A DNA stretch of 51,936 bases from Solirubrobacterales bacterium (GTDB lineage Bacteria > Actinomycetota > Thermoleophilia > Solirubrobacterales > JACPNS01), in contig JBMYXO010000004.1 of NCBI GenBank assembly GCA_049608465.1, positions 5,187 through 57,122 on the forward strand, in the 5' to 3' direction. The notes beneath the pieces were generated by a model. The model ran no database searches. It saw only the letters and a list, made by a program, of their open reading frames with translations, and was not told the DNA's origin. This document shows positions 1 to 51,936 of this stretch, piece by piece (position 1 is the first letter of the stretch; every line of letters starts with the position of its first letter). The translations under genes were made by a program, and so were the position numbers.

Positions 1-1179
1 GCGGTACAGACCCCCGACAGCGTGAACTTCGTCGGAAAGGCGTCATTCGAAGGGATCACTGGCGCGCCCGTGCTGACGAATCAGTTCGAGCGCGATCCGG
101 CAGGCGGCGCTTTCCCCGACCAGCCGCGACCCGATCACGATCCGATCTCACACCTTGAACTGGCGGCGAACTGCGACGTATACGTGATCGCGCCGGCGAC
201 TGCGAACACAATCGCCAAGCTCGCCTACGGCATGGCCGACAACATGGTCACCGCGCTCGCGCTCTCGTGCCGCAAACCAATCGTCGTTGCGCCGGCGATG
301 AACAACGACATGTATTTGAACGCCGCAACGCGCGACAACATCGACACGCTGCGTCGCCGTGGGATCGTCGTGCTCGATCCCGAAACTGGCGAGCTCGCCT
401 CAAAGGGCGAGTACGGCGTCGGCAGATTGCCAGAACCCAGAGATCTGCTCGCAGCAGCGGAGCGTGCAATCGAGGGCGGCGAGATCCCGTTCGCACCGAA
501 ATCGCTCGACGGTTTGAAAATGCTTGTAACCGCTGGCGGGACCCGCGAGCCAATCGACTCCGTGCGCTTCGTCGGCAATCGCTCGTCGGGCAAGATGGGC
601 TTTGCTGTAGCCGATGCGGCGGCTGCCCGCGGTGCCGAGGTGACGGTTGTCGCGGCGAACGTTTCGCTCGCTCGCAAACCGGCCATTGAGTACATCGACG
701 TCTCCACGGCGGCAGAGCTTGAGTCGGCGGTGCGCGCAGAATTTGTCAAGTGCGATGCGCTGGTGATGGCCGCCGCAGTCGCGGATTTCCGCCCGGCCGA
801 CCCGGAGGAGGGCAAGATCAAGAAAGCCGGTCGCGACGGCATGACCGTTGAGCTGGTCGCGACGAATGATGTGCTCGCCGGGTTGCAGGATCTGCGCGAA
901 CCCGGCCAGGTAGTGGTCGGTTTTGCGGCGGAGGCGGGAGCGGCCCTGCTCGGTGAGGCCCGGCGCAAGCTCGAGAGCAAGGGGCTCGACATGATCGTTG
1001 CAAATGACATCTCCGACCCATCGATCGGTTTCGAGTCCGACGGCAACGAGATCACTTTGTTGGTCGAAGGATGCGAGCCGGAACATCCACCGCGCGGGTC
1101 CAAATCTGAGATTGCGAACGTAATCGTCGGTCGCGTCGAGTCCCTTGTGCGAACGCAAGGCGACGGCGCTCGGGTATAA
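1..1179 (+). CDS. coaBC: Bifunctional phosphopantothenoylcysteine decarboxylase/synthetase CoaBC, 5' partial (frame 1 is open from nt 1)
   Basis: CoaC-like 'VIAPATANTIAKLAYGMADN' and CoaB motif 'AGGTREPIDSVRFVGNRSSGKMG'. There is no stop between nt 1 and the track start at 22, so the N-terminus lies upstream of the window. Confidence 0.9.
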   Translation, partial: AVQTPDSVNFVGKASFEGITGAPVLTNQFERDPAGGAFPDQPRPDHDPISHLELAANCDVYVIAPATANTIAKLAYGMADNMVTALALSCRKPIVVAPAMNNDMYLNAATRDNIDTLRRRGIVVLDPETGELASKGEYGVGRLPEPRDLLAAAERAIEGGEIPFAPKSLDGLKMLVTAGGTREPIDSVRFVGNRSSGKMGFAVADAAAARGAEVTVVAANVSLARKPAIEYIDVSTAAELESAVRAEFVKCDALVMAAAVADFRPADPEEGKIKKAGRDGMTVELVATNDVLAGLQDLREPGQVVVGFAAEAGAALLGEARRKLESKGLDMIVANDISDPSIGFESDGNEITLLVEGCEPEHPPRGSKSEIANVIVGRVESLVRTQGDGARV

Positions 1180-1245
1180 TCGGCTGCGCAGACCTCCCTG
1201 ATAACGGTGGCCTCCCGAGTAGGGCGGCGTCCGCGGATTGAAGGA

Positions 1246-1268
1246 AGTGGGCCACAAGCCCACTTTTT
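1246..1268 (+). terminator. Intrinsic terminator after coaBC
   Basis: Stem agtgggc / gcccact with a 5-nt loop, followed directly by a ttttt run. Confidence 0.6.
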
Positions 1269-1339
1269 CGTTTCTGAAGGTCGTTTTTGGGGCGGTTTGC
1301 GGCCTCAAAAATCGCTGAAGCATCGCTTCGGAAAGCACC

Positions 1340-1825
1340 GTGATCGTGATCGAACAGATCCAGACAGAGATCGAAACCAGGCTGGCCGAGTCCGAGCCAC
1401 AGGTCGAACTGCTGCTCTGTGAAATGAGCGGCGAGACCGTTCGGATCTTCATCGATCATCCCGAAGGTGTTGACCTTGCACTATGCGAACGCGTCACCCG
1501 TGCGTTGCGATCCGTTCGCGAGAACTACGGGCTGGAAGTTTCATCGCCAGGCCCCAAGCGCCCCTTGACAAAGCCGGATCACTACCGTCGATTTGTCGGG
1601 CGTCGTGCGAAGATCCGCACTCGTTCAGATCACGAGGGGAGAAAGAGCTTCACCGGCGAATTGATCGCTGCCGACGATTCCGGCGTGACGATCGGCGCCG
1701 ACGGTCAGATTCTGACCTTGCCGTACGACGACATACACCGATCAAACCTCGTTCCCGAGACTGCTGGAGCGCCGGCAAAGAAGAAGCCGGCGCCGAAAAA
1801 GTCGAATCGGGCGAAAACTAAATAG
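1340..1825 (+). CDS. rimP: Ribosome maturation factor RimP
   Basis: About 160 aa, immediately upstream of nusA-infB (conserved operon). GTG start. Lys/Pro-rich tail. Confidence 0.85.
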   Translation: MIVIEQIQTEIETRLAESEPQVELLLCEMSGETVRIFIDHPEGVDLALCERVTRALRSVRENYGLEVSSPGPKRPLTKPDHYRRFVGRRAKIRTRSDHEGRKSFTGELIAADDSGVTIGADGQILTLPYDDIHRSNLVPETAGAPAKKKPAPKKSNRAKTK

Positions 1826-1866
1826 AGCCAAAAACTAAATAGAAAGTTCAGAGGGCACCCCTCCAC

Positions 1867-3549
1867 ATGTCCCAGGAAATAGTTGACGCAATCAAGCTGC
1901 TCGAGCGCGAAAAAGGCATCGACAGCGAAACTTTGATGACGGCGCTCGAAGACGCGCTGCTCTCGGCATACAAAAAATCCCCGGGATCGGCCAAATACGC
2001 TCGCGTCGAACTCGACCGCGACAGCGGTGATTTCCTGGTCTATGAACTACTAGTGCCCGAGGATCTCGAGGACGAACTGCTCGACGAGGTCTACGAACAA
2101 GAGTCGACGATCGACCCCGAGACCGGTGAGCGCCGCATCATCGAGGAGCCGGACATCGCTCCCGAGAAGCTGGCCGAACACCGTGACCAGATCCCCGAGC
2201 GTGACGTGACGCCCGAGAACTTCGGACGCATCGCCGCCCAGACCGCCAAGCAGGTCATCTATCAGCGCATCCGCGAGGCCGAGCGCACGATGATGTACGA
2301 CGAGTACCACGACCGCGTCGGCGAGCTGATCACCGGCATCGTCCAGCAGACCGACCACCGGTACACGCTGGTGCAGCTGCGCGAGCGTGTCGAGGCGCTG
2401 CTGCCCAAAAGCGAACAGGTTCCGCGCGAACGCTACGAGCACGGCGCGCGCATCAAGGCTGTGATCACCGACGTCTCGGCCGAGACCAAGGGCCCGAGCA
2501 TCGTGGTCAGCCGACGCAACCCGGAACTGATTAGAAAATTGTTCGAACTGGAAGTTCCGGAGGTCGCCGACGGTCTGGTCGAAATCCAGAACGTCGCGCG
2601 TGAACCCGGTTTCCGCAGCAAGATCGCCGTCGTCAGCCATGCCGACGGCGTCGATCCAGTCGGTGCCTGCGTCGGACCGCGTGGTTCGCGTGTGCGCATG
2701 GTCGTATCCGAGCTGCGCGGCGAGAAGATCGACATCATCCCCTTCAACGAAGAGCCCGCCCGCTTCGTGGCCAAGGCGCTTGCGCCGGCCCGCGTCCGCG
2801 AGGTGCTCGTCGACGACGAGAACCAGCAGGCGACCGTGATCGTCCCGGACGATCAGCTTTCGTTGGCGATCGGCCGCGAGGGCCAGAACGCACGCCTTGC
2901 CGCCCGGCTCACGGGTTGGCGTATCGATATTCGTTCGGAAAGCGATTTCGCGACCGACGAGGGCGACATCGAAGGTGACGAAGAGTCCGAGAACGTCGGT
3001 CGCTGTCACGCGATCCTCAGCAACGGTCGACTCTGCCCCAACGCGTCGCTGCCAGGTTCGCGCTATTGCGGATTGGACGCCCACCAGGCTCTGCTTGACC
3101 AAGAAACGGACTACGTCGACCCGTCGATGGCCGATGCGATCGAAGCAGCTGACGAGGGTGAGGCGCCGGAACCGGAAATCGAGACCGACGTCGAAGCCGC
3201 TGCCGATGGCGTCACGCTCGAGGAAACCGTCGACGCCGGCGAGCCGATTGAGGCTCCGATCGACGAAACCGACGACGAGCCGGTGATCGACGGTGGCTCC
3301 ATCGACGCAGAGGCCGAAGGGGCCGCCGATGTCGATGAAGGAGCCATCGAAGCTGAATCGATCGTTGAAGCCGTGGAGGCCGCCCCGATCGCCGACGTGG
3401 AGACCGAGGATGCGATCGAAGAGGCCGAGGCCATAGCGGACCCTCAGTTCGTCGAAGACGGCGACACACCAGAGGCAGAAATTCTTGAAAACGATGACGC
3501 TGCGGCCGACTCATCGGTCGGTACTGGGTCACCCGAGGACACCGAGTAA
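1867..3549 (+). CDS. nusA: Transcription termination/antitermination factor NusA with a long acidic C-terminal extension
   Basis: N-terminus 'EIVDAIKLLEREKGI', S1 and KH regions ('IGREGQNARLAARLTGWRIDI'). A Cys/His motif and an Asp/Glu/Ala-rich tail follow the KH domains. Confidence 0.95.
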   Translation: MSQEIVDAIKLLEREKGIDSETLMTALEDALLSAYKKSPGSAKYARVELDRDSGDFLVYELLVPEDLEDELLDEVYEQESTIDPETGERRIIEEPDIAPEKLAEHRDQIPERDVTPENFGRIAAQTAKQVIYQRIREAERTMMYDEYHDRVGELITGIVQQTDHRYTLVQLRERVEALLPKSEQVPRERYEHGARIKAVITDVSAETKGPSIVVSRRNPELIRKLFELEVPEVADGLVEIQNVAREPGFRSKIAVVSHADGVDPVGACVGPRGSRVRMVVSELRGEKIDIIPFNEEPARFVAKALAPARVREVLVDDENQQATVIVPDDQLSLAIGREGQNARLAARLTGWRIDIRSESDFATDEGDIEGDEESENVGRCHAILSNGRLCPNASLPGSRYCGLDAHQALLDQETDYVDPSMADAIEAADEGEAPEPEIETDVEAAADGVTLEETVDAGEPIEAPIDETDDEPVIDGGSIDAEAEGAADVDEGAIEAESIVEAVEAAPIADVETEDAIEEAEAIADPQFVEDGDTPEAEILENDDAAADSSVGTGSPEDTE

Positions 3550-3566
3550 GGGGCCTGACCAACTAG

Positions 3567-5861
3567 ATGGCAAAAGTACGCGTACACGAGCTTGCCAAGC
3601 AAGCAGGAATCTCCAGCAAGGAGATGCTCGCTCTGCTGCAGAAAGCGGGCATCGAAGTGAAGACCGCGTCCTCTGGTGTCGAGGACGACATCGCCGAAAA
3701 GGTGCTCAAGGTCGCGGCGCGGCCGCGTGCCGCCAAGCAGGCCGCCGCAAAGCAGGCAACCACCACGTCTGCTCCCTCGCGTGGCAAGGCGCCCGCAGGG
3801 GGAAGATCGTCGGGAGGCGGTTCTCCGAAGTCCTATTCCGCCAGCCCCGACGGTGCGAAGACCGAAAGCGCAGCGAAATCTCCGCCGAAGCCGAAGACGT
3901 CGTCTCCGAATGGCGGCGGCGGCGGTGGAGGTGGTGGCGCAGGCGGCAAGATGCGTCGCGTCGTGATTGATTCACAGGCAGCTCGTCGCGGCCCCGGCCC
4001 GCCTGCCGGACAGCCCGCCCGACCCAAGCGTGGTGGTCGTCGTCGCCGACCGGTGTTCGAGGAGCCGGTCGAGAAGGTCGAAGAAGAGCCGCTCGAGCCG
4101 CAGACGCAGATCGTTCGCATCAACTCCGGCGCGACTGTCAAGGAAGTTTCGGAGTCGCTGGGCGTTCCAGCTGCCGAAGTGATCAAGAAGTTGATGGACC
4201 TCGGCGAGATGGCAACCTTGACCCAGACGCTCACCGACGAGGCGATCGGGGTGATCGGCGAGGCCTTCGAGCGTGAAGTCGATCTGACGACGATCGCAGA
4301 CGAAACCGATGCCGAAGTGGCGACTGATGACGCGAAGTCGCTTGAAGAGCGCCCGCCGGTCGTGACGATCATGGGACACGTCGACCACGGAAAGACTTCG
4401 CTGCTCGACGCGATCCGCGAAACCGAGGTTGCCGCTGGCGAGGCCGGCGGAATTACGCAGCACATTGGTGCCTACCAGGTGCACCGCGGCGAAAAACTGA
4501 TCACCTTCATCGACACCCCGGGACACCAGGCGTTCACCGCCATGCGTGCGCGTGGTGCGAAGGTGACGGACGTTGCCGTGATCGTCGTCGCCGCCAACGA
4601 TGGAGTGATGCCGCAGACCGAAGAGGCAATCGACCACGCCAAGGCTGCGGAGGTACCGATCGTCATCGCCGTGAACAAGATTGACGTCGAAGGGGCAGAC
4701 CCGCAGAAGGTCCGCACCGAACTTTCGGCGATGGGCCTTCAGCCGGAGGACTGGGGCGGCGAGACGATCTTCTGCGACGTGTCGGCGAAGAAGCGTGAAG
4801 GGCTCGAACACCTGCTCGACATGATCCTGTTGGTTGCGGAAGTCGAAGAGTTGAAGGGCAACCCGAACTCCGAGGCCTCCGGAACCGTGATCGAATCGCA
4901 GTTGGATCCGGGCAGAGGTCCGGTCGCGACGCTACTCGTTCAGCGTGGCCGCCTGAAGGTCGGCGACGCGATGGTCGCCGGGTCCCAATGGGGCCGGGTG
5001 CGTGCGATGCACGACCACCTCGGTCAGAAACTCGTCGAGGCCGAGCTCGGTGCGCCGGTCGAGGTGCTTGGTTTCGACGGAGTCCCGGAGGCCGGAAACA
5101 CATTTCGCGTAGTGGAAACCGACCGGATCGCAAGATCGCAGGCGGCCGATCGCGCCAACCGGCTGAAGACCGAGGCGATCGCCCGTCGCGCGCGCCTCAA
5201 GGTTTCGTTCGAGGACGCCTTCGCACAGGCTCAAGAGGGCACGCTCAACACGTTGAACCTGATCCTCAAGGGCGACGTCGCCGGATCGGTCGGCGCGCTC
5301 GAAGACGAGATCGCGAAGCTGCCGCAGTCAGAAATCAAGGTCAACGTGATTCACCACGGCGTCGGCGGCATCAACGAGAGCGACGTGATGCTTGCGTCGG
5401 CCTCCGAAGCGGTTGTGATCGGCTTCAACGTTCGGCCGGTGGGCGATTCGCGCCTGCTCGCAGAGCGCGAGGGCGTCGAGATCCGTACGTACAACGTGAT
5501 CTACAAAGCGATCGAAGAACTACGTTCGGCGATGCAGGGTTTGTTGGCGCCGGAAGAGGTCGAGTCATCGGTCGGCTCGCTCACCGTTCGACAAACGTTC
5601 AAGGCGTCGAAGATCGGCACTATTGCCGGTTCGCACGTCGACAATGGCAAGGTAACGCGCGGTGCGTCGGTACGTTTGGTGCGCGACGGCACGGTTGTTT
5701 ACGAGGGCAAGGTCGCGACACTCAGGCGGTTCAATGACGACGTGCGCGAAGTCACCGTGGGCATGGAGTGTGGTGTCGTGCTCGACAACTACGCCGACGT
5801 GAAGGAAGAGGACGTGATCGAGGTTTACGAAGTCAAGAGCGTGGAGCGCGAGCTCGTTTGA
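3567..5861 (+). CDS. infB: Translation initiation factor IF-2
   Basis: '[11 protein letters not shown]' N-domain, GTPase motifs 'GHVDHGKTS', 'DTPGH', 'NKID'. Position after nusA. Confidence 0.97.
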
Positions 5862-5949
5862 GCACGGGTTCGACCTGAATGCGGTGACGGCGGCTCGGCC
5901 GGTCACCGAATCAAAATTTTCCGGCCGATATATCGGCAGTGGGAGCAAA

Positions 5950-6330
5950 ATGCAGGGCGACAGAATGAGACGGGTCAACGAGGCGGTACGCGAAGTCGTA
6001 TCCAGCGGTCTGACGCGCGGCGCGGGCAATTCCGAGCTCGGATTCGTGACTGTGACGGGCGTCGAGACGAGCCCTGATCTTCGCCATGCCGTCGTCTTCG
6101 TCAGCGTGTTCGGCGACGATCAACAGCGCGAGAGCTCGTTCGCGACGCTGGAGGAGCTGCGACCGGATCTCCAGTCCGAGATTGCGACTCACCTACGCAT
6201 GAAAAACACGCCAATCCTGCGATTCGAATACGACGACAGCGTCGATCGCGGCATGCGCGTCACCGACTTGATCAATCAGGAGGCGGCGGCACTCGGCAGA
6301 GCCGTCGCGGACACGGAGGAAGATTCATGA
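5950..6330 (+). CDS. rbfA: Ribosome-binding factor A
   Basis: 'RMRRVNEAVREVVSSGL' is a typical RbfA N-terminus. ATG at 5950 is preceded by gggag. The track ORF starts at 5884, and ATG 5965 is also possible. Confidence 0.85.
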   Translation: MQGDRMRRVNEAVREVVSSGLTRGAGNSELGFVTVTGVETSPDLRHAVVFVSVFGDDQQRESSFATLEELRPDLQSEIATHLRMKNTPILRFEYDDSVDRGMRVTDLINQEAAALGRAVADTEEDS

Positions 6331-7331
6331 GCGATCGCGCTGCGATCATCGAACGATTGCGGTCAGACGAGAAATTCTTGCTGACCACGCACGAAAACCC
6401 CGACGGAGACGCACTCGGTTCGCTGGTCGGGATGAATGCGGTGCTCCAGGGCCTGGGCAAGGACACAGTGATGTTCATGCGCGAGACGGAGTTTCCGCTG
6501 CCGTACGAGTACCGCTATCTGCTGGCAGACGATCAGGTGATCCACTTCGCGCCCGAGGACCTGCTCGACCGGACTGTCATCTATCTCGATTGTGGATCGT
6601 TCGAGCGGATGGCCGTTGACTTTCTGCGCAACGACTCGCTGACCCTGATCAACATCGACCATCACCACGACAACACCTGCTTCGGCACATTGAACCTCGT
6701 CGAGTCGACACGATCGTCGACGGCCGAGATGGTCTATTCGATCGCCAAGGAACTGGGTGCCACGCTGACGCCGTACCTCGCCGACGCCCTGTATGTGGGC
6801 CTCGTGACAGACACCGGCCGTTTCATGTACCAGAACACCGGTCCGGACGCCCACGAAATGGCCGCGGATCTGCTGCGTAACGGCGTCGATGTACACGCCG
6901 CATACACGCGTTTGTACGAGGATCAGCCGTTCGGAAAGGTGCAACTGCTCGGTCGCGCGCTCAACACGATCACGCGCTACGACGACGGCGCCCTCACGAT
7001 CGTAAGCTTGACCAAGTCCGACTTCGAGGAAACCGGTTCCGAGGAGACGTTCACCGAAGGAATCGTCGATTTTGCTCGCGGTATCGCCGGAACTGCAGTC
7101 GGGGCGATGTACCGTGAGTTGACCGGCGAGGGTCGCGAACATCTCGCGAAAATCAGCCTACGTTCATCGGACAACCGTGTTGACGTCTCCACGATCGCCC
7201 GCAGTTTCGGCGGCGGCGGCCACAAACAGGCTGCCGGTGCCACCACAGACCTTTCACTTGAAGACGCGATTGAATCCATTCGCGCCGGCATTCGGTCACA
7301 GCTCGAAACTGAGCAGCAACCTGCTGCTTGA
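6327..7331 (+). CDS. nrnA: DHH/DHHA1 phosphoesterase (NrnA-type oligoribonuclease / pAp phosphatase)
   Basis: Motifs 'HENPDGDALGS', 'NIDHHHDN', 'GGGGHKQAAG'. ATGA overlap with the rbfA stop. Confidence 0.85.
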   Translation: MSDRAAIIERLRSDEKFLLTTHENPDGDALGSLVGMNAVLQGLGKDTVMFMRETEFPLPYEYRYLLADDQVIHFAPEDLLDRTVIYLDCGSFERMAVDFLRNDSLTLINIDHHHDNTCFGTLNLVESTRSSTAEMVYSIAKELGATLTPYLADALYVGLVTDTGRFMYQNTGPDAHEMAADLLRNGVDVHAAYTRLYEDQPFGKVQLLGRALNTITRYDDGALTIVSLTKSDFEETGSEETFTEGIVDFARGIAGTAVGAMYRELTGEGREHLAKISLRSSDNRVDVSTIARSFGGGGHKQAAGATTDLSLEDAIESIRAGIRSQLETEQQPAA

Positions 7332-7385
7332 GTGGCTGCTGCGGTCGCCGGCCGATAGCCGCCGATTGACGCGCGCAAATACTCG

Positions 7386-8234
7386 ATGACGAAACCCGGC
7401 AACATCGACTGCGGAGTGGTGCTGATCGACAAACCCGCGGGCGTGACTTCGCACGACGTCGTCTTCGACGTGCGCCGTCGGCTGTCGAAGGCGGCCGATC
7501 GAAAGGTGCGAACGGGCCATGCGGGGACGCTCGATCCATTTGCCACGGGGTTGCTTGTCGTTCTGGTGGGGCGTGCAACGCGTCTGCAGCAGTACCTCCA
7601 ACATCAACCTAAGTCCTACCGCGCGGTCGCGAAACTCGGATGGTTCTCCAGCAGTGGGGATCGTGACGGCGAATTGACCGAGACCGGTCGCGTGCCCGAA
7701 GATCCGCAGTTGCCAACGGGTGAACTTGAGCTTGCCGTGCCCGCGCTGTCTGCGATCAAAGTCGACGGCGAAAGGCTCTACGCGAAGGCCCGTCGCGGCG
7801 ACGAGTTCGAACCGCCCGTGCGCACGATGACCGTCTATCGTGCGGAGCGAATGGAGCTGGACGGCGACAAGGCGGTATTCGAGATTGACTGCGCGGGCGG
7901 AACCTACATCCGCAGCGTGGTGGCGACGTTGGAAGACGCTTACTGCGAACAACTTGTACGCACCAAAGTCGGCGAGCTGGACCTGCAGGACGCCGATCCC
8001 GGTCGACTGCTCGACCCGCTCGAGGTGCTTTCTCACATCGATCGGCGCGATCTCTCCGTCGACGAGGCCACCACGCTGATCCATGGCCGTCGGCTTGAAT
8101 CCGCACGCTCCGACGGAACGCTCGAACGACTCGTGGTGGACGACCACTTGTTGGGCGTCGGACGCGTCAAGGCCGGACAGTTGAAGGCAGAGACCAATCT
8201 CGCCGCCTCGGTCGAGGAGTTGATCACCCGATGA
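7386..8234 (+). CDS. truB: tRNA pseudouridine-55 synthase TruB
   Basis: 'GVVLIDKPAGVTSHDVV' and 'GHAGTLDPFATGLLVV'. Confidence 0.93.
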   Translation: MTKPGNIDCGVVLIDKPAGVTSHDVVFDVRRRLSKAADRKVRTGHAGTLDPFATGLLVVLVGRATRLQQYLQHQPKSYRAVAKLGWFSSSGDRDGELTETGRVPEDPQLPTGELELAVPALSAIKVDGERLYAKARRGDEFEPPVRTMTVYRAERMELDGDKAVFEIDCAGGTYIRSVVATLEDAYCEQLVRTKVGELDLQDADPGRLLDPLEVLSHIDRRDLSVDEATTLIHGRRLESARSDGTLERLVVDDHLLGVGRVKAGQLKAETNLAASVEELITR

Positions 8235-9118
8235 GCATCGACATCGTCCAGTTGAAGGATGCACAGCCAAGGCCGCGGCGCGTGGCAATCGGTACATTTG
8301 ACGGCGTTCATCTCGGTCACCGCAAGGTGATCACCGGCTCGGAGACCGTGCTCACCTTCGAACCGCATCCGCTGGTGGTGCTCAAGCATGATGCCGCACC
8401 GAAGACTTTGACCGCGCTCTCCTTGAAGGCGCGCCTGCTGGAGGAGATCGGCGTCGAAGAGATGGTGCTGATCGAGTTCAATCCAGATTTTGCGTCGATG
8501 GATGCCGAGCGCTTCGTGCGTGAGGTGCTGATCGAGCGTCTCGGCGCGACCCACGTGTCGGTTGGCGAAAATTTTCGCTTCGGCAAGAAGGCGCAGGGCG
8601 ACCCGGCGTTTCTCGCAAAATTTGACGAGTTCGAGACCACCGTGGTGCCGTTGGTCGAGAACGGGGGAGAGATCGTTTCTTCGACGCAGATCCGCGGTCT
8701 CGTCGCGGCCGGCGACGTCGAACGCGCGGATGAATTGCTCGGCTATCCCTTCACGATGGTCGGCGAGGTCAAACACGGCGACAAGCGCGGCCGCGAGTTG
8801 GGCTTTCCGACCGCAAACCTCGAGCCGGACGAACACGACTGCGTGCCCGGACACGGCGTATACGCCGCCTTGACGAATGGTGTGGCCAGCGCCGTGAACG
8901 TCGGCGTACGTCCGACCTTCCAGACCGGTCGCGGACTGCTGGTGGAATCGTTCTTGATCGACTGGGAGGGCGACCTCTACGGCGAACAGGTTGAGGTCGC
9001 GTTCCTCCAGCGACTACGCGGCGAGCGGCGCTATGACGGAGTCGATCCGTTGGTCGAGCAGATGCGGGCCGATGTCGCGCAGGCGCGCGAGATCTGCAAT
9101 GCGGCGTTGAAGTCTTGA
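8231..9118 (+). CDS. ribF: Bifunctional riboflavin kinase / FAD synthetase
   Basis: '[17 protein letters not shown]', C-terminal kinase 'GFPTANL'. ATGA overlap with truB. Confidence 0.93.
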
Positions 9119-9197
9119 ACACAGCGTCTGCGACCCGAAACACCGCATTGCAAGTGGAATAGCGCTTGAGGACCCGCCTGTTATCCTTCGCCGTCGC

Positions 9198-9467
9198 ATG
9201 TCAGATCAAACAGCACCAGTAGCCGAAGTAGTCGGCAAGTTCGGCAAGACAGCCGCAGACACGGGATCGACCGAGGTCCAGGTCGCGCTGCTCACCGAAC
9301 GCATCAACCACTTGACCGAGCACCTGCGTGATCACAAGAAGGATCACCACTCACGACGTGGCCTTCTGAAGATGGTCGGTAAGCGTCGTCGACTGCTCGA
9401 TTACCTCAAGAAGCGCGACCTCGAGGGCTACCGCAAGCTGATTGCGGACCTCGGCCTGCGTCGCTAG
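9198..9467 (+). CDS. rpsO: 30S ribosomal protein S15
   Basis: 89 aa, '[45 protein letters not shown]'. Confidence 0.97.
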
Positions 9468-9520
9468 TCGATTCTCGACTGTTTGCTCACTTTGGATCGA
9501 CCTGACGCGCAGTTGTCCGC

Positions 9521-9553
9521 GCGGCGCTAGTCTGCGCCGCCATATCGATTTTT
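9521..9553 (+). terminator. Possible terminator after rpsO
   Basis: Stem gcggcgc / gcgccgc with a 6-nt loop. A ttttt run lies 9 nt downstream, so the geometry is imperfect. Confidence 0.3.
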
Positions 9554-9580
9554 GCCCCTATTGCTAAGGAGAATGAGCAG

Positions 9581-10033
9581 ATGGCTGCCACTGGCGACAA
9601 GGTTCCAGATTTCAACCTCAAGACGTTTGAAGGCGACGAGATAACTCCCGAAACGATCGCCGGAAAGCGTTCGTTGTTCTGTTACTTCCCGTTCGCATTC
9701 AGTGGGGTGTGTACGGACCAGTTCAGCGTCTACCAAGACGACATCGATCAGTTTCGCGAGCGTGGGGTCGACATCTACGCCATATCAGTCGACTCGCATC
9801 ACGCCCAGAACGCGTTCAAAGAGAAGCTCGGCGCAACCGGCATCACGTTCCTGAACGATTTCGAGCCAAAGGGCGCAGCAGCCAAGGCCTTCGACACCTA
9901 CCGCGACGGCGGCTTCAACGACCGCTCCGTCATCGAAATCAAGCCCGACGGCACGATCGGCTGGACCATTAAAATGCCAACACCCGGCGAGTTTCCTGAC
10001 ACCGCCACCGTCCTAGCCGGCCTGGACGCCTAA
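9581..10033 (+). CDS. AhpC/TSA-family peroxiredoxin (AhpE/PrxQ-like)
   Basis: Peroxidatic Cys context 'FPFAFSGVCTDQ'. aaggaga Shine-Dalgarno sequence upstream of the ATG. Confidence 0.85.
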   Translation: MAATGDKVPDFNLKTFEGDEITPETIAGKRSLFCYFPFAFSGVCTDQFSVYQDDIDQFRERGVDIYAISVDSHHAQNAFKEKLGATGITFLNDFEPKGAAAKAFDTYRDGGFNDRSVIEIKPDGTIGWTIKMPTPGEFPDTATVLAGLDA

Positions 10034-10047
10034 AAGTTCCCAGTTTC

Positions 10048-10084
10048 CGACCAACCTGTGGCACCTGGTGCCACAGGTTGGTCG
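10048..10084 (+). terminator. Near-perfect 18-bp-arm palindrome after the peroxiredoxin gene (terminator candidate)
   Basis: cgaccaacctgtggcacc t ggtgccacaggttggtcg, followed by ctattt. Confidence 0.5.
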
Positions 10085-10151
10085 CTATTTGCGAGGTTTC
10101 GTTGCTAAGGGGCGGTGTGGGGTGGTTGGTGGTAGCCTGCCTTGCGAATAG
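10085..10151 (+). promoter_or_regulatory. Structured 5' leader of pnp (long hairpin)
   Basis: 12-bp closing stem ctatttgcgagg / ccttgcgaatag (two G-U pairs) around a G-rich 43-nt interior. A second hairpin, cgcccc/ggggcg at 10176-10192, sits just before the RBS. Confidence 0.35.
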
Positions 10152-10210
10152 CTGTCATAGAGCAGTAGAAATAGACGCCCCAACCGGGGGCGAAAGGAAC
10201 AAAAAACTTC

Positions 10211-12502
10211 ATGAGTCGTTTTGTTGAGCACCGCGTTGCGGTGCAGGTCGGTGAAACCGAGATGTCGTTCACGACCGGAAAGCTCGCCAAGCAGGCTGGC
10301 GGAGCTGTTGTAGTCCAGGGTGGAGACACCGTCGTACTTGTTACGGCGACCGCCGGAGCCGACCGAGGCATGGACTTTCTCCCGCTGACGGTCGACGTCG
10401 AAGAGCGGATGTACGCCAAGGGGAAGATCCCTGGTTCTTTCTTCAAGCGCGAGGGCCGTTCAGGCGAAAAGGCGACTTTGGTCTGCCGCATGATCGACCG
10501 CCCGCTTCGTCCGTTGTTCCCGAACGGCTGGCGTCGCGACACGCAGATCGTTGCGATGCCGCTGTCGGTCGACGAGATCAACCCGTACGACATCCTCGCT
10601 ATGAACGGTGCCTCAGCGGCGCTGATGATCAGCGACGTGCCGTACGTCACGCCGATCGGTGCAGTCCGCATCGGTCTGATCGAGGGCCAGTTCGTCGTCA
10701 ACCCGGACGAGGACTCACTCCTCCCGGAGGGCGAGAGCTCGCTTGACCTAGTTGTCGCAGGTAGCTCCGAGGCCATTCTGATGGTCGAGGCAGGCGCCGA
10801 CGAAGTGACCGAAGCCGAAGTGCTCGACGCACTCGACATCGCTCACACCGAGATCAAGAAGATCTGCGAAGCCCAAGAAGAACTGCGCAAGCTCGCCGGC
10901 AAGGAGAAGATTGAATTTGAGGCTCCGGCGGTCGACGAGTCACTGGTTACCGAAGTCGAGAGCAGCCACGGCGCCGCGATGCGCGAAGCCGTAACCGTTC
11001 CCGAGAAGCTCGAACGCTACGCCAAGATCGATGAAGTCAAGGCCGCGATCGGCGAGGCATACGCGCCCGCCGACGACGCCGACGAAGAGGTGGCCGAACA
11101 GCGCGTAAAGGACGTCAGCAAGGCGGCCGGTGCGCTCGAAAAGAACATCACCCGCCAGATGATTGCCGTCGAAAAGAAGCGTCCCGACGGCCGCGCCCAG
11201 GATGAAATCCGTCCGATCGAGTGCGAAGCGGGCATCATTCCACGTACGCACGGCTCGGGTCTGTTCACACGTGGCGAGACCCAGATCATGTCGATCGCAT
11301 CGCTTGGCACAACCCGCGAAGAAATGCGCCTCGACACGCTCGGTCTCGAAACCACCAAGCGCTACTTCCACCACTACAACTTCCCGCCGTTCAGCGTCGG
11401 TGAAGCTGGCTTCATGCGTGGTCCCAAGCGCCGCGACATCGGTCACGGTGCCCTCGCCGAGCGCGCCCTCGTACCGGTGATCCCGAGCACCGAGGACTTC
11501 CCGTACACGATTCGCGTCGTCTCGGAAACGCTCGAGTCGAACGGCTCGAGCTCGATGGGTTCGGTCTGTGGATCGACGATGAGCCTGATGGACGCCGGTG
11601 TGCCGATCAAGAAGCCGGTTTCCGGCATCGCGATGGGTCTGATCAAGGAGGGCGATGACTACATCGTGCTCTCCGACATCGCCGGCGTCGAGGACCACCT
11701 CGGTGACATGGACTTCAAGGTCGCCGGTACCCCCGACGGCATCACCGCTCTGCAGATGGACATCAAGATCACCGGTGTGACGATCGAGATCCTCAAGGAC
11801 GCCCTGGCCCAGGCCAAGGAAGGTCGCTCGTTCATCCTTTCGAAGATGTTCGAGGCGATCGATCGTCCGCGCGAGGAGATGTCCGAGTACGCGCCGCGCA
11901 TCAGCTCGATCAAGATCGACCAGGACAAGATCGGCGTCGTGATCGGCAAGGGCGGCGAGACGATCCGCGCGCTCTGCGAGGAGTTCGAATCCGAGATCAA
12001 CGTCGAAGACGATGGAACGATCCAGGTCTACAGCACCTCCGGCGCGATGGGCGAACGCCTCGTCGACCGGATTCGCTCGATGACCAAGGAAGTCGAACTT
12101 GGTGATGAGTTCACTGGCACGGTCGTGAAGACGACCACCTTCGGCGCCTTCGTCGAACTGACCAAGGGCACCGACGGACTGCTGCACATCAGCAACGTCA
12201 AACCAGGTGAGCGCGTTGAGACGGTCGAAGACGTCCTCGAACGTGGCGAGTCGATCGAGGTCCGCGTCGTCGAAGTCGATGCCGACCGCGGACGCATCGG
12301 TCTGCGTCTGTCATCAGACCCGGCGATTCAGGGCAAAAGCGCAGCTGAACTCGTCGACATCGGTGCAGGCACCGGTGGCGGTGGCGGCGGCCGTGACCGC
12401 GGTGGCGACCGTGGCGGCCGCGGCGGCGGCGGACGCAACGGCGGGGGCGGCGGAGGCCGTGACCGCGGCGAGCGTCGACCGCGCGAACGCAATCGCGACT
12501 AG
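10211..12502 (+). CDS. pnp: Polyribonucleotide nucleotidyltransferase (PNPase) with an Arg/Gly-rich C-terminal tail
   Basis: Two RNase PH domains, KH ('IGKGGETIRAL') and S1 ('GAFVELTKGTDGLLHIS'). The tail reads 'GGGGGGRDRGGDRGGRGGGGRNGGGGGGRDRGERRPRERNRD'. Confidence 0.97.
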   Translation: MSRFVEHRVAVQVGETEMSFTTGKLAKQAGGAVVVQGGDTVVLVTATAGADRGMDFLPLTVDVEERMYAKGKIPGSFFKREGRSGEKATLVCRMIDRPLRPLFPNGWRRDTQIVAMPLSVDEINPYDILAMNGASAALMISDVPYVTPIGAVRIGLIEGQFVVNPDEDSLLPEGESSLDLVVAGSSEAILMVEAGADEVTEAEVLDALDIAHTEIKKICEAQEELRKLAGKEKIEFEAPAVDESLVTEVESSHGAAMREAVTVPEKLERYAKIDEVKAAIGEAYAPADDADEEVAEQRVKDVSKAAGALEKNITRQMIAVEKKRPDGRAQDEIRPIECEAGIIPRTHGSGLFTRGETQIMSIASLGTTREEMRLDTLGLETTKRYFHHYNFPPFSVGEAGFMRGPKRRDIGHGALAERALVPVIPSTEDFPYTIRVVSETLESNGSSSMGSVCGSTMSLMDAGVPIKKPVSGIAMGLIKEGDDYIVLSDIAGVEDHLGDMDFKVAGTPDGITALQMDIKITGVTIEILKDALAQAKEGRSFILSKMFEAIDRPREEMSEYAPRISSIKIDQDKIGVVIGKGGETIRALCEEFESEINVEDDGTIQVYSTSGAMGERLVDRIRSMTKEVELGDEFTGTVVKTTTFGAFVELTKGTDGLLHISNVKPGERVETVEDVLERGESIEVRVVEVDADRGRIGLRLSSDPAIQGKSAAELVDIGAGTGGGGGGRDRGGDRGGRGGGGRNGGGGGGRDRGERRPRERNRD

Positions 12503-12520
12503 TTCACAGACAGTCTGAAT

Positions 12521-12556
12521 CGACAACGCCTCCGGCATCAGCCGGGGGCGTTGTCG
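12521..12556 (+). terminator. Hairpin after pnp (terminator candidate without a U-tract)
   Basis: cgacaacgcctccggc atca gccgggggcgttgtcg, with one mismatch. Confidence 0.5.
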
Positions 12557-12593
12557 CTTGAAGGGACGTGTCGCCGCCGCCTGTGTCAAGATC

Positions 12594-13895
12594 ATGGCCG
12601 CCTTGACTGACCAATCTCACCAACTGACCACCCTCGACAACGGGCTGCGAATCGTCACCGAACGATTCGATCAGGTTCGGTCGATCGCGCTTTCCGTGAT
12701 GGTCGGCGTTGGTTCGCGAAACGAAACGGCGGGACAGGCCGGTCTCTCGCATTTTCTCGAGCATCTGCTGTTCAAGGGCACCGACCGCTACAGCTCCAAC
12801 GAGATCGACGAGCTGTTCGACTCGATCGGCGCCGAAATCAATGCTTCGACGAACAAAGAAGTGACGACCGTCTACGCGCGCTTCCTGGACAATCACCTCG
12901 AGAAGGCCTTCGACGTGATGAGCGACATGGTCATGCGTTCGACCTTCGAGGACATCGACGCCGAGCGTCAGGTCGTGATCGAAGAAATCGCAATGTACGA
13001 GGACGAGCCGTCCGACATCGTTTTTGATCTGCTCGGGCAACACGTTTTCGGCGATACTCCGCTGGGCAGACGCATCATCGGCACCGAACAGGTTGTCGGT
13101 GGGGTGTCCGTACCCGAGATCGCCGCCTACCGCGACGCTCAATACGTGCCGTCAAACATCGTCATCGCTGCCGCAGGTGCCGTTGACCACGACGAACTCG
13201 TCGCTCTGGCAAGGGCGAATGGCTTCGATCGACCCGGCCAGGCTCCGGATTGGGATCCGGCGTCACCGCCGACGGCGGCGAGTTTCGGGTTCTTCGAGAA
13301 GGAGACCGAACAGGTCAATGTCGCCCTCGGTGCGCCGGGTTTGGCCCGCGACGATGACCGCCGCTTCGCGATGATGATCCTCAACACGATCTTTGGCAGC
13401 AGCACGACCTCGCGCCTCTTCCAAGAGGTGCGCGAGAAGCGCGGTCTCGCATACTCGGTCTACAGCTACAACGCTATGTATCGCGACACGGGGGAGGTCG
13501 GGCTCTACGTCGGCACGCGCCCCGACCGAATCGCCGAGTCGATCGAGATCTTCGCCCGTGAGCTCCAGCATCTCGTCGAAGAACCGGCGACCGAAGCCGA
13601 GTTTTCTCGCGCGAAGGAAAACCTCAAAGGTCGCACGGCGCTGTCGATGGAGTCGCCGATGGGGCGGATGATGCAGATCGGTGGGTCGACCTTGTTCGGC
13701 GTGCCGATTCTCTCACTCGACGACATCGAGCAGAAGATCGACGTCGTGACAATTGAAGACCTCGAGGCTCTTGCGAGTGAGTTCTACCGCCCCGAGCGGT
13801 TCAATGTCGCTGCCGTGGGCAGCGCGGAGGAAACGATTCGCAAGGCATTGCAGCCGCTGAACAAAGCACTTGCAGAGGCACCGCTTGCGGCATGA
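12594..13895 (+). CDS. M16-family zinc peptidase (PepR-like)
   Basis: Inverted zinc motif 'HFLEHLLFKGT'. ATG 12594 is chosen because the track start at 12558 lies in the terminator hairpin. Confidence 0.88.
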   Translation: MAALTDQSHQLTTLDNGLRIVTERFDQVRSIALSVMVGVGSRNETAGQAGLSHFLEHLLFKGTDRYSSNEIDELFDSIGAEINASTNKEVTTVYARFLDNHLEKAFDVMSDMVMRSTFEDIDAERQVVIEEIAMYEDEPSDIVFDLLGQHVFGDTPLGRRIIGTEQVVGGVSVPEIAAYRDAQYVPSNIVIAAAGAVDHDELVALARANGFDRPGQAPDWDPASPPTAASFGFFEKETEQVNVALGAPGLARDDDRRFAMMILNTIFGSSTTSRLFQEVREKRGLAYSVYSYNAMYRDTGEVGLYVGTRPDRIAESIEIFARELQHLVEEPATEAEFSRAKENLKGRTALSMESPMGRMMQIGGSTLFGVPILSLDDIEQKIDVVTIEDLEALASEFYRPERFNVAAVGSAEETIRKALQPLNKALAEAPLAA

Positions 13896-14575
13896 GTGAC
13901 GGCTCCGCGATTCGCGTTGCGGTCTCTGGTGCCGCGGGCAAGATGGGCCGAGCCGTCGTCGCAGCGATCGAAGGCGCCGACGACCTTGTGCTCACGGGTC
14001 AAGCCGATCCGTCACTCGGCGTCGCCCTCGCCGACGTACTCGAACAGGCCGACGTCGTCGTTGACTTCACGCAACCGGACACCGCGCTGGAGAATGCTCG
14101 TCTGATCGTCGAATCTGGCACGCATGCGGTGATCGGTACGACAGGCGTGGATTTCCATGAACTCGACGACCTGCTGGCCGAACCGCAGAGCGGAAACCTC
14201 TTCTTCGCGCCCAACTTCGCGATCGGTGCCGTGATGTTGATGGAACTTTCGAAAATCGCGGCCAAATCAATGCCCGAATGCGAGATCGTCGAACTGCATC
14301 ACCCGGCCAAACTCGATGCACCGAGTGGGACGGCGCGGCGCACGCAAGATTTGATCGAGGCGGCCGGAGGCAGGGTCCACCAGCCGATCCACTCGATTCG
14401 ATTGCCGGGGGTGATCGCCAGTCAGGAAGTCACCTTTGGAGAAGTCGGTCAAACGCTGAGCATTCGGCACGAGACGTATTCGCGAGAATCGTTCATGCCC
14501 GGCGTATTGCTGGCCGTCCGCAGGGTCGCAGACCTGCCGAAGGGCCTGACGATCGGCCTCGAAACGCTGCTTTAG
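13892..14575 (+). CDS. dapB: 4-hydroxy-tetrahydrodipicolinate reductase
   Basis: 'VAVSGAAGKMG' and 'ELHHPAKLDAPSGTA'. 4-nt overlap with the upstream gene. Confidence 0.9.
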   Translation: MSDGSAIRVAVSGAAGKMGRAVVAAIEGADDLVLTGQADPSLGVALADVLEQADVVVDFTQPDTALENARLIVESGTHAVIGTTGVDFHELDDLLAEPQSGNLFFAPNFAIGAVMLMELSKIAAKSMPECEIVELHHPAKLDAPSGTARRTQDLIEAAGGRVHQPIHSIRLPGVIASQEVTFGEVGQTLSIRHETYSRESFMPGVLLAVRRVADLPKGLTIGLETLL

Positions 14576-14576
14576 T

Positions 14577-15275
14577 TCAACCTGACGGATCTGAAATCTC
14601 GAGGTGCGATGGCCGGTCCCCGAGTGCCGCGAAGAACTCGGTCGTCGGTAGGCCGACGATCCCTCGTTCAGTCAGAAATCGTTCGATGTAAGACGCGACC
14701 ATGTCCACGTATCTTCCCATCTGTTCATTCTGCGACTCGATGCTGAAGCCGTTGGTGAGGATGTATTCGAGCGCTCTGTCGCCGAGCCTGGTGAACAGGT
14801 CTGGCTGGTAATCGGGCGCACCCTCGGCGACCATGCCAGTCTTCTCCACGGCTTCGGCCAACCAAGCTCCCGTGCGAGCGTCCATCTGTTTGATGCGATC
14901 GCTGACAAGCGGGCTACGCGAGTCACTGAACCATACGGGCACGATCGCCGGGTGGGCCTGGTGATACTCGAGGTGGGCAAACATGCCTGCCGCGAGCAGT
15001 GAGCGAAACGACACGCGTTTCAGCTTCAGAACCGCTTCGGCTGTGGCTAGGTCCATCGCCTCCATTTCTCGGTCGAGAAACGATGCGGCTATCTCGTCGC
15101 GATCCCTGAAGTAGCGGTAAACGGTCGAACTGGGGATTCCCGTTCTGCGCGCAATTTCTCGGATTGTCAACTCCTCAAGCCCAGCAGCGATGATTATTTC
15201 GTTCGCAGCAGCGAGTATCGCGTCCACGCGATCTCGACTGCGTTGTTGCTTGGGTACGCGCCGGCGTTCACTCAT
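14577..15275 (-). CDS. TetR/AcrR-family transcriptional regulator
   Basis: N-terminal HTH 'LTIREIARRTGIPSSTVYRYFRDRDEI'. Confidence 0.85.
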   Translation of the reverse strand: MSERRRVPKQQRSRDRVDAILAAANEIIIAAGLEELTIREIARRTGIPSSTVYRYFRDRDEIAASFLDREMEAMDLATAEAVLKLKRVSFRSLLAAGMFAHLEYHQAHPAIVPVWFSDSRSPLVSDRIKQMDARTGAWLAEAVEKTGMVAEGAPDYQPDLFTRLGDRALEYILTNGFSIESQNEQMGRYVDMVASYIERFLTERGIVGLPTTEFFAALGDRPSHLEISDPSG

Positions 15276-15352
15276 TTGTGGGAGAGTTTACGGACGAGTA
15301 AGTTAAACCCTCGTCGAGCATGAAAATGACCGACGACGGCAGCGAACGGAAA

Positions 15353-15748
15353 TCAGCGCTTGACGCGCAGCGTCGACCGCATGCCGAGTGCTTTGTGCTT
15401 GGGCAGGGTGCACCAGAACACATACGTTCCACGCCGTACGGTCATCGTCATCACGTCGCGTTCTCTGGGGCGTATTTCGCGCATCGTGCGGGTGTATGCG
15501 GATCCCTTGCGGGAGATCGCAAGATCATGGTCGTCTTCGCCGAAATTGACGAACTCAACTCGGAGTTTGCCGGGCCGGACGGTGCGTCTCGACAGCGAGA
15601 TGCGAAACTCGCGTCCGGTGACTTGAATCGCACTGCGTGCCGCTGATTCGATCTCGTGGTTGGCGGGACGACTGGTGCCGGCGGACGCTGCGCCGACCAC
15701 AAGCAAACTCAACATCGTGGCGAGTGCGATTGCGTTGCGCGCGTTCAT
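15353..15748 (-). CDS. Secreted cupredoxin-like (type-1 copper) protein
   Basis: Sec signal 'ALATMLSLLVVGAASA'. Candidate Cu ligands are His in 'GEDDHDL' and 'CTLPKHKALGM' (Cys-x4-His-x4-Met). The start overlaps the DUF1501 stop. Confidence 0.7.
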   Translation of the reverse strand: MNARNAIALATMLSLLVVGAASAGTSRPANHEIESAARSAIQVTGREFRISLSRRTVRPGKLRVEFVNFGEDDHDLAISRKGSAYTRTMREIRPRERDVMTMTVRRGTYVFWCTLPKHKALGMRSTLRVKR

Positions 15749-17160
15749 CAGTTGAGAATCGACGGGGTGGCGAAGCTGCGTACTTTCGGCATGACGCGAG
15801 CCGAATCAAACCCCATCCACTGATCGAGGATTGCGCCGTGGAGTGCGCGGTAGTCGAGACTCGGGCGCATGTTGCCGTCGCGATCAAGGTTTGAAACCCC
15901 CGTCCATTCGCCGAGCAATTGACGTTGTACGCGCGTGCCCATGAGCATCGCCATGCCAGCTGCTCCGTGGTCTGTGCCGGCGGATCCGTTCTCCTTGACG
16001 CGTCGACCGAACTCCGTCCATACCTCGACCAGAACGCGGTGGGCAAGTCCCCTGGCCTCGAGGTCTCGCTGAAAGGCGAGCAGGGTGTCCGCTGCGGCCT
16101 TGATGTTGCGTTCGAAATCATCCTTCTGATCGTCATGCGTGTCGTAACCGCCGGAAGCTCGAACCGTCACGCAGCGCAGCGGCAGACCGATCGCCAGCAT
16201 TGCGGCGAGCGACTGCATTCGATCGGGAAAATCGCCACCTTCGGTTGGGTACTCGACCGGCGAGGTCAGCGCCGGTGGCCGGTTGTCCTCGTCGGTGGCG
16301 AACGGCAAGAGTTGACGGCGCAGCTGCATCGACTGCTCAGAAGCCTTCGCTGCGGTGCGCAATCCCTTGTCCCTGCTGTTCTTGTTTGCAGCCCCCAGTT
16401 GTTCGAGCGAGTTGACCATGGCATCGTCAACTCCGCCCCAGACATTGTTGTGTCCGAAGCGGTAAGAGCTCGGCTGCGAAATCGCCGCTACGGCGGTGTG
16501 CGCGGGTGCGAGCGAAGGGCTGAGGCTGTAGTCCAGCGAGAGCCCTTGCAACGGGTTGTCGGGGTTGCCAACGACGTCCAAGTATCGGCCGAGCCAGCCG
16601 GTCTGGAGGCGCGGATTGAGATCTCCGACCTCCCAGTAGTGGCGCGAGGTGAAGTGCGATTGATCGGGGTTCTCGTACCCGATCGACGGCGCGACCGCAA
16701 GCTTGCCCTCTTCGTGGAGGGTTCGCAGCGAATCCGCAACCGGATTCCAACGCAGGCGCGGGTCGTCGGCGAAAGGCGTGCCGATGTCGCTGGGTAGAGC
16801 GAGCGTGGGGCGGAGTTGCCGATAGATCGGATCTTCGACCGGCGCAAGGATCGAGAGCGAGTCCGCGCCGCCATCGAGGTAGATCGAGACCAGGACGGGA
16901 TCGGGTGGCCCGGCAGCGGCTTCCGCGATGGCTTCGCCCATCCTCATCGGATCCAGATGCATTGCCCCGTAGACCGTCAGCATGAACGCTCCGCTTCGCA
17001 GCAGGAATTGACGGCGGGAAAGACCTGTACCGGCCGGCATCGGCATGCCGGGCTCGATCTGCGGGAGTCCGCTGCCTGCGGTCGCTGCCGCGTCGCGCAA
17101 CAGCTGAGCGCGATTGAATTCGTCGCATGCGTGGCTGGAAATCTTTTTCTTTGCTGTCAT
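15748..17160 (-). CDS. DUF1501-family protein with a twin-arginine signal
   Basis: Tat motif 'SRRQFLLRSGAF', followed by the 'GGADSLS...' sulfatase/phosphatase-like core typical of DUF1501. The family was recognised from memory. Confidence 0.75.
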   Translation of the reverse strand: MTAKKKISSHACDEFNRAQLLRDAAATAGSGLPQIEPGMPMPAGTGLSRRQFLLRSGAFMLTVYGAMHLDPMRMGEAIAEAAAGPPDPVLVSIYLDGGADSLSILAPVEDPIYRQLRPTLALPSDIGTPFADDPRLRWNPVADSLRTLHEEGKLAVAPSIGYENPDQSHFTSRHYWEVGDLNPRLQTGWLGRYLDVVGNPDNPLQGLSLDYSLSPSLAPAHTAVAAISQPSSYRFGHNNVWGGVDDAMVNSLEQLGAANKNSRDKGLRTAAKASEQSMQLRRQLLPFATDEDNRPPALTSPVEYPTEGGDFPDRMQSLAAMLAIGLPLRCVTVRASGGYDTHDDQKDDFERNIKAAADTLLAFQRDLEARGLAHRVLVEVWTEFGRRVKENGSAGTDHGAAGMAMLMGTRVQRQLLGEWTGVSNLDRDGNMRPSLDYRALHGAILDQWMGFDSARVMPKVRSFATPSILN

Positions 17161-17180
17161 TTAGATCTTTTTGGTCGCGG

Positions 17181-18689
17181 TCAACAAGTTTGTTCGTCTG
17201 GGCTCATCGCCATCAATGTGCGCAGGGCGTTCTGACGCATCACGCGGTAGGGGCGTTTTCGCCACTCTCTTTCATCGGCCTGGGCTCCAGCGGTACGAGC
17301 AAAATCGAGCAGTACGGCGTTGGTGGTCGACGACAACGTCGGGTTTCCCCAGAACGTCTTTACGGCGGCAAGCGCCTGCTCCGCCGTTTCATCGGCCGGC
17401 CAGCTGTCGACGACTGCGGCATTGCCGGGGTCGAGGATCACGTCACGGGTCGCCTCGCGCGCGACATTCCAGCGTCCGCGGAACGTCCCTGTGTCGAGCC
17501 AGTGGTCGTCGTCCCAACCGCTCACATTCGGCGGGAAGAAAAGACGTTGACCGGTGAGCTCTGAAAGCCATGCCCACGAGTCGGTCGTCAACCCGGCGTT
17601 TCGGGTGCGCATCAGCCCAGCGGTGAAGACGATCGGTGGTTTCACCATGCGCGGTCCCTTGTACATCGCCGGGTGCATCAGAATCGCCTGCACCACCGGT
17701 TTGATGCGGTAACCGCCGCGGATGTAAATGGCGCGAAGCTTTTTGTAGTCGCGGCCCTTCAGCGGGACGGGGATGAAGTAGCTCCAGAGCTTTCGCACGA
17801 AGAACCCGGCATGATCCGGGTGCTTGAGGCACAGCATGCACGCGTCTTTCCAGTCGTATCGTCCGCGCTTCTTGAAGATCTTCTTGATCCCGGCGTCGTG
17901 ACGAGAACGCACGAACCGAAAGCTCGCCGGTCCAGAATCGGTCCATTTGGTCGACCATCCGGTCAGCGCCCGGGCCTGTTCACGAACGTCCTTCTCGGTG
18001 TAGCGTGCGTTGGCACCGAGCGTGAACAACTCCATCAACTCTCGCGCGTAGTTCTCGTTCGGATTGCCCTTTTCGTTCTCGGTCCCCGAAAGCCACAGCA
18101 GCATTGCCGGGTCCTTGGTGACGTTGAGTACCAAAGATCTGAACGATCCCAGAGCGCTGCGTCGAAACAGGTAGTTCTGACGAAGCATCAGTCGTTGGCT
18201 GCCGACGCCGTCGTTCGACGTCGCGAACCAGTCGTGCCAGATCAAAGTCATCCGTTCTTGCAGCGGGTTGTTGGTGCGGACCATTCGGTCGAGCCACCAG
18301 AGGTGGTCGTGACCCCAGGCATCCTCCGGTGTCAGCGGCTCCTTCAGTATCGGGGCGGGTCCGACCAGGCGCGTACCACCGCGGTGATTCACAAGCTTGT
18401 TGACGGAGCGTCGAAGTCCGAGTTTGGCGAAGCGCTCTGCCTCTCCGGGTCGCGGACCGAACCCCGCGCGCCAGAGCAGACGCTCGGCTTCGGCAACGCC
18501 GAAACGACCTTTGTGTACGGGGAATGACGTTCGTTTTCGCGACACTGACGGAGACTCGTCCACTCGGTGATGAATCGATGGGTCGGTCGCAAAAAAACGC
18601 AACCGCTCTGCCATTGAACCATCGGCGCACGGACGAGTTTCGATGAGCCCCAATCGAACGTCCAGAGCGCGCCTACTCGGTTTCTGCAC
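17181..18689 (-). CDS. DUF1800-family protein (start uncertain; ATG 18614 is a shorter alternative)
   Basis: About 480-500 aa, directly upstream of the DUF1501 gene (a recurrent pair). Motifs 'MTLIWHDWF' and 'ARELMELFTLG'. Confidence 0.7.
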   Translation of the reverse strand: MQKPSRRALDVRLGLIETRPCADGSMAERLRFFATDPSIHHRVDESPSVSRKRTSFPVHKGRFGVAEAERLLWRAGFGPRPGEAERFAKLGLRRSVNKLVNHRGGTRLVGPAPILKEPLTPEDAWGHDHLWWLDRMVRTNNPLQERMTLIWHDWFATSNDGVGSQRLMLRQNYLFRRSALGSFRSLVLNVTKDPAMLLWLSGTENEKGNPNENYARELMELFTLGANARYTEKDVREQARALTGWSTKWTDSGPASFRFVRSRHDAGIKKIFKKRGRYDWKDACMLCLKHPDHAGFFVRKLWSYFIPVPLKGRDYKKLRAIYIRGGYRIKPVVQAILMHPAMYKGPRMVKPPIVFTAGLMRTRNAGLTTDSWAWLSELTGQRLFFPPNVSGWDDDHWLDTGTFRGRWNVAREATRDVILDPGNAAVVDSWPADETAEQALAAVKTFWGNPTLSSTTNAVLLDFARTAGAQADEREWRKRPYRVMRQNALRTLMAMSPDEQTC

Positions 18690-18712
18690 GGCTACCCGCG
18701 TATGCTTGACGC

Positions 18713-19570
18713 ATGCCAGACCTCGGAGCGATAATCACAGCAATCGTGACACCGTTCGGCGACGATGGACGCGTCGACGAAGACGGATTCGTGCGCCTGC
18801 TCAAGCACTTGTCTGCCAATGGCAGCGACGGAGCCGTAGTGGCCGGTACGACCGGGGAGGCCTCCACTCTCGATGACGACGAACACCTGGCGTTGATCGA
18901 GTTGGCCGTCGAAGAGGCACCTGATGGCTTCTCGATCATCGCCGGAGCTGGGTCGAACGACACACGTCATGCCGTCAAACTGACGGCTAGTGCCAGCGAG
19001 CTTGGCGCAGACGCGATCCTTTCTGTGACTCCGTACTACAACCGACCGAACCGTCGGGGAGTGCTTCGCCACTACGAGGAAGTCGCGAAGTCGACTGACC
19101 TTCCGATCGTGCTGTACAACATTCCGTCTCGAACCGGCCTGGACATGCCCAACGACCTGCTGGCCGAATTGGCCCAGATCGAGAACATCGTCGGCGTCAA
19201 GCAGGCCAACAATGACAATCTTGCGATGGTCGACGGGCTGCAGCTCTATGCCGGCAACGACGATGTTTTGGCAGAAGTGCTCGACCTGGGCGGTAGTGGC
19301 GGGATACTCGTCGCGAGCCACATAGTCGGTGCCGAAATGCGTCGCATGGTCGACGAGCCGGACGAGCGCGCTTCGATCAATGAAGATCTTCAGGCCGTGT
19401 TCGAGGCCCTGAGCGTTGCACCGGCGGCAATCAGTACGAAGGCCACACTGGAGATGCTCGGCCTGCCCGGCGGCAAACCGCGACTTCCGTATGTCGAGGC
19501 CGACGAGTCCGAACGGGCGAAAATTCGCAAGATGCTCGAGGCCCGTGGTCTGGTCGGAGTGACAACTTGA
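18713..19570 (+). CDS. dapA: 4-hydroxy-tetrahydrodipicolinate synthase
   Basis: 'VVAGTTGEASTL', 'YYNRP', 'LYNIPSRTG'. Confidence 0.93.
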   Translation: MPDLGAIITAIVTPFGDDGRVDEDGFVRLLKHLSANGSDGAVVAGTTGEASTLDDDEHLALIELAVEEAPDGFSIIAGAGSNDTRHAVKLTASASELGADAILSVTPYYNRPNRRGVLRHYEEVAKSTDLPIVLYNIPSRTGLDMPNDLLAELAQIENIVGVKQANNDNLAMVDGLQLYAGNDDVLAEVLDLGGSGGILVASHIVGAEMRRMVDEPDERASINEDLQAVFEALSVAPAAISTKATLEMLGLPGGKPRLPYVEADESERAKIRKMLEARGLVGVTT

Positions 19571-19586
19571 TGACTGAGAGACCTGC

Positions 19587-21269
19587 GTGAGCGAAAAGCT
19601 GCGAGTCCTTCCGCTCGGCGGACTGGGCGAAATAGGCAAGAACATGACCGTCGTCGAGTACGGCAGATCGATTGTGATCGTCGACACGGGGCTGATGTTT
19701 CCGACGGCGGACATGCTCGGCATCGATCTCGTGTTGCCCGACTTCGACTATCTGCGGGGGCGCGCCGACGACATCGAGGCGATCGTCATCACTCACGGAC
19801 ACGAGGATCACATCGGCGCGCTTCCGTACGTGATTCGCGAAATTTTTCCCGAAGAAACGCCACCGGTGTTCGGTGCCCCGCTGACGGCGGCGATGGCTCG
19901 ATCAAAACTCGAAGAACACAAGCTTGCGGACGCCGTCGAGGTGATCGAAACCGAGGAGCTGGATCCATTTGAAGTTGGACCGTTCACGATCGAATTGATC
20001 CACGTCTCGCACTCGATCCCGGATGCATGCGCGGTGCTGGTGGATACGCCGGCCGGAAACCTGTTGATCACCGGTGACTACAAATTTGACCAGACACCCG
20101 TCGACGGCCGACCGACCGACGTCTCGCGGTTGGCCGAGCTCGGCCAAGAGGGTCTGACGCTGCTCTGCGGCGACTCGACCAACGCCGATCGTCAGGGCAT
20201 GGCACTTAGCGAATCCTCGGTCGGCCCGCACCTCAAAGAAGTCTTTGCGCACTGCGACGGACGGGTGTTGGTGACCAGCTTTGCCTCGAACATCCACCGT
20301 GTTCAGCAGGTGATCGACGCGTCTCTGCATCACGGCCGCAAGGTTTGCATGGTCGGGCGGTCGATGCGGCGAAACTTTGCGATCGGTCGCAAGCTCGGTC
20401 ACATCTACGTCGATGAGAGCAAGGTCATCAATCCCAAGCAGCTCGATGACTTTCCCGACGATGAGATCACGATCATCTGCACCGGCAGCCAGGGAGAACC
20501 GCTGGCGGCGCTGCGCCGAATGGCCAACAATGATCACCCGCAGATCACTCTGCATTCCGGCGACACGGTGATGTTTTCAGCGTCGCCGGTTCCGGGGAAT
20601 GAGCGCGCTGTGAACGAGACGATCGACCGACTCTTCCACATCGGGGCACGCGTGATCACCGCCAAGGATGAGCCGATCCACACCTCCGGACACGGTTATC
20701 GAGAAGAGCTCAAATTGATGATCAACCTGACAAAGCCGCGTTTCGTGATGCCGATCCACGGCGATTATCAGCGATTGATTTTGCATTCGCGAATCGCCGA
20801 AGAGGTCGGAATTGATCCGGCCGACATCTTCCAACTCGAGAATGGCCTGCCGCTCGAGATCGATTCCAACGGCGCGAAAATCGGCGAACGTGTAAAGAGT
20901 GGTGTGATCTTCGTCGATGGCCTCGAGGTCGGAGACGTCGAGGACGTTGCCCTGCGCGATCGGCGGATGCTGAGCAGTGACGGTGTGTTCATCGTCGTGG
21001 CAACCGTTTCGGAACAGTCAGGAAAATCGATCTCGGAACCGGAAGTGATCTTCCGTGGCGTTCCCTTCATGGACGAGGCGGACGACATGATCGAAGACCT
21101 TCGCGTCGCCGTGGAATCCTCGATTACCGACCTTGCGAAAAAGGTCACGAACAACGAGGGCGTTGCCGAGGCCGAACTGCGCGAGAAGCTCCACAACGAT
21201 GTCGCGCGCTTCGTCTACGGACGTACCAAACGGCGCCCGATGGTGCTGCCCGTCGTCGTTGAGGTCTGA
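19587..21269 (+). CDS. rnj: Ribonuclease J
   Basis: 'LPLGGLGEIGKNM' and the metallo-beta-lactamase motif 'THGHEDHIGA'. About 560 aa. Confidence 0.93.
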   Translation: MSEKLRVLPLGGLGEIGKNMTVVEYGRSIVIVDTGLMFPTADMLGIDLVLPDFDYLRGRADDIEAIVITHGHEDHIGALPYVIREIFPEETPPVFGAPLTAAMARSKLEEHKLADAVEVIETEELDPFEVGPFTIELIHVSHSIPDACAVLVDTPAGNLLITGDYKFDQTPVDGRPTDVSRLAELGQEGLTLLCGDSTNADRQGMALSESSVGPHLKEVFAHCDGRVLVTSFASNIHRVQQVIDASLHHGRKVCMVGRSMRRNFAIGRKLGHIYVDESKVINPKQLDDFPDDEITIICTGSQGEPLAALRRMANNDHPQITLHSGDTVMFSASPVPGNERAVNETIDRLFHIGARVITAKDEPIHTSGHGYREELKLMINLTKPRFVMPIHGDYQRLILHSRIAEEVGIDPADIFQLENGLPLEIDSNGAKIGERVKSGVIFVDGLEVGDVEDVALRDRRMLSSDGVFIVVATVSEQSGKSISEPEVIFRGVPFMDEADDMIEDLRVAVESSITDLAKKVTNNEGVAEAELREKLHNDVARFVYGRTKRRPMVLPVVVEV

Positions 21270-21330
21270 GCTGATCTGATTCGACGGCAGGCTTCGCAGT
21301 GATGCCGTCGAAGGAGTCGCCTAAGAACTG

Positions 21331-23829
21331 ATGGCGACCAAGACGAAGAACACACGCAAACCTGCGGCGAAACGAAGCACCGCGGGCAAAACTGCGCGGC
21401 CTGCTGCGCGCAAGAAGTCGGCGACGGTGCGCACCAAGAAATCTGCGCCGTCACGCCGTGCACGAAGCGGCGAAATCACTCGTCAGCAGCGGCTCGACGC
21501 GATCGGATTGGCGATGCTCGCTGGAGCGGTGTTCTTCGCATTTGTTTTCTACTTCGGTTGGCAGGGAGGAAAACTCGGCGACGGGGTTGCATCGTTGATG
21601 ACGTCGTTGGTCGGTCAAGGCGCGTATCTCGTTCCGCTTGCGTTGGCGATCGGGGGAATGGTCGCGATCATGCGCCCGGTTCTGCCAGAGATGTCGTTTC
21701 GTTGGCCGGCGGTGACGATGCTGAGCGCCGGAGTTCTGCTTGGGTTGTCCGCTGGAACGCTCGGACTGGGCGCGTCCACGCCTGCGCTGCACGAGATTTT
21801 CAATCCGGAGTACTACAAGGGCCACGGCGGGATCATCGGCGAGACATTGTTCTGGGCGACGTCCAAGCTGACTGGCGTGATCGGTGCAAACGTGATCGCA
21901 GTTGCTCTCACAGCGATCGGTGCGCTCCAGCTTTCCGGTGTTCCATTGGTCGCCATGGCGCAGGGCGCGCTTGATTTTGTCACCGCAGGTGCGAGCCGTG
22001 CCCAGCGATCCACAGCCGAGACGAATGGCGGTCGCAGCATCAACCAGCCCGCCGCAGCCAGGGCCGAAGACGTTTTGCCGCCTGAACCTCACGGGGTTGA
22101 GCCGGTGGTTCGTTCAACGCACGTCGAGGCCGCGCCCGTCGAGATGGACTCGATGATCGACGGCGACCCCGGTCCGGAATCCGCTGCCGATCCCGCGATC
22201 GACGACATCGAGGTGGAATTGATCGAACCGGACGTCGAACCGGATGCGATCGTCGTATCTGACACGTCCGAACAGGCCTCGATCTCCGACGTGACCGTCA
22301 CCGAATCGGACGAGATCGCCTACAAGCGCCCCAGCTCGAAGGTGCTCGAACGTTCGAATGACAAGCCGAAGAAGAACGACGCCGCGGCCCAGGACAAGAT
22401 CGCCACACAGTTGGTTGAGTCGCTGGGTCACTTTGGTGTCGAGGCCAAACTTGTCGGAACGGTCGCCGGACCTCACGTGACCCGTTTTGAGCTGCGGCTT
22501 GCTCCGGGAACGAAGATGTCGAAGGTCGCGCAGTTGAAGGACGATCTGGCATATGCGCTCGCGAGCACTGATATCCGCATCCTCGCCCCGATCCCCGGCA
22601 AGCAGGCCGTGGGCGTTGAAGTTCCGAACATCCACCGCAGCATGGTCCGTCTCGGCGATGTTTATCAGCCGCTTCCTAAAGACTGGTCACCGGTCAGCGT
22701 CTGGCTGGGCAAGGACATCGCCGGCAAAGCGATCGGCACTGACATCGCGAAAATGCCACACCTGCTCGTCGCCGGAACCACGGGTGCCGGTAAATCCGGG
22801 TGCATCAACACTCTGCTCTGCTCGATCCTTCTCGGTGCCACGCCCAACGACGTAAAACTTGTGCTGATCGACCCGAAGCAGGTCGAGCTCAACCTCTATG
22901 AACAGATTCCGCACCTGCTCACGCCCGTCGTCACCAGCCCGCGGATGGCCGCCAACGTTCTGAACAACCTCATTCGCGAGATGGAGCAGCGCTATACGTT
23001 GATGAGCGCCTACAAGTGCCGCAACATCGTCGAACTCAACGCGAAGCGCGCGAAGAAGGGGGAGGCCAAGCTGCCCTACATCCTCTGTGTGATCGACGAA
23101 CTGGCCGACCTGATGATGGTCGCGCCGGGTGAAGTCGAGGACGCCATCATTCGCCTCGCGCAGAAGGCTCGTGCGATCGGAATCCACCTGCTGCTTGCCA
23201 CGCAGCGACCAAGTGCGGACATCATCACCGGAATGATCAAGGCGAACGTGCCTTCTCGCATTGCCTTCGCGGTCAGCTCGCAGACCGACTCCCGTGTAAT
23301 CCTCGACCAGAACGGCGCCGAGTCGCTGCTCGGCCAGGGAGACATGCTCTTCAATCCGATTGGAAGCTCGAAGCTCCAACGCATCCAAGGTGCCTTCGTC
23401 ACCGAGGAGGAGATCATCAAGCTGACTGACTTTTGGCGCGCCCAGGGTGAGCCGGAGTTTCATACCGAACTGCTCGAGGCCGCTGAAGAAGACGACAAGG
23501 ATGACCGCGACGGCCTGGACCCGGACACCGACGACCTGCTGCCGGAGGCGATCTCAACGGTTGTCCAGATGGGCACGGCATCGACGTCGATGCTCCAACG
23601 TCGCCTACGTGTTGGCTACACCCGTGCAGGTCGTCTGATCGACATGATGGAGCGGCGCGCCGTGATCAGCGGCTACGAAGGGTCGAAGGCACGACAGGTA
23701 CTGATCACCGAGGCCGATCTACCGCGGGTTCTGGCGATGCTGGATGGCAAAGGCCAGCCACCCGCACCCGACTCGGTGCTGACGCAGTCGACCTCCGAAC
23801 ACACGCTCGAGCAGCCGACCATCTCTTAG
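21331..23829 (+). CDS. ftsK: DNA translocase FtsK
   Basis: Basic N-terminus, four TM segments, Walker A 'GTTGAGKSG', C-terminal gamma (winged-helix) domain 'STSMLQRRLRVGYTRAGRLID'. Confidence 0.95.
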   Translation: MATKTKNTRKPAAKRSTAGKTARPAARKKSATVRTKKSAPSRRARSGEITRQQRLDAIGLAMLAGAVFFAFVFYFGWQGGKLGDGVASLMTSLVGQGAYLVPLALAIGGMVAIMRPVLPEMSFRWPAVTMLSAGVLLGLSAGTLGLGASTPALHEIFNPEYYKGHGGIIGETLFWATSKLTGVIGANVIAVALTAIGALQLSGVPLVAMAQGALDFVTAGASRAQRSTAETNGGRSINQPAAARAEDVLPPEPHGVEPVVRSTHVEAAPVEMDSMIDGDPGPESAADPAIDDIEVELIEPDVEPDAIVVSDTSEQASISDVTVTESDEIAYKRPSSKVLERSNDKPKKNDAAAQDKIATQLVESLGHFGVEAKLVGTVAGPHVTRFELRLAPGTKMSKVAQLKDDLAYALASTDIRILAPIPGKQAVGVEVPNIHRSMVRLGDVYQPLPKDWSPVSVWLGKDIAGKAIGTDIAKMPHLLVAGTTGAGKSGCINTLLCSILLGATPNDVKLVLIDPKQVELNLYEQIPHLLTPVVTSPRMAANVLNNLIREMEQRYTLMSAYKCRNIVELNAKRAKKGEAKLPYILCVIDELADLMMVAPGEVEDAIIRLAQKARAIGIHLLLATQRPSADIITGMIKANVPSRIAFAVSSQTDSRVILDQNGAESLLGQGDMLFNPIGSSKLQRIQGAFVTEEEIIKLTDFWRAQGEPEFHTELLEAAEEDDKDDRDGLDPDTDDLLPEAISTVVQMGTASTSMLQRRLRVGYTRAGRLIDMMERRAVISGYEGSKARQVLITEADLPRVLAMLDGKGQPPAPDSVLTQSTSEHTLEQPTIS

Positions 23830-23864
23830 CCACAAAAGCAATCTTCATCGCCTAGATTCTCGGT

Positions 23865-24242
23865 ATGGCAGAGATCGGCGAGACACTACGTGAACGACGC
23901 ATGGCGATGAAAGTCGACGTCCACGAGGTCGAGGAAGAGACCAAGATTCGGGCAAAGTACCTACGCGCGCTCGAGAACGAGGAGTACAACCTGCTCCCGG
24001 GCAATGCCTACGTGAAGAGCTTTCTTCGCACCTATGCCGATTATCTTGGGCTCGACAGCAGGGCTTTGGTCGACGTTTACCGTGCGCAAGCGGACGCTGG
24101 CGAAGACGATCCAGCGTTCTTCACGGCTCGCGCGGAACCCGCCGGGAAGCGATCGCGACGATGGGTATTCCTGGTCGTTGCACTCGTGGTCATCGTGCTC
24201 GCGCTGTTCTTGATCGGAACGATCGGCGGGGGCGGATCGTAA
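23865..24242 (+). CDS. RodZ-like helix-turn-helix membrane protein (short form)
   Basis: 'IGETLRERRMAMKVDVHEVEEETKIRAKYLRALENEEYNLLPG..YVKSFLRTYADYLGLD' plus one C-terminal TM segment. Confidence 0.7.
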   Translation: MAEIGETLRERRMAMKVDVHEVEEETKIRAKYLRALENEEYNLLPGNAYVKSFLRTYADYLGLDSRALVDVYRAQADAGEDDPAFFTARAEPAGKRSRRWVFLVVALVVIVLALFLIGTIGGGGS

Positions 24243-24252
24243 GCTCCCGCGC

Positions 24253-25581
24253 ATGGGTACGGATCAAGTCGTGACAGACGGGGGCGTTCGCGGCACCTCG
24301 GCGCGCACCCAGGTACGCGCGGGCATCGTCATAACCGGCACCGAAGTTGTAACTGCGCGAATCGTCGATCGCAACAGCCCGTGGCTCTCGGAACGCCTGC
24401 GTGAGCTCGGGTTTGATCTCGTTCACGTGACAATCTGTCGCGATCGACCAGAAGATATTCGCGCTCAGCTCGATTTCATGCATTCGCAAGGCATCGAACT
24501 CGTTTGTACGACCGGCGGCCTCGGTCCTACTGCGGACGACATGACGGCGCAGATCGTGGGCGAGTTCTGCGAGCGCGAGCTGTTTCTGGACGAGGAGTTG
24601 CTGGCAAGGATCAAGGAAATCATCAGTGGTTTCTCGATCCGCATGAACTGGGACCAGGAAGCACTGGAAGCCGGTTCGCGCAAGCAAGCCATCGTGCCGA
24701 GAGGCGCGGCGATTCTGGGTCCGGCCGGAACCGCTCCCGGCCTTGTCGTACCACCGCCAGAAGACAGCGACAAGCCGACCGTGGTGGTGCTCCCCGGCCC
24801 ACCGGGCGAGCTTCAGGCGATCTGGAAGGAGGCGATCGCCACCGCTGAGTTCAAAGCGGTCGCGGCGCGCACGGTTGTGTTCGAAGAACAGATGATCCGA
24901 ATGATCGGTATTCCTGAGAGCGACATCGCGAAGACTTTGCGCGAGTTCGATGAGCAATACGGACTCGGTGACATGGAGATAACGACCTGCCTACGCAAGG
25001 GCGAGATGGAGATTCTCGTCAGCCACCATCCCGACGATCATGCGCGCCGCGAAGCGCTGATGGAGGCCTTCAACGAGCAATACAGTCACGCGATTTTTTC
25101 CGAGAACGGGGAGACGATTGACGAACAGGTCGTGCGGTTGCTGGACGGACGCAAGTTGGCACTTGCCGAGTCTTGCACCGGCGGGCTGCTCGCCGAGCGG
25201 TTGACTGAAACCCCCGGCTCATCCAAGTATTTCCAGGGCAGCGCCGTCACCTACTCAGACTCGGCGAAGGCGGAGGTATTGAATGTTGACCCAGAGCTGA
25301 TCTCGGCAAAGGGCGCTGTGTCAGAGGAGGTCGCCAAGGAAATGGCCATCGGCGCCCTCGATGTCTTCGACGCCGACTTCGCGGTTTCGATCACAGGCGT
25401 CGCAGGACCCGACGGCGGCAGCGCAGAGAAGCCCGTCGGAACGGTCTGTTTTCACGCCGCATCCGCCGACGGACGCGAGCGCACGTTGCGGATCGTTCTG
25501 CCCGGCCGTCGTCGTGACGTGCAAGAGCGCGCGGCAACGGTTGCCCTGCACATCGTGCGGTCCTTGATCGTCGACAGTTGA
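24253..25581 (+). CDS. cinA: CinA-family protein (MoCF-type domain plus PncC-like nicotinamide-nucleotide amidase domain)
   Basis: 'GIVITGTEVV', 'TTGGLGPTADD', C-terminal 'ESCTGGLLAERLT'. GTG 24271 is also a possible start. Confidence 0.9.
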   Translation: MGTDQVVTDGGVRGTSARTQVRAGIVITGTEVVTARIVDRNSPWLSERLRELGFDLVHVTICRDRPEDIRAQLDFMHSQGIELVCTTGGLGPTADDMTAQIVGEFCERELFLDEELLARIKEIISGFSIRMNWDQEALEAGSRKQAIVPRGAAILGPAGTAPGLVVPPPEDSDKPTVVVLPGPPGELQAIWKEAIATAEFKAVAARTVVFEEQMIRMIGIPESDIAKTLREFDEQYGLGDMEITTCLRKGEMEILVSHHPDDHARREALMEAFNEQYSHAIFSENGETIDEQVVRLLDGRKLALAESCTGGLLAERLTETPGSSKYFQGSAVTYSDSAKAEVLNVDPELISAKGAVSEEVAKEMAIGALDVFDADFAVSITGVAGPDGGSAEKPVGTVCFHAASADGRERTLRIVLPGRRRDVQERAATVALHIVRSLIVDS

Positions 25582-25615
25582 TTACGGAGCGCCTCGGTCG
25601 ATCGCCGTGCAGCCG

Positions 25616-25645
25616 TTGTTGCACGAACGCCTGTTCGTGTATTTT
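25616..25645 (+). promoter_or_regulatory. Putative recA promoter (-35 ttgttg, 18-nt spacer, -10 tatttt)
   Basis: Hexamers read directly from the sequence. The spacer is exactly the SOS-box palindrome. Confidence 0.4.
25622..25639 (+). promoter_or_regulatory. LexA-type SOS box (Cheo-box class)
   Basis: Perfect palindrome cacGAACgcctGTTCgtg. It matches the Gram-positive/actinobacterial consensus CGAAC-N4-GTTCG and lies upstream of recA. Confidence 0.7.
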
Positions 25646-25799
25646 CCGTCCGAGCGCTGCTGTTACCTAACGATCAAGAACTTTTCATGAAGTCGTGAAT
25701 TTTTACGAGACCGTGCGTCAATCGTTCGATTTCGGTCTTGATCCACAACACGCTTGCTCGTTCAATCGAGTCATGCAGAGAAACGAACAGGAGATATTC

Positions 25800-26912
25800 G
25801 TGGAACGAGTAGAGCTCAACGACAAACAGAAGTCCGCAGCGCTCGATGGTGCGCTGACCCAGATCGAGCGACAGTTCGGCAAGGGCACGGTCATGCGCAT
25901 GGGCGACGACGACGCGCGCCAAAAGATCGCGGCTATCCCGACCGGGGTGCTTTCGCTCGACCTCGCACTCGGTATCGGTGGCGTCCCTGCGGGTCGCATC
26001 GTCGAGATCTACGGTCCGGAGTCGTCGGGTAAGACGACGCTCGTCTACGAGATCATCGCCCAGGCCCAGAAGATGGGCGGAACCTGCGCATTCATCGACG
26101 CCGAGCACGCAATGGATCCGGAGTACGCCGCGCGAATCGGAGTCGACATCGACAGTCTCCTTGTTTCGCAGCCCGATTACGGCGAGCAGGCGCTTGAAAT
26201 CGCTGACATGCTCGTACGGTCCGGTGCGATGGCCGTCGTGGCTGTCGATTCGGTCGCGGCGTTGACGCCAAAGACCGAGCTCGAAGGAGCGATGGGCGAC
26301 CAGACGGTCGGTCTCCAGGCTCGCATGATGAGTCAGGCGATGCGCAAGATCGCCGGTAACTTGAACCGCACCGACACGACCTGCATCTTCATCAACCAGA
26401 TCCGCGAAAAGATTGGCGTGATGTTTGGATCGCCCGAGACGCAGCCCGGTGGTCGAGCACTGAAGTTCTTCAGTTCGCAACGCCTCGACATCCGCCGCAT
26501 CGAGTCGCTCAAGGAGGGCACCGAGGTTGTTGGCAACCGCGTACGCGTGAAAGTCGTCAAGAACAAGGTCGCCCCGCCGTTCCGCCAGGCCGAGTTCGAC
26601 ATCGAGTTTGGTCAGGGCATTTCCTCGGAGGGTTGCCTCGTGGACCTGGGCATCGAGCACAATGTTTTGACCAAGTCAGGCTCGTTCTTCTCCTACGGCG
26701 AGGTCAAGCTTGGCCAGGGACGCAACAACGTCAAGCAGTTCCTGCGCGACAACCCAGAACTCTGCCGCGAGATCGAACTGAAGGTCTACAGCGCGCTTGG
26801 TCTCGACTCCGAAGGCCGCACGATCCACGTGCCGACAGAGTCACCCGAAGAGGAAGACCTGGCGGCCGAGGCCGACGTTGAGCCGGAGGTCAAGGCGGCT
26901 ACGGCTGCTTAG
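25800..26912 (+). CDS. recA: Recombinase RecA
   Basis: '[26 protein letters not shown]', Walker A 'GPESSGKTT'. GTG 25800 has aggag 6 nt upstream. The track ORF (25695) extends further, probably artificially. Confidence 0.97.
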
Positions 26913-26920
26913 CCTGTCTC

Positions 26921-26954
26921 CTCGATCGCAGTTGCGAAAATTCAGAGGATCGAG
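26921..26954 (+). terminator. Weak hairpin after recA
   Basis: ctcgatc / gatcgag with a 20-nt loop, followed by tagtttt. Confidence 0.25.
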
Positions 26955-26967
26955 TAGTTTTCCGCGC

Positions 26968-27426
26968 ATGACTCTTTACGAACTGTTCGTGGCACTTCAT
27001 GTTTTCTCCGCGATTGCTTGGGTTGGTGGGGCGACGTACGACCTCTTCATCGGCAAACGAGCGTTCGCCCAGGGCGGCGCAGAGACTCGTCAATGGCTGA
27101 CCGGGTTCTGGGAATGGATCGGCACCCACTATTTCATTCCGGTTTCGCTCGGCACGGTGATAACTGGGATTGCGGCGGTGATCGAGGGGCCGTGGTCGTT
27201 TTCGGAGCCGTTCGTGTCGATCGGTCTGGGTGTGTTCATCCTGCTGTTGATCAATGGCCTCGCTTTTCTGGAGCCGCAGGCAAAAAAGATCGCGGCCGAG
27301 GTCGAAGAATTCGGCGTCGAATCGCCTCAAGTCACGAATCGAGTTTCACGGGTCCTGAACGTCAGCATCTTCGAAGTAGGCATTCTCTACGCGCTCGTGT
27401 TCGTGATGGTTGTGAAACCCTTTTGA
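26968..27426 (+). CDS. Small integral membrane protein (four TM segments; DUF2269-like)
   Basis: 'MTLYELFVALHVFSAIAWVGG' start and four hydrophobic spans. The upstream part of the track ORF overlaps the recA 3' end and is Arg/Ser-rich junk. Confidence 0.6.
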   Translation: MTLYELFVALHVFSAIAWVGGATYDLFIGKRAFAQGGAETRQWLTGFWEWIGTHYFIPVSLGTVITGIAAVIEGPWSFSEPFVSIGLGVFILLLINGLAFLEPQAKKIAAEVEEFGVESPQVTNRVSRVLNVSIFEVGILYALVFVMVVKPF

Positions 27427-27452
27427 GCCGCAAACCACGGCGGAGCCCGTAG

Positions 27453-28103
27453 ATGTCTCTGACGCGAGTTCACAATCTCTCGATATCGCTGGACGGTTTC
27501 GCCGCCGGTGAGGTTCAGTCAAAGGACGCGCCAATGGGGCACGCGGGCATGCGGCTTCATGGGTGGATGATCGCGACGCGTTTTGGCGCACCGATCATCG
27601 GCAACGAGGGCGGATCTGCCGGCGTCGACGACGTCTTCGCCCAGCAGCACGAGGTGGGTATCGGCGCCGAAATCATGGGTGCTGGCAAGTTTGGACCGCC
27701 CGGATGGCAGGACGACGAGGACTGGAAGGGCTGGTGGGGCAAAAACCCTCCGTTCCACACGCCGACTTTCGTGCTGACCCATCGCCCGCGAGCGTCGATC
27801 GAGATGGAAGGTGGTACGACTTTCCACTTCCTCGACGCCTCACCCGCCGAGGCACTCGATGCTGCTCGCGATGCGGCGGGCGGTCAGGACGTTCGTATCG
27901 GTGGCGGCGCAACCACGGTGCGCGACTTTCTGTCTGCCGGCCTGATCGACCACATGCACTTGGTGCTGGTCCCGATTGTGCTCGGTAGAGGCGTGCGAGT
28001 TTGGGACGGGCTCGAGGCACTGGAAGACGACTATGAAATCGAGGCCGTCTCGGTGCCCAGCGGCGTCACGCACCTGACTTTCGATCGCAAGACCGCTGAC
28101 TAG
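27453..28103 (+). CDS. Dihydrofolate-reductase-like (RibD C-terminal domain) protein
   Basis: 'SISLDGFAAG', 'VRIGGGATTVRDFLSAGLIDHMHLVLVPIVLG'. Confidence 0.75.
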   Translation: MSLTRVHNLSISLDGFAAGEVQSKDAPMGHAGMRLHGWMIATRFGAPIIGNEGGSAGVDDVFAQQHEVGIGAEIMGAGKFGPPGWQDDEDWKGWWGKNPPFHTPTFVLTHRPRASIEMEGGTTFHFLDASPAEALDAARDAAGGQDVRIGGGATTVRDFLSAGLIDHMHLVLVPIVLGRGVRVWDGLEALEDDYEIEAVSVPSGVTHLTFDRKTAD

Positions 28104-28140
28104 GGCGGTCCGTCAGCCGCGAGAGAAGTACCCTGAGCAG

Positions 28141-29463
28141 ATGCCGAAGTACCACGTCACAACCTTCGGGTGCCAGATGAACGAGCACGACTCCGAGCGG
28201 ATGAAAGGGATGCTCGAATCGCTTGGTTACGACGAAGCGCCGGAGCAGGAGGGATCGGATCTGATCCTGTTCAATACTTGCTCGATCCGCGAGGCCGCCG
28301 ACACGAAGTTTGCCGCGCACCTCGGCAACGCCGGTCGCATCAAACGTGACAATCCCGGAACCGTGATTGGCGTGGGTGGCTGTTGGGCCCAGTCAGTCAA
28401 GGAAGAGGTGTTCGAGCAGTTCCCGTTTGTTGACGTGGCATTCGGACCCGGGCAGGTCCACAAACTTGCCGAGTTCCTCAACTCTGATTCGCTCACTGCA
28501 CAGGGATACTTCGAGTTCGAGGGCTTCACCGGCGACCTGCCGGCCCGACGCGAGCGCGAATTCCACGGGTGGACCCAGATCTCGATCGGCTGCCGCGAGG
28601 TCTGTTCATATTGCATCGTGCCGTCGACGCGAGGACGAGAAGTGAGCCGCGACCCCAATGACGTAATCGCGGATGTTGCCGCAATGGCCGAGGACGGTGT
28701 TCGCGAGATTACGCTCCTGGGACAGAACGTCAACTCTTACGGTCGCTCGTTGCCCAAGCATCAACGTCTCACCTTCGCGCAACTCCTCCGTGAAGTCGAC
28801 GCGATCGACGGCATCGATCGCATCCGATACACAAGCCCGCACCCCAAAGACATCAAGCTCGACGTGATCGAAGCACACGCGGAACTGCCGAGCCTGTGCG
28901 AGCACATTCATCTACCGCTGCAGTCGGGGTCGAGCGCGGTGCTCAAGCGCATGCGTCGCACATACGACCGCGAGCGATTCACGGACCGCGTGCGACTGAT
29001 CCGCGAATACGTACCGGACGTTTCGCTCTCGACCGACATCATCGTCGGTTTCCCAGGCGAGACGGAGCAAGACTTCAAAGAAACGCTCGAAGTTGTGGAT
29101 GAGTCCGCCTTCGACTCAGCCTTCACATTCAACTACTCGCCCCGCCGCGGCACCGAGGCCGCGACCTTCGAGGACCAGGTGCCGCATGAAGTCAAGCGCG
29201 ATCGTATGGAGCGTTTGGTCGACCTCGTTCAGCAGCACGCCGCCGAACGAGCGCAGCGATTCATCGGGCGAGACTTGGAGGTCCTCGTCGAAGGTCGATC
29301 CCGCAAGGACCCCGACAAGTTGCGCGGACGCAGCAGACACAACAAGGTCGTCAACTTCAGTGGTCTCGCAGAGGCCGGAGAGATGACCACCGTGAAGATC
29401 ACCGGTGCAACATCGCAGACGCTTGCTGGCGAAGAGTCGTTGCTGGCTCGCGCGTTGGCTTGA
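28141..29463 (+). CDS. miaB: tRNA-i6A37 methylthiotransferase MiaB
   Basis: 'TFGCQMNEHDSE', radical-SAM motif 'GCREVCSYCIVP', TRAM C-terminus. Confidence 0.93.
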   Translation: MPKYHVTTFGCQMNEHDSERMKGMLESLGYDEAPEQEGSDLILFNTCSIREAADTKFAAHLGNAGRIKRDNPGTVIGVGGCWAQSVKEEVFEQFPFVDVAFGPGQVHKLAEFLNSDSLTAQGYFEFEGFTGDLPARREREFHGWTQISIGCREVCSYCIVPSTRGREVSRDPNDVIADVAAMAEDGVREITLLGQNVNSYGRSLPKHQRLTFAQLLREVDAIDGIDRIRYTSPHPKDIKLDVIEAHAELPSLCEHIHLPLQSGSSAVLKRMRRTYDRERFTDRVRLIREYVPDVSLSTDIIVGFPGETEQDFKETLEVVDESAFDSAFTFNYSPRRGTEAATFEDQVPHEVKRDRMERLVDLVQQHAAERAQRFIGRDLEVLVEGRSRKDPDKLRGRSRHNKVVNFSGLAEAGEMTTVKITGATSQTLAGEESLLARALA

Positions 29464-29483
29464 ACGCCCGGCAGCCACTTCCC

Positions 29484-30401
29484 ATGGCAGCCGAGCAGCA
29501 ACAGCCTTCTGTGATTGCGATCTTCGGCCCGACCGGGATCGGTAAAACTGAAATAGCGATTCGCGTGGCTGAGATGTTGCGAGCGGAAGGGGAAGATCCC
29601 GTAGCCGTGTCCGTCGATTCGATGCAGGTTTATCGCGAGCTACCGATACTCACCGGTGTTGCCGACGCCGAGCAGCGTTCCCGACTTGAGCATCGCCTGA
29701 TTGGTCATGTGTCTGTGGCAGACAACTACGACGTGGCTACGCATGCGAAGCTTGCGCACGCTGAAATCGATCGACTCCGAAGCGCGGGCCAACGCCCGAT
29801 CGTCGTCGGCGGGACCGGCCTTTACTTGCGCGCGTCATTGACTGAGCTTGATCTGCTTCCGGCACCGAGCCCGGAAACACGAGAAAGGCTTTCGATCGAG
29901 CTTGAGCAAGACGGCCAAGCCGTGCTTTACGCGCGCCTTGAATCGATGGCACCGGACGTGGCGTCGACCATAGATGCAAACGATCCGCGCCGTACGATTC
30001 GCGCGCTTGAGGCGCTGGAGCAGGGCGTGTCCGCCGCAGAGCGCAGTGAGAACAGACTCTGGACCGAAGACGTACGTGTTCCGACGGAGTTGTTCGCGCT
30101 TGTGATGGATCGTGACGAGCTGTACGCGCGCGTGGAGCTCCGCGTCGATCAGATGGTCGCCGCCGGCGCCGAGCAGGAGGTTCGAGGCGCCGACCCGCTC
30201 GCTGGCAAGACGGCGCGCCAGGCGCTTGGATTCCAGGAGCTGCTCAGCGGCGACGTGGACCGCATGAAAACGAACACCAGGCGCTATGCGAAACGACAGT
30301 TGACGTGGCTGCGAAAACTCGCCGGAGCAATCGAAATCGACGTCACGCGGCGCACAGCGGACGCCGCCGCTGCCGAAATCGTTCATGCAGTCACCGATTA
30401 G
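29484..30401 (+). CDS. miaA: tRNA dimethylallyltransferase MiaA
   Basis: P-loop 'IFGPTGIGKTE', 'DSMQVYRELPILTG'. TTG 29460, overlapping the miaB stop, is the alternative start. Confidence 0.9.
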   Translation: MAAEQQQPSVIAIFGPTGIGKTEIAIRVAEMLRAEGEDPVAVSVDSMQVYRELPILTGVADAEQRSRLEHRLIGHVSVADNYDVATHAKLAHAEIDRLRSAGQRPIVVGGTGLYLRASLTELDLLPAPSPETRERLSIELEQDGQAVLYARLESMAPDVASTIDANDPRRTIRALEALEQGVSAAERSENRLWTEDVRVPTELFALVMDRDELYARVELRVDQMVAAGAEQEVRGADPLAGKTARQALGFQELLSGDVDRMKTNTRRYAKRQLTWLRKLAGAIEIDVTRRTADAAAAEIVHAVTD

Positions 30402-30413
30402 ACTGCCGCGCCG

Positions 30414-31265
30414 ATGAACTTTCAGAAGTGGCAGGCTCTCGGCAACGACTACATAATCATCGAACGCGGCGATCTGGCGTTCGAATTGACGCCCGAACGC
30501 GTTTCGCGAATCTGTGATTACCACTTCGGGCCGGGCGCGGACGGCATCCTCTTGATCGAGTCCACGGACGATCCTGAACTCGTCGCAAACGTAAGAATCT
30601 TCAACCCCGACGGATCGGAGGCCGAGCTGTCCGGCAACGGCGTGCGCGAGGCGATCATGTACCTGCGGCGCTCTGGCCAGACCACCGAAGATGAGTTCGC
30701 GATCAGCACCGCCGCGGGCGTGATCCGCCCCAAAGTTCTCTCTGACACCGAGTGCGAAGTGAAGATGGGCCAGGCGTCACTGACTTCGAAGGACTTTCCA
30801 AGCGGGCCGGAGAACGGACGCGGTACGGTCACGGTCAACGGCACGGACATCGAGTTTCAGCACGTGTCGATCGGTAATCCACAGTGCGCGATCGAGATTC
30901 CCGGCGAGATCAAGAACCTTTTGGCCCTCGACCTGCCTTCGATCGGGCCGGGGCTGGAACACGACGCACGCTTCCCGAACCGATCGAACGTGTCCTTCTG
31001 GCAACAGACCGGTGACAACTCAATCGTCGCGCGGATATTCGAACGCGGGGTGGGTGAGACTCTTTCCTCTGGCACCGGCGCAACCGGCGCAGCGGTCGCG
31101 GCGAAGCTTCGCGGCGTGCAGTCGCCGGTCACGGTCGGCCTCGACGGCGGCGAACTGATCGTCGACATCGACGATGACCTCAACATCACACTTACTGGGT
31201 GGGCCGTGCCCGTCTTCGACGGCACACTGACCGCCCAGTTCCTCAACGAACTGGAGCAGATTTGA
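30414..31265 (+). CDS. dapF: Diaminopimelate epimerase
   Basis: 'ALGNDYIII', 'SGNGVREA', 'ERGVGETLSSGTGA'. Confidence 0.92.
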   Translation: MNFQKWQALGNDYIIIERGDLAFELTPERVSRICDYHFGPGADGILLIESTDDPELVANVRIFNPDGSEAELSGNGVREAIMYLRRSGQTTEDEFAISTAAGVIRPKVLSDTECEVKMGQASLTSKDFPSGPENGRGTVTVNGTDIEFQHVSIGNPQCAIEIPGEIKNLLALDLPSIGPGLEHDARFPNRSNVSFWQQTGDNSIVARIFERGVGETLSSGTGATGAAVAAKLRGVQSPVTVGLDGGELIVDIDDDLNITLTGWAVPVFDGTLTAQFLNELEQI

Positions 31266-32434
31266 TGCAGCACGCCAAGCGGCTTGAAGTGATTCCGCCG
31301 TACCTTTTCGCCGAGCTCGAAAAGAAGATCGCCGACAAGAAGGCCGCCGGGATCGACGTGATCTCTTTGGGTATTGGCGACCCGGATTCACCAACGCCGG
31401 AGAACGTTGTCGCCGCTGCGCAGCAGGCAGTGGCAGACCCAAGCACGCACCAGTACCCCTCGAATCGCGGACGTTCGGAGTTTCGGGAGGCGATTGCGGA
31501 TTTCTACCGGCGTCGCTTCGACGTGGCTCTTGACCCTGAGACGGAGGTGATGCCCGCGATTGGCGCAAAAGAGGCGATCTTCAACCTGAACCTTGCGTTC
31601 CTCGATCCGGGCGACGTCGCTCTTGCGTCCGATCCTGGTTATCCGGTCTACACCGGTGGCCCGCTGCTCGTCGGCGCAGAACCGGTACTGATGCCGTTGC
31701 TGCCAGAGCGCGATTTCGCACCCGACCTGGCAGCAATTCCGGCAGACAAGCTCGCCAAGGCAAAGATGATCTTCATCAACTATCCGAACAACCCGACTGG
31801 CGCGACGGTGCCCGATGGATTTTTTAAGGAGGTCGTCGAGTTCGCCAGGTTGAACGATCTTCTAGTGGTGCACGACGCCTCCTACACGGAGACGGCTTAC
31901 GACGGCTATCGGCCTCCCAGCTTTCTCGAAACGCCCGGCGCGAAGGAGGTCGGAATCGAGGTCTTCTCGCTTTCGAAGGGCTTCAACATGACCGGGTGGC
32001 GTGCGGCGGCTGTCGTCGGGAACGCAGACGCTGTCGCCGCCTATTGGCGTCTGAAGACGAACGTCGACTCTGGATTGTTCGAAGCCGTGCAGCTTGCCGC
32101 CGTCGAGGCGTTGAACGAACGAACCGAGGCAAGCGTCGCTGCGATGAATCAGACCTACGCGCGTCGTCGCGACCTGGTTTGCGACGCTCTGGCGCAGATC
32201 GGTGTGGACGTGCAACGCCCGAAGGCCACGATCTATATCTGGGCACCGGTACCGGAGGGCTTCGACAACGCTGCAGCCTACTGCGAACACGTTCTCGAAG
32301 AATCCGCGGTCGTGATTTCTCCGGGAGGCGCATACGGCGCCAGCGGCGAGGGCTTCTTCAGAATCTCGCTGACAACACCCGATGATCGCCTCACCGAAGC
32401 CGTGGAGCGCCTCCGCTCAACGCTCGCCAGATAG
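31265..32434 (+). CDS. dapL: Class I/II aminotransferase, LL-diaminopimelate aminotransferase-like
   Basis: 'IPPYLFAELEKKIADKKAAGIDVISLGIGDPDSPTP', PLP-Lys context 'SLSKGFNMTGWR'. The start overlaps the dapF stop (tgATG). Confidence 0.7.
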   Translation: MQHAKRLEVIPPYLFAELEKKIADKKAAGIDVISLGIGDPDSPTPENVVAAAQQAVADPSTHQYPSNRGRSEFREAIADFYRRRFDVALDPETEVMPAIGAKEAIFNLNLAFLDPGDVALASDPGYPVYTGGPLLVGAEPVLMPLLPERDFAPDLAAIPADKLAKAKMIFINYPNNPTGATVPDGFFKEVVEFARLNDLLVVHDASYTETAYDGYRPPSFLETPGAKEVGIEVFSLSKGFNMTGWRAAAVVGNADAVAAYWRLKTNVDSGLFEAVQLAAVEALNERTEASVAAMNQTYARRRDLVCDALAQIGVDVQRPKATIYIWAPVPEGFDNAAAYCEHVLEESAVVISPGGAYGASGEGFFRISLTTPDDRLTEAVERLRSTLAR

Positions 32435-32447
32435 CACGACTTCGTGA

Positions 32448-32477
32448 AACAAGGTTCGCCAAAAGGGGAACCTTGTT
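32448..32477 (+). terminator. Terminator hairpin after the aminotransferase gene
   Basis: aacaaggttc / gaaccttgtt (10 bp) with a 10-nt loop, then the T-rich gttgttcgtttc. Confidence 0.55.
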
Positions 32478-32497
32478 GTTCGTTTCGGCGTTAGGCT

Positions 32498-33859
32498 GTG
32501 TTTGTGCCTATGCGGGTGGCTTCGAATGGATACAACGGCGACGGACGCCAGCGCGACAAGCTGTCGAGTTATGGCGACGGTATTCGCAATCCGCGGGCCA
32601 AGCAGCGTGCCCTCTGTATCGCATCGACCGTGGACGAGCCGGAGCTCGCGGAGCTTCGCGAGCTACTACGAACGGCAGGGGTCGCGATCGCGGGCGAAAT
32701 GACCCAGCGTCGCGAAGAGCCCGACCCGAATACCTATTTCGGCAAGGGCAAGCTCGTAGAGCTCAAGGCGGCGATCAAAGCGACCGGCGCAAACGTCATC
32801 GCTTGCGACGACGAACTGCTGCCGCGCCAAGCGCGAAATCTCGAAGAGGCGGTCGGAATCTCCGTGGTCGATCGCACGGAGATCATCCTTGACATCTTTG
32901 CTGGGCATGCCCGCAGCGCCGAGGGCAAGCTCCAGGTCGAACTGGCACAGCTGGAATACAACCTTTCACGCATGCGTGGACTGTGGACGCACCTCGAACG
33001 TCTTGGAGCCGGCATCGGAACGCGTGGTCCGGGTGAGTCACAGATCGAGACCGACCGCCGCCTCGCGCGCGATCGCATCACGGCGCTCAGACGCCGCCTC
33101 GAGGAGATGCGTTCGGCGCGAGAAGTTCAGCGTCGCGAACGCGAGCGCAAAACGATCGCGACGGTCGCGTTGGCCGGCTACACGAACGCTGGCAAGTCCA
33201 GCATCCTGAACACGCTGACCGGCTCGGAAGTGACCGTGCGCGATCGGCTTTTCGAAACACTCGACCCGACCACGCGCACACTTGAAGTCGAGGGACGAAC
33301 GGTCCTGCTGACCGACACCGTCGGTTTCATTCGCAAACTCCCTCACCAACTGGTGGACGCGTTTGCGTCGACGCTTGAAGAGGCGTACTCCGCCGAACTC
33401 GTTCTGCACGTCGTCGATGCGTCGATGGAGGAGGAGGAATTGGGCGAGATGATCGTCGCGGTGGATGACGTCCTCGCCGAGATCGGCGTCGTCGAACAGG
33501 ACTCTCATCTGGTGTTGAACAAGGTCGACCTGGTCGACGATGCTCGCAGGCAGGAACTCCGATACCGCCACCCGGAAGCATCGCTGGTGTCTGCAACAAG
33601 CGGCGAGGGACTGGACGAACTGCGCGAGACGATTGCTGCAAAGCTGTCGTCGAAGCTCGTGCAGGTGGAATTACTCGTCCCATACTCCTCCGGCGAAATC
33701 ATCGACACGCTTCATCAACAAGCCGCGGATCTCAAGCGCGATGACCGCGCCGACGGCGTTCATGTGCTCGCGAAGTTGCCTGCTCCACTCGCCGCAAGGT
33801 TGGATCGATTCGTGGTGGATTCGATCTCCGCCAACGGTCACGCTCCCACCGCTGCCTGA
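32498..33859 (+). CDS. hflX: GTPase HflX
   Basis: 'GKLQVELAQLEY', 'GPGESQIETDRR', G1 'GYTNAGKSS', 'DTVGFI', 'NKVD'. ATG 32510 is the alternative start. Confidence 0.9.
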   Translation: MFVPMRVASNGYNGDGRQRDKLSSYGDGIRNPRAKQRALCIASTVDEPELAELRELLRTAGVAIAGEMTQRREEPDPNTYFGKGKLVELKAAIKATGANVIACDDELLPRQARNLEEAVGISVVDRTEIILDIFAGHARSAEGKLQVELAQLEYNLSRMRGLWTHLERLGAGIGTRGPGESQIETDRRLARDRITALRRRLEEMRSAREVQRRERERKTIATVALAGYTNAGKSSILNTLTGSEVTVRDRLFETLDPTTRTLEVEGRTVLLTDTVGFIRKLPHQLVDAFASTLEEAYSAELVLHVVDASMEEEELGEMIVAVDDVLAEIGVVEQDSHLVLNKVDLVDDARRQELRYRHPEASLVSATSGEGLDELRETIAAKLSSKLVQVELLVPYSSGEIIDTLHQQAADLKRDDRADGVHVLAKLPAPLAARLDRFVVDSISANGHAPTAA

Positions 33860-33873
33860 TTTCTGCCCGCCGG

Positions 33874-34332
33874 ATGGCGTCCGGTATCGTGCCGCAGGTC
33901 TTGAAGCTTCGTTACATCAAACTTCGGCCGGACGCGATCGTTCCGACGCAGGCGCACGACGGCGACGCGGGCAGTGACGTCTACGCAGTCGAAGCGGGCG
34001 AGCTGCCCCCCGGCGGTCGTGCCCAAATTCCGACCGGTATCGCGGTGGCAATCCCTGACGGTTGTGCGGGGCTGCTTCTGCCGCGCTCTGGATTGGCTTA
34101 TAAGCACGGGATCACGCTGACCAACGCCCCCGGACTAATTGATTCCGGCTACCGCGGGGAGTTGCGGGTGTTGATGCTGAACACGGACCCAGAGAACTCC
34201 TTCTCTGTCGAACCGGGGGACCGAATCGCCCAGTTGGTAATCGTGAATTACGTGCCGCCGCAGTGGACCGAGGTCGAGGAGTTCGATCAGACGGGCCGCG
34301 GTGGCGGCGGGTTCGGTTCCACTGGCGTCTGA
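33874..34332 (+). CDS. dut: dUTP diphosphatase
   Basis: 'GDAGSDVYA', 'GLIDSGYRGE', C-terminal motif V 'RGGGGFGSTG'. Confidence 0.92.
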   Translation: MASGIVPQVLKLRYIKLRPDAIVPTQAHDGDAGSDVYAVEAGELPPGGRAQIPTGIAVAIPDGCAGLLLPRSGLAYKHGITLTNAPGLIDSGYRGELRVLMLNTDPENSFSVEPGDRIAQLVIVNYVPPQWTEVEEFDQTGRGGGGFGSTGV

Positions 34333-35543
34333 GGCTCGACGTCCTTGGCCGCCGATCGAATCATGAACGGTGCCAACAGCGTTGTGAGGATTGACATACC
34401 GACGACCACGGCAAAGATGTCGGAATCGATCACGCCCTGAGAAAACCCGAGACCCGCGACGATGATTCCGACCTCTCCGCGCGGGACCATACCGGCGCTC
34501 ACGATCTTGCGATCACGCTTGCTCATACCGATGGTCCCGATCCAAGCACCGGCGTACTTCGTGATGATCGCCAGCAGCGTTATGCCAATCAGCAACAGAT
34601 CCGTCTCGAGGCTGGCGAACTCGGAGATGTCGATCTGAGCTCCGATAACGGCAAAGAAGAACGGCCCAAAAAACGCGTAAAGCGGAGCGACTTCGCTTTC
34701 GATCGAGTTCTGATCGCGCGTCTCAGCGATGATCATTCCCGCGAGGAATGCGCCGATTACGGCGGCAAGGCCGATCTCAGACGCAAGCACGGCGAATCCG
34801 AGACAAATGATGACCGCGGGCAGGAGGGGGGAGTCCGCGAATCGAGGTGCTTCCAGCAGCTGCGGCCGATCGCGCAGAATCTTCGCCCCGCCGAGACCAA
34901 AGAATCCGAGAAACAGGGCGGAGAGGCCCAGCAGTAGGGCGAGTTCACCGATTTGAATGCCGCCTTCCGAGGCCACGCCTGTGGCGATCGCCAGGAACAC
35001 CAACGCGAGGATGTCGTCCAGTACCGCAGCACTCAGAATCGTGCGACCGGCTACGCCGTCGTGAATCTTCAATTCGATCATGATCGCCGAGGTGATCCCG
35101 ACGCTCGTGGCTGCGAGGGCCGCGCCGATGAACAACGCAGTCGCCGTAGAGGCGCCCGCAGCGAGCGCGAGGCCGAGCCCCGCGCCGGCCGGAATCGCGA
35201 CTCCGAGCACGCCGACGCGAGTCGCCGACTTGCCAACGGAGCGAACGTCTCCGATCTTCGTCTCAAGTCCGACCCAGAACAAGAGAAAGATCACTCCGAG
35301 CTCGGCAAACACCTGAACGACGGTGTCGAGCTCGACCAAAGCAAGTACTGACGGGCCAACTATCGCGCCGGCGAGGATCTCGCCCACGACGACCGGCTGT
35401 TTGATGCGCCTGAACAGCTCTTCGCCGGCCTTAGCGGCGACGAGCAGAACAAAAAGCGCCAGCAGCGCAGTGGTGACATCGGCAGAGCCAGCGGCTATCG
35501 GAAGGTTCACGTTGATGAAGGCAATTCTTTCAGCTTGCGCCAA
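34287..35543 (-). CDS. Cation:proton antiporter (CPA2/Kef-type)
   Basis: About 12 hydrophobic spans, 'PVVVGEILAGAIVGPS'. The 3' end overlaps the dut 3' end. Confidence 0.85.
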   Translation of the reverse strand: MAQAERIAFINVNLPIAAGSADVTTALLALFVLLVAAKAGEELFRRIKQPVVVGEILAGAIVGPSVLALVELDTVVQVFAELGVIFLLFWVGLETKIGDVRSVGKSATRVGVLGVAIPAGAGLGLALAAGASTATALFIGAALAATSVGITSAIMIELKIHDGVAGRTILSAAVLDDILALVFLAIATGVASEGGIQIGELALLLGLSALFLGFFGLGGAKILRDRPQLLEAPRFADSPLLPAVIICLGFAVLASEIGLAAVIGAFLAGMIIAETRDQNSIESEVAPLYAFFGPFFFAVIGAQIDISEFASLETDLLLIGITLLAIITKYAGAWIGTIGMSKRDRKIVSAGMVPRGEVGIIVAGLGFSQGVIDSDIFAVVVGMSILTTLLAPFMIRSAAKDVEPQTPVEPNPPPPRPV

Positions 35544-36327
35544 CTCGCTTGGCCAGGCGAGACTTTAATCCATGCGACTTCTGCGATGCGCGCAGTGCGC
35601 TTTGGTGGGCGAGGTCCTCGAGGCGATCGTCGAGCGGCGGTAGGTCACTGGCCAGAGCAAGGGCGAGCGTCAAGAGGTGGTCTGCGAACCAGACGTTTTT
35701 CGGCAAGAGCGGCCCGTGCAGGTAAGTGCCGAAAACGTTGTTGCGACGAGCTCCTTCGAACCCGTCCTTTCCGTTGTTGCCATATCCACCCACCACGCGC
35801 CCGAGCGGTTCACACTCGTTGCCGAGGTACGTGCGACCGCCGTGGTTCTCGAAACCGGCAAGCTCGCGCGGCTGTCCGTTCACGGAAACTTCGATCGTGA
35901 CGTTGCCGATCAGTCTTGGGCCGGGTTCGCGAACGGTTCGAAGATCGATGATTCCGAGTCCGTCGATGCGTCGATCATCGAGCTCGTAGTACTCACCGAG
36001 CAGTTGGTATCCGCCACAGACCGCGAGGATCACCTTGCCGGATTCGGCTGCGGTCACCAACGATTCGCGTTTGGTTCTGTGAATGTCGTCGGCGATTTGA
36101 ATCTGGTCGCTGTCCTGGCCGCCGCCGATGTAGTAGAGGTCGTGGGCGTCGGGATCGATCGAATCGCCATCGTCGACGGCGGTCAGTTGGAAATTGAATC
36201 CATGACGCGCGCAGCGTTCCTGGAGAACCATCAGATTGCCGCGATCCGCGTAGATGTTCATGCGTGACGGATACAGCGCGCAAACTCTTAGGGTGGCTGC
36301 GTCGTGTGCTGCTCGATGACCAGTCAT
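35530..36327 (-). CDS. gatD: Lipid II isoglutaminyl synthase glutaminase subunit GatD (CobQ/CobB-type amidotransferase)
   Basis: 'LYPSRMNIYADRGN', catalytic 'AVCGGYQLLG', 'FENHGGRT'. The start overlaps the murT stop. Confidence 0.8.
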   Translation of the reverse strand: MTGHRAAHDAATLRVCALYPSRMNIYADRGNLMVLQERCARHGFNFQLTAVDDGDSIDPDAHDLYYIGGGQDSDQIQIADDIHRTKRESLVTAAESGKVILAVCGGYQLLGEYYELDDRRIDGLGIIDLRTVREPGPRLIGNVTIEVSVNGQPRELAGFENHGGRTYLGNECEPLGRVVGGYGNNGKDGFEGARRNNVFGTYLHGPLLPKNVWFADHLLTLALALASDLPPLDDRLEDLAHQSALRASQKSHGLKSRLAKRVGAS

Positions 36328-37721
36328 CGCAGTTTCGTCTGTTCCCAGTACGTGGGCGCGTCACCGCGACGAGAAATCGCGCCGCGAAGTTCGAGCAGTG
36401 CTGTGTAAGTCGGAAGCGCGTACAGCCGTGACTCGCCGCGGATAGATCCGCTCACCGACGTGTCGAATGAGCCCTCGACGTCGCGATCTACACGAATTCG
36501 CTCGCGTTCGATACCGGCATAAGCAAGACGCAGAGCCATCTCCTCGGCGCGAGTGCCGGAGCAGGTCACGAATCGAATGTGATCGGCGAGCATCTCGAAA
36601 TCTGCGTCCCAAACCCACGAAACATCTCGTCCGTCAGCGATGTTGTCGTTGAGTGCAATCCAGAGGTCGAATTGATCTCCATCGGCGGTTATCGTCCTCA
36701 ACACTTCGTTTGCGCCGGTCGGGTTCTTGATCAGCAGAAGCGCAACGTCGTGCCCTTTGATCTCGATCGTCTCCACGCGGCCGAACACAGCCTTTGCCGA
36801 GGCGAGTCCTGCAGCGGTCGCAACCGAACTGATCTCCAGCGCATGGGCTGCAGCGGCGGCAGCGACTGCGTTGTAAACGTTGTAGAGCCCGGGAATCGGA
36901 ACCTCAGCTTTGAAGCTGCCGGTCGGTGTGACGATCTCGATCGAACTTCCGCGCATGCCATTCATCGAGATGGACTGTGCGGCGACGCTGGGCCGGGGGC
37001 GCTCGAACTCGCAGTTCGGACATGCGTATTTCCCGAGGTGACCAAGCTGCACGGCGCTATATGCGAGTGCGGCGCCGCAGCGGCGACAGTACTTCGAATC
37101 GGCGGCATGACGGGGGACGGGTTCTGCGTAGCGATCATCTTCAATGCCGAAGAACACGGTGTTGGCTCGTCCCCCGGCGATACCGGCAAGGAGTGGATCG
37201 TCGGCGTTGAGAACGACGCTCGTCGTGGACGGCAACGCGCCGATCATCTTCTGCCAGCCGTCGGCCAGTGTCTCGAGTTCTCCGTAACGGTCGAGCTGGT
37301 CCCGGAAGAGGTTCGCCAAGACGATCACGCGTGGATTGATTTCGTCGACAATCGTCTGTGTCCACGCTTCGTCGACCTCGAACAGACCTATGTCGCCGTC
37401 GACGCGTCCGTCGTGGGAAGCATCGAGCAACGCCGTTGCGATGCCGCCCGCCATGTTGGCTCCGGCGTGATTGTGGACCGGTCGGAAGTCACTGCTCTCG
37501 AGGATGCTCGAAAGCAGAGACGCAGTGGTGGTTTTCCCATTCGTGGCAGAAATGACGATCGCGCCGTGGCGAAGATCTGATGCGAGCACCGATATCGCGT
37601 CCGACTGCATGCGCAGCAAGAGTTTTCCCGGAAGCGACGTGCCACCGCCACGCCCGGAGCCACGGCTGAGCCTGCCAACCGCGTGGGCGAGGCCTAGTTT
37701 CAGAGGCGAAACGGTCTTCAT
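36324..37721 (-). CDS. murT: Lipid II isoglutaminyl synthase MurT (Mur-ligase family)
   Basis: 'ISATNGKTTT' P-loop, Cys4 ribbon 'CRRCGAAL...YACPNC', C-terminal DUF1727-like region. Confidence 0.85.
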   Translation of the reverse strand: MKTVSPLKLGLAHAVGRLSRGSGRGGGTSLPGKLLLRMQSDAISVLASDLRHGAIVISATNGKTTTASLLSSILESSDFRPVHNHAGANMAGGIATALLDASHDGRVDGDIGLFEVDEAWTQTIVDEINPRVIVLANLFRDQLDRYGELETLADGWQKMIGALPSTTSVVLNADDPLLAGIAGGRANTVFFGIEDDRYAEPVPRHAADSKYCRRCGAALAYSAVQLGHLGKYACPNCEFERPRPSVAAQSISMNGMRGSSIEIVTPTGSFKAEVPIPGLYNVYNAVAAAAAAHALEISSVATAAGLASAKAVFGRVETIEIKGHDVALLLIKNPTGANEVLRTITADGDQFDLWIALNDNIADGRDVSWVWDADFEMLADHIRFVTCSGTRAEEMALRLAYAGIERERIRVDRDVEGSFDTSVSGSIRGESRLYALPTYTALLELRGAISRRGDAPTYWEQTKLR

Positions 37722-37791
37722 TGCAGCGAATTATCGCTGGCGCGAAAATGAACCTTCAGGATGCAACGCGAATAGCGCCGTAAGTTCTCGA

Positions 37792-38661
37792 TCAGGCCGG
37801 TAGAGAAGAGCGGTGATCTGCTGCACCGGCGCCGTTCTGAGCCGGCAAGAATGCTCGCCCGGCAACTTCGGTCGCATAGCGAGTGGCCCATTCGCCGCGT
37901 TCAGCGCCTTTCATCGAGACGTCGGGTTCCAGGCGCCGAATGTCGGCGGTTTCGAGAAGCATGTCGCCGATCAAGCGTTCTGCGTGCACTTCTTCAGGGA
38001 CCTCAGGATCGAGCGTGAGCAGGACATCCTGTTGAGCGCGGTGCCAGACCTCGTCGGTAATTTGCTCGCTGGCGACCAACGAGACGCCGCGCCGCGTGGC
38101 CCAATAGAGGTCGAATATGCCTAGGCGATACGCATAAAGCTTGATGCCGTCGCTGAACACGAAGTTCAGCCCGGAAAACGTGTGCCCGGCAACAATCGTC
38201 GCCACGACGCCGCGAATCGAGCGGACCGGGTCCTCCGGGTCGAATTCGTTCATCAATCGCATGAAGAAGCACTCTGAGTCCGTCTCCCCATGCGGTTCAT
38301 CCATGCCATTTCTGAGCAGGCCTCTGTAGTCAAGGATTGTTCCGTTGTGCGCGAAGCTGTACGGGCCGTATTCGAACGGATGTGTGTTTTCCGAGGAAAG
38401 CCCGCCGAGCGTGGCGCGACGGACATGCACGTTGAAGATGCGTCCGCGCAACTGAGTTGCAGGCAGGAATCGGCTGTCTTGGTGGGCGGCGAACGCGAAG
38501 CGCTCGGTGACCGGTGCTGCCTGTCCGATCTCGCGATACGCGGCCATCCCCCAGCCGGAATCGTGATCCTCCGACAGTCTGATGATCGGATTCGACGACT
38601 CGACCAGCTCGTACTGAACTGATATCGGGTCTGACGCAACGGCTCCAAACACGCGGCACAT
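37792..38661 (-). CDS. Class II (Ntn) glutamine amidotransferase, YafJ-like
   Basis: Starts 'MCRVFG' (Cys2 nucleophile), 'NTHPF', 'FAHNGTI'. Confidence 0.8.
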   Translation of the reverse strand: MCRVFGAVASDPISVQYELVESSNPIIRLSEDHDSGWGMAAYREIGQAAPVTERFAFAAHQDSRFLPATQLRGRIFNVHVRRATLGGLSSENTHPFEYGPYSFAHNGTILDYRGLLRNGMDEPHGETDSECFFMRLMNEFDPEDPVRSIRGVVATIVAGHTFSGLNFVFSDGIKLYAYRLGIFDLYWATRRGVSLVASEQITDEVWHRAQQDVLLTLDPEVPEEVHAERLIGDMLLETADIRRLEPDVSMKGAERGEWATRYATEVAGRAFLPAQNGAGAADHRSSLPA

Positions 38662-38763
38662 GGTCTTCTCCAGACTACAGGCAAATGCAATACCGCGCCG
38701 CTGACGATAATCGTGGGTCGTGACCGGGCAGGCGACTGCCCGTAAGACGCGAAAGGGTTCGCT

Positions 38764-39486
38764 ATGAGTTCATCCGATTCAGCATCCGGGCGCGACCGCT
38801 ACACGACTTGGCTGTTGCATGACTCGCGCAAGACGCCAACACTGCTTGCGTTGTTTGCCGTTGTCGCGATCGCGCTCACCGGCTGCGGCGAAAGCGCAGA
38901 GTCTGGATCTGACAAACAACTCGACGCAAACGGTTGCACTGTCGCCGAAATGCCAGCAGCCAAATCGGTTGACGTGAGCCCGCCGTCCACGCAGCTCGAT
39001 CCGAACAAAACTCATGTGGTCACGATGAGCACCAACTGCGGAGAGTTCAAGATCAAACTGGATGCCAAAAACAATCCACGCACCGCTTCGTCGTTCGCCC
39101 ACCTGGTCGAAGAGGGTGTGTACGACGGCACCTGGTTTCATCGCATCGTGCCCGATTTCGTGATCCAGGGCGGCGATCCGAACGCCGACGGAAGCGGCGG
39201 ATCCGGATACGACATAGTCGAGCCGCCGACCGGCCAGTACCGGATCGGAACGGTCGCGATGGCGAAGACCGCGAACGATCCAGCCGGGAACTCCTCTTCG
39301 CAGTTCTATGTCGTTATCGGTGAGGACGGAACAGACCTACCACCCGACTACGCGATTGCCGGCGATGTCAGCGACGGAGAAGACGTGATCGAAAGAATTG
39401 CGCGCTACGCCCCGGGCGAGGCGTCCGATGGCGCACCGTCGGGTGTGGCGATCATCGAGAAGGCCAGCGTCTCGACTTCTGAGTGA
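38764..39486 (+). CDS. Cyclophilin-type peptidyl-prolyl isomerase lipoprotein
   Basis: Lipobox 'ALTGCGES', 'FHRIVPDFVIQGGDP', 'SSSQFYVV'. Confidence 0.9.
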   Translation: MSSSDSASGRDRYTTWLLHDSRKTPTLLALFAVVAIALTGCGESAESGSDKQLDANGCTVAEMPAAKSVDVSPPSTQLDPNKTHVVTMSTNCGEFKIKLDAKNNPRTASSFAHLVEEGVYDGTWFHRIVPDFVIQGGDPNADGSGGSGYDIVEPPTGQYRIGTVAMAKTANDPAGNSSSQFYVVIGEDGTDLPPDYAIAGDVSDGEDVIERIARYAPGEASDGAPSGVAIIEKASVSTSE

Positions 39487-39510
39487 TCTGGCGTCGCTTC
39501 GGCTGCGCGT

Positions 39511-41073
39511 TCAGTCGAGTCCAAGCGCTTGGGGTGCCGCATCGCGCATCAGCGCCTCGATCTCTCGTCGTTGGCGGACCTGAGGTACTCCCCAATCGGC
39601 GCGGTAGTCGAAAACCTCGGTCAGCGGACGAGATCCGAATCGTCCGTCGATCAGTTCGAGCTGACCGGCGCCGACCAACGCAGGGTGGTGGTGCCCGCAG
39701 GTGCGTGCGAGTGCGAGCAGTTCGCCGCGCAACTGCGTGATGTAGTTGGCTGTTCGCACTGCTTTCAAGTCTGGGTCGAGGCCGCGAGTTCGCCATGGCT
39801 TGTGTGTAGTGACGCCGGTCGGACAATTTCCCGTGTGGCAACGCTGAGATTGGATACAGCCGACGGCGAGCATGGCTTCACGACCGACGTTGATCATGTC
39901 GCAACCCAAGCTGAACGCCATCAGCGCGGCATCGGGCAGGCCGAGCCGACCCGAACCGATGAACGTGACTTTGTCGGCCATCTCGCGTTCGGAAAAAATC
40001 GAGAACACACGCGTGAAACCGATTTTGAATGGCAGGGAGACGTGGTCGGTGAAGGCAAGAGGAGCGGCGCCAGTGCCGCCTTCACCGCCGTCGACGGTGA
40101 TGAAATCAACGCCGCGTCCACCGTCGGACATCTTGTCGGCGAGTTCCCGCCAGAACGTCTCTTTGCCAACTGCCGACTTGATCCCGACCGGCAATCCAGT
40201 GCGATCGGCGATCGACTCGACGAGCTCAAGTAGTCCATCGACGTCACTGAAGGCGGAGTGTGCGGGAGGGCTGATGCAATCTTTGCCGGCCTCAACGCCG
40301 CGAATACGGGCGATTTCCTCGGTTACCTTCACGCCCGGAAGGATCCCGCCCAGGCCGGGTTTCGCGCCTTGGCTGAGTTTGATCTCAATCGCCTTCACCG
40401 GCGCGGTGGCGATCGTCTCTTCAAGCACATCGAGGTCGAATCTGCCGCGCGCGTCGCGGCAACCGAAATAACCGGTGCCGACCTGGAAGACGATGTTGCC
40501 ACCCTGCAGGTGGTGCGGCGAGATACCGCCCTCGCCGGTTGTCTGCATGCACTGTGCCAACCGGGCGCCGCCATTGAGCGCTTGGATCGCTCGTGCGCTG
40601 AGCGATCCAAAGCTCATTCCGGAGATGTTCACGACGGATTCTGGTCTAAACGCCTTTTTGCGGCCGCGCGGGAGGCCGACGATCTTTGCGGCAGGCAAAA
40701 GGAAGTGATCCTGACCAGAATCGTTCTCGATGCTGTGCTCAGCGTCGATCATCGGAGGGAAGGCTTCGTGCTTGATGACCAAGTAGTTGGTCGAACGTTC
40801 CATCTCGTTGTCGCTGCCGAAGCCGAAACGATTGTTCTGGCGCTTCGACGACGCGTAGATCCAGCGACGGTGGTCACGCGTGAACGGGCGTTCCTCGTTG
40901 TTGTCGGTGACGATGTACTGGCGCAACTCGGGCCCTACCCGCTCGAGGATGTAGCGGAAATGCCCGACTATCGGAAAGATCCGTAGGATCGTGTGGCGAC
41001 GTTGCGTGACGTCGTACAGCACCACCAAGCCGAGCAATACCGCGACCGCCAGCCAGAAGATCAGCCAATCCAT
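39511..41073 (-). CDS. FMN-binding glutamate-synthase-family protein (GltB domain-2-like) with an N-terminal TM segment
   Basis: N-terminal 'WLIFWLAVAVLLGLVVL', 'MSFGSLS', 'TGEGGISP', 'KLSQGAKPGLGGILPG', 'DGGEGGTGAAP'. Confidence 0.85.
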   Translation of the reverse strand: MDWLIFWLAVAVLLGLVVLYDVTQRRHTILRIFPIVGHFRYILERVGPELRQYIVTDNNEERPFTRDHRRWIYASSKRQNNRFGFGSDNEMERSTNYLVIKHEAFPPMIDAEHSIENDSGQDHFLLPAAKIVGLPRGRKKAFRPESVVNISGMSFGSLSARAIQALNGGARLAQCMQTTGEGGISPHHLQGGNIVFQVGTGYFGCRDARGRFDLDVLEETIATAPVKAIEIKLSQGAKPGLGGILPGVKVTEEIARIRGVEAGKDCISPPAHSAFSDVDGLLELVESIADRTGLPVGIKSAVGKETFWRELADKMSDGGRGVDFITVDGGEGGTGAAPLAFTDHVSLPFKIGFTRVFSIFSEREMADKVTFIGSGRLGLPDAALMAFSLGCDMINVGREAMLAVGCIQSQRCHTGNCPTGVTTHKPWRTRGLDPDLKAVRTANYITQLRGELLALARTCGHHHPALVGAGQLELIDGRFGSRPLTEVFDYRADWGVPQVRQRREIEALMRDAAPQALGLD

Positions 41074-41189
41074 CCATCAACTATCGATAGCGGACCGGAT
41101 GTCGCTTCGAAAGGAGAGTTTTGGGGTTACACGAAACCATGTATAGTTGGTCACTCGCATTTTGAACCAAGTTCAACAGGAAGTGGAAA

Positions 41190-42698
41190 ATCTCCCCGAA
41201 GCGCGAACATACAGACGTTCTGATCGTCGGCGGCGGACTCTCCGGCATCGGCGCGGCCGTGCACTTGTCCAAGGAGTGCCCGAGCAAGAGCTACACAATC
41301 CTTGAAGCGCGAGACCGCACGGGGGGCACTTGGGATCTATTTCGTTATCCGGGCATTCGCTCGGACTCAGACATGTTCACGCTTGGCTATGACTTCAAGC
41401 CGTGGGAAGAGGCGAAGGCGATCGCGGACGGACCGTCAATCCTTTCTTACATTCGTGACACGGCCCGCGAGTACGGCATCGAGGAGAAGATCCGGACCAA
41501 TCACAAGGTGATCGGCGCCGAGTGGTCTTCGAGCGAGGCGCTGTGGATCGTCACCGTCGAACGCGCCACCGAGGGCGACGTTGTCGAGATGACTTGCAAT
41601 TTTCTGCACTTTTGCTCTGGTTACTACGACTACGACAGCGGTTATCTGCCCGAGTTTCCCGGGTTCGATCGTTTCAAAGGGCAGTTGATCCATCCGCAGC
41701 ACTGGCCCGAGGATTTTGACCACACCGGTAAACGTGTGGTCGTGATCGGCAGCGGCGCGACGGCAATCACGCTTGTTCCCGCAATGGCCAGGGAGGCGCA
41801 GCATGTGACGATGCTGCAACGGTCGCCGAGTTACATCTTCACGTTGCCGGCAAAGGATCCCATCGCCGATTTCTTGCGCCGCGTGCTACCCGCGAAACTC
41901 GCATACAGCTTGGTTCGTGGAAAGAACGTATTCCTGGCAATGGCGACATTTCAACTCAGTCGGCGTCGTCCCGGATTCGTCAAAAAGGTGATTCGCGAAA
42001 GCGTGAAGCGCCAACTGCCGGATGATTTTGACGTCGACAAACACTTCAAGCCCACGTACAACCCCTGGGACCAGCGCGTCTGCTTGGTTCCTGACGGTGA
42101 TTTTTTTCGCTCGATTCGAAAACAAAAAGCCTCGATAGTCACCGACGAAATCGAAACGTTCACCGAAACCGGAATCCAGTTGAAGTCGGGGGAGACGATC
42201 GAAGCAGATGCGATCGTCACGGCGACCGGACTTAACTTGAAGTTCCTCGGCGGCGCAAGTGTGCGCATCGACGGCGAGATCGTCGAACTCGCCGACAGAG
42301 TCTCGTACAACGGATCGATGCTCAGCGGATTGCCCAACGCGGCATACACCGTCGGCTACACGAACGCCTCATGGACGCTGAAGGCTGATCTCGTCAGCAA
42401 GTACGTCTGTCGACTGATCAATCACATGGACGATCACAACTACAACGTCTGCACACCGCAGCCGCCAAACCCGTCCGCGAAGCTCGAACCGATCATCGAT
42501 TTCTCATCTGGATATGTGCTGCGGTCTGTAGACAAGCTGCCGAAACAGGGCGACAAGAAACCGTGGCGATTGCACCAGAACTACCCGCTGGACGTCTTGA
42601 TGTTCAAGCGCGGAAGCTTGACCGACGGAACGATGAGATTCGATCGTGTGACGCCGCGTACGGAGCAGGAATCCGCCGCGGTGGCCGCGACCGGTTGA
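41190..42698 (+). CDS. FAD-dependent (flavin-containing / Baeyer-Villiger-type) monooxygenase. No canonical start lies upstream of the FAD motif; the proposed start is ATC 41190.
   Basis: The Rossmann motif 'DVLIVGGGLSGIG' lies upstream of the track start (GTG 41259). Also 'GGTWDLFRYPGIRSD' and a second dinucleotide motif 'VVVIGSGATA'. Confidence 0.7.
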   Translation: MSPKREHTDVLIVGGGLSGIGAAVHLSKECPSKSYTILEARDRTGGTWDLFRYPGIRSDSDMFTLGYDFKPWEEAKAIADGPSILSYIRDTAREYGIEEKIRTNHKVIGAEWSSSEALWIVTVERATEGDVVEMTCNFLHFCSGYYDYDSGYLPEFPGFDRFKGQLIHPQHWPEDFDHTGKRVVVIGSGATAITLVPAMAREAQHVTMLQRSPSYIFTLPAKDPIADFLRRVLPAKLAYSLVRGKNVFLAMATFQLSRRRPGFVKKVIRESVKRQLPDDFDVDKHFKPTYNPWDQRVCLVPDGDFFRSIRKQKASIVTDEIETFTETGIQLKSGETIEADAIVTATGLNLKFLGGASVRIDGEIVELADRVSYNGSMLSGLPNAAYTVGYTNASWTLKADLVSKYVCRLINHMDDHNYNVCTPQPPNPSAKLEPIIDFSSGYVLRSVDKLPKQGDKKPWRLHQNYPLDVLMFKRGSLTDGTMRFDRVTPRTEQESAAVAATG

Positions 42699-42727
42699 CG
42701 ACGGACGCGATTGCAGTCAGTCTCGCG

Positions 42728-43561
42728 TCAGGCTCGATGCCACGCTGAGTCGAATTCCGCCGAATCCACAGAAATACGCTTGAGCTCACGGATCGAGGGC
42801 TCAAATCCCTGTTCCTCCGACTTGCAGGCTCCGATGTCGATCAGCGCGGGCAGAATCGCGTTTTCCCAGAACGACATCGCCTCATCGATCGACCTCCAGA
42901 ACTGCGATTGATGAGGCACACCGTCGGCGCCACTTTCGTTCAGCAGCAAGATCAGGCCTTCCGGTGCCGCGCGCGTCAGCGAAAGTGCGTGAACGGCCTC
43001 ACTCAGCTGTTGCTTCGTGACGCCGTGGAATGCGGTGTCGAGTGCAACCGGGTCGGTCCCGAGGCAGCTGATCGCGGTTGCGTCCAAGTCGGCACCGATA
43101 TCTTGAAATTCCGCGAGCAGCGGGCCGAGAATCAGCCGGTCGACATTCCGTGCAACCGGTTCGAAATCCATCGCCCCGTGAGCGCCCTCTGGCGGGCCGA
43201 TGTCGTGCATCGCGGCAGTGATCACGCCGACCGCGACATCGCGAAAAAATGCGCTCTCAGCTTCTTCGGTGGTCCAAATACCTTGGGACACGATCGCACC
43301 GTCTTTGATGCCGGTCAGATGACAGAGCATTCCCTGTGGCCAGCGATCCTGAAATCGGTACGCGGCATGTAGTTTGTTCACGAAGTCCCAGTCTGCGCCG
43401 GCCATCTCGAAGGTGACGTTCAGTCTGTATCGCTTCGGACACGCGACGCCGACCAGCGTCTGATCGGAAAGCGGGCCCTCGAACAAGGATTGGGCGGATA
43501 CTGTGGATTTCTGCGGAAATGTCGGCATGAGTTTCGTCAGAAATTGGGTAGTCAAACCCAT
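42728..43561 (-). CDS. Hypothetical protein with two tandem ferredoxin-like (ABM/dimeric alpha-beta-barrel-like) halves
   Basis: ATG 43561 is chosen; the longer track ORF adds an Arg-rich extension. The internal repeat pattern is '...QGIWTTEEAESAFF...' versus '...QFWRSIDEAMSFW...'. Confidence 0.5.
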   Translation of the reverse strand: MGLTTQFLTKLMPTFPQKSTVSAQSLFEGPLSDQTLVGVACPKRYRLNVTFEMAGADWDFVNKLHAAYRFQDRWPQGMLCHLTGIKDGAIVSQGIWTTEEAESAFFRDVAVGVITAAMHDIGPPEGAHGAMDFEPVARNVDRLILGPLLAEFQDIGADLDATAISCLGTDPVALDTAFHGVTKQQLSEAVHALSLTRAAPEGLILLLNESGADGVPHQSQFWRSIDEAMSFWENAILPALIDIGACKSEEQGFEPSIRELKRISVDSAEFDSAWHRA

Positions 43562-43704
43562 CGTACAGTTTTGGCGTCGGTTTGTACGAACCTTTCTTGA
43601 GCGGTCGCGCGGACTACTGATCGATGCAGGCCGTCCTCGCCAACGCCGATAATCTCCGCGGTCGGTCCACCGTGACGAGGCGGGCCACGAACGGGAGATC
43701 AGAG

Positions 43705-45123
43705 ATGTCAACTGACGTCGTCGGTAGCGAGGAGCAGTCAGGCCAGAAGGCAACGGGGTGGCTCTGGCTTGTAGGGGCGGTAATCGCCGTTTCGGGAATC
43801 CTCTTCGGATACGACCAGGGAGTGATATCGGGCGCTCTCCGTGGTATCGAGAACAGCTTCAAGGTCGGTACGACCACGACGGAAATCATCACGAGCTGGG
43901 TGACGTTGGGAGCGCTCGTCGGAGCGTTGGTGGCCGGTGTCACGGCAGACCGAATCGGTCGCCGCTCAGCGCTGCTCCTGGCCGGCGGGTTGTTCGTGGT
44001 CGGCGCAGTCATTGAAGCTGTCGCACCCGGTGCGGCGGTACTTGTTGTCGGCCGGCTGGTGGTTGGCTTCGCTGTCGGTATCGCATCGGTGGCTGCGCCG
44101 CTATACGCCGCGGAGATGGCTCCCGCGCACCTTCGTGGCCGTTTCGTTTCGGGGTACCAACTGGGCATAACGTTCGGAATTTTTCTTGCGTATCTCGTCG
44201 ATGAGCTGATGGATAGTGCCGATTGGCGCCTGATGCTCGGTGTGTCCAGCTTCGTAGGGATCGCTCTAATCGTTGCGATCCTGCCCCTGCCGGATACGCC
44301 GCGCTGGTACCTGAAGGTTGGGCGCAGAAAAGATGCCGTGGAGGCGCTGAAGAAGGTGGATGCGCCGCCGGACGCCGAGGCTGCGATTTCGATCATCGAG
44401 GCCGAAGCGGCCTCGGACGTTCAGGCCAGTTGGGGGGTTGCGTTCAGCAAGCGGTGGCGCACACCATTGTTGATCGGCGTGGGGCTCGCGGTGTTTCAGC
44501 AAATCACCGGCATCAACGCGATCATTTACTACGCGGACAAAATCTTTGATGCTGCAGGTTTCACCTCGGTCGCCGACCAAACGATGGCAACGACTTGGGC
44601 CGTTGGCGGTGTGAACGTGCTCGCAACACTGATCGCCGTGATGTTTGTCGATCGCCTCGGGCGCAAACCACTGCTGCTCGCCGGATTGGTTGGAATGGGC
44701 TTAAGTCTCGCCGTCGTCGGAATAGCGTTTCAAAGCCTCGGCGAAGTACAGCATGGCGGGTCGTCGCAGGCCGCAAGCGATGCCGGCGTGATCACGCTCG
44801 TGGCACTGGTCGTGTACATCGCGTCATTTGCGTTCTCGATGGGACCGGTCGTGTGGACCATCATCAACGAGATCTATCCGCGCGAAGTGCGTGGACGCAT
44901 GGTTTCCGTCGCCACGGCGTTCAACTGGTTCTCAGCGTGGCTGGTGAGCCAGTTCTTCCTCACCCTGACCGACTCGATCGGTGAATCGGAGACGTTCTGG
45001 ATGTTCGCGGGCTTTTGCCTGGTCGCATTCTTCTGGATTCTCCGCTACGTGCCCGAAACCAAGGAGCGCACGCTTGAGGAGATCGAGGAGATGTGGCAGA
45101 ACAAATACAACGCCGCGGGTTAG
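43705..45123 (+). CDS. MFS sugar porter
   Basis: 'GYDQGVISGA', 'DRIGRRS', 'PDTPRWY', 'PETKERTLEEIE'. gggag lies upstream of ATG 43705. Confidence 0.9.
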   Translation: MSTDVVGSEEQSGQKATGWLWLVGAVIAVSGILFGYDQGVISGALRGIENSFKVGTTTTEIITSWVTLGALVGALVAGVTADRIGRRSALLLAGGLFVVGAVIEAVAPGAAVLVVGRLVVGFAVGIASVAAPLYAAEMAPAHLRGRFVSGYQLGITFGIFLAYLVDELMDSADWRLMLGVSSFVGIALIVAILPLPDTPRWYLKVGRRKDAVEALKKVDAPPDAEAAISIIEAEAASDVQASWGVAFSKRWRTPLLIGVGLAVFQQITGINAIIYYADKIFDAAGFTSVADQTMATTWAVGGVNVLATLIAVMFVDRLGRKPLLLAGLVGMGLSLAVVGIAFQSLGEVQHGGSSQAASDAGVITLVALVVYIASFAFSMGPVVWTIINEIYPREVRGRMVSVATAFNWFSAWLVSQFFLTLTDSIGESETFWMFAGFCLVAFFWILRYVPETKERTLEEIEEMWQNKYNAAG

Positions 45124-45222
45124 TCGCTCGACGCCAGCGAACGCTGACCTGTAGGTTCTATATGAATCGGTGACCAATCTGCTGAGCCTCCGCCGACAGG
45201 TTCTGATCCCGAGGATTGGCCA

Positions 45223-47184
45223 GTGCGAACGTGCGGGAGGTGGGTGACAGTCATCGAGGGCTTTGGAACGAACGAGCCTCTGTTGGAGCAGTTTCTCCAG
45301 TTTGCCCCCGATGCGATCGTTGGGATCGACCGGGACGGCATGATCGTGCTCGCCAACGCGCAGATTCACCAGGTTTTCGGTTACACCCGCGAAGAAATCG
45401 TCGGCAAGCCGGTCGAGACGCTGGTTCCGTTACAGAAACGCGGCCAGCACTTTCTGCACCGTGAGGAATACTTCAATGATCCAAAGACGCGGCCAATGGG
45501 CGCTGGGCTCGAACTCTTTGGTCTACGTGCTGACGGAACTGAGTTCCCCGCCGAGATCAGCCTTTCGAGCATCGAACGCGATGGTGACTTGATCGCGATT
45601 GCCGCGATCCGCGATGTAACGGCAAGAACCCGGGCCGAAAAGAAGTTCGAACAGCTGCTGGAGCTCGCGCCCGACGCAATCGTCGGCATCGATCGAAACG
45701 GGATGATGGTTTTGGTGAACGCGCAAGTCGAGCTGTTGTTCGGTCACCCACGCGAGGAAATGCTTGGACAGACAATCGAGATGCTCGTGCCGGAGCGATT
45801 TCGAAAGAGCCACTTGATGCATCGCTCGCACTACTTCGCAGACCCGAAGACTCGCGCGATGGGTGCGGGTCTCGAGCTGTACGGATTGCGCGCAGATGGT
45901 ACGGAGTTTCCCGCTGAAATCAGCCTTTCGAGTATTAAGACCGACGAGGGAACGATCGCGACTGCCGCAATCCGAGACATCACAGAGCGTGTGAAAGCCG
46001 ACAGTGTCAGGCAAAAGCTGGAAACCGAACTGAAGCTCAACCAATCGAGACGATTGGAAAGCGTCGGGCAACTTGCTGGCGGTGTCGCACACGATTTCAA
46101 CAACTTGTTGAGCGTGATTCTTAACTACGCGGCGTTTCTGAAGGAGTCGCTGGTAGAGAACCCGGAACTCAAGGCGGATGCGGAGCAAATCGAAAGAGCT
46201 GCGGAACGCGCAGCTGAACTGACGCGACAACTACTGATATTCAGCCGCCGCGAGGTCGTCAAGGCGGAGTCGCTCTCGCCCAATCACGTGCTCGATGATC
46301 TGAAGATCTTGTTGCAACGCACGTTGGGTGAGCAGATCGATTTTCGGACGAGTTTCGACTCGGATCTATGGCCGGTTTTTATGGATCGGGGCCAGTTCGA
46401 GCAGGTCGCGATCAACCTCGTGGTCAACGCCCGTGACGCAATGACCGGCGGTGGCGTTCTAGAACTGGAAACCTCGAACGTCGAGATCGACGAGGAGTTC
46501 ATTCGCTTCAGTCCAGACGAGATCAGCCCGGGAAAATACGTTCGTATCACGGTTGCCGATTCTGGGGGAGGGATGGATCGCGAAACCATGGAACGTGCAT
46601 TCGAGCCTTTTTTCACCACCAAAGACAAGTCGGAAGGAACCGGGTTGGGGCTGGCGACTGTTTACGGAATCGTCAAGGAGGCCGGAGGCAACATTTTCCT
46701 GTACTCCGAGGTCGGCCGCGGTACTTCCGTGAAAATCCACCTTCCCGCCGAACAAGGCAAAGCGTTCACGCCGGCGCATACGTCTGAACTTCCAGCGGCG
46801 GGTAACAGTGAACGCGTGGTTGTCGTTGAGGATGAACCGGCAGTGAGAACGATGGTGAAACGAATTCTTGTGAGCAACGGTTACGAAGTAGTGCAGTTTT
46901 CTAATGGGCGGGAGGCGCTCGCGTTCTGTGAATCACCGGACGTCCAAATTGATCTTCTGCTGACCGACGTGGTCATGCCAGAGATGTCTGGCGACGAACT
47001 GTTTGATCGATTGCATCGGGCTCGCCCGGATCTGAAAGCGCTATTCATGTCTGGCTACAGCGAAAAAATCATCGAACGACAGCGGGCGGGTGCCGGGGTT
47101 GCGGATCTGATCGAAAAGCCATTCACCAGCGGAGAGCTGCTTGAGGCCGTCCAGCGCGCGATCAATCGCTCCGCAGCCATCTGA
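45223..47184 (+). CDS. Soluble hybrid sensor histidine kinase (PAS-PAS-HisKA-HATPase-REC)
   Basis: Two PAS units, H-box '[11 protein letters not shown]', 'NLVVNARDA', '[11 protein letters not shown]', receiver 'VVVVEDEP...[14 protein letters not shown]'. No TM segment. Start uncertain (GTG 45223 or 45244). Confidence 0.9.
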
Positions 47185-47314
47185 CGTGGGTTCAATGCCG
47201 ACCCAAAACAGGTAGCTTGAAGGTGAGTTACATAACGCACTGGGACGATCCCCCTCACGCGCTGTAACGAAGCGGCTGGGGAATCCACCCCGTGCGTACG
47301 GAAGCAGGCTAAAA

Positions 47315-47686
47315 ATGACTGAACCGATAGATACGTCGGATCAGACCACGGTCGCTGAACGAATCTCGCGTGAGATCGAATCCCTGTACGCGGCGCACTA
47401 TCGCCACGGCCGCGGCAAGGCGACGACATACATAAACGGCAAAACAGTGCTCTGCATGATCGAGGGGAGCCGAAGCGATGACGAATCCGACGAGTTCGAA
47501 CGCGGCCACCAGAGCGCTGTGATCGACCGTCGAGTTGCCTTCCAGGTCAATCAAGAGGATGCGTTCACTGAAATGGTGGAGCGAATAACCCAACGCAAGG
47601 TCGTCGCCTTCCTCAGCGCCAATCAAGACAGCTTGACCTTTGCGGCCGAACTGTTTGTTCTCGATCGCGAACCAATTGAAAAATGA
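47315..47686 (+). CDS. DUF2294 (MpsC-like) family protein
   Basis: About 120 aa, 'ISREIESLYAAHYGRGKA...'-type N-terminus remembered for this family. The stop overlaps the sigma gene start (ATGA). Confidence 0.55.
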   Translation: MTEPIDTSDQTTVAERISREIESLYAAHYRHGRGKATTYINGKTVLCMIEGSRSDDESDEFERGHQSAVIDRRVAFQVNQEDAFTEMVERITQRKVVAFLSANQDSLTFAAELFVLDREPIEK

Positions 47687-48255
47687 GCGAGTTTTCTTCC
47701 ACCTCGACCGACGCGGAGTTGATGGCGCTAGCCAGACGGGGGGAGAGGGCGCCATTCGCCGCCCTGTACGGTCGATACTGGCCTCGAGCAGTGAAAATGG
47801 CGACGGTTGTGTGTGGTTCACGCGCCCAGGCTAAGGACATAGTTCGCGTTTCGTTCGGCGAGGCGTGGCGTACCCGCGATGAGTATCAGGCGGATCAGGG
47901 CACGGTGCACTCGTGGCTGTTGGGAATCGTCCGCGACCAAGCTGCATATGCACGAACGGGCGCCGTTCAATGGGGCCGCGAGATGTTTGTGGAAGAAGAA
48001 GACGAGAAATTCCGCGACGAACTGGAACCGGAGGAAGACATGGATATTTCGTCTGACGTCTCTGGCGCGATCGCGATTCTGTTGGCGGACTCCCCGGTCG
48101 AGCAACGTGAGGTTGTTGCAATGTCATTTTTTGGCGAACTCTCGCCTCAAGAAATCGCCCGCCATCTGAACATGCCCGAAGCGACTGTCGCCGGGCGGAT
48201 AAGACTGGGAATGGAAGAACTGCGGGCGCGAGAGTTCAACGTAGTCAAGAAATAG
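47683..48255 (+). CDS. ECF-type sigma-70 family RNA polymerase sigma factor
   Basis: Region 2-like 'FAALYGRYWPRAVKMA...WLLGIVRDQA', acidic linker, region 4 HTH 'LSPQEIARHLNMPEATVAGRIRLG'. Confidence 0.8.
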   Translation: MSEFSSTSTDAELMALARRGERAPFAALYGRYWPRAVKMATVVCGSRAQAKDIVRVSFGEAWRTRDEYQADQGTVHSWLLGIVRDQAAYARTGAVQWGREMFVEEEDEKFRDELEPEEDMDISSDVSGAIAILLADSPVEQREVVAMSFFGELSPQEIARHLNMPEATVAGRIRLGMEELRAREFNVVKK

Positions 48256-48338
48256 TCCGGTTGGCGAAATTCGGACATCGCGTTCGCGAAGTCTGAAAAT
48301 CGCCAGTAATCGCTTTCTGGTGGGGCTACGTTGGCCAT

Positions 48339-49247
48339 ATGGATCGCGAAGAAGTCAGCTTCCAAGTCGCCGGCGAAAACTGCGCCGCATGGCTGTATCA
48401 CCCGCAGGGCAACGACGAAACTTCATCGCCAATTGTGGTGATGGCGCACGGACTTTCGGGCACGAGACGCGATGGGCTTGGTGCATTTGCGGAGCGATTC
48501 GCGCGAGCGGGATTTGCAGCACTTGTATTCGATCATCGCGGGCTCGGGGACAGTGGCGGCGAGCCAGACAGATTCGTGCCAGCGCGCCAGCTTGAGGATT
48601 GGGCGGCCGCGATTGAATTCGCCCGAAGCTTGGAAGCGATCGATGCCGGACGTGTCGTGACGTTCGGGTCGTCGATGGGTGGCGGCAACGCTCTTGCCGC
48701 AGCGGCCGTCGATCGACGTGTTGCCGCAGTCATCAGCCAAGTGCCGTTCCTCGACCTGCGTCGGCAGGCGCATCGAAACTCGTTTCGAGTCAATCTGAAA
48801 ATTTTGACCAGCGCATTGCTCGGTGGATATTTACCGGCAGTGGGTCAGCCGGACGAAGCTGCATTCATCAATGCACCCGGGAGCGAGGCAGGATGGCGAC
48901 ACGTGGTCTCGATAGGCGAGAATTCCAAGTGGCGCAACCGTGTCTCGGCGCGCTGGATAGTTGGACGACCGTTCAATCCCGGAAGAGTCGCGTCAGAACT
49001 GCATTGCCCGTGGCTGGTTTGTGTTGGCGACGCCGACCAAGTGGCGCGACCCGGTCCAGCCATCAACGCGGCTCGCCGCGCGCCCCACGGCGAACTTCGC
49101 GTATATGAGGGGGTCGATCACTTCGACATCTACGACGGGGCCGAACATGAAACTTTGGTCGCCGACCAAATCGCATTTCTACGCCGGCATCTGGTCGAGC
49201 CAGGCAATGCCAATCTCAGTGGAGCTGTTCTGCCAGCCCGACGATGA
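48339..49247 (+). CDS. Alpha/beta hydrolase
   Basis: 'VVMAHGLSG', nucleophile elbow 'GSSMGG', late 'DH' pair. Confidence 0.8.
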   Translation: MDREEVSFQVAGENCAAWLYHPQGNDETSSPIVVMAHGLSGTRRDGLGAFAERFARAGFAALVFDHRGLGDSGGEPDRFVPARQLEDWAAAIEFARSLEAIDAGRVVTFGSSMGGGNALAAAAVDRRVAAVISQVPFLDLRRQAHRNSFRVNLKILTSALLGGYLPAVGQPDEAAFINAPGSEAGWRHVVSIGENSKWRNRVSARWIVGRPFNPGRVASELHCPWLVCVGDADQVARPGPAINAARRAPHGELRVYEGVDHFDIYDGAEHETLVADQIAFLRRHLVEPGNANLSGAVLPARR

Positions 49248-49644
49248 TGCCTTCTGGGCCACGTAGGTAACAGAGACGGTAAATGTCTTCGTACTGTGCG
49301 ACCTCGCCGAGCAGTTCTCCGTCGTGTTTGGCGATAGCGCTGGCAACCGTCTCGTCGATGTCGTCAACGGCGAACATGACGCGTCGCAGACCAAGTGCGT
49401 TGGGCGGTGCATTTTCTTGTTCGGCCCTAACGGCCTCGGGCGAGTGGAATTTGGTCAATTCCAACCGGCCGTGTCCGTCGGGGGTTTTCAACATGACGAT
49501 GTCGGCTCGAACGTTCTCTAGTCCCACTGTTTGATCCACCCATGGTCCCTCGACCTGGGTCGCGCCATCGAGAACCATTCCGAGATCGATGAAGAACGTC
49601 TGAACGACCGCGAGGTCGTCGACGACGATGAGCACGTTGTCCAT
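49216..49644 (-). CDS. VOC/glyoxalase-family protein
   Basis: 'MDNVLIVVDDLAVVQTFF', 'LRRVMFAVDDIDETV'. ATG 49644 (or GTG 49659) is preferred to the track start at 49830. Confidence 0.75.
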   Translation of the reverse strand: MDNVLIVVDDLAVVQTFFIDLGMVLDGATQVEGPWVDQTVGLENVRADIVMLKTPDGHGRLELTKFHSPEAVRAEQENAPPNALGLRRVMFAVDDIDETVASAIAKHDGELLGEVAQYEDIYRLCYLRGPEGIIVGLAEQLH

Positions 49645-49731
49645 GCGCTGGATTGCCACGAGCTCGAGGCTAGCTGAATCTTTCGATGCTGAATAGGGCA
49701 ACGATTCGAACTCAACGTATATTGAACGCCT

Positions 49732-50286
49732 ATGGGCAAGCTCATCTACGCGAACAACTGCTCGCTGGACGGATTCATCGAGGATGTGAACGGAAGTTTC
49801 GAGTTTTCCGAACCTGACGACGAGGTGCATCAGTTTTGGAACGACATGCTGCGACGGACCGGAACCCAGATTTACGGACGGCGCCTGTACGAGACGATGG
49901 CCGTCTGGGAAACCATGTCCGTCGAGAATGAACCCGCCGTTATGCGTGAGTTCGCCGAGCTTTGGCGGGGCCGCGACAAGCTGGTCTATTCGCGAACGCT
50001 CGACGCAGTCTCAAGTGCGCGCACCACGTTGGAGCACGAGTTTGATCCGACCCGGATACGTGAGCTCAAGACCGGCGACGAAGACCTCTTGATAGGCGGT
50101 CCCGAACTTGCCGCCGCCGCGTTCAGCTCAGGGCTCGTCGACGAAGTCGGACTGATGATATGGCCGGCGACGCTCGGAGGCGGTAAACCTGCGTTGCCGA
50201 CCGGGCAGCGGATTCAGCTCCAGCTGGTGAACGAACGTCGGTTTCCCAGTGGCGCTGTCTTCCTGAGCTACTCGGTCCAGAGCTAG
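49732..50286 (+). CDS. Dihydrofolate-reductase-like (RibD C-terminal domain) protein; same-family match (candidate paralogue) of 27453-28103
   Basis: 'SLDGFIED', 'LLIGGPELAAAAFSSGLVDEVGLMIWPATLGGG'. Confidence 0.75.
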   Translation: MGKLIYANNCSLDGFIEDVNGSFEFSEPDDEVHQFWNDMLRRTGTQIYGRRLYETMAVWETMSVENEPAVMREFAELWRGRDKLVYSRTLDAVSSARTTLEHEFDPTRIRELKTGDEDLLIGGPELAAAAFSSGLVDEVGLMIWPATLGGGKPALPTGQRIQLQLVNERRFPSGAVFLSYSVQS

Positions 50287-50354
50287 TCGTATCCGTTAGT
50301 TCACATAACGTCAATTGCCACGCCAGATGCCGAAGGGGATAGGACATATGGCTA

Positions 50355-50651
50355 GTGGGAGTAAAAGTACGCACTCAGTTGACCGCCACGTTCGAGGGGT
50401 TCAAAGAACCAAGAACGTTTGAAAAAGACGGCCGCACCATCCCTGTGCAAGGGAAGCTTCAGTTCCTCGTGCGGGACCAAGAGTCTGGTGCTCTAGACGT
50501 TCACGAGTTCACCCAAAAGGCTTGGCAGGCGGGAGGCGGTCCGCCCTACATGGATATCGAAAACGGAACGTGGTTCACGATCACCGGAACCGTGGACCTC
50601 GGTGCCGATCGACCGTGGCTCCGCATCGAGAACGTCGAGCAAGCTGCATGA
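50355..50651 (+). CDS. Hypothetical 98-aa protein, possible OB-fold ssDNA-binding (gene-V-like) protein
   Basis: GTG start with agga 10 nt upstream. Beta-rich pattern 'VKVRTQLTATFEGFKEPRTFEKDGR...WFTITGTVDLG...LRIENV'. Confidence 0.45.
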   Translation: MGVKVRTQLTATFEGFKEPRTFEKDGRTIPVQGKLQFLVRDQESGALDVHEFTQKAWQAGGGPPYMDIENGTWFTITGTVDLGADRPWLRIENVEQAA

Positions 50652-50866
50652 ACGCTCAGCTCGCGGTCGACACGTTAAAGCTGCTCAACCGGCTCGCAGT
50701 CGATCAAGGAATAACGCTAAGCATCAACTACAGCGATCAGGCTCCTGTCGAAACTGCGTGGCACGTCTCTACGTCTACGGGAGAGGGTGCGCTCGGAGCG
50801 GACCTGCTCGAAGCACTGCAAGAAGTCCAGCAGCGAATCGTACGTTCGCACGAAATTCCGGCGTAG
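50648..50866 (+). CDS. Hypothetical 72-aa protein
   Basis: ATGA overlap with the preceding stop. Third-position GC about 62% by hand count. Confidence 0.4.
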   Translation: MNAQLAVDTLKLLNRLAVDQGITLSINYSDQAPVETAWHVSTSTGEGALGADLLEALQEVQQRIVRSHEIPA

Positions 50867-50879
50867 TGCGTTGGTACAA

Positions 50880-51605
50880 GTGCGAAAAACATCGGCGAGC
50901 GGTAGCAATAGCCACAGCGGTTTCATTAACGCTCTGGCTATTGCTGCCATCGTCGCATCCTTCCTCTTTCTGTCCGTTCTGAAACCGAACGTTGCGCTTG
51001 CGGTTGAGTCGACCACGTACACGATCGACAGAACGCTAACTGAAACCAGAGGCGTCCACACGAACAGCGGTTCAGTAACCGCGACTCGGTCCGGGGCGCT
51101 CGCTGCGTGCTTGGCTGCAGACGTAATACCTGACCTCGAACTTCTCATCGAAGCCAATCCACTCGGTCTAGAAAACGACTACTCGCTCAACGTAAGAAGC
51201 ACAAGTTCCGTCATGGGATCGTCTAGCGGTGTCAACAAAATCGGCGTTGGCGTGGTCGTTGATGGCGTGTTAGAAGCTCGCTCGACACGTTACGGAACTG
51301 CGCAGGGTGGAACACTCAATCTCGACACCGTAAACACCGAACTGAATATCCCCGAACTGGATGTGACGACTACCCACACGGTCGGGATCGCTGTCTGCAC
51401 AACCTACGGAACTTCCCTGAGCACCGGAAACATGACCCTCGAAATTACGGGTCAAAAGTCAACGGACGTAATAGCGGTAACAGCAGTTGATGATCCCGTC
51501 GCGAACTCGGACAACACCGGGGTCGAAGACAACCTCGCTCGGCTCGCGGGACTCATAGCAGCCGCGATCGCCTCGTTCCCACTAACAAAAGCTTTCCTCC
51601 TGTGA
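50880..51605 (+). CDS. Secreted protein with a C-terminal hydrophobic anchor (start uncertain, 50787-50880)
   Basis: Signal-like 'RKTS..FINALAIAAIVASFLFLSVLKPNVALA|VE', Thr/Ser/Gly-rich beta-type body, C-terminal 'LARLAGLIAAAIASFPL'. Confidence 0.5.
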   Translation: MRKTSASGSNSHSGFINALAIAAIVASFLFLSVLKPNVALAVESTTYTIDRTLTETRGVHTNSGSVTATRSGALAACLAADVIPDLELLIEANPLGLENDYSLNVRSTSSVMGSSSGVNKIGVGVVVDGVLEARSTRYGTAQGGTLNLDTVNTELNIPELDVTTTHTVGIAVCTTYGTSLSTGNMTLEITGQKSTDVIAVTAVDDPVANSDNTGVEDNLARLAGLIAAAIASFPLTKAFLL

Positions 51606-51712
51606 ACGTCGACGCGTTCACGGAAGGATTGGTCCTCGGCCTGACTGTATGGCTGACGACGCTGGCCGGAACAGCAGGCATTCGGCTGTTCCGAAAAGTC
51701 CTAAGCATCTGA
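51602..51712 (+). CDS. 36-aa single-TM peptide, coat-protein-like (not on the supplied ORF track)
   Basis: GTG overlaps the upstream stop (GTGA). 'VNVDAFTEGLVLGLTVWLTTLAGTAGIRLFRKVLSI': acidic N-terminus, TM segment, basic C-terminus. Confidence 0.4.
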   Translation: MNVDAFTEGLVLGLTVWLTTLAGTAGIRLFRKVLSI

Positions 51713-51729
51713 GAGGGGGTGAACAAACT

Positions 51730-51936
51730 ATGCAGACAATCAAGAATCTCGCCTCACGTGGCTACGTGAAGGCTGGTGTCGTTGGTTCCGGAGCCGCTCT
51801 CGCGGTACCGGGCCGCGCTCTCGCTGCGCAGGACTACAGCGACGTCGGCACCGCTGCAACCGGAGAGATCACAGCCGTGATCCCGGTCGCGCTTGGTGTT
51901 CTTGCGCTTGCCATCGGAATTCCGTTGGCGATTCGC
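51730..51936 (+). CDS. Major-coat-like precursor with a signal peptide, 3' partial
   Basis: ggggg(tg) SD upstream of ATG 51730. 'MQTIKNLASRGYVKAGVVGSGAALAVPGRALA|AQDYSDVGTAATGEITAVIPVALGVLALAIGIPLAIR...'. The frame is open to the window end. Confidence 0.5.
   Translation, partial: MQTIKNLASRGYVKAGVVGSGAALAVPGRALAAQDYSDVGTAATGEITAVIPVALGVLALAIGIPLAIR

Follow-up and report, generated by a model that had tools for sequence, protein, structure and literature searches.

The window analyzed here is a 51,936-nucleotide stretch of a contig from a Solirubrobacterales bacterium (Actinomycetota, Thermoleophilia), and its last part, positions 50317-51936, is very probably the left end of a filamentous-phage (Tubulavirales) prophage inserted in the chromosome of this host. 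Inovirus prophages and integration at dif sites are well known in Proteobacteria, and no concept is overturned by this locus: the prophage adds a new lineage to an established kind of virus. It extends the filamentous phages of Gram-positive hosts to Solirubrobacterales, an abundant, hard-to-culture soil order.

The known filamentous phages of Gram-positive bacteria are a handful of isolates, namely, B5, Philemon, MINOG1-9 and CAK1 (bioRxiv 10.64898/2026.07.11.737922). The first-pass annotation of this DNA, made from the sequence alone, named B5 as the only cultured actinobacterial filamentous phage, which does not hold given Philemon and MINOG1-9 (bioRxiv 10.64898/2026.07.11.737922).

Gene block and circular relatives

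The phage part of the window encompasses five genes, all on the forward strand: g1 (50355-50651; 98 aa, GTG start), g2 (50648-50866; 72 aa), g3 (50880-51605; 241 aa), g4 (51602-51712; 36 aa) and g5 (starts at 51730 and runs past 51936; at least 69 aa, as the window ends some 8 codons short of its stop). The ATG of g2 overlaps the stop of g1 (ATGA at 50648), which suggests translational coupling of the two genes, and g3 and g4 share a GTGA overlap at 51602; g2 and g3 are separated by 13 nt, and g4 and g5 by 17 nt, so that the tightly packed, co-directional layout described in the first-pass annotation is borne out by the gene coordinates. All five reading frames are intact (g5 is open to the window end), their starts and stops are coupled, and the ribosome-binding sites are good. 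The GC content of the block is 56.9%, compared to 60.6% in the host and 59–63% in the relatives described below, and no meaningful repeats were found within it. Scans of the five proteins against Pfam and PHROG yielded no significant family, and in particular none of the five was placed among the conjugative Spd/Tra or secretion families that had been raised as an alternative.

Relatives of this block are present on two independent contigs, L002 (Logan SRR12113397; 5994 nt) and L004 (JGI 3300020045; 5270 nt), which we consider circular because of their terminal direct overlaps of 30 and 121 nt, respectively. The gene order is the same in both, with products of 98 aa, 153–185 aa, 44–46 aa, 77–83 aa, 415 aa and 105 aa followed by a Zot-like protein of 334–336 aa and a protein of 321–323 aa; all the long genes are on one strand, and neither contig has a secretin-sized gene. 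By BLASTP, g1, g4, g5 and the C-terminus, but not the rest, of g3 have homologs in the matching order on both contigs. Given that four of the five products have such same-order homologs on two independent circular contigs, the block is more than a chance assemblage, and its earlier reading as a module of the Ff/Pf type, combining ssDNA-binding and coat proteins, is supported. Judging from their protein sequences, L002 and L004 are true relatives of the block in the window, but represent different species or genera (35–69% identity). They differ from the window copy in being circular or episomal rather than integrated, in lacking g2 and in having a shorter counterpart of g3 (153–185 aa). In size and circularity, and in having their long genes colinear, both fit the Tubulavirales plan (about 5–10 kb, with modules for replication, structure and assembly in line); of the window copy, the first 1.6 kb is visible.

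The genes that the first-pass annotation expected beyond the window can be followed in these two relatives only, where the coat gene is succeeded by genes for pIII-like and pVI-like proteins, a Zot/pI ATPase and the protein of about 320 aa. The Zot/pI ATPase is at the expected position in both. In L002, it matches PF05707 (76.5 bits; cutoff 20.3) and phrog_1675, ‘morphogenesis (protein I of M13)’ (3.9e-28), and in a tblastn search the best 25 of the 90 records retrieved with it are all from inoviruses, including gene I of f1 at 36% identity; B5 is not among these best 25. The 321–323-aa protein that follows Zot, a putative rolling-circle initiator (Rep), has no match in Pfam, PHROG or PDB, and contains the motifs RIDxxAD and GRMYDKG, which, we presume, recall the Rep_trans family.

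The family consists of three members, the window copy, L002 and L004. No additional relatives were detected in IMG/VR, 185,579 GTDB species genomes or JGI metagenome contigs, which were scanned with back-translated patterns of g3, g1, the g1 alignment, the coat protein alignment, the DNA of the coat protein transmembrane (TM) segment and the Zot alignment; word-indexed searches with g1 and g3, covering 5.8 billion proteins, retrieved nothing besides the queries. The element has been missed because its proteins are essentially orphans, and partial copies like this one will escape inovirus detectors that depend on markers. As a separate observation, the 11-mer GTCGTATCCGT is common to the block and L004 and is not enriched.

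Predicted proteins of the block

On the evidence of its sequence, g5 is the precursor of an inovirus-type major coat protein (pVIII-like). It is preceded by the strongest ribosome-binding site of the block (GAGGGGG) and is 59–69% identical to the 77–83-aa product of the fourth gene of L002 and L004. The first-pass annotation had described a signal-peptide precursor with an acidic N-terminus, a TM segment and a basic C-terminus. The first three features are present in the window, the signal peptide being of the AXA type, with cleavage after ..ALA and a mature protein starting with AQDYSDVG; the basic C-terminus is not, with R69 as its only residue there, and we infer it from the homologs, which end in ..AIRV(L/F)KRISH. 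With the basic tail supplied by the homologs, g5 has the entire set of features of Tubulavirales coat proteins, that is, a signal peptide, an acidic N-terminus, one TM helix and a basic C-terminus. A profile built from g5 and the L002 and L004 homologs has a sole significant match in PDB, 1HGV, the major coat protein of inovirus PH75 (E 8.4e-4), with mature residues 6-42 aligned to profile positions 38-74 at a marginal 22.9 bits. The L002 homolog also matches phrog_1646, ‘major coat protein’, over its full length (2.4e-5; 0.036 for g5 itself), and neither g5 nor the L002 coat protein had a tblastn match among GenBank phages.

Small proteins with a signal peptide and a TM segment are generic, and the L002 coat homolog has a sub-threshold Pfam similarity to TrbC/VirB2 (E 0.035; 14.7 bits, below the cutoff of 27.9), so the block could also be taken for part of a conjugative element or a pilus or secretion operon, in which g5 would be a TrbC/VirB2-like pilin. 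We reject this interpretation as extremely improbable: the relatives are 5–6 kb circles that encode a Zot/pI ATPase but lack transfer genes, the only significant structural-database match is to an inovirus coat protein, and no match to Tra or Spd proteins was found.

The remaining products are consistent with a filamentous-phage module. As the first-pass annotation had it, g4 encodes a 36-aa peptide with an acidic N-terminus, a TM segment and a basic C-terminus (RLFRKVLSI); it is 53% identical by BLASTP to the 44–46-aa product of the third gene of L002 and L004, and in size and position it matches Orf3 and Orf4 of B5, which are annotated as ‘putative structural protein’. From these sequence features, g4 is a putative single-TM minor coat protein of the pVII/pIX kind. 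The hydropathy of g3, with hydrophobic segments at residues ~12-40 and ~219-240, agrees with its earlier description as a signal-peptide protein with a C-terminal membrane anchor, and by this token g3 is a clade-specific protein, either secreted or membrane-bound, that has a signal or TM segment at the N-terminus and an anchor at the C-terminus. Its C-terminal 33–48 residues are 42% identical to those of the second gene product of L002 and L004 and end with ...PL(T/S)(K/R)AF(L/V/I), the rest of the protein being an orphan; its position is that of the Orf2 region of B5. A role as the pIII equivalent was considered and rejected, given the separate 415-aa pIII-like protein encoded after the coat gene in L002 and L004; g3 is probably a membrane-anchored virion protein or assembly accessory protein. 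By its sequence, g2 is an acidic soluble protein specific to the window copy, with no family match and no counterpart in L002, L004 or B5.

The only homologs of g1 found in a full HMMER scan of 1.8 billion representative sequences are encoded by the first gene of each of L002 and L004 (35% identity). Two giant repeat proteins, P0003 and P0006, were rejected as homologs given that their similarity is a short motif (TFxGFxGSRTYG..I.YQG) summed over many repeats. The first-pass annotation called g1 β-rich and compared it with the gene V protein in size, and this comparison survives at the level of the predicted fold but not of sequence family: g1 has no match in Pfam or PHROG even at E values up to 1, its alignment retrieves nothing significant among PDB sequences, and hence membership in the gene V protein family (pV of Ff; Pfam Phage_DNA_bind) was not found by sequence. 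An AlphaFold2 model built with the three sequences has a pLDDT of 89.3 and a pTM of 0.74, with one of the five models confident, whereas the AlphaFold single-sequence model is poor (pLDDT 53). The top Foldseek matches of g1 are OB folds, namely, those of RPA32, Stn1, PriB, an actinobacterial SSB and an RstB-like protein, with probabilities of 0.95–1.0 but weak E values (0.005–0.1) and TM scores of 0.4–0.54. Thus, g1 is predicted to be an OB-fold protein and a putative ssDNA-binding protein (pV/RstB-like), which, if the model is right, may work like pV although it lies outside the gene V family. In B5-like phages, the positional equivalent of g1, ORF1, was detected in virion preparations, so that by analogy a structural role for g1 is possible as well.

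Taken as a filamentous phage, the element would operate along familiar lines. By analogy with pV or RstB, g1 would coat the progeny ssDNA, while g4 and g5, with the pIII/pVI pair expected downstream, would sit in the membrane, where the Zot-like ATPase would assemble them around the DNA during extrusion of the filament without lysis; the host being monoderm, a secretin would not be needed.

Host locus and empty sites

The last host gene before the element (49732-50286, forward strand) encodes a 184-aa protein of the RibD_C/dihydrofolate reductase family (PF01872, E 8e-12), whose 90% identity cluster mates are annotated as ‘MAG: dihydrofolate reductase family protein [Solirubrobacterales bacterium]’, and the element begins about 30 nt downstream of this gene. 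The IF-2, NusA and MiaB proteins of the window likewise have cluster mates annotated as Solirubrobacterales MAG proteins. Four loci from sister strains (L006-L009) have the same RibD_C gene with no phage after it. They align with the window at 96–97% identity up to position 50316, where the similarity stops inside a core of 13–15 nt, and to the right of the site they continue with the sequence ATCGTGCGTTGG. The boundary between host and phage is therefore between 50316 and 50317, within the att core at 50298-50325, rather than at 50290, where the first-pass annotation had set the start of the element.

The site in the window (50298-50325, minus strand) is a dif-like 28-mer, TGGCGTGGCAA-TTGACG-TTATGTGAACT. 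The intact site of L006-L009, ACGCACGATAA-TTGACG-TTATGTGAACT, matches it at 22 of the 28 positions, and window positions 50304-50318 (CATAACGTCAATTGC) are identical to a stretch immediately upstream of g1 in L002; L004 has no comparable att site. By sequence comparison, the window, L006-L009 and L002 sites are the attL, attB and attP of one triad, each placed to the nucleotide, and we infer that the attL is a hybrid, with the left arm and central region host-like and the outer arm phage-derived. The attR of this copy, like its Zot, Rep and pIII/pVI genes, would lie beyond the window. The empty sites in sister strains, together with the core shared with the L002 attP, indicate a true integration, and the presence of sister strains at 96–97% identity that lack the element indicates that the insertion is recent. 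Neither a tRNA (by scan) nor an Rfam family is present in the window, which excludes a tRNA gene as the integration target. With one occupied and four empty sites, together with a circular relative that has the same core, the locus provides a comparison set that makes lysogeny and its mechanism testable.

The contig belongs to a metagenome-assembled genome and its assembly ends shortly past the junction, which might point to a chimera of host and phage DNA. This explanation is rejected as having hardly any likelihood: an independent Logan assembly (SRR27204695) contains the identical junction at 100% identity, and the homology breaks exactly in the core that is common to the phage attP and the empty sites.

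A further possibility is that the insertion is of a real inovirus-type element but a decayed or truncated one, or a satellite reduced to the structural block, that no longer makes filaments. Exact look-ups of g1, g2 and g4 retrieved only one Logan contig, of 3.6 kb, which ends 5 nt past the window, inside g5, such that two assemblies end within 5 nt of each other in the same gene; the GC content of the block differs from those of the host and the relatives; and g2 is an extra gene that the relatives do not have. Conversely, the five intact frames with their coupled starts and stops and ribosome-binding sites, the intact att core and the recent insertion apparent from the sister strains all argue against decay, and we regard a remnant as improbable.

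Integration at a dif-like site

For the prophage so delimited, the site suggests a route of entry. CTXphi, VGJphi, phiLf and Cf1c-type phages encode no integrase and insert at dif via a pseudo-dif attP and the XerCD recombinases of the host (PMC3025954). The attB of L006-L009, with ACGCACGATAATTGACGTTATGTGAACT as the candidate dif sequence at the empty site, agrees with published dif sites at 15–18 of 28 positions, compared to 17–19 of 28 among the published references themselves. The agreement is concentrated in the presumed XerD arm (9–10 of 11 positions), whereas the XerC-side arm matches at only 4–6 of 11. The attB carries an ATAA-N6-TTAT palindrome, and the spacer TTGACG is identical in the attB, the attL and the L002 attP. 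In each empty-site locus, the pattern ATAA-N6-TTATGTNAANT has a single occurrence, at the site, and it is absent from the window at up to one mismatch; none of 100 shuffled sequences matched. The GC skew flips from positive to negative at the site in L006-L009, a change confounded by the transposon-like right flank, and the cumulative GC skew rises over the whole window.

From these features of the site, we put at about an even chance that the phage, by means of a pseudo-dif attP, was integrated by the host XerC/XerD at a dif or dif-like attB, in which case insertion would proceed as for CTXphi, VGJphi and phiLf in Proteobacteria. A hairpin in the L002 attP could, by analogy, permit integration in the ssDNA form, like that of CTXphi.

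Alternatively, this could be a true filamentous prophage that uses a recombinase or Rep of its own, with the resemblance to dif coincidental or the site a pseudo-dif. The XerC-side arm is weakly dif-like, and the attP and attB are best conserved on one arm and the spacer, not on the XerC arm: the closer resemblance between the L002 attP and the host site is on the presumed XerD arm, and in the well-studied elements that exploit Xer, the pattern of arm conservation appears to be the reverse. Furthermore, L004 lacks the site, and the L002 genes for proteins of 107 aa and 62–65 aa, like the 321–323-aa protein, are without an assigned family. Nevertheless, no integrase-like domain was detected in any L002 protein, nor an integrase-family match in the one L004 protein scanned (321 aa); genomes of 5.3–6.0 kb have little room for such a gene; and the site has the palindrome, the XerD-arm match and a sequence that is unique among all those examined. 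We consider an element-encoded enzyme less likely than not.

Under host XerCD integration, the window would represent a previously unsampled Thermoleophilia lineage of filamentous phages that lysogenizes by hijacking the host XerCD/dif system, a composite proposal that we advance tentatively. If true, this would be, to our knowledge from the part of the literature checked, the first Xer-exploiting inovirus in a Gram-positive host.

Relation to known filamentous phages

The closest parallel in genome organization is Propionibacterium phage B5 (Bifilivirus B5, Paulinoviridae), with its relatives Philemon and MINOG1-9, which shares with the window copy, L002 and L004 a host in Actinomycetota, a small genome, genes on one strand and the lack of a secretin. 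The B5 order follows that of the block and its relatives, with a gene for ~96–98 aa, a region of ~220–240 aa, peptides of ~30–36 aa and the coat protein and, thereafter, as in the relatives, a large pIII-like protein, a pVI-like protein of ~90–105 aa, the Zot-like ATPase and a replication gene. In contrast, sequence similarity between B5 and the block is almost nil, the best being that of the coat protein to g5 (40% over 30 aa); in a BLASTP comparison of all ten B5 proteins with those of the window, L002 and L004, which gave faint positional matches only, the pVI-like protein is 28–29% identical to those of the relatives, and Zot matches only around Walker A. The two also differ in that a signal peptide is present in g5 but not in the B5 coat protein, in that the 405-aa B5 replication protein is unrelated to the 321–323-aa protein of L002 and L004, and in host class, Thermoleophilia for the window and Actinomycetes for B5. 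Hence, of the features of Paulinoviridae, the monoderm host, the absence of a secretin gene and the B5 gene order are present here, and sequence relatedness to B5 is not; gene content is the basis of the families of Roux et al. In the literature consulted, B5-type phages are not described as integrated prophages, nor is a prophage with a defined attachment site described for any of the Gram-positive isolates.

PH75, the source of the coat protein match, infects Thermus and was compared with the window by this protein only. Compared to CTXphi, VGJphi, phiLf and Cf1c, which infect diderm hosts, the proteins encoded here are unrelated and the pattern of arm conservation is different, with Xer usage suggested here from the site sequence only; the predicted OB fold of g1, by a weak fold match, nonetheless recalls RstB.

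Gene module and circular relatives

The right end of the window is occupied by five plus-strand genes, g1–g5, in which the first-pass annotation recognized a compact filamentous-phage layout; the gene sizes, the start/stop overlaps and the 13-nt and 17-nt intergenic gaps are all present in the sequence. The first gene, g1 (50355–50651), starts with GTG and encodes a 98-aa protein; its stop codon overlaps (ATGA) the start of g2 (50648–50866, 72 aa), which is followed by g3 (50880–51605, 241 aa, with hydrophobic segments at both termini) and, via a GTGA overlap, by g4 (51602–51712), encoding a 36-aa peptide with an acidic N-terminus, a TM segment and a basic C-terminus. The last gene, g5 (51730 to beyond 51936), has a GAGGGGG ribosome-binding site and encodes at least 69 aa, with a signal peptide ending at ALA/AQDY, an acidic mature N-terminus and a TM helix. 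The acidic N-terminus and TM segment previously attributed to g5 are thus seen in the window, but the basic tail lies outside it and is deduced from homologues.

Scans against Pfam and PHROG gave no significant match for any of the five proteins, a word-indexed search of 5.8 billion proteins left g1 and g3 as orphans, and a counterpart of g2 was found nowhere. With g1 as the query, a full HMMER search across 1.84 billion representatives yielded two g1 homologues (98 and 100 aa, ~35% identity) that share with g1 the conserved GKLQFL motif. These are encoded by two metagenomic contigs, L002 (Logan SRR12113397) and L004 (JGI 3300020045), whose termini overlap in direct orientation by 30 and 121 nt, respectively; we therefore consider them to be circular genomes of 5994 and 5270 nt. 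Both share the gene order g1-like, g3-like (153–185 aa, with the C-terminus as in the window g3), a TM peptide of 44–46 aa, 77–83 aa, 415 aa, 105 aa, Zot (334–336 aa), 321–323 aa and small genes. In BLASTP comparisons of the window with these relatives, identity is 35% for g1, 42% for the g3 C-terminus, 53% for g4 and 59–69% for g5.

Judging by the predicted proteins, inovirus hallmarks are clear in both genomes. The 415-aa protein is pIII-like, combining a signal peptide with an acidic/Gly-rich linker and a TM segment at the C-terminus, and the multi-TM 105-aa protein is pVI-like. The L002 Zot protein matches PF05707 with 76.5 bits (cutoff 20.3) and the PHROG 'morphogenesis (protein I of M13)' at 3.9e-28; in tblastn, the best 25 of 90 matching records are inoviruses only, including f1 gene I (36% identity). 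The 321–323-aa protein encoded after Zot (L002 4119–5090, L004 4347–5312) had no match in Pfam, PHROG and PDB searches. Its conserved motifs, RIDxTADLRF and GRxGRxTxGRMYDKG, presumably resemble those of the Rep_trans rolling-circle initiator family, and it is probably a replication protein. The known phage family comprises three members, the window copy, L002 and L004, with no further relatives in IMG/VR, the GTDB species genomes and the JGI contigs examined.

Coat protein and g1

Along its whole length, the L002 homologue of g5 aligns with phrog_1646 'major coat protein' (2.4e-5), and a three-sequence coat profile had a single significant match among all PDB sequences, the major coat protein of the PH75 inovirus (1HGV, E 8.4e-4), mature residues 6–42 of which align directly past the predicted signal cleavage site of the g5 family. 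Together with the syntenic, Zot-encoding relatives, these matches support the original filamentous-phage reading of the module.

The g1 model, built from three sequences, reached a pLDDT of 89.3 and a pTM of 0.74, a confidence attained by one of five models. Its best Foldseek matches are all OB folds (RPA32, Stn1/Ten1, PriB, Streptomyces and Mycobacterium SSBs), and those among viral models include SSBs and an RstB-like protein; the probability is high, but E-values (0.005–0.1) and TM-scores (0.4–0.54) are modest, so that binding of ssDNA by g1 is plausible from the modelled fold. A structural role is a conceivable alternative, given that the first-gene product of B5-like phages is present in virion preparations.

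The g1 search (residues 7–65, window 50355–50550) also hit two giant repeat proteins of ~3,500 aa, P0003 and P0006 (E 4.9e-16 and 7e-5). P0003 contains MBG (YGX-type) domains, and its match is spread over more than 20 repeats of the short motif TFxGFxGSRTYGxxNxxIxYQG; we judged this to be motif resemblance summed over repeats rather than homology, and we discounted the P0006 hit as probably of the same kind.

Attachment site and integration

In four sister-strain contigs, L006–L009 (one from NCBI assembly GCA_049617295.1), the RibD_C gene is present and the phage module is absent in each case; their 96–97% identity to the window ends at 50316. On the plus strand, with the break shown as a slash, the empty site reads TAG TCGCATCCGTAGTTCACATAACGTCAATT/ATCGTGCGTTGG, the window site TAG TCGTATCCGTTAGTTCACATAACGTCAATT/GCCACGCCAG, and the L002 site, just 5' of its g1, CCGTTTGTTTCCATAACGTCAATT/GCTGAGG. 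At the sequence level, this is the pattern of site-specific integration, with the empty host site as attB, the hybrid window site as attL and the phage site as attP. The window junction is not a chimera because an independent Logan assembly is 100% identical there. Gain, or loss, of the element in this population was recent.

The window and the Logan contig with the same junction (L001, 3540–3569) both end inside the coat gene, within 5 nt of each other and just past an imperfect palindrome, GCCATCGGAATTCCGTTGGC (51910–51929). The shared assembly break suggests that variants or forms of the element co-exist in the sample. In the protein database, the source contig is listed at 57,122 nt, compared with 51,936 nt for the window. 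The window covers this copy as far as g5, and its Zot, Rep, pIII/pVI genes and attR would lie beyond the window end.

On the other strand, the empty site is ACGCACGATAA-TTGACG-TTATGTGAACT, and it matches the dif sites of E. coli (GGTGCGCATAA-TGTATA-TTATGTTAAAT), B. subtilis (ACTTCCTAGAA-TATATA-TTATGTAAACT) and Frankia alni (CACGCCGATAA-TGCACA-TTATGTCAAGT) (PMC3025954) at 15, 18 and 18 of 28 positions, respectively, compared with 17–19 of 28 among these references. The XerD arm agrees with published dif at 9–10 of 11 positions and the XerC arm at 4–6 of 11. Each empty-site locus contains ATAA-N6-TTATGTNAANT a single time, at the site itself, and the pattern is absent from the window. GC skew is positive throughout the window and becomes negative on the right flank of the site in each of the four sister-strain contigs; this flip is weak evidence because that flank is a transposon-like module. 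Filamentous phages of Proteobacteria use XerCD/dif via pseudo-dif sites (PMC3025954). The main alternative is that an unrecognized function encoded by the element performs integration; family scans detected no integrase domain in the L002 proteins or in the L004 321-aa protein. This negative result, the dif matches, the uniqueness of the pattern, the skew flip and the proteobacterial precedent favour XerCD, and we give roughly an even chance to insertion via XerCD at a dif or dif-like site.

At positions 12–43, L002 contains a hairpin, GTCAATTGCTGAGGT-GAAG-ACCTCAAATTGAC, with a 13-bp stem whose left arm is the right half of the att core (GTCAATT...); folded as ssDNA, it has an energy of -10.1 kcal/mol (z = -3.3). 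No such hairpin follows the core of the window copy. Possible roles of the L002 hairpin are those of a CTXphi-type attP folded as ssDNA, of an origin or packaging signal, or of a terminator.

Right of the dif-like site, the sister strains carry a minus-strand operon (L008 1769–5022, L006 4109–5007, L007 3982–4737, L009 2084–3423) whose products are a Mu-transposase_C/rve protein, a 248-aa ATPase of the TniB-like AAA_22 type and proteins of 402 aa and 251 aa, the latter with an HTH. Together these genes make up a Tn7/Tn5053-like transposition module next to the site used by the phage. Tn5053-type transposons target resolution sites; if this holds here, both kinds of mobile elements may share the site as a hotspot.

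Placement among filamentous phages

The gene architecture of the element matches that of Propionibacterium phage B5 (Paulinoviridae), in the order 96 aa, 219 aa, 32 aa, 27 aa, coat 57 aa, 485 aa, 90 aa, Zot-like 308 aa and Rep 405 aa, whereas sequence similarity is almost nil and the B5 coat protein, unlike g5, lacks a signal peptide. For these two reasons, we do not assign the element to Paulinoviridae; the lineage is inovirus-like (Tubulavirales), with monoderm hosts. Characterized filamentous phages of Gram-positive hosts are limited to B5, Philemon, CAK1 and nine new isolates (bioRxiv 10.64898/2026.07.11.737922), and metagenomic surveys have proposed several families with monoderm hosts. 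This kind of virus is therefore already known; new here are the host order, the attachment site at the nucleotide level and a dif/Xer hypothesis open to testing.

Host chromosome

Upstream of the module is a RibD_C-family gene (49732–50286), and elsewhere the window consists of ordinary chromosomal DNA (nusA, infB, truB, ribF, pnp, RNase J, ftsK, cinA, recA, miaB, miaA, dapF, hflX, murT and accessory genes); neither a tRNA nor an Rfam family was found anywhere in the window. The 90% identity cluster mates of IF-2, NusA, MiaB and RibD_C are named as Solirubrobacterales MAG proteins, which places the host in Actinomycetota, class Thermoleophilia, rather than among classical Actinomycetes. The window PNPase (10211–12502) scores 960 bits as a generic polyribonucleotide nucleotidyltransferase and falls under the TIGR02696 (guanosine pentaphosphate synthetase I/PNPase) cutoff (712 vs 1107 bits). 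Across the last ~10 kb (41000–51936), GC content drops from ~0.60–0.64 to 0.55–0.58; this neighbourhood, with an FMO-like oxidoreductase, an MFS sugar transporter, a PAS hybrid histidine kinase, an ECF sigma factor, an alpha/beta hydrolase, a glyoxalase-like protein and RibD_C, is more variable than the upstream housekeeping block.
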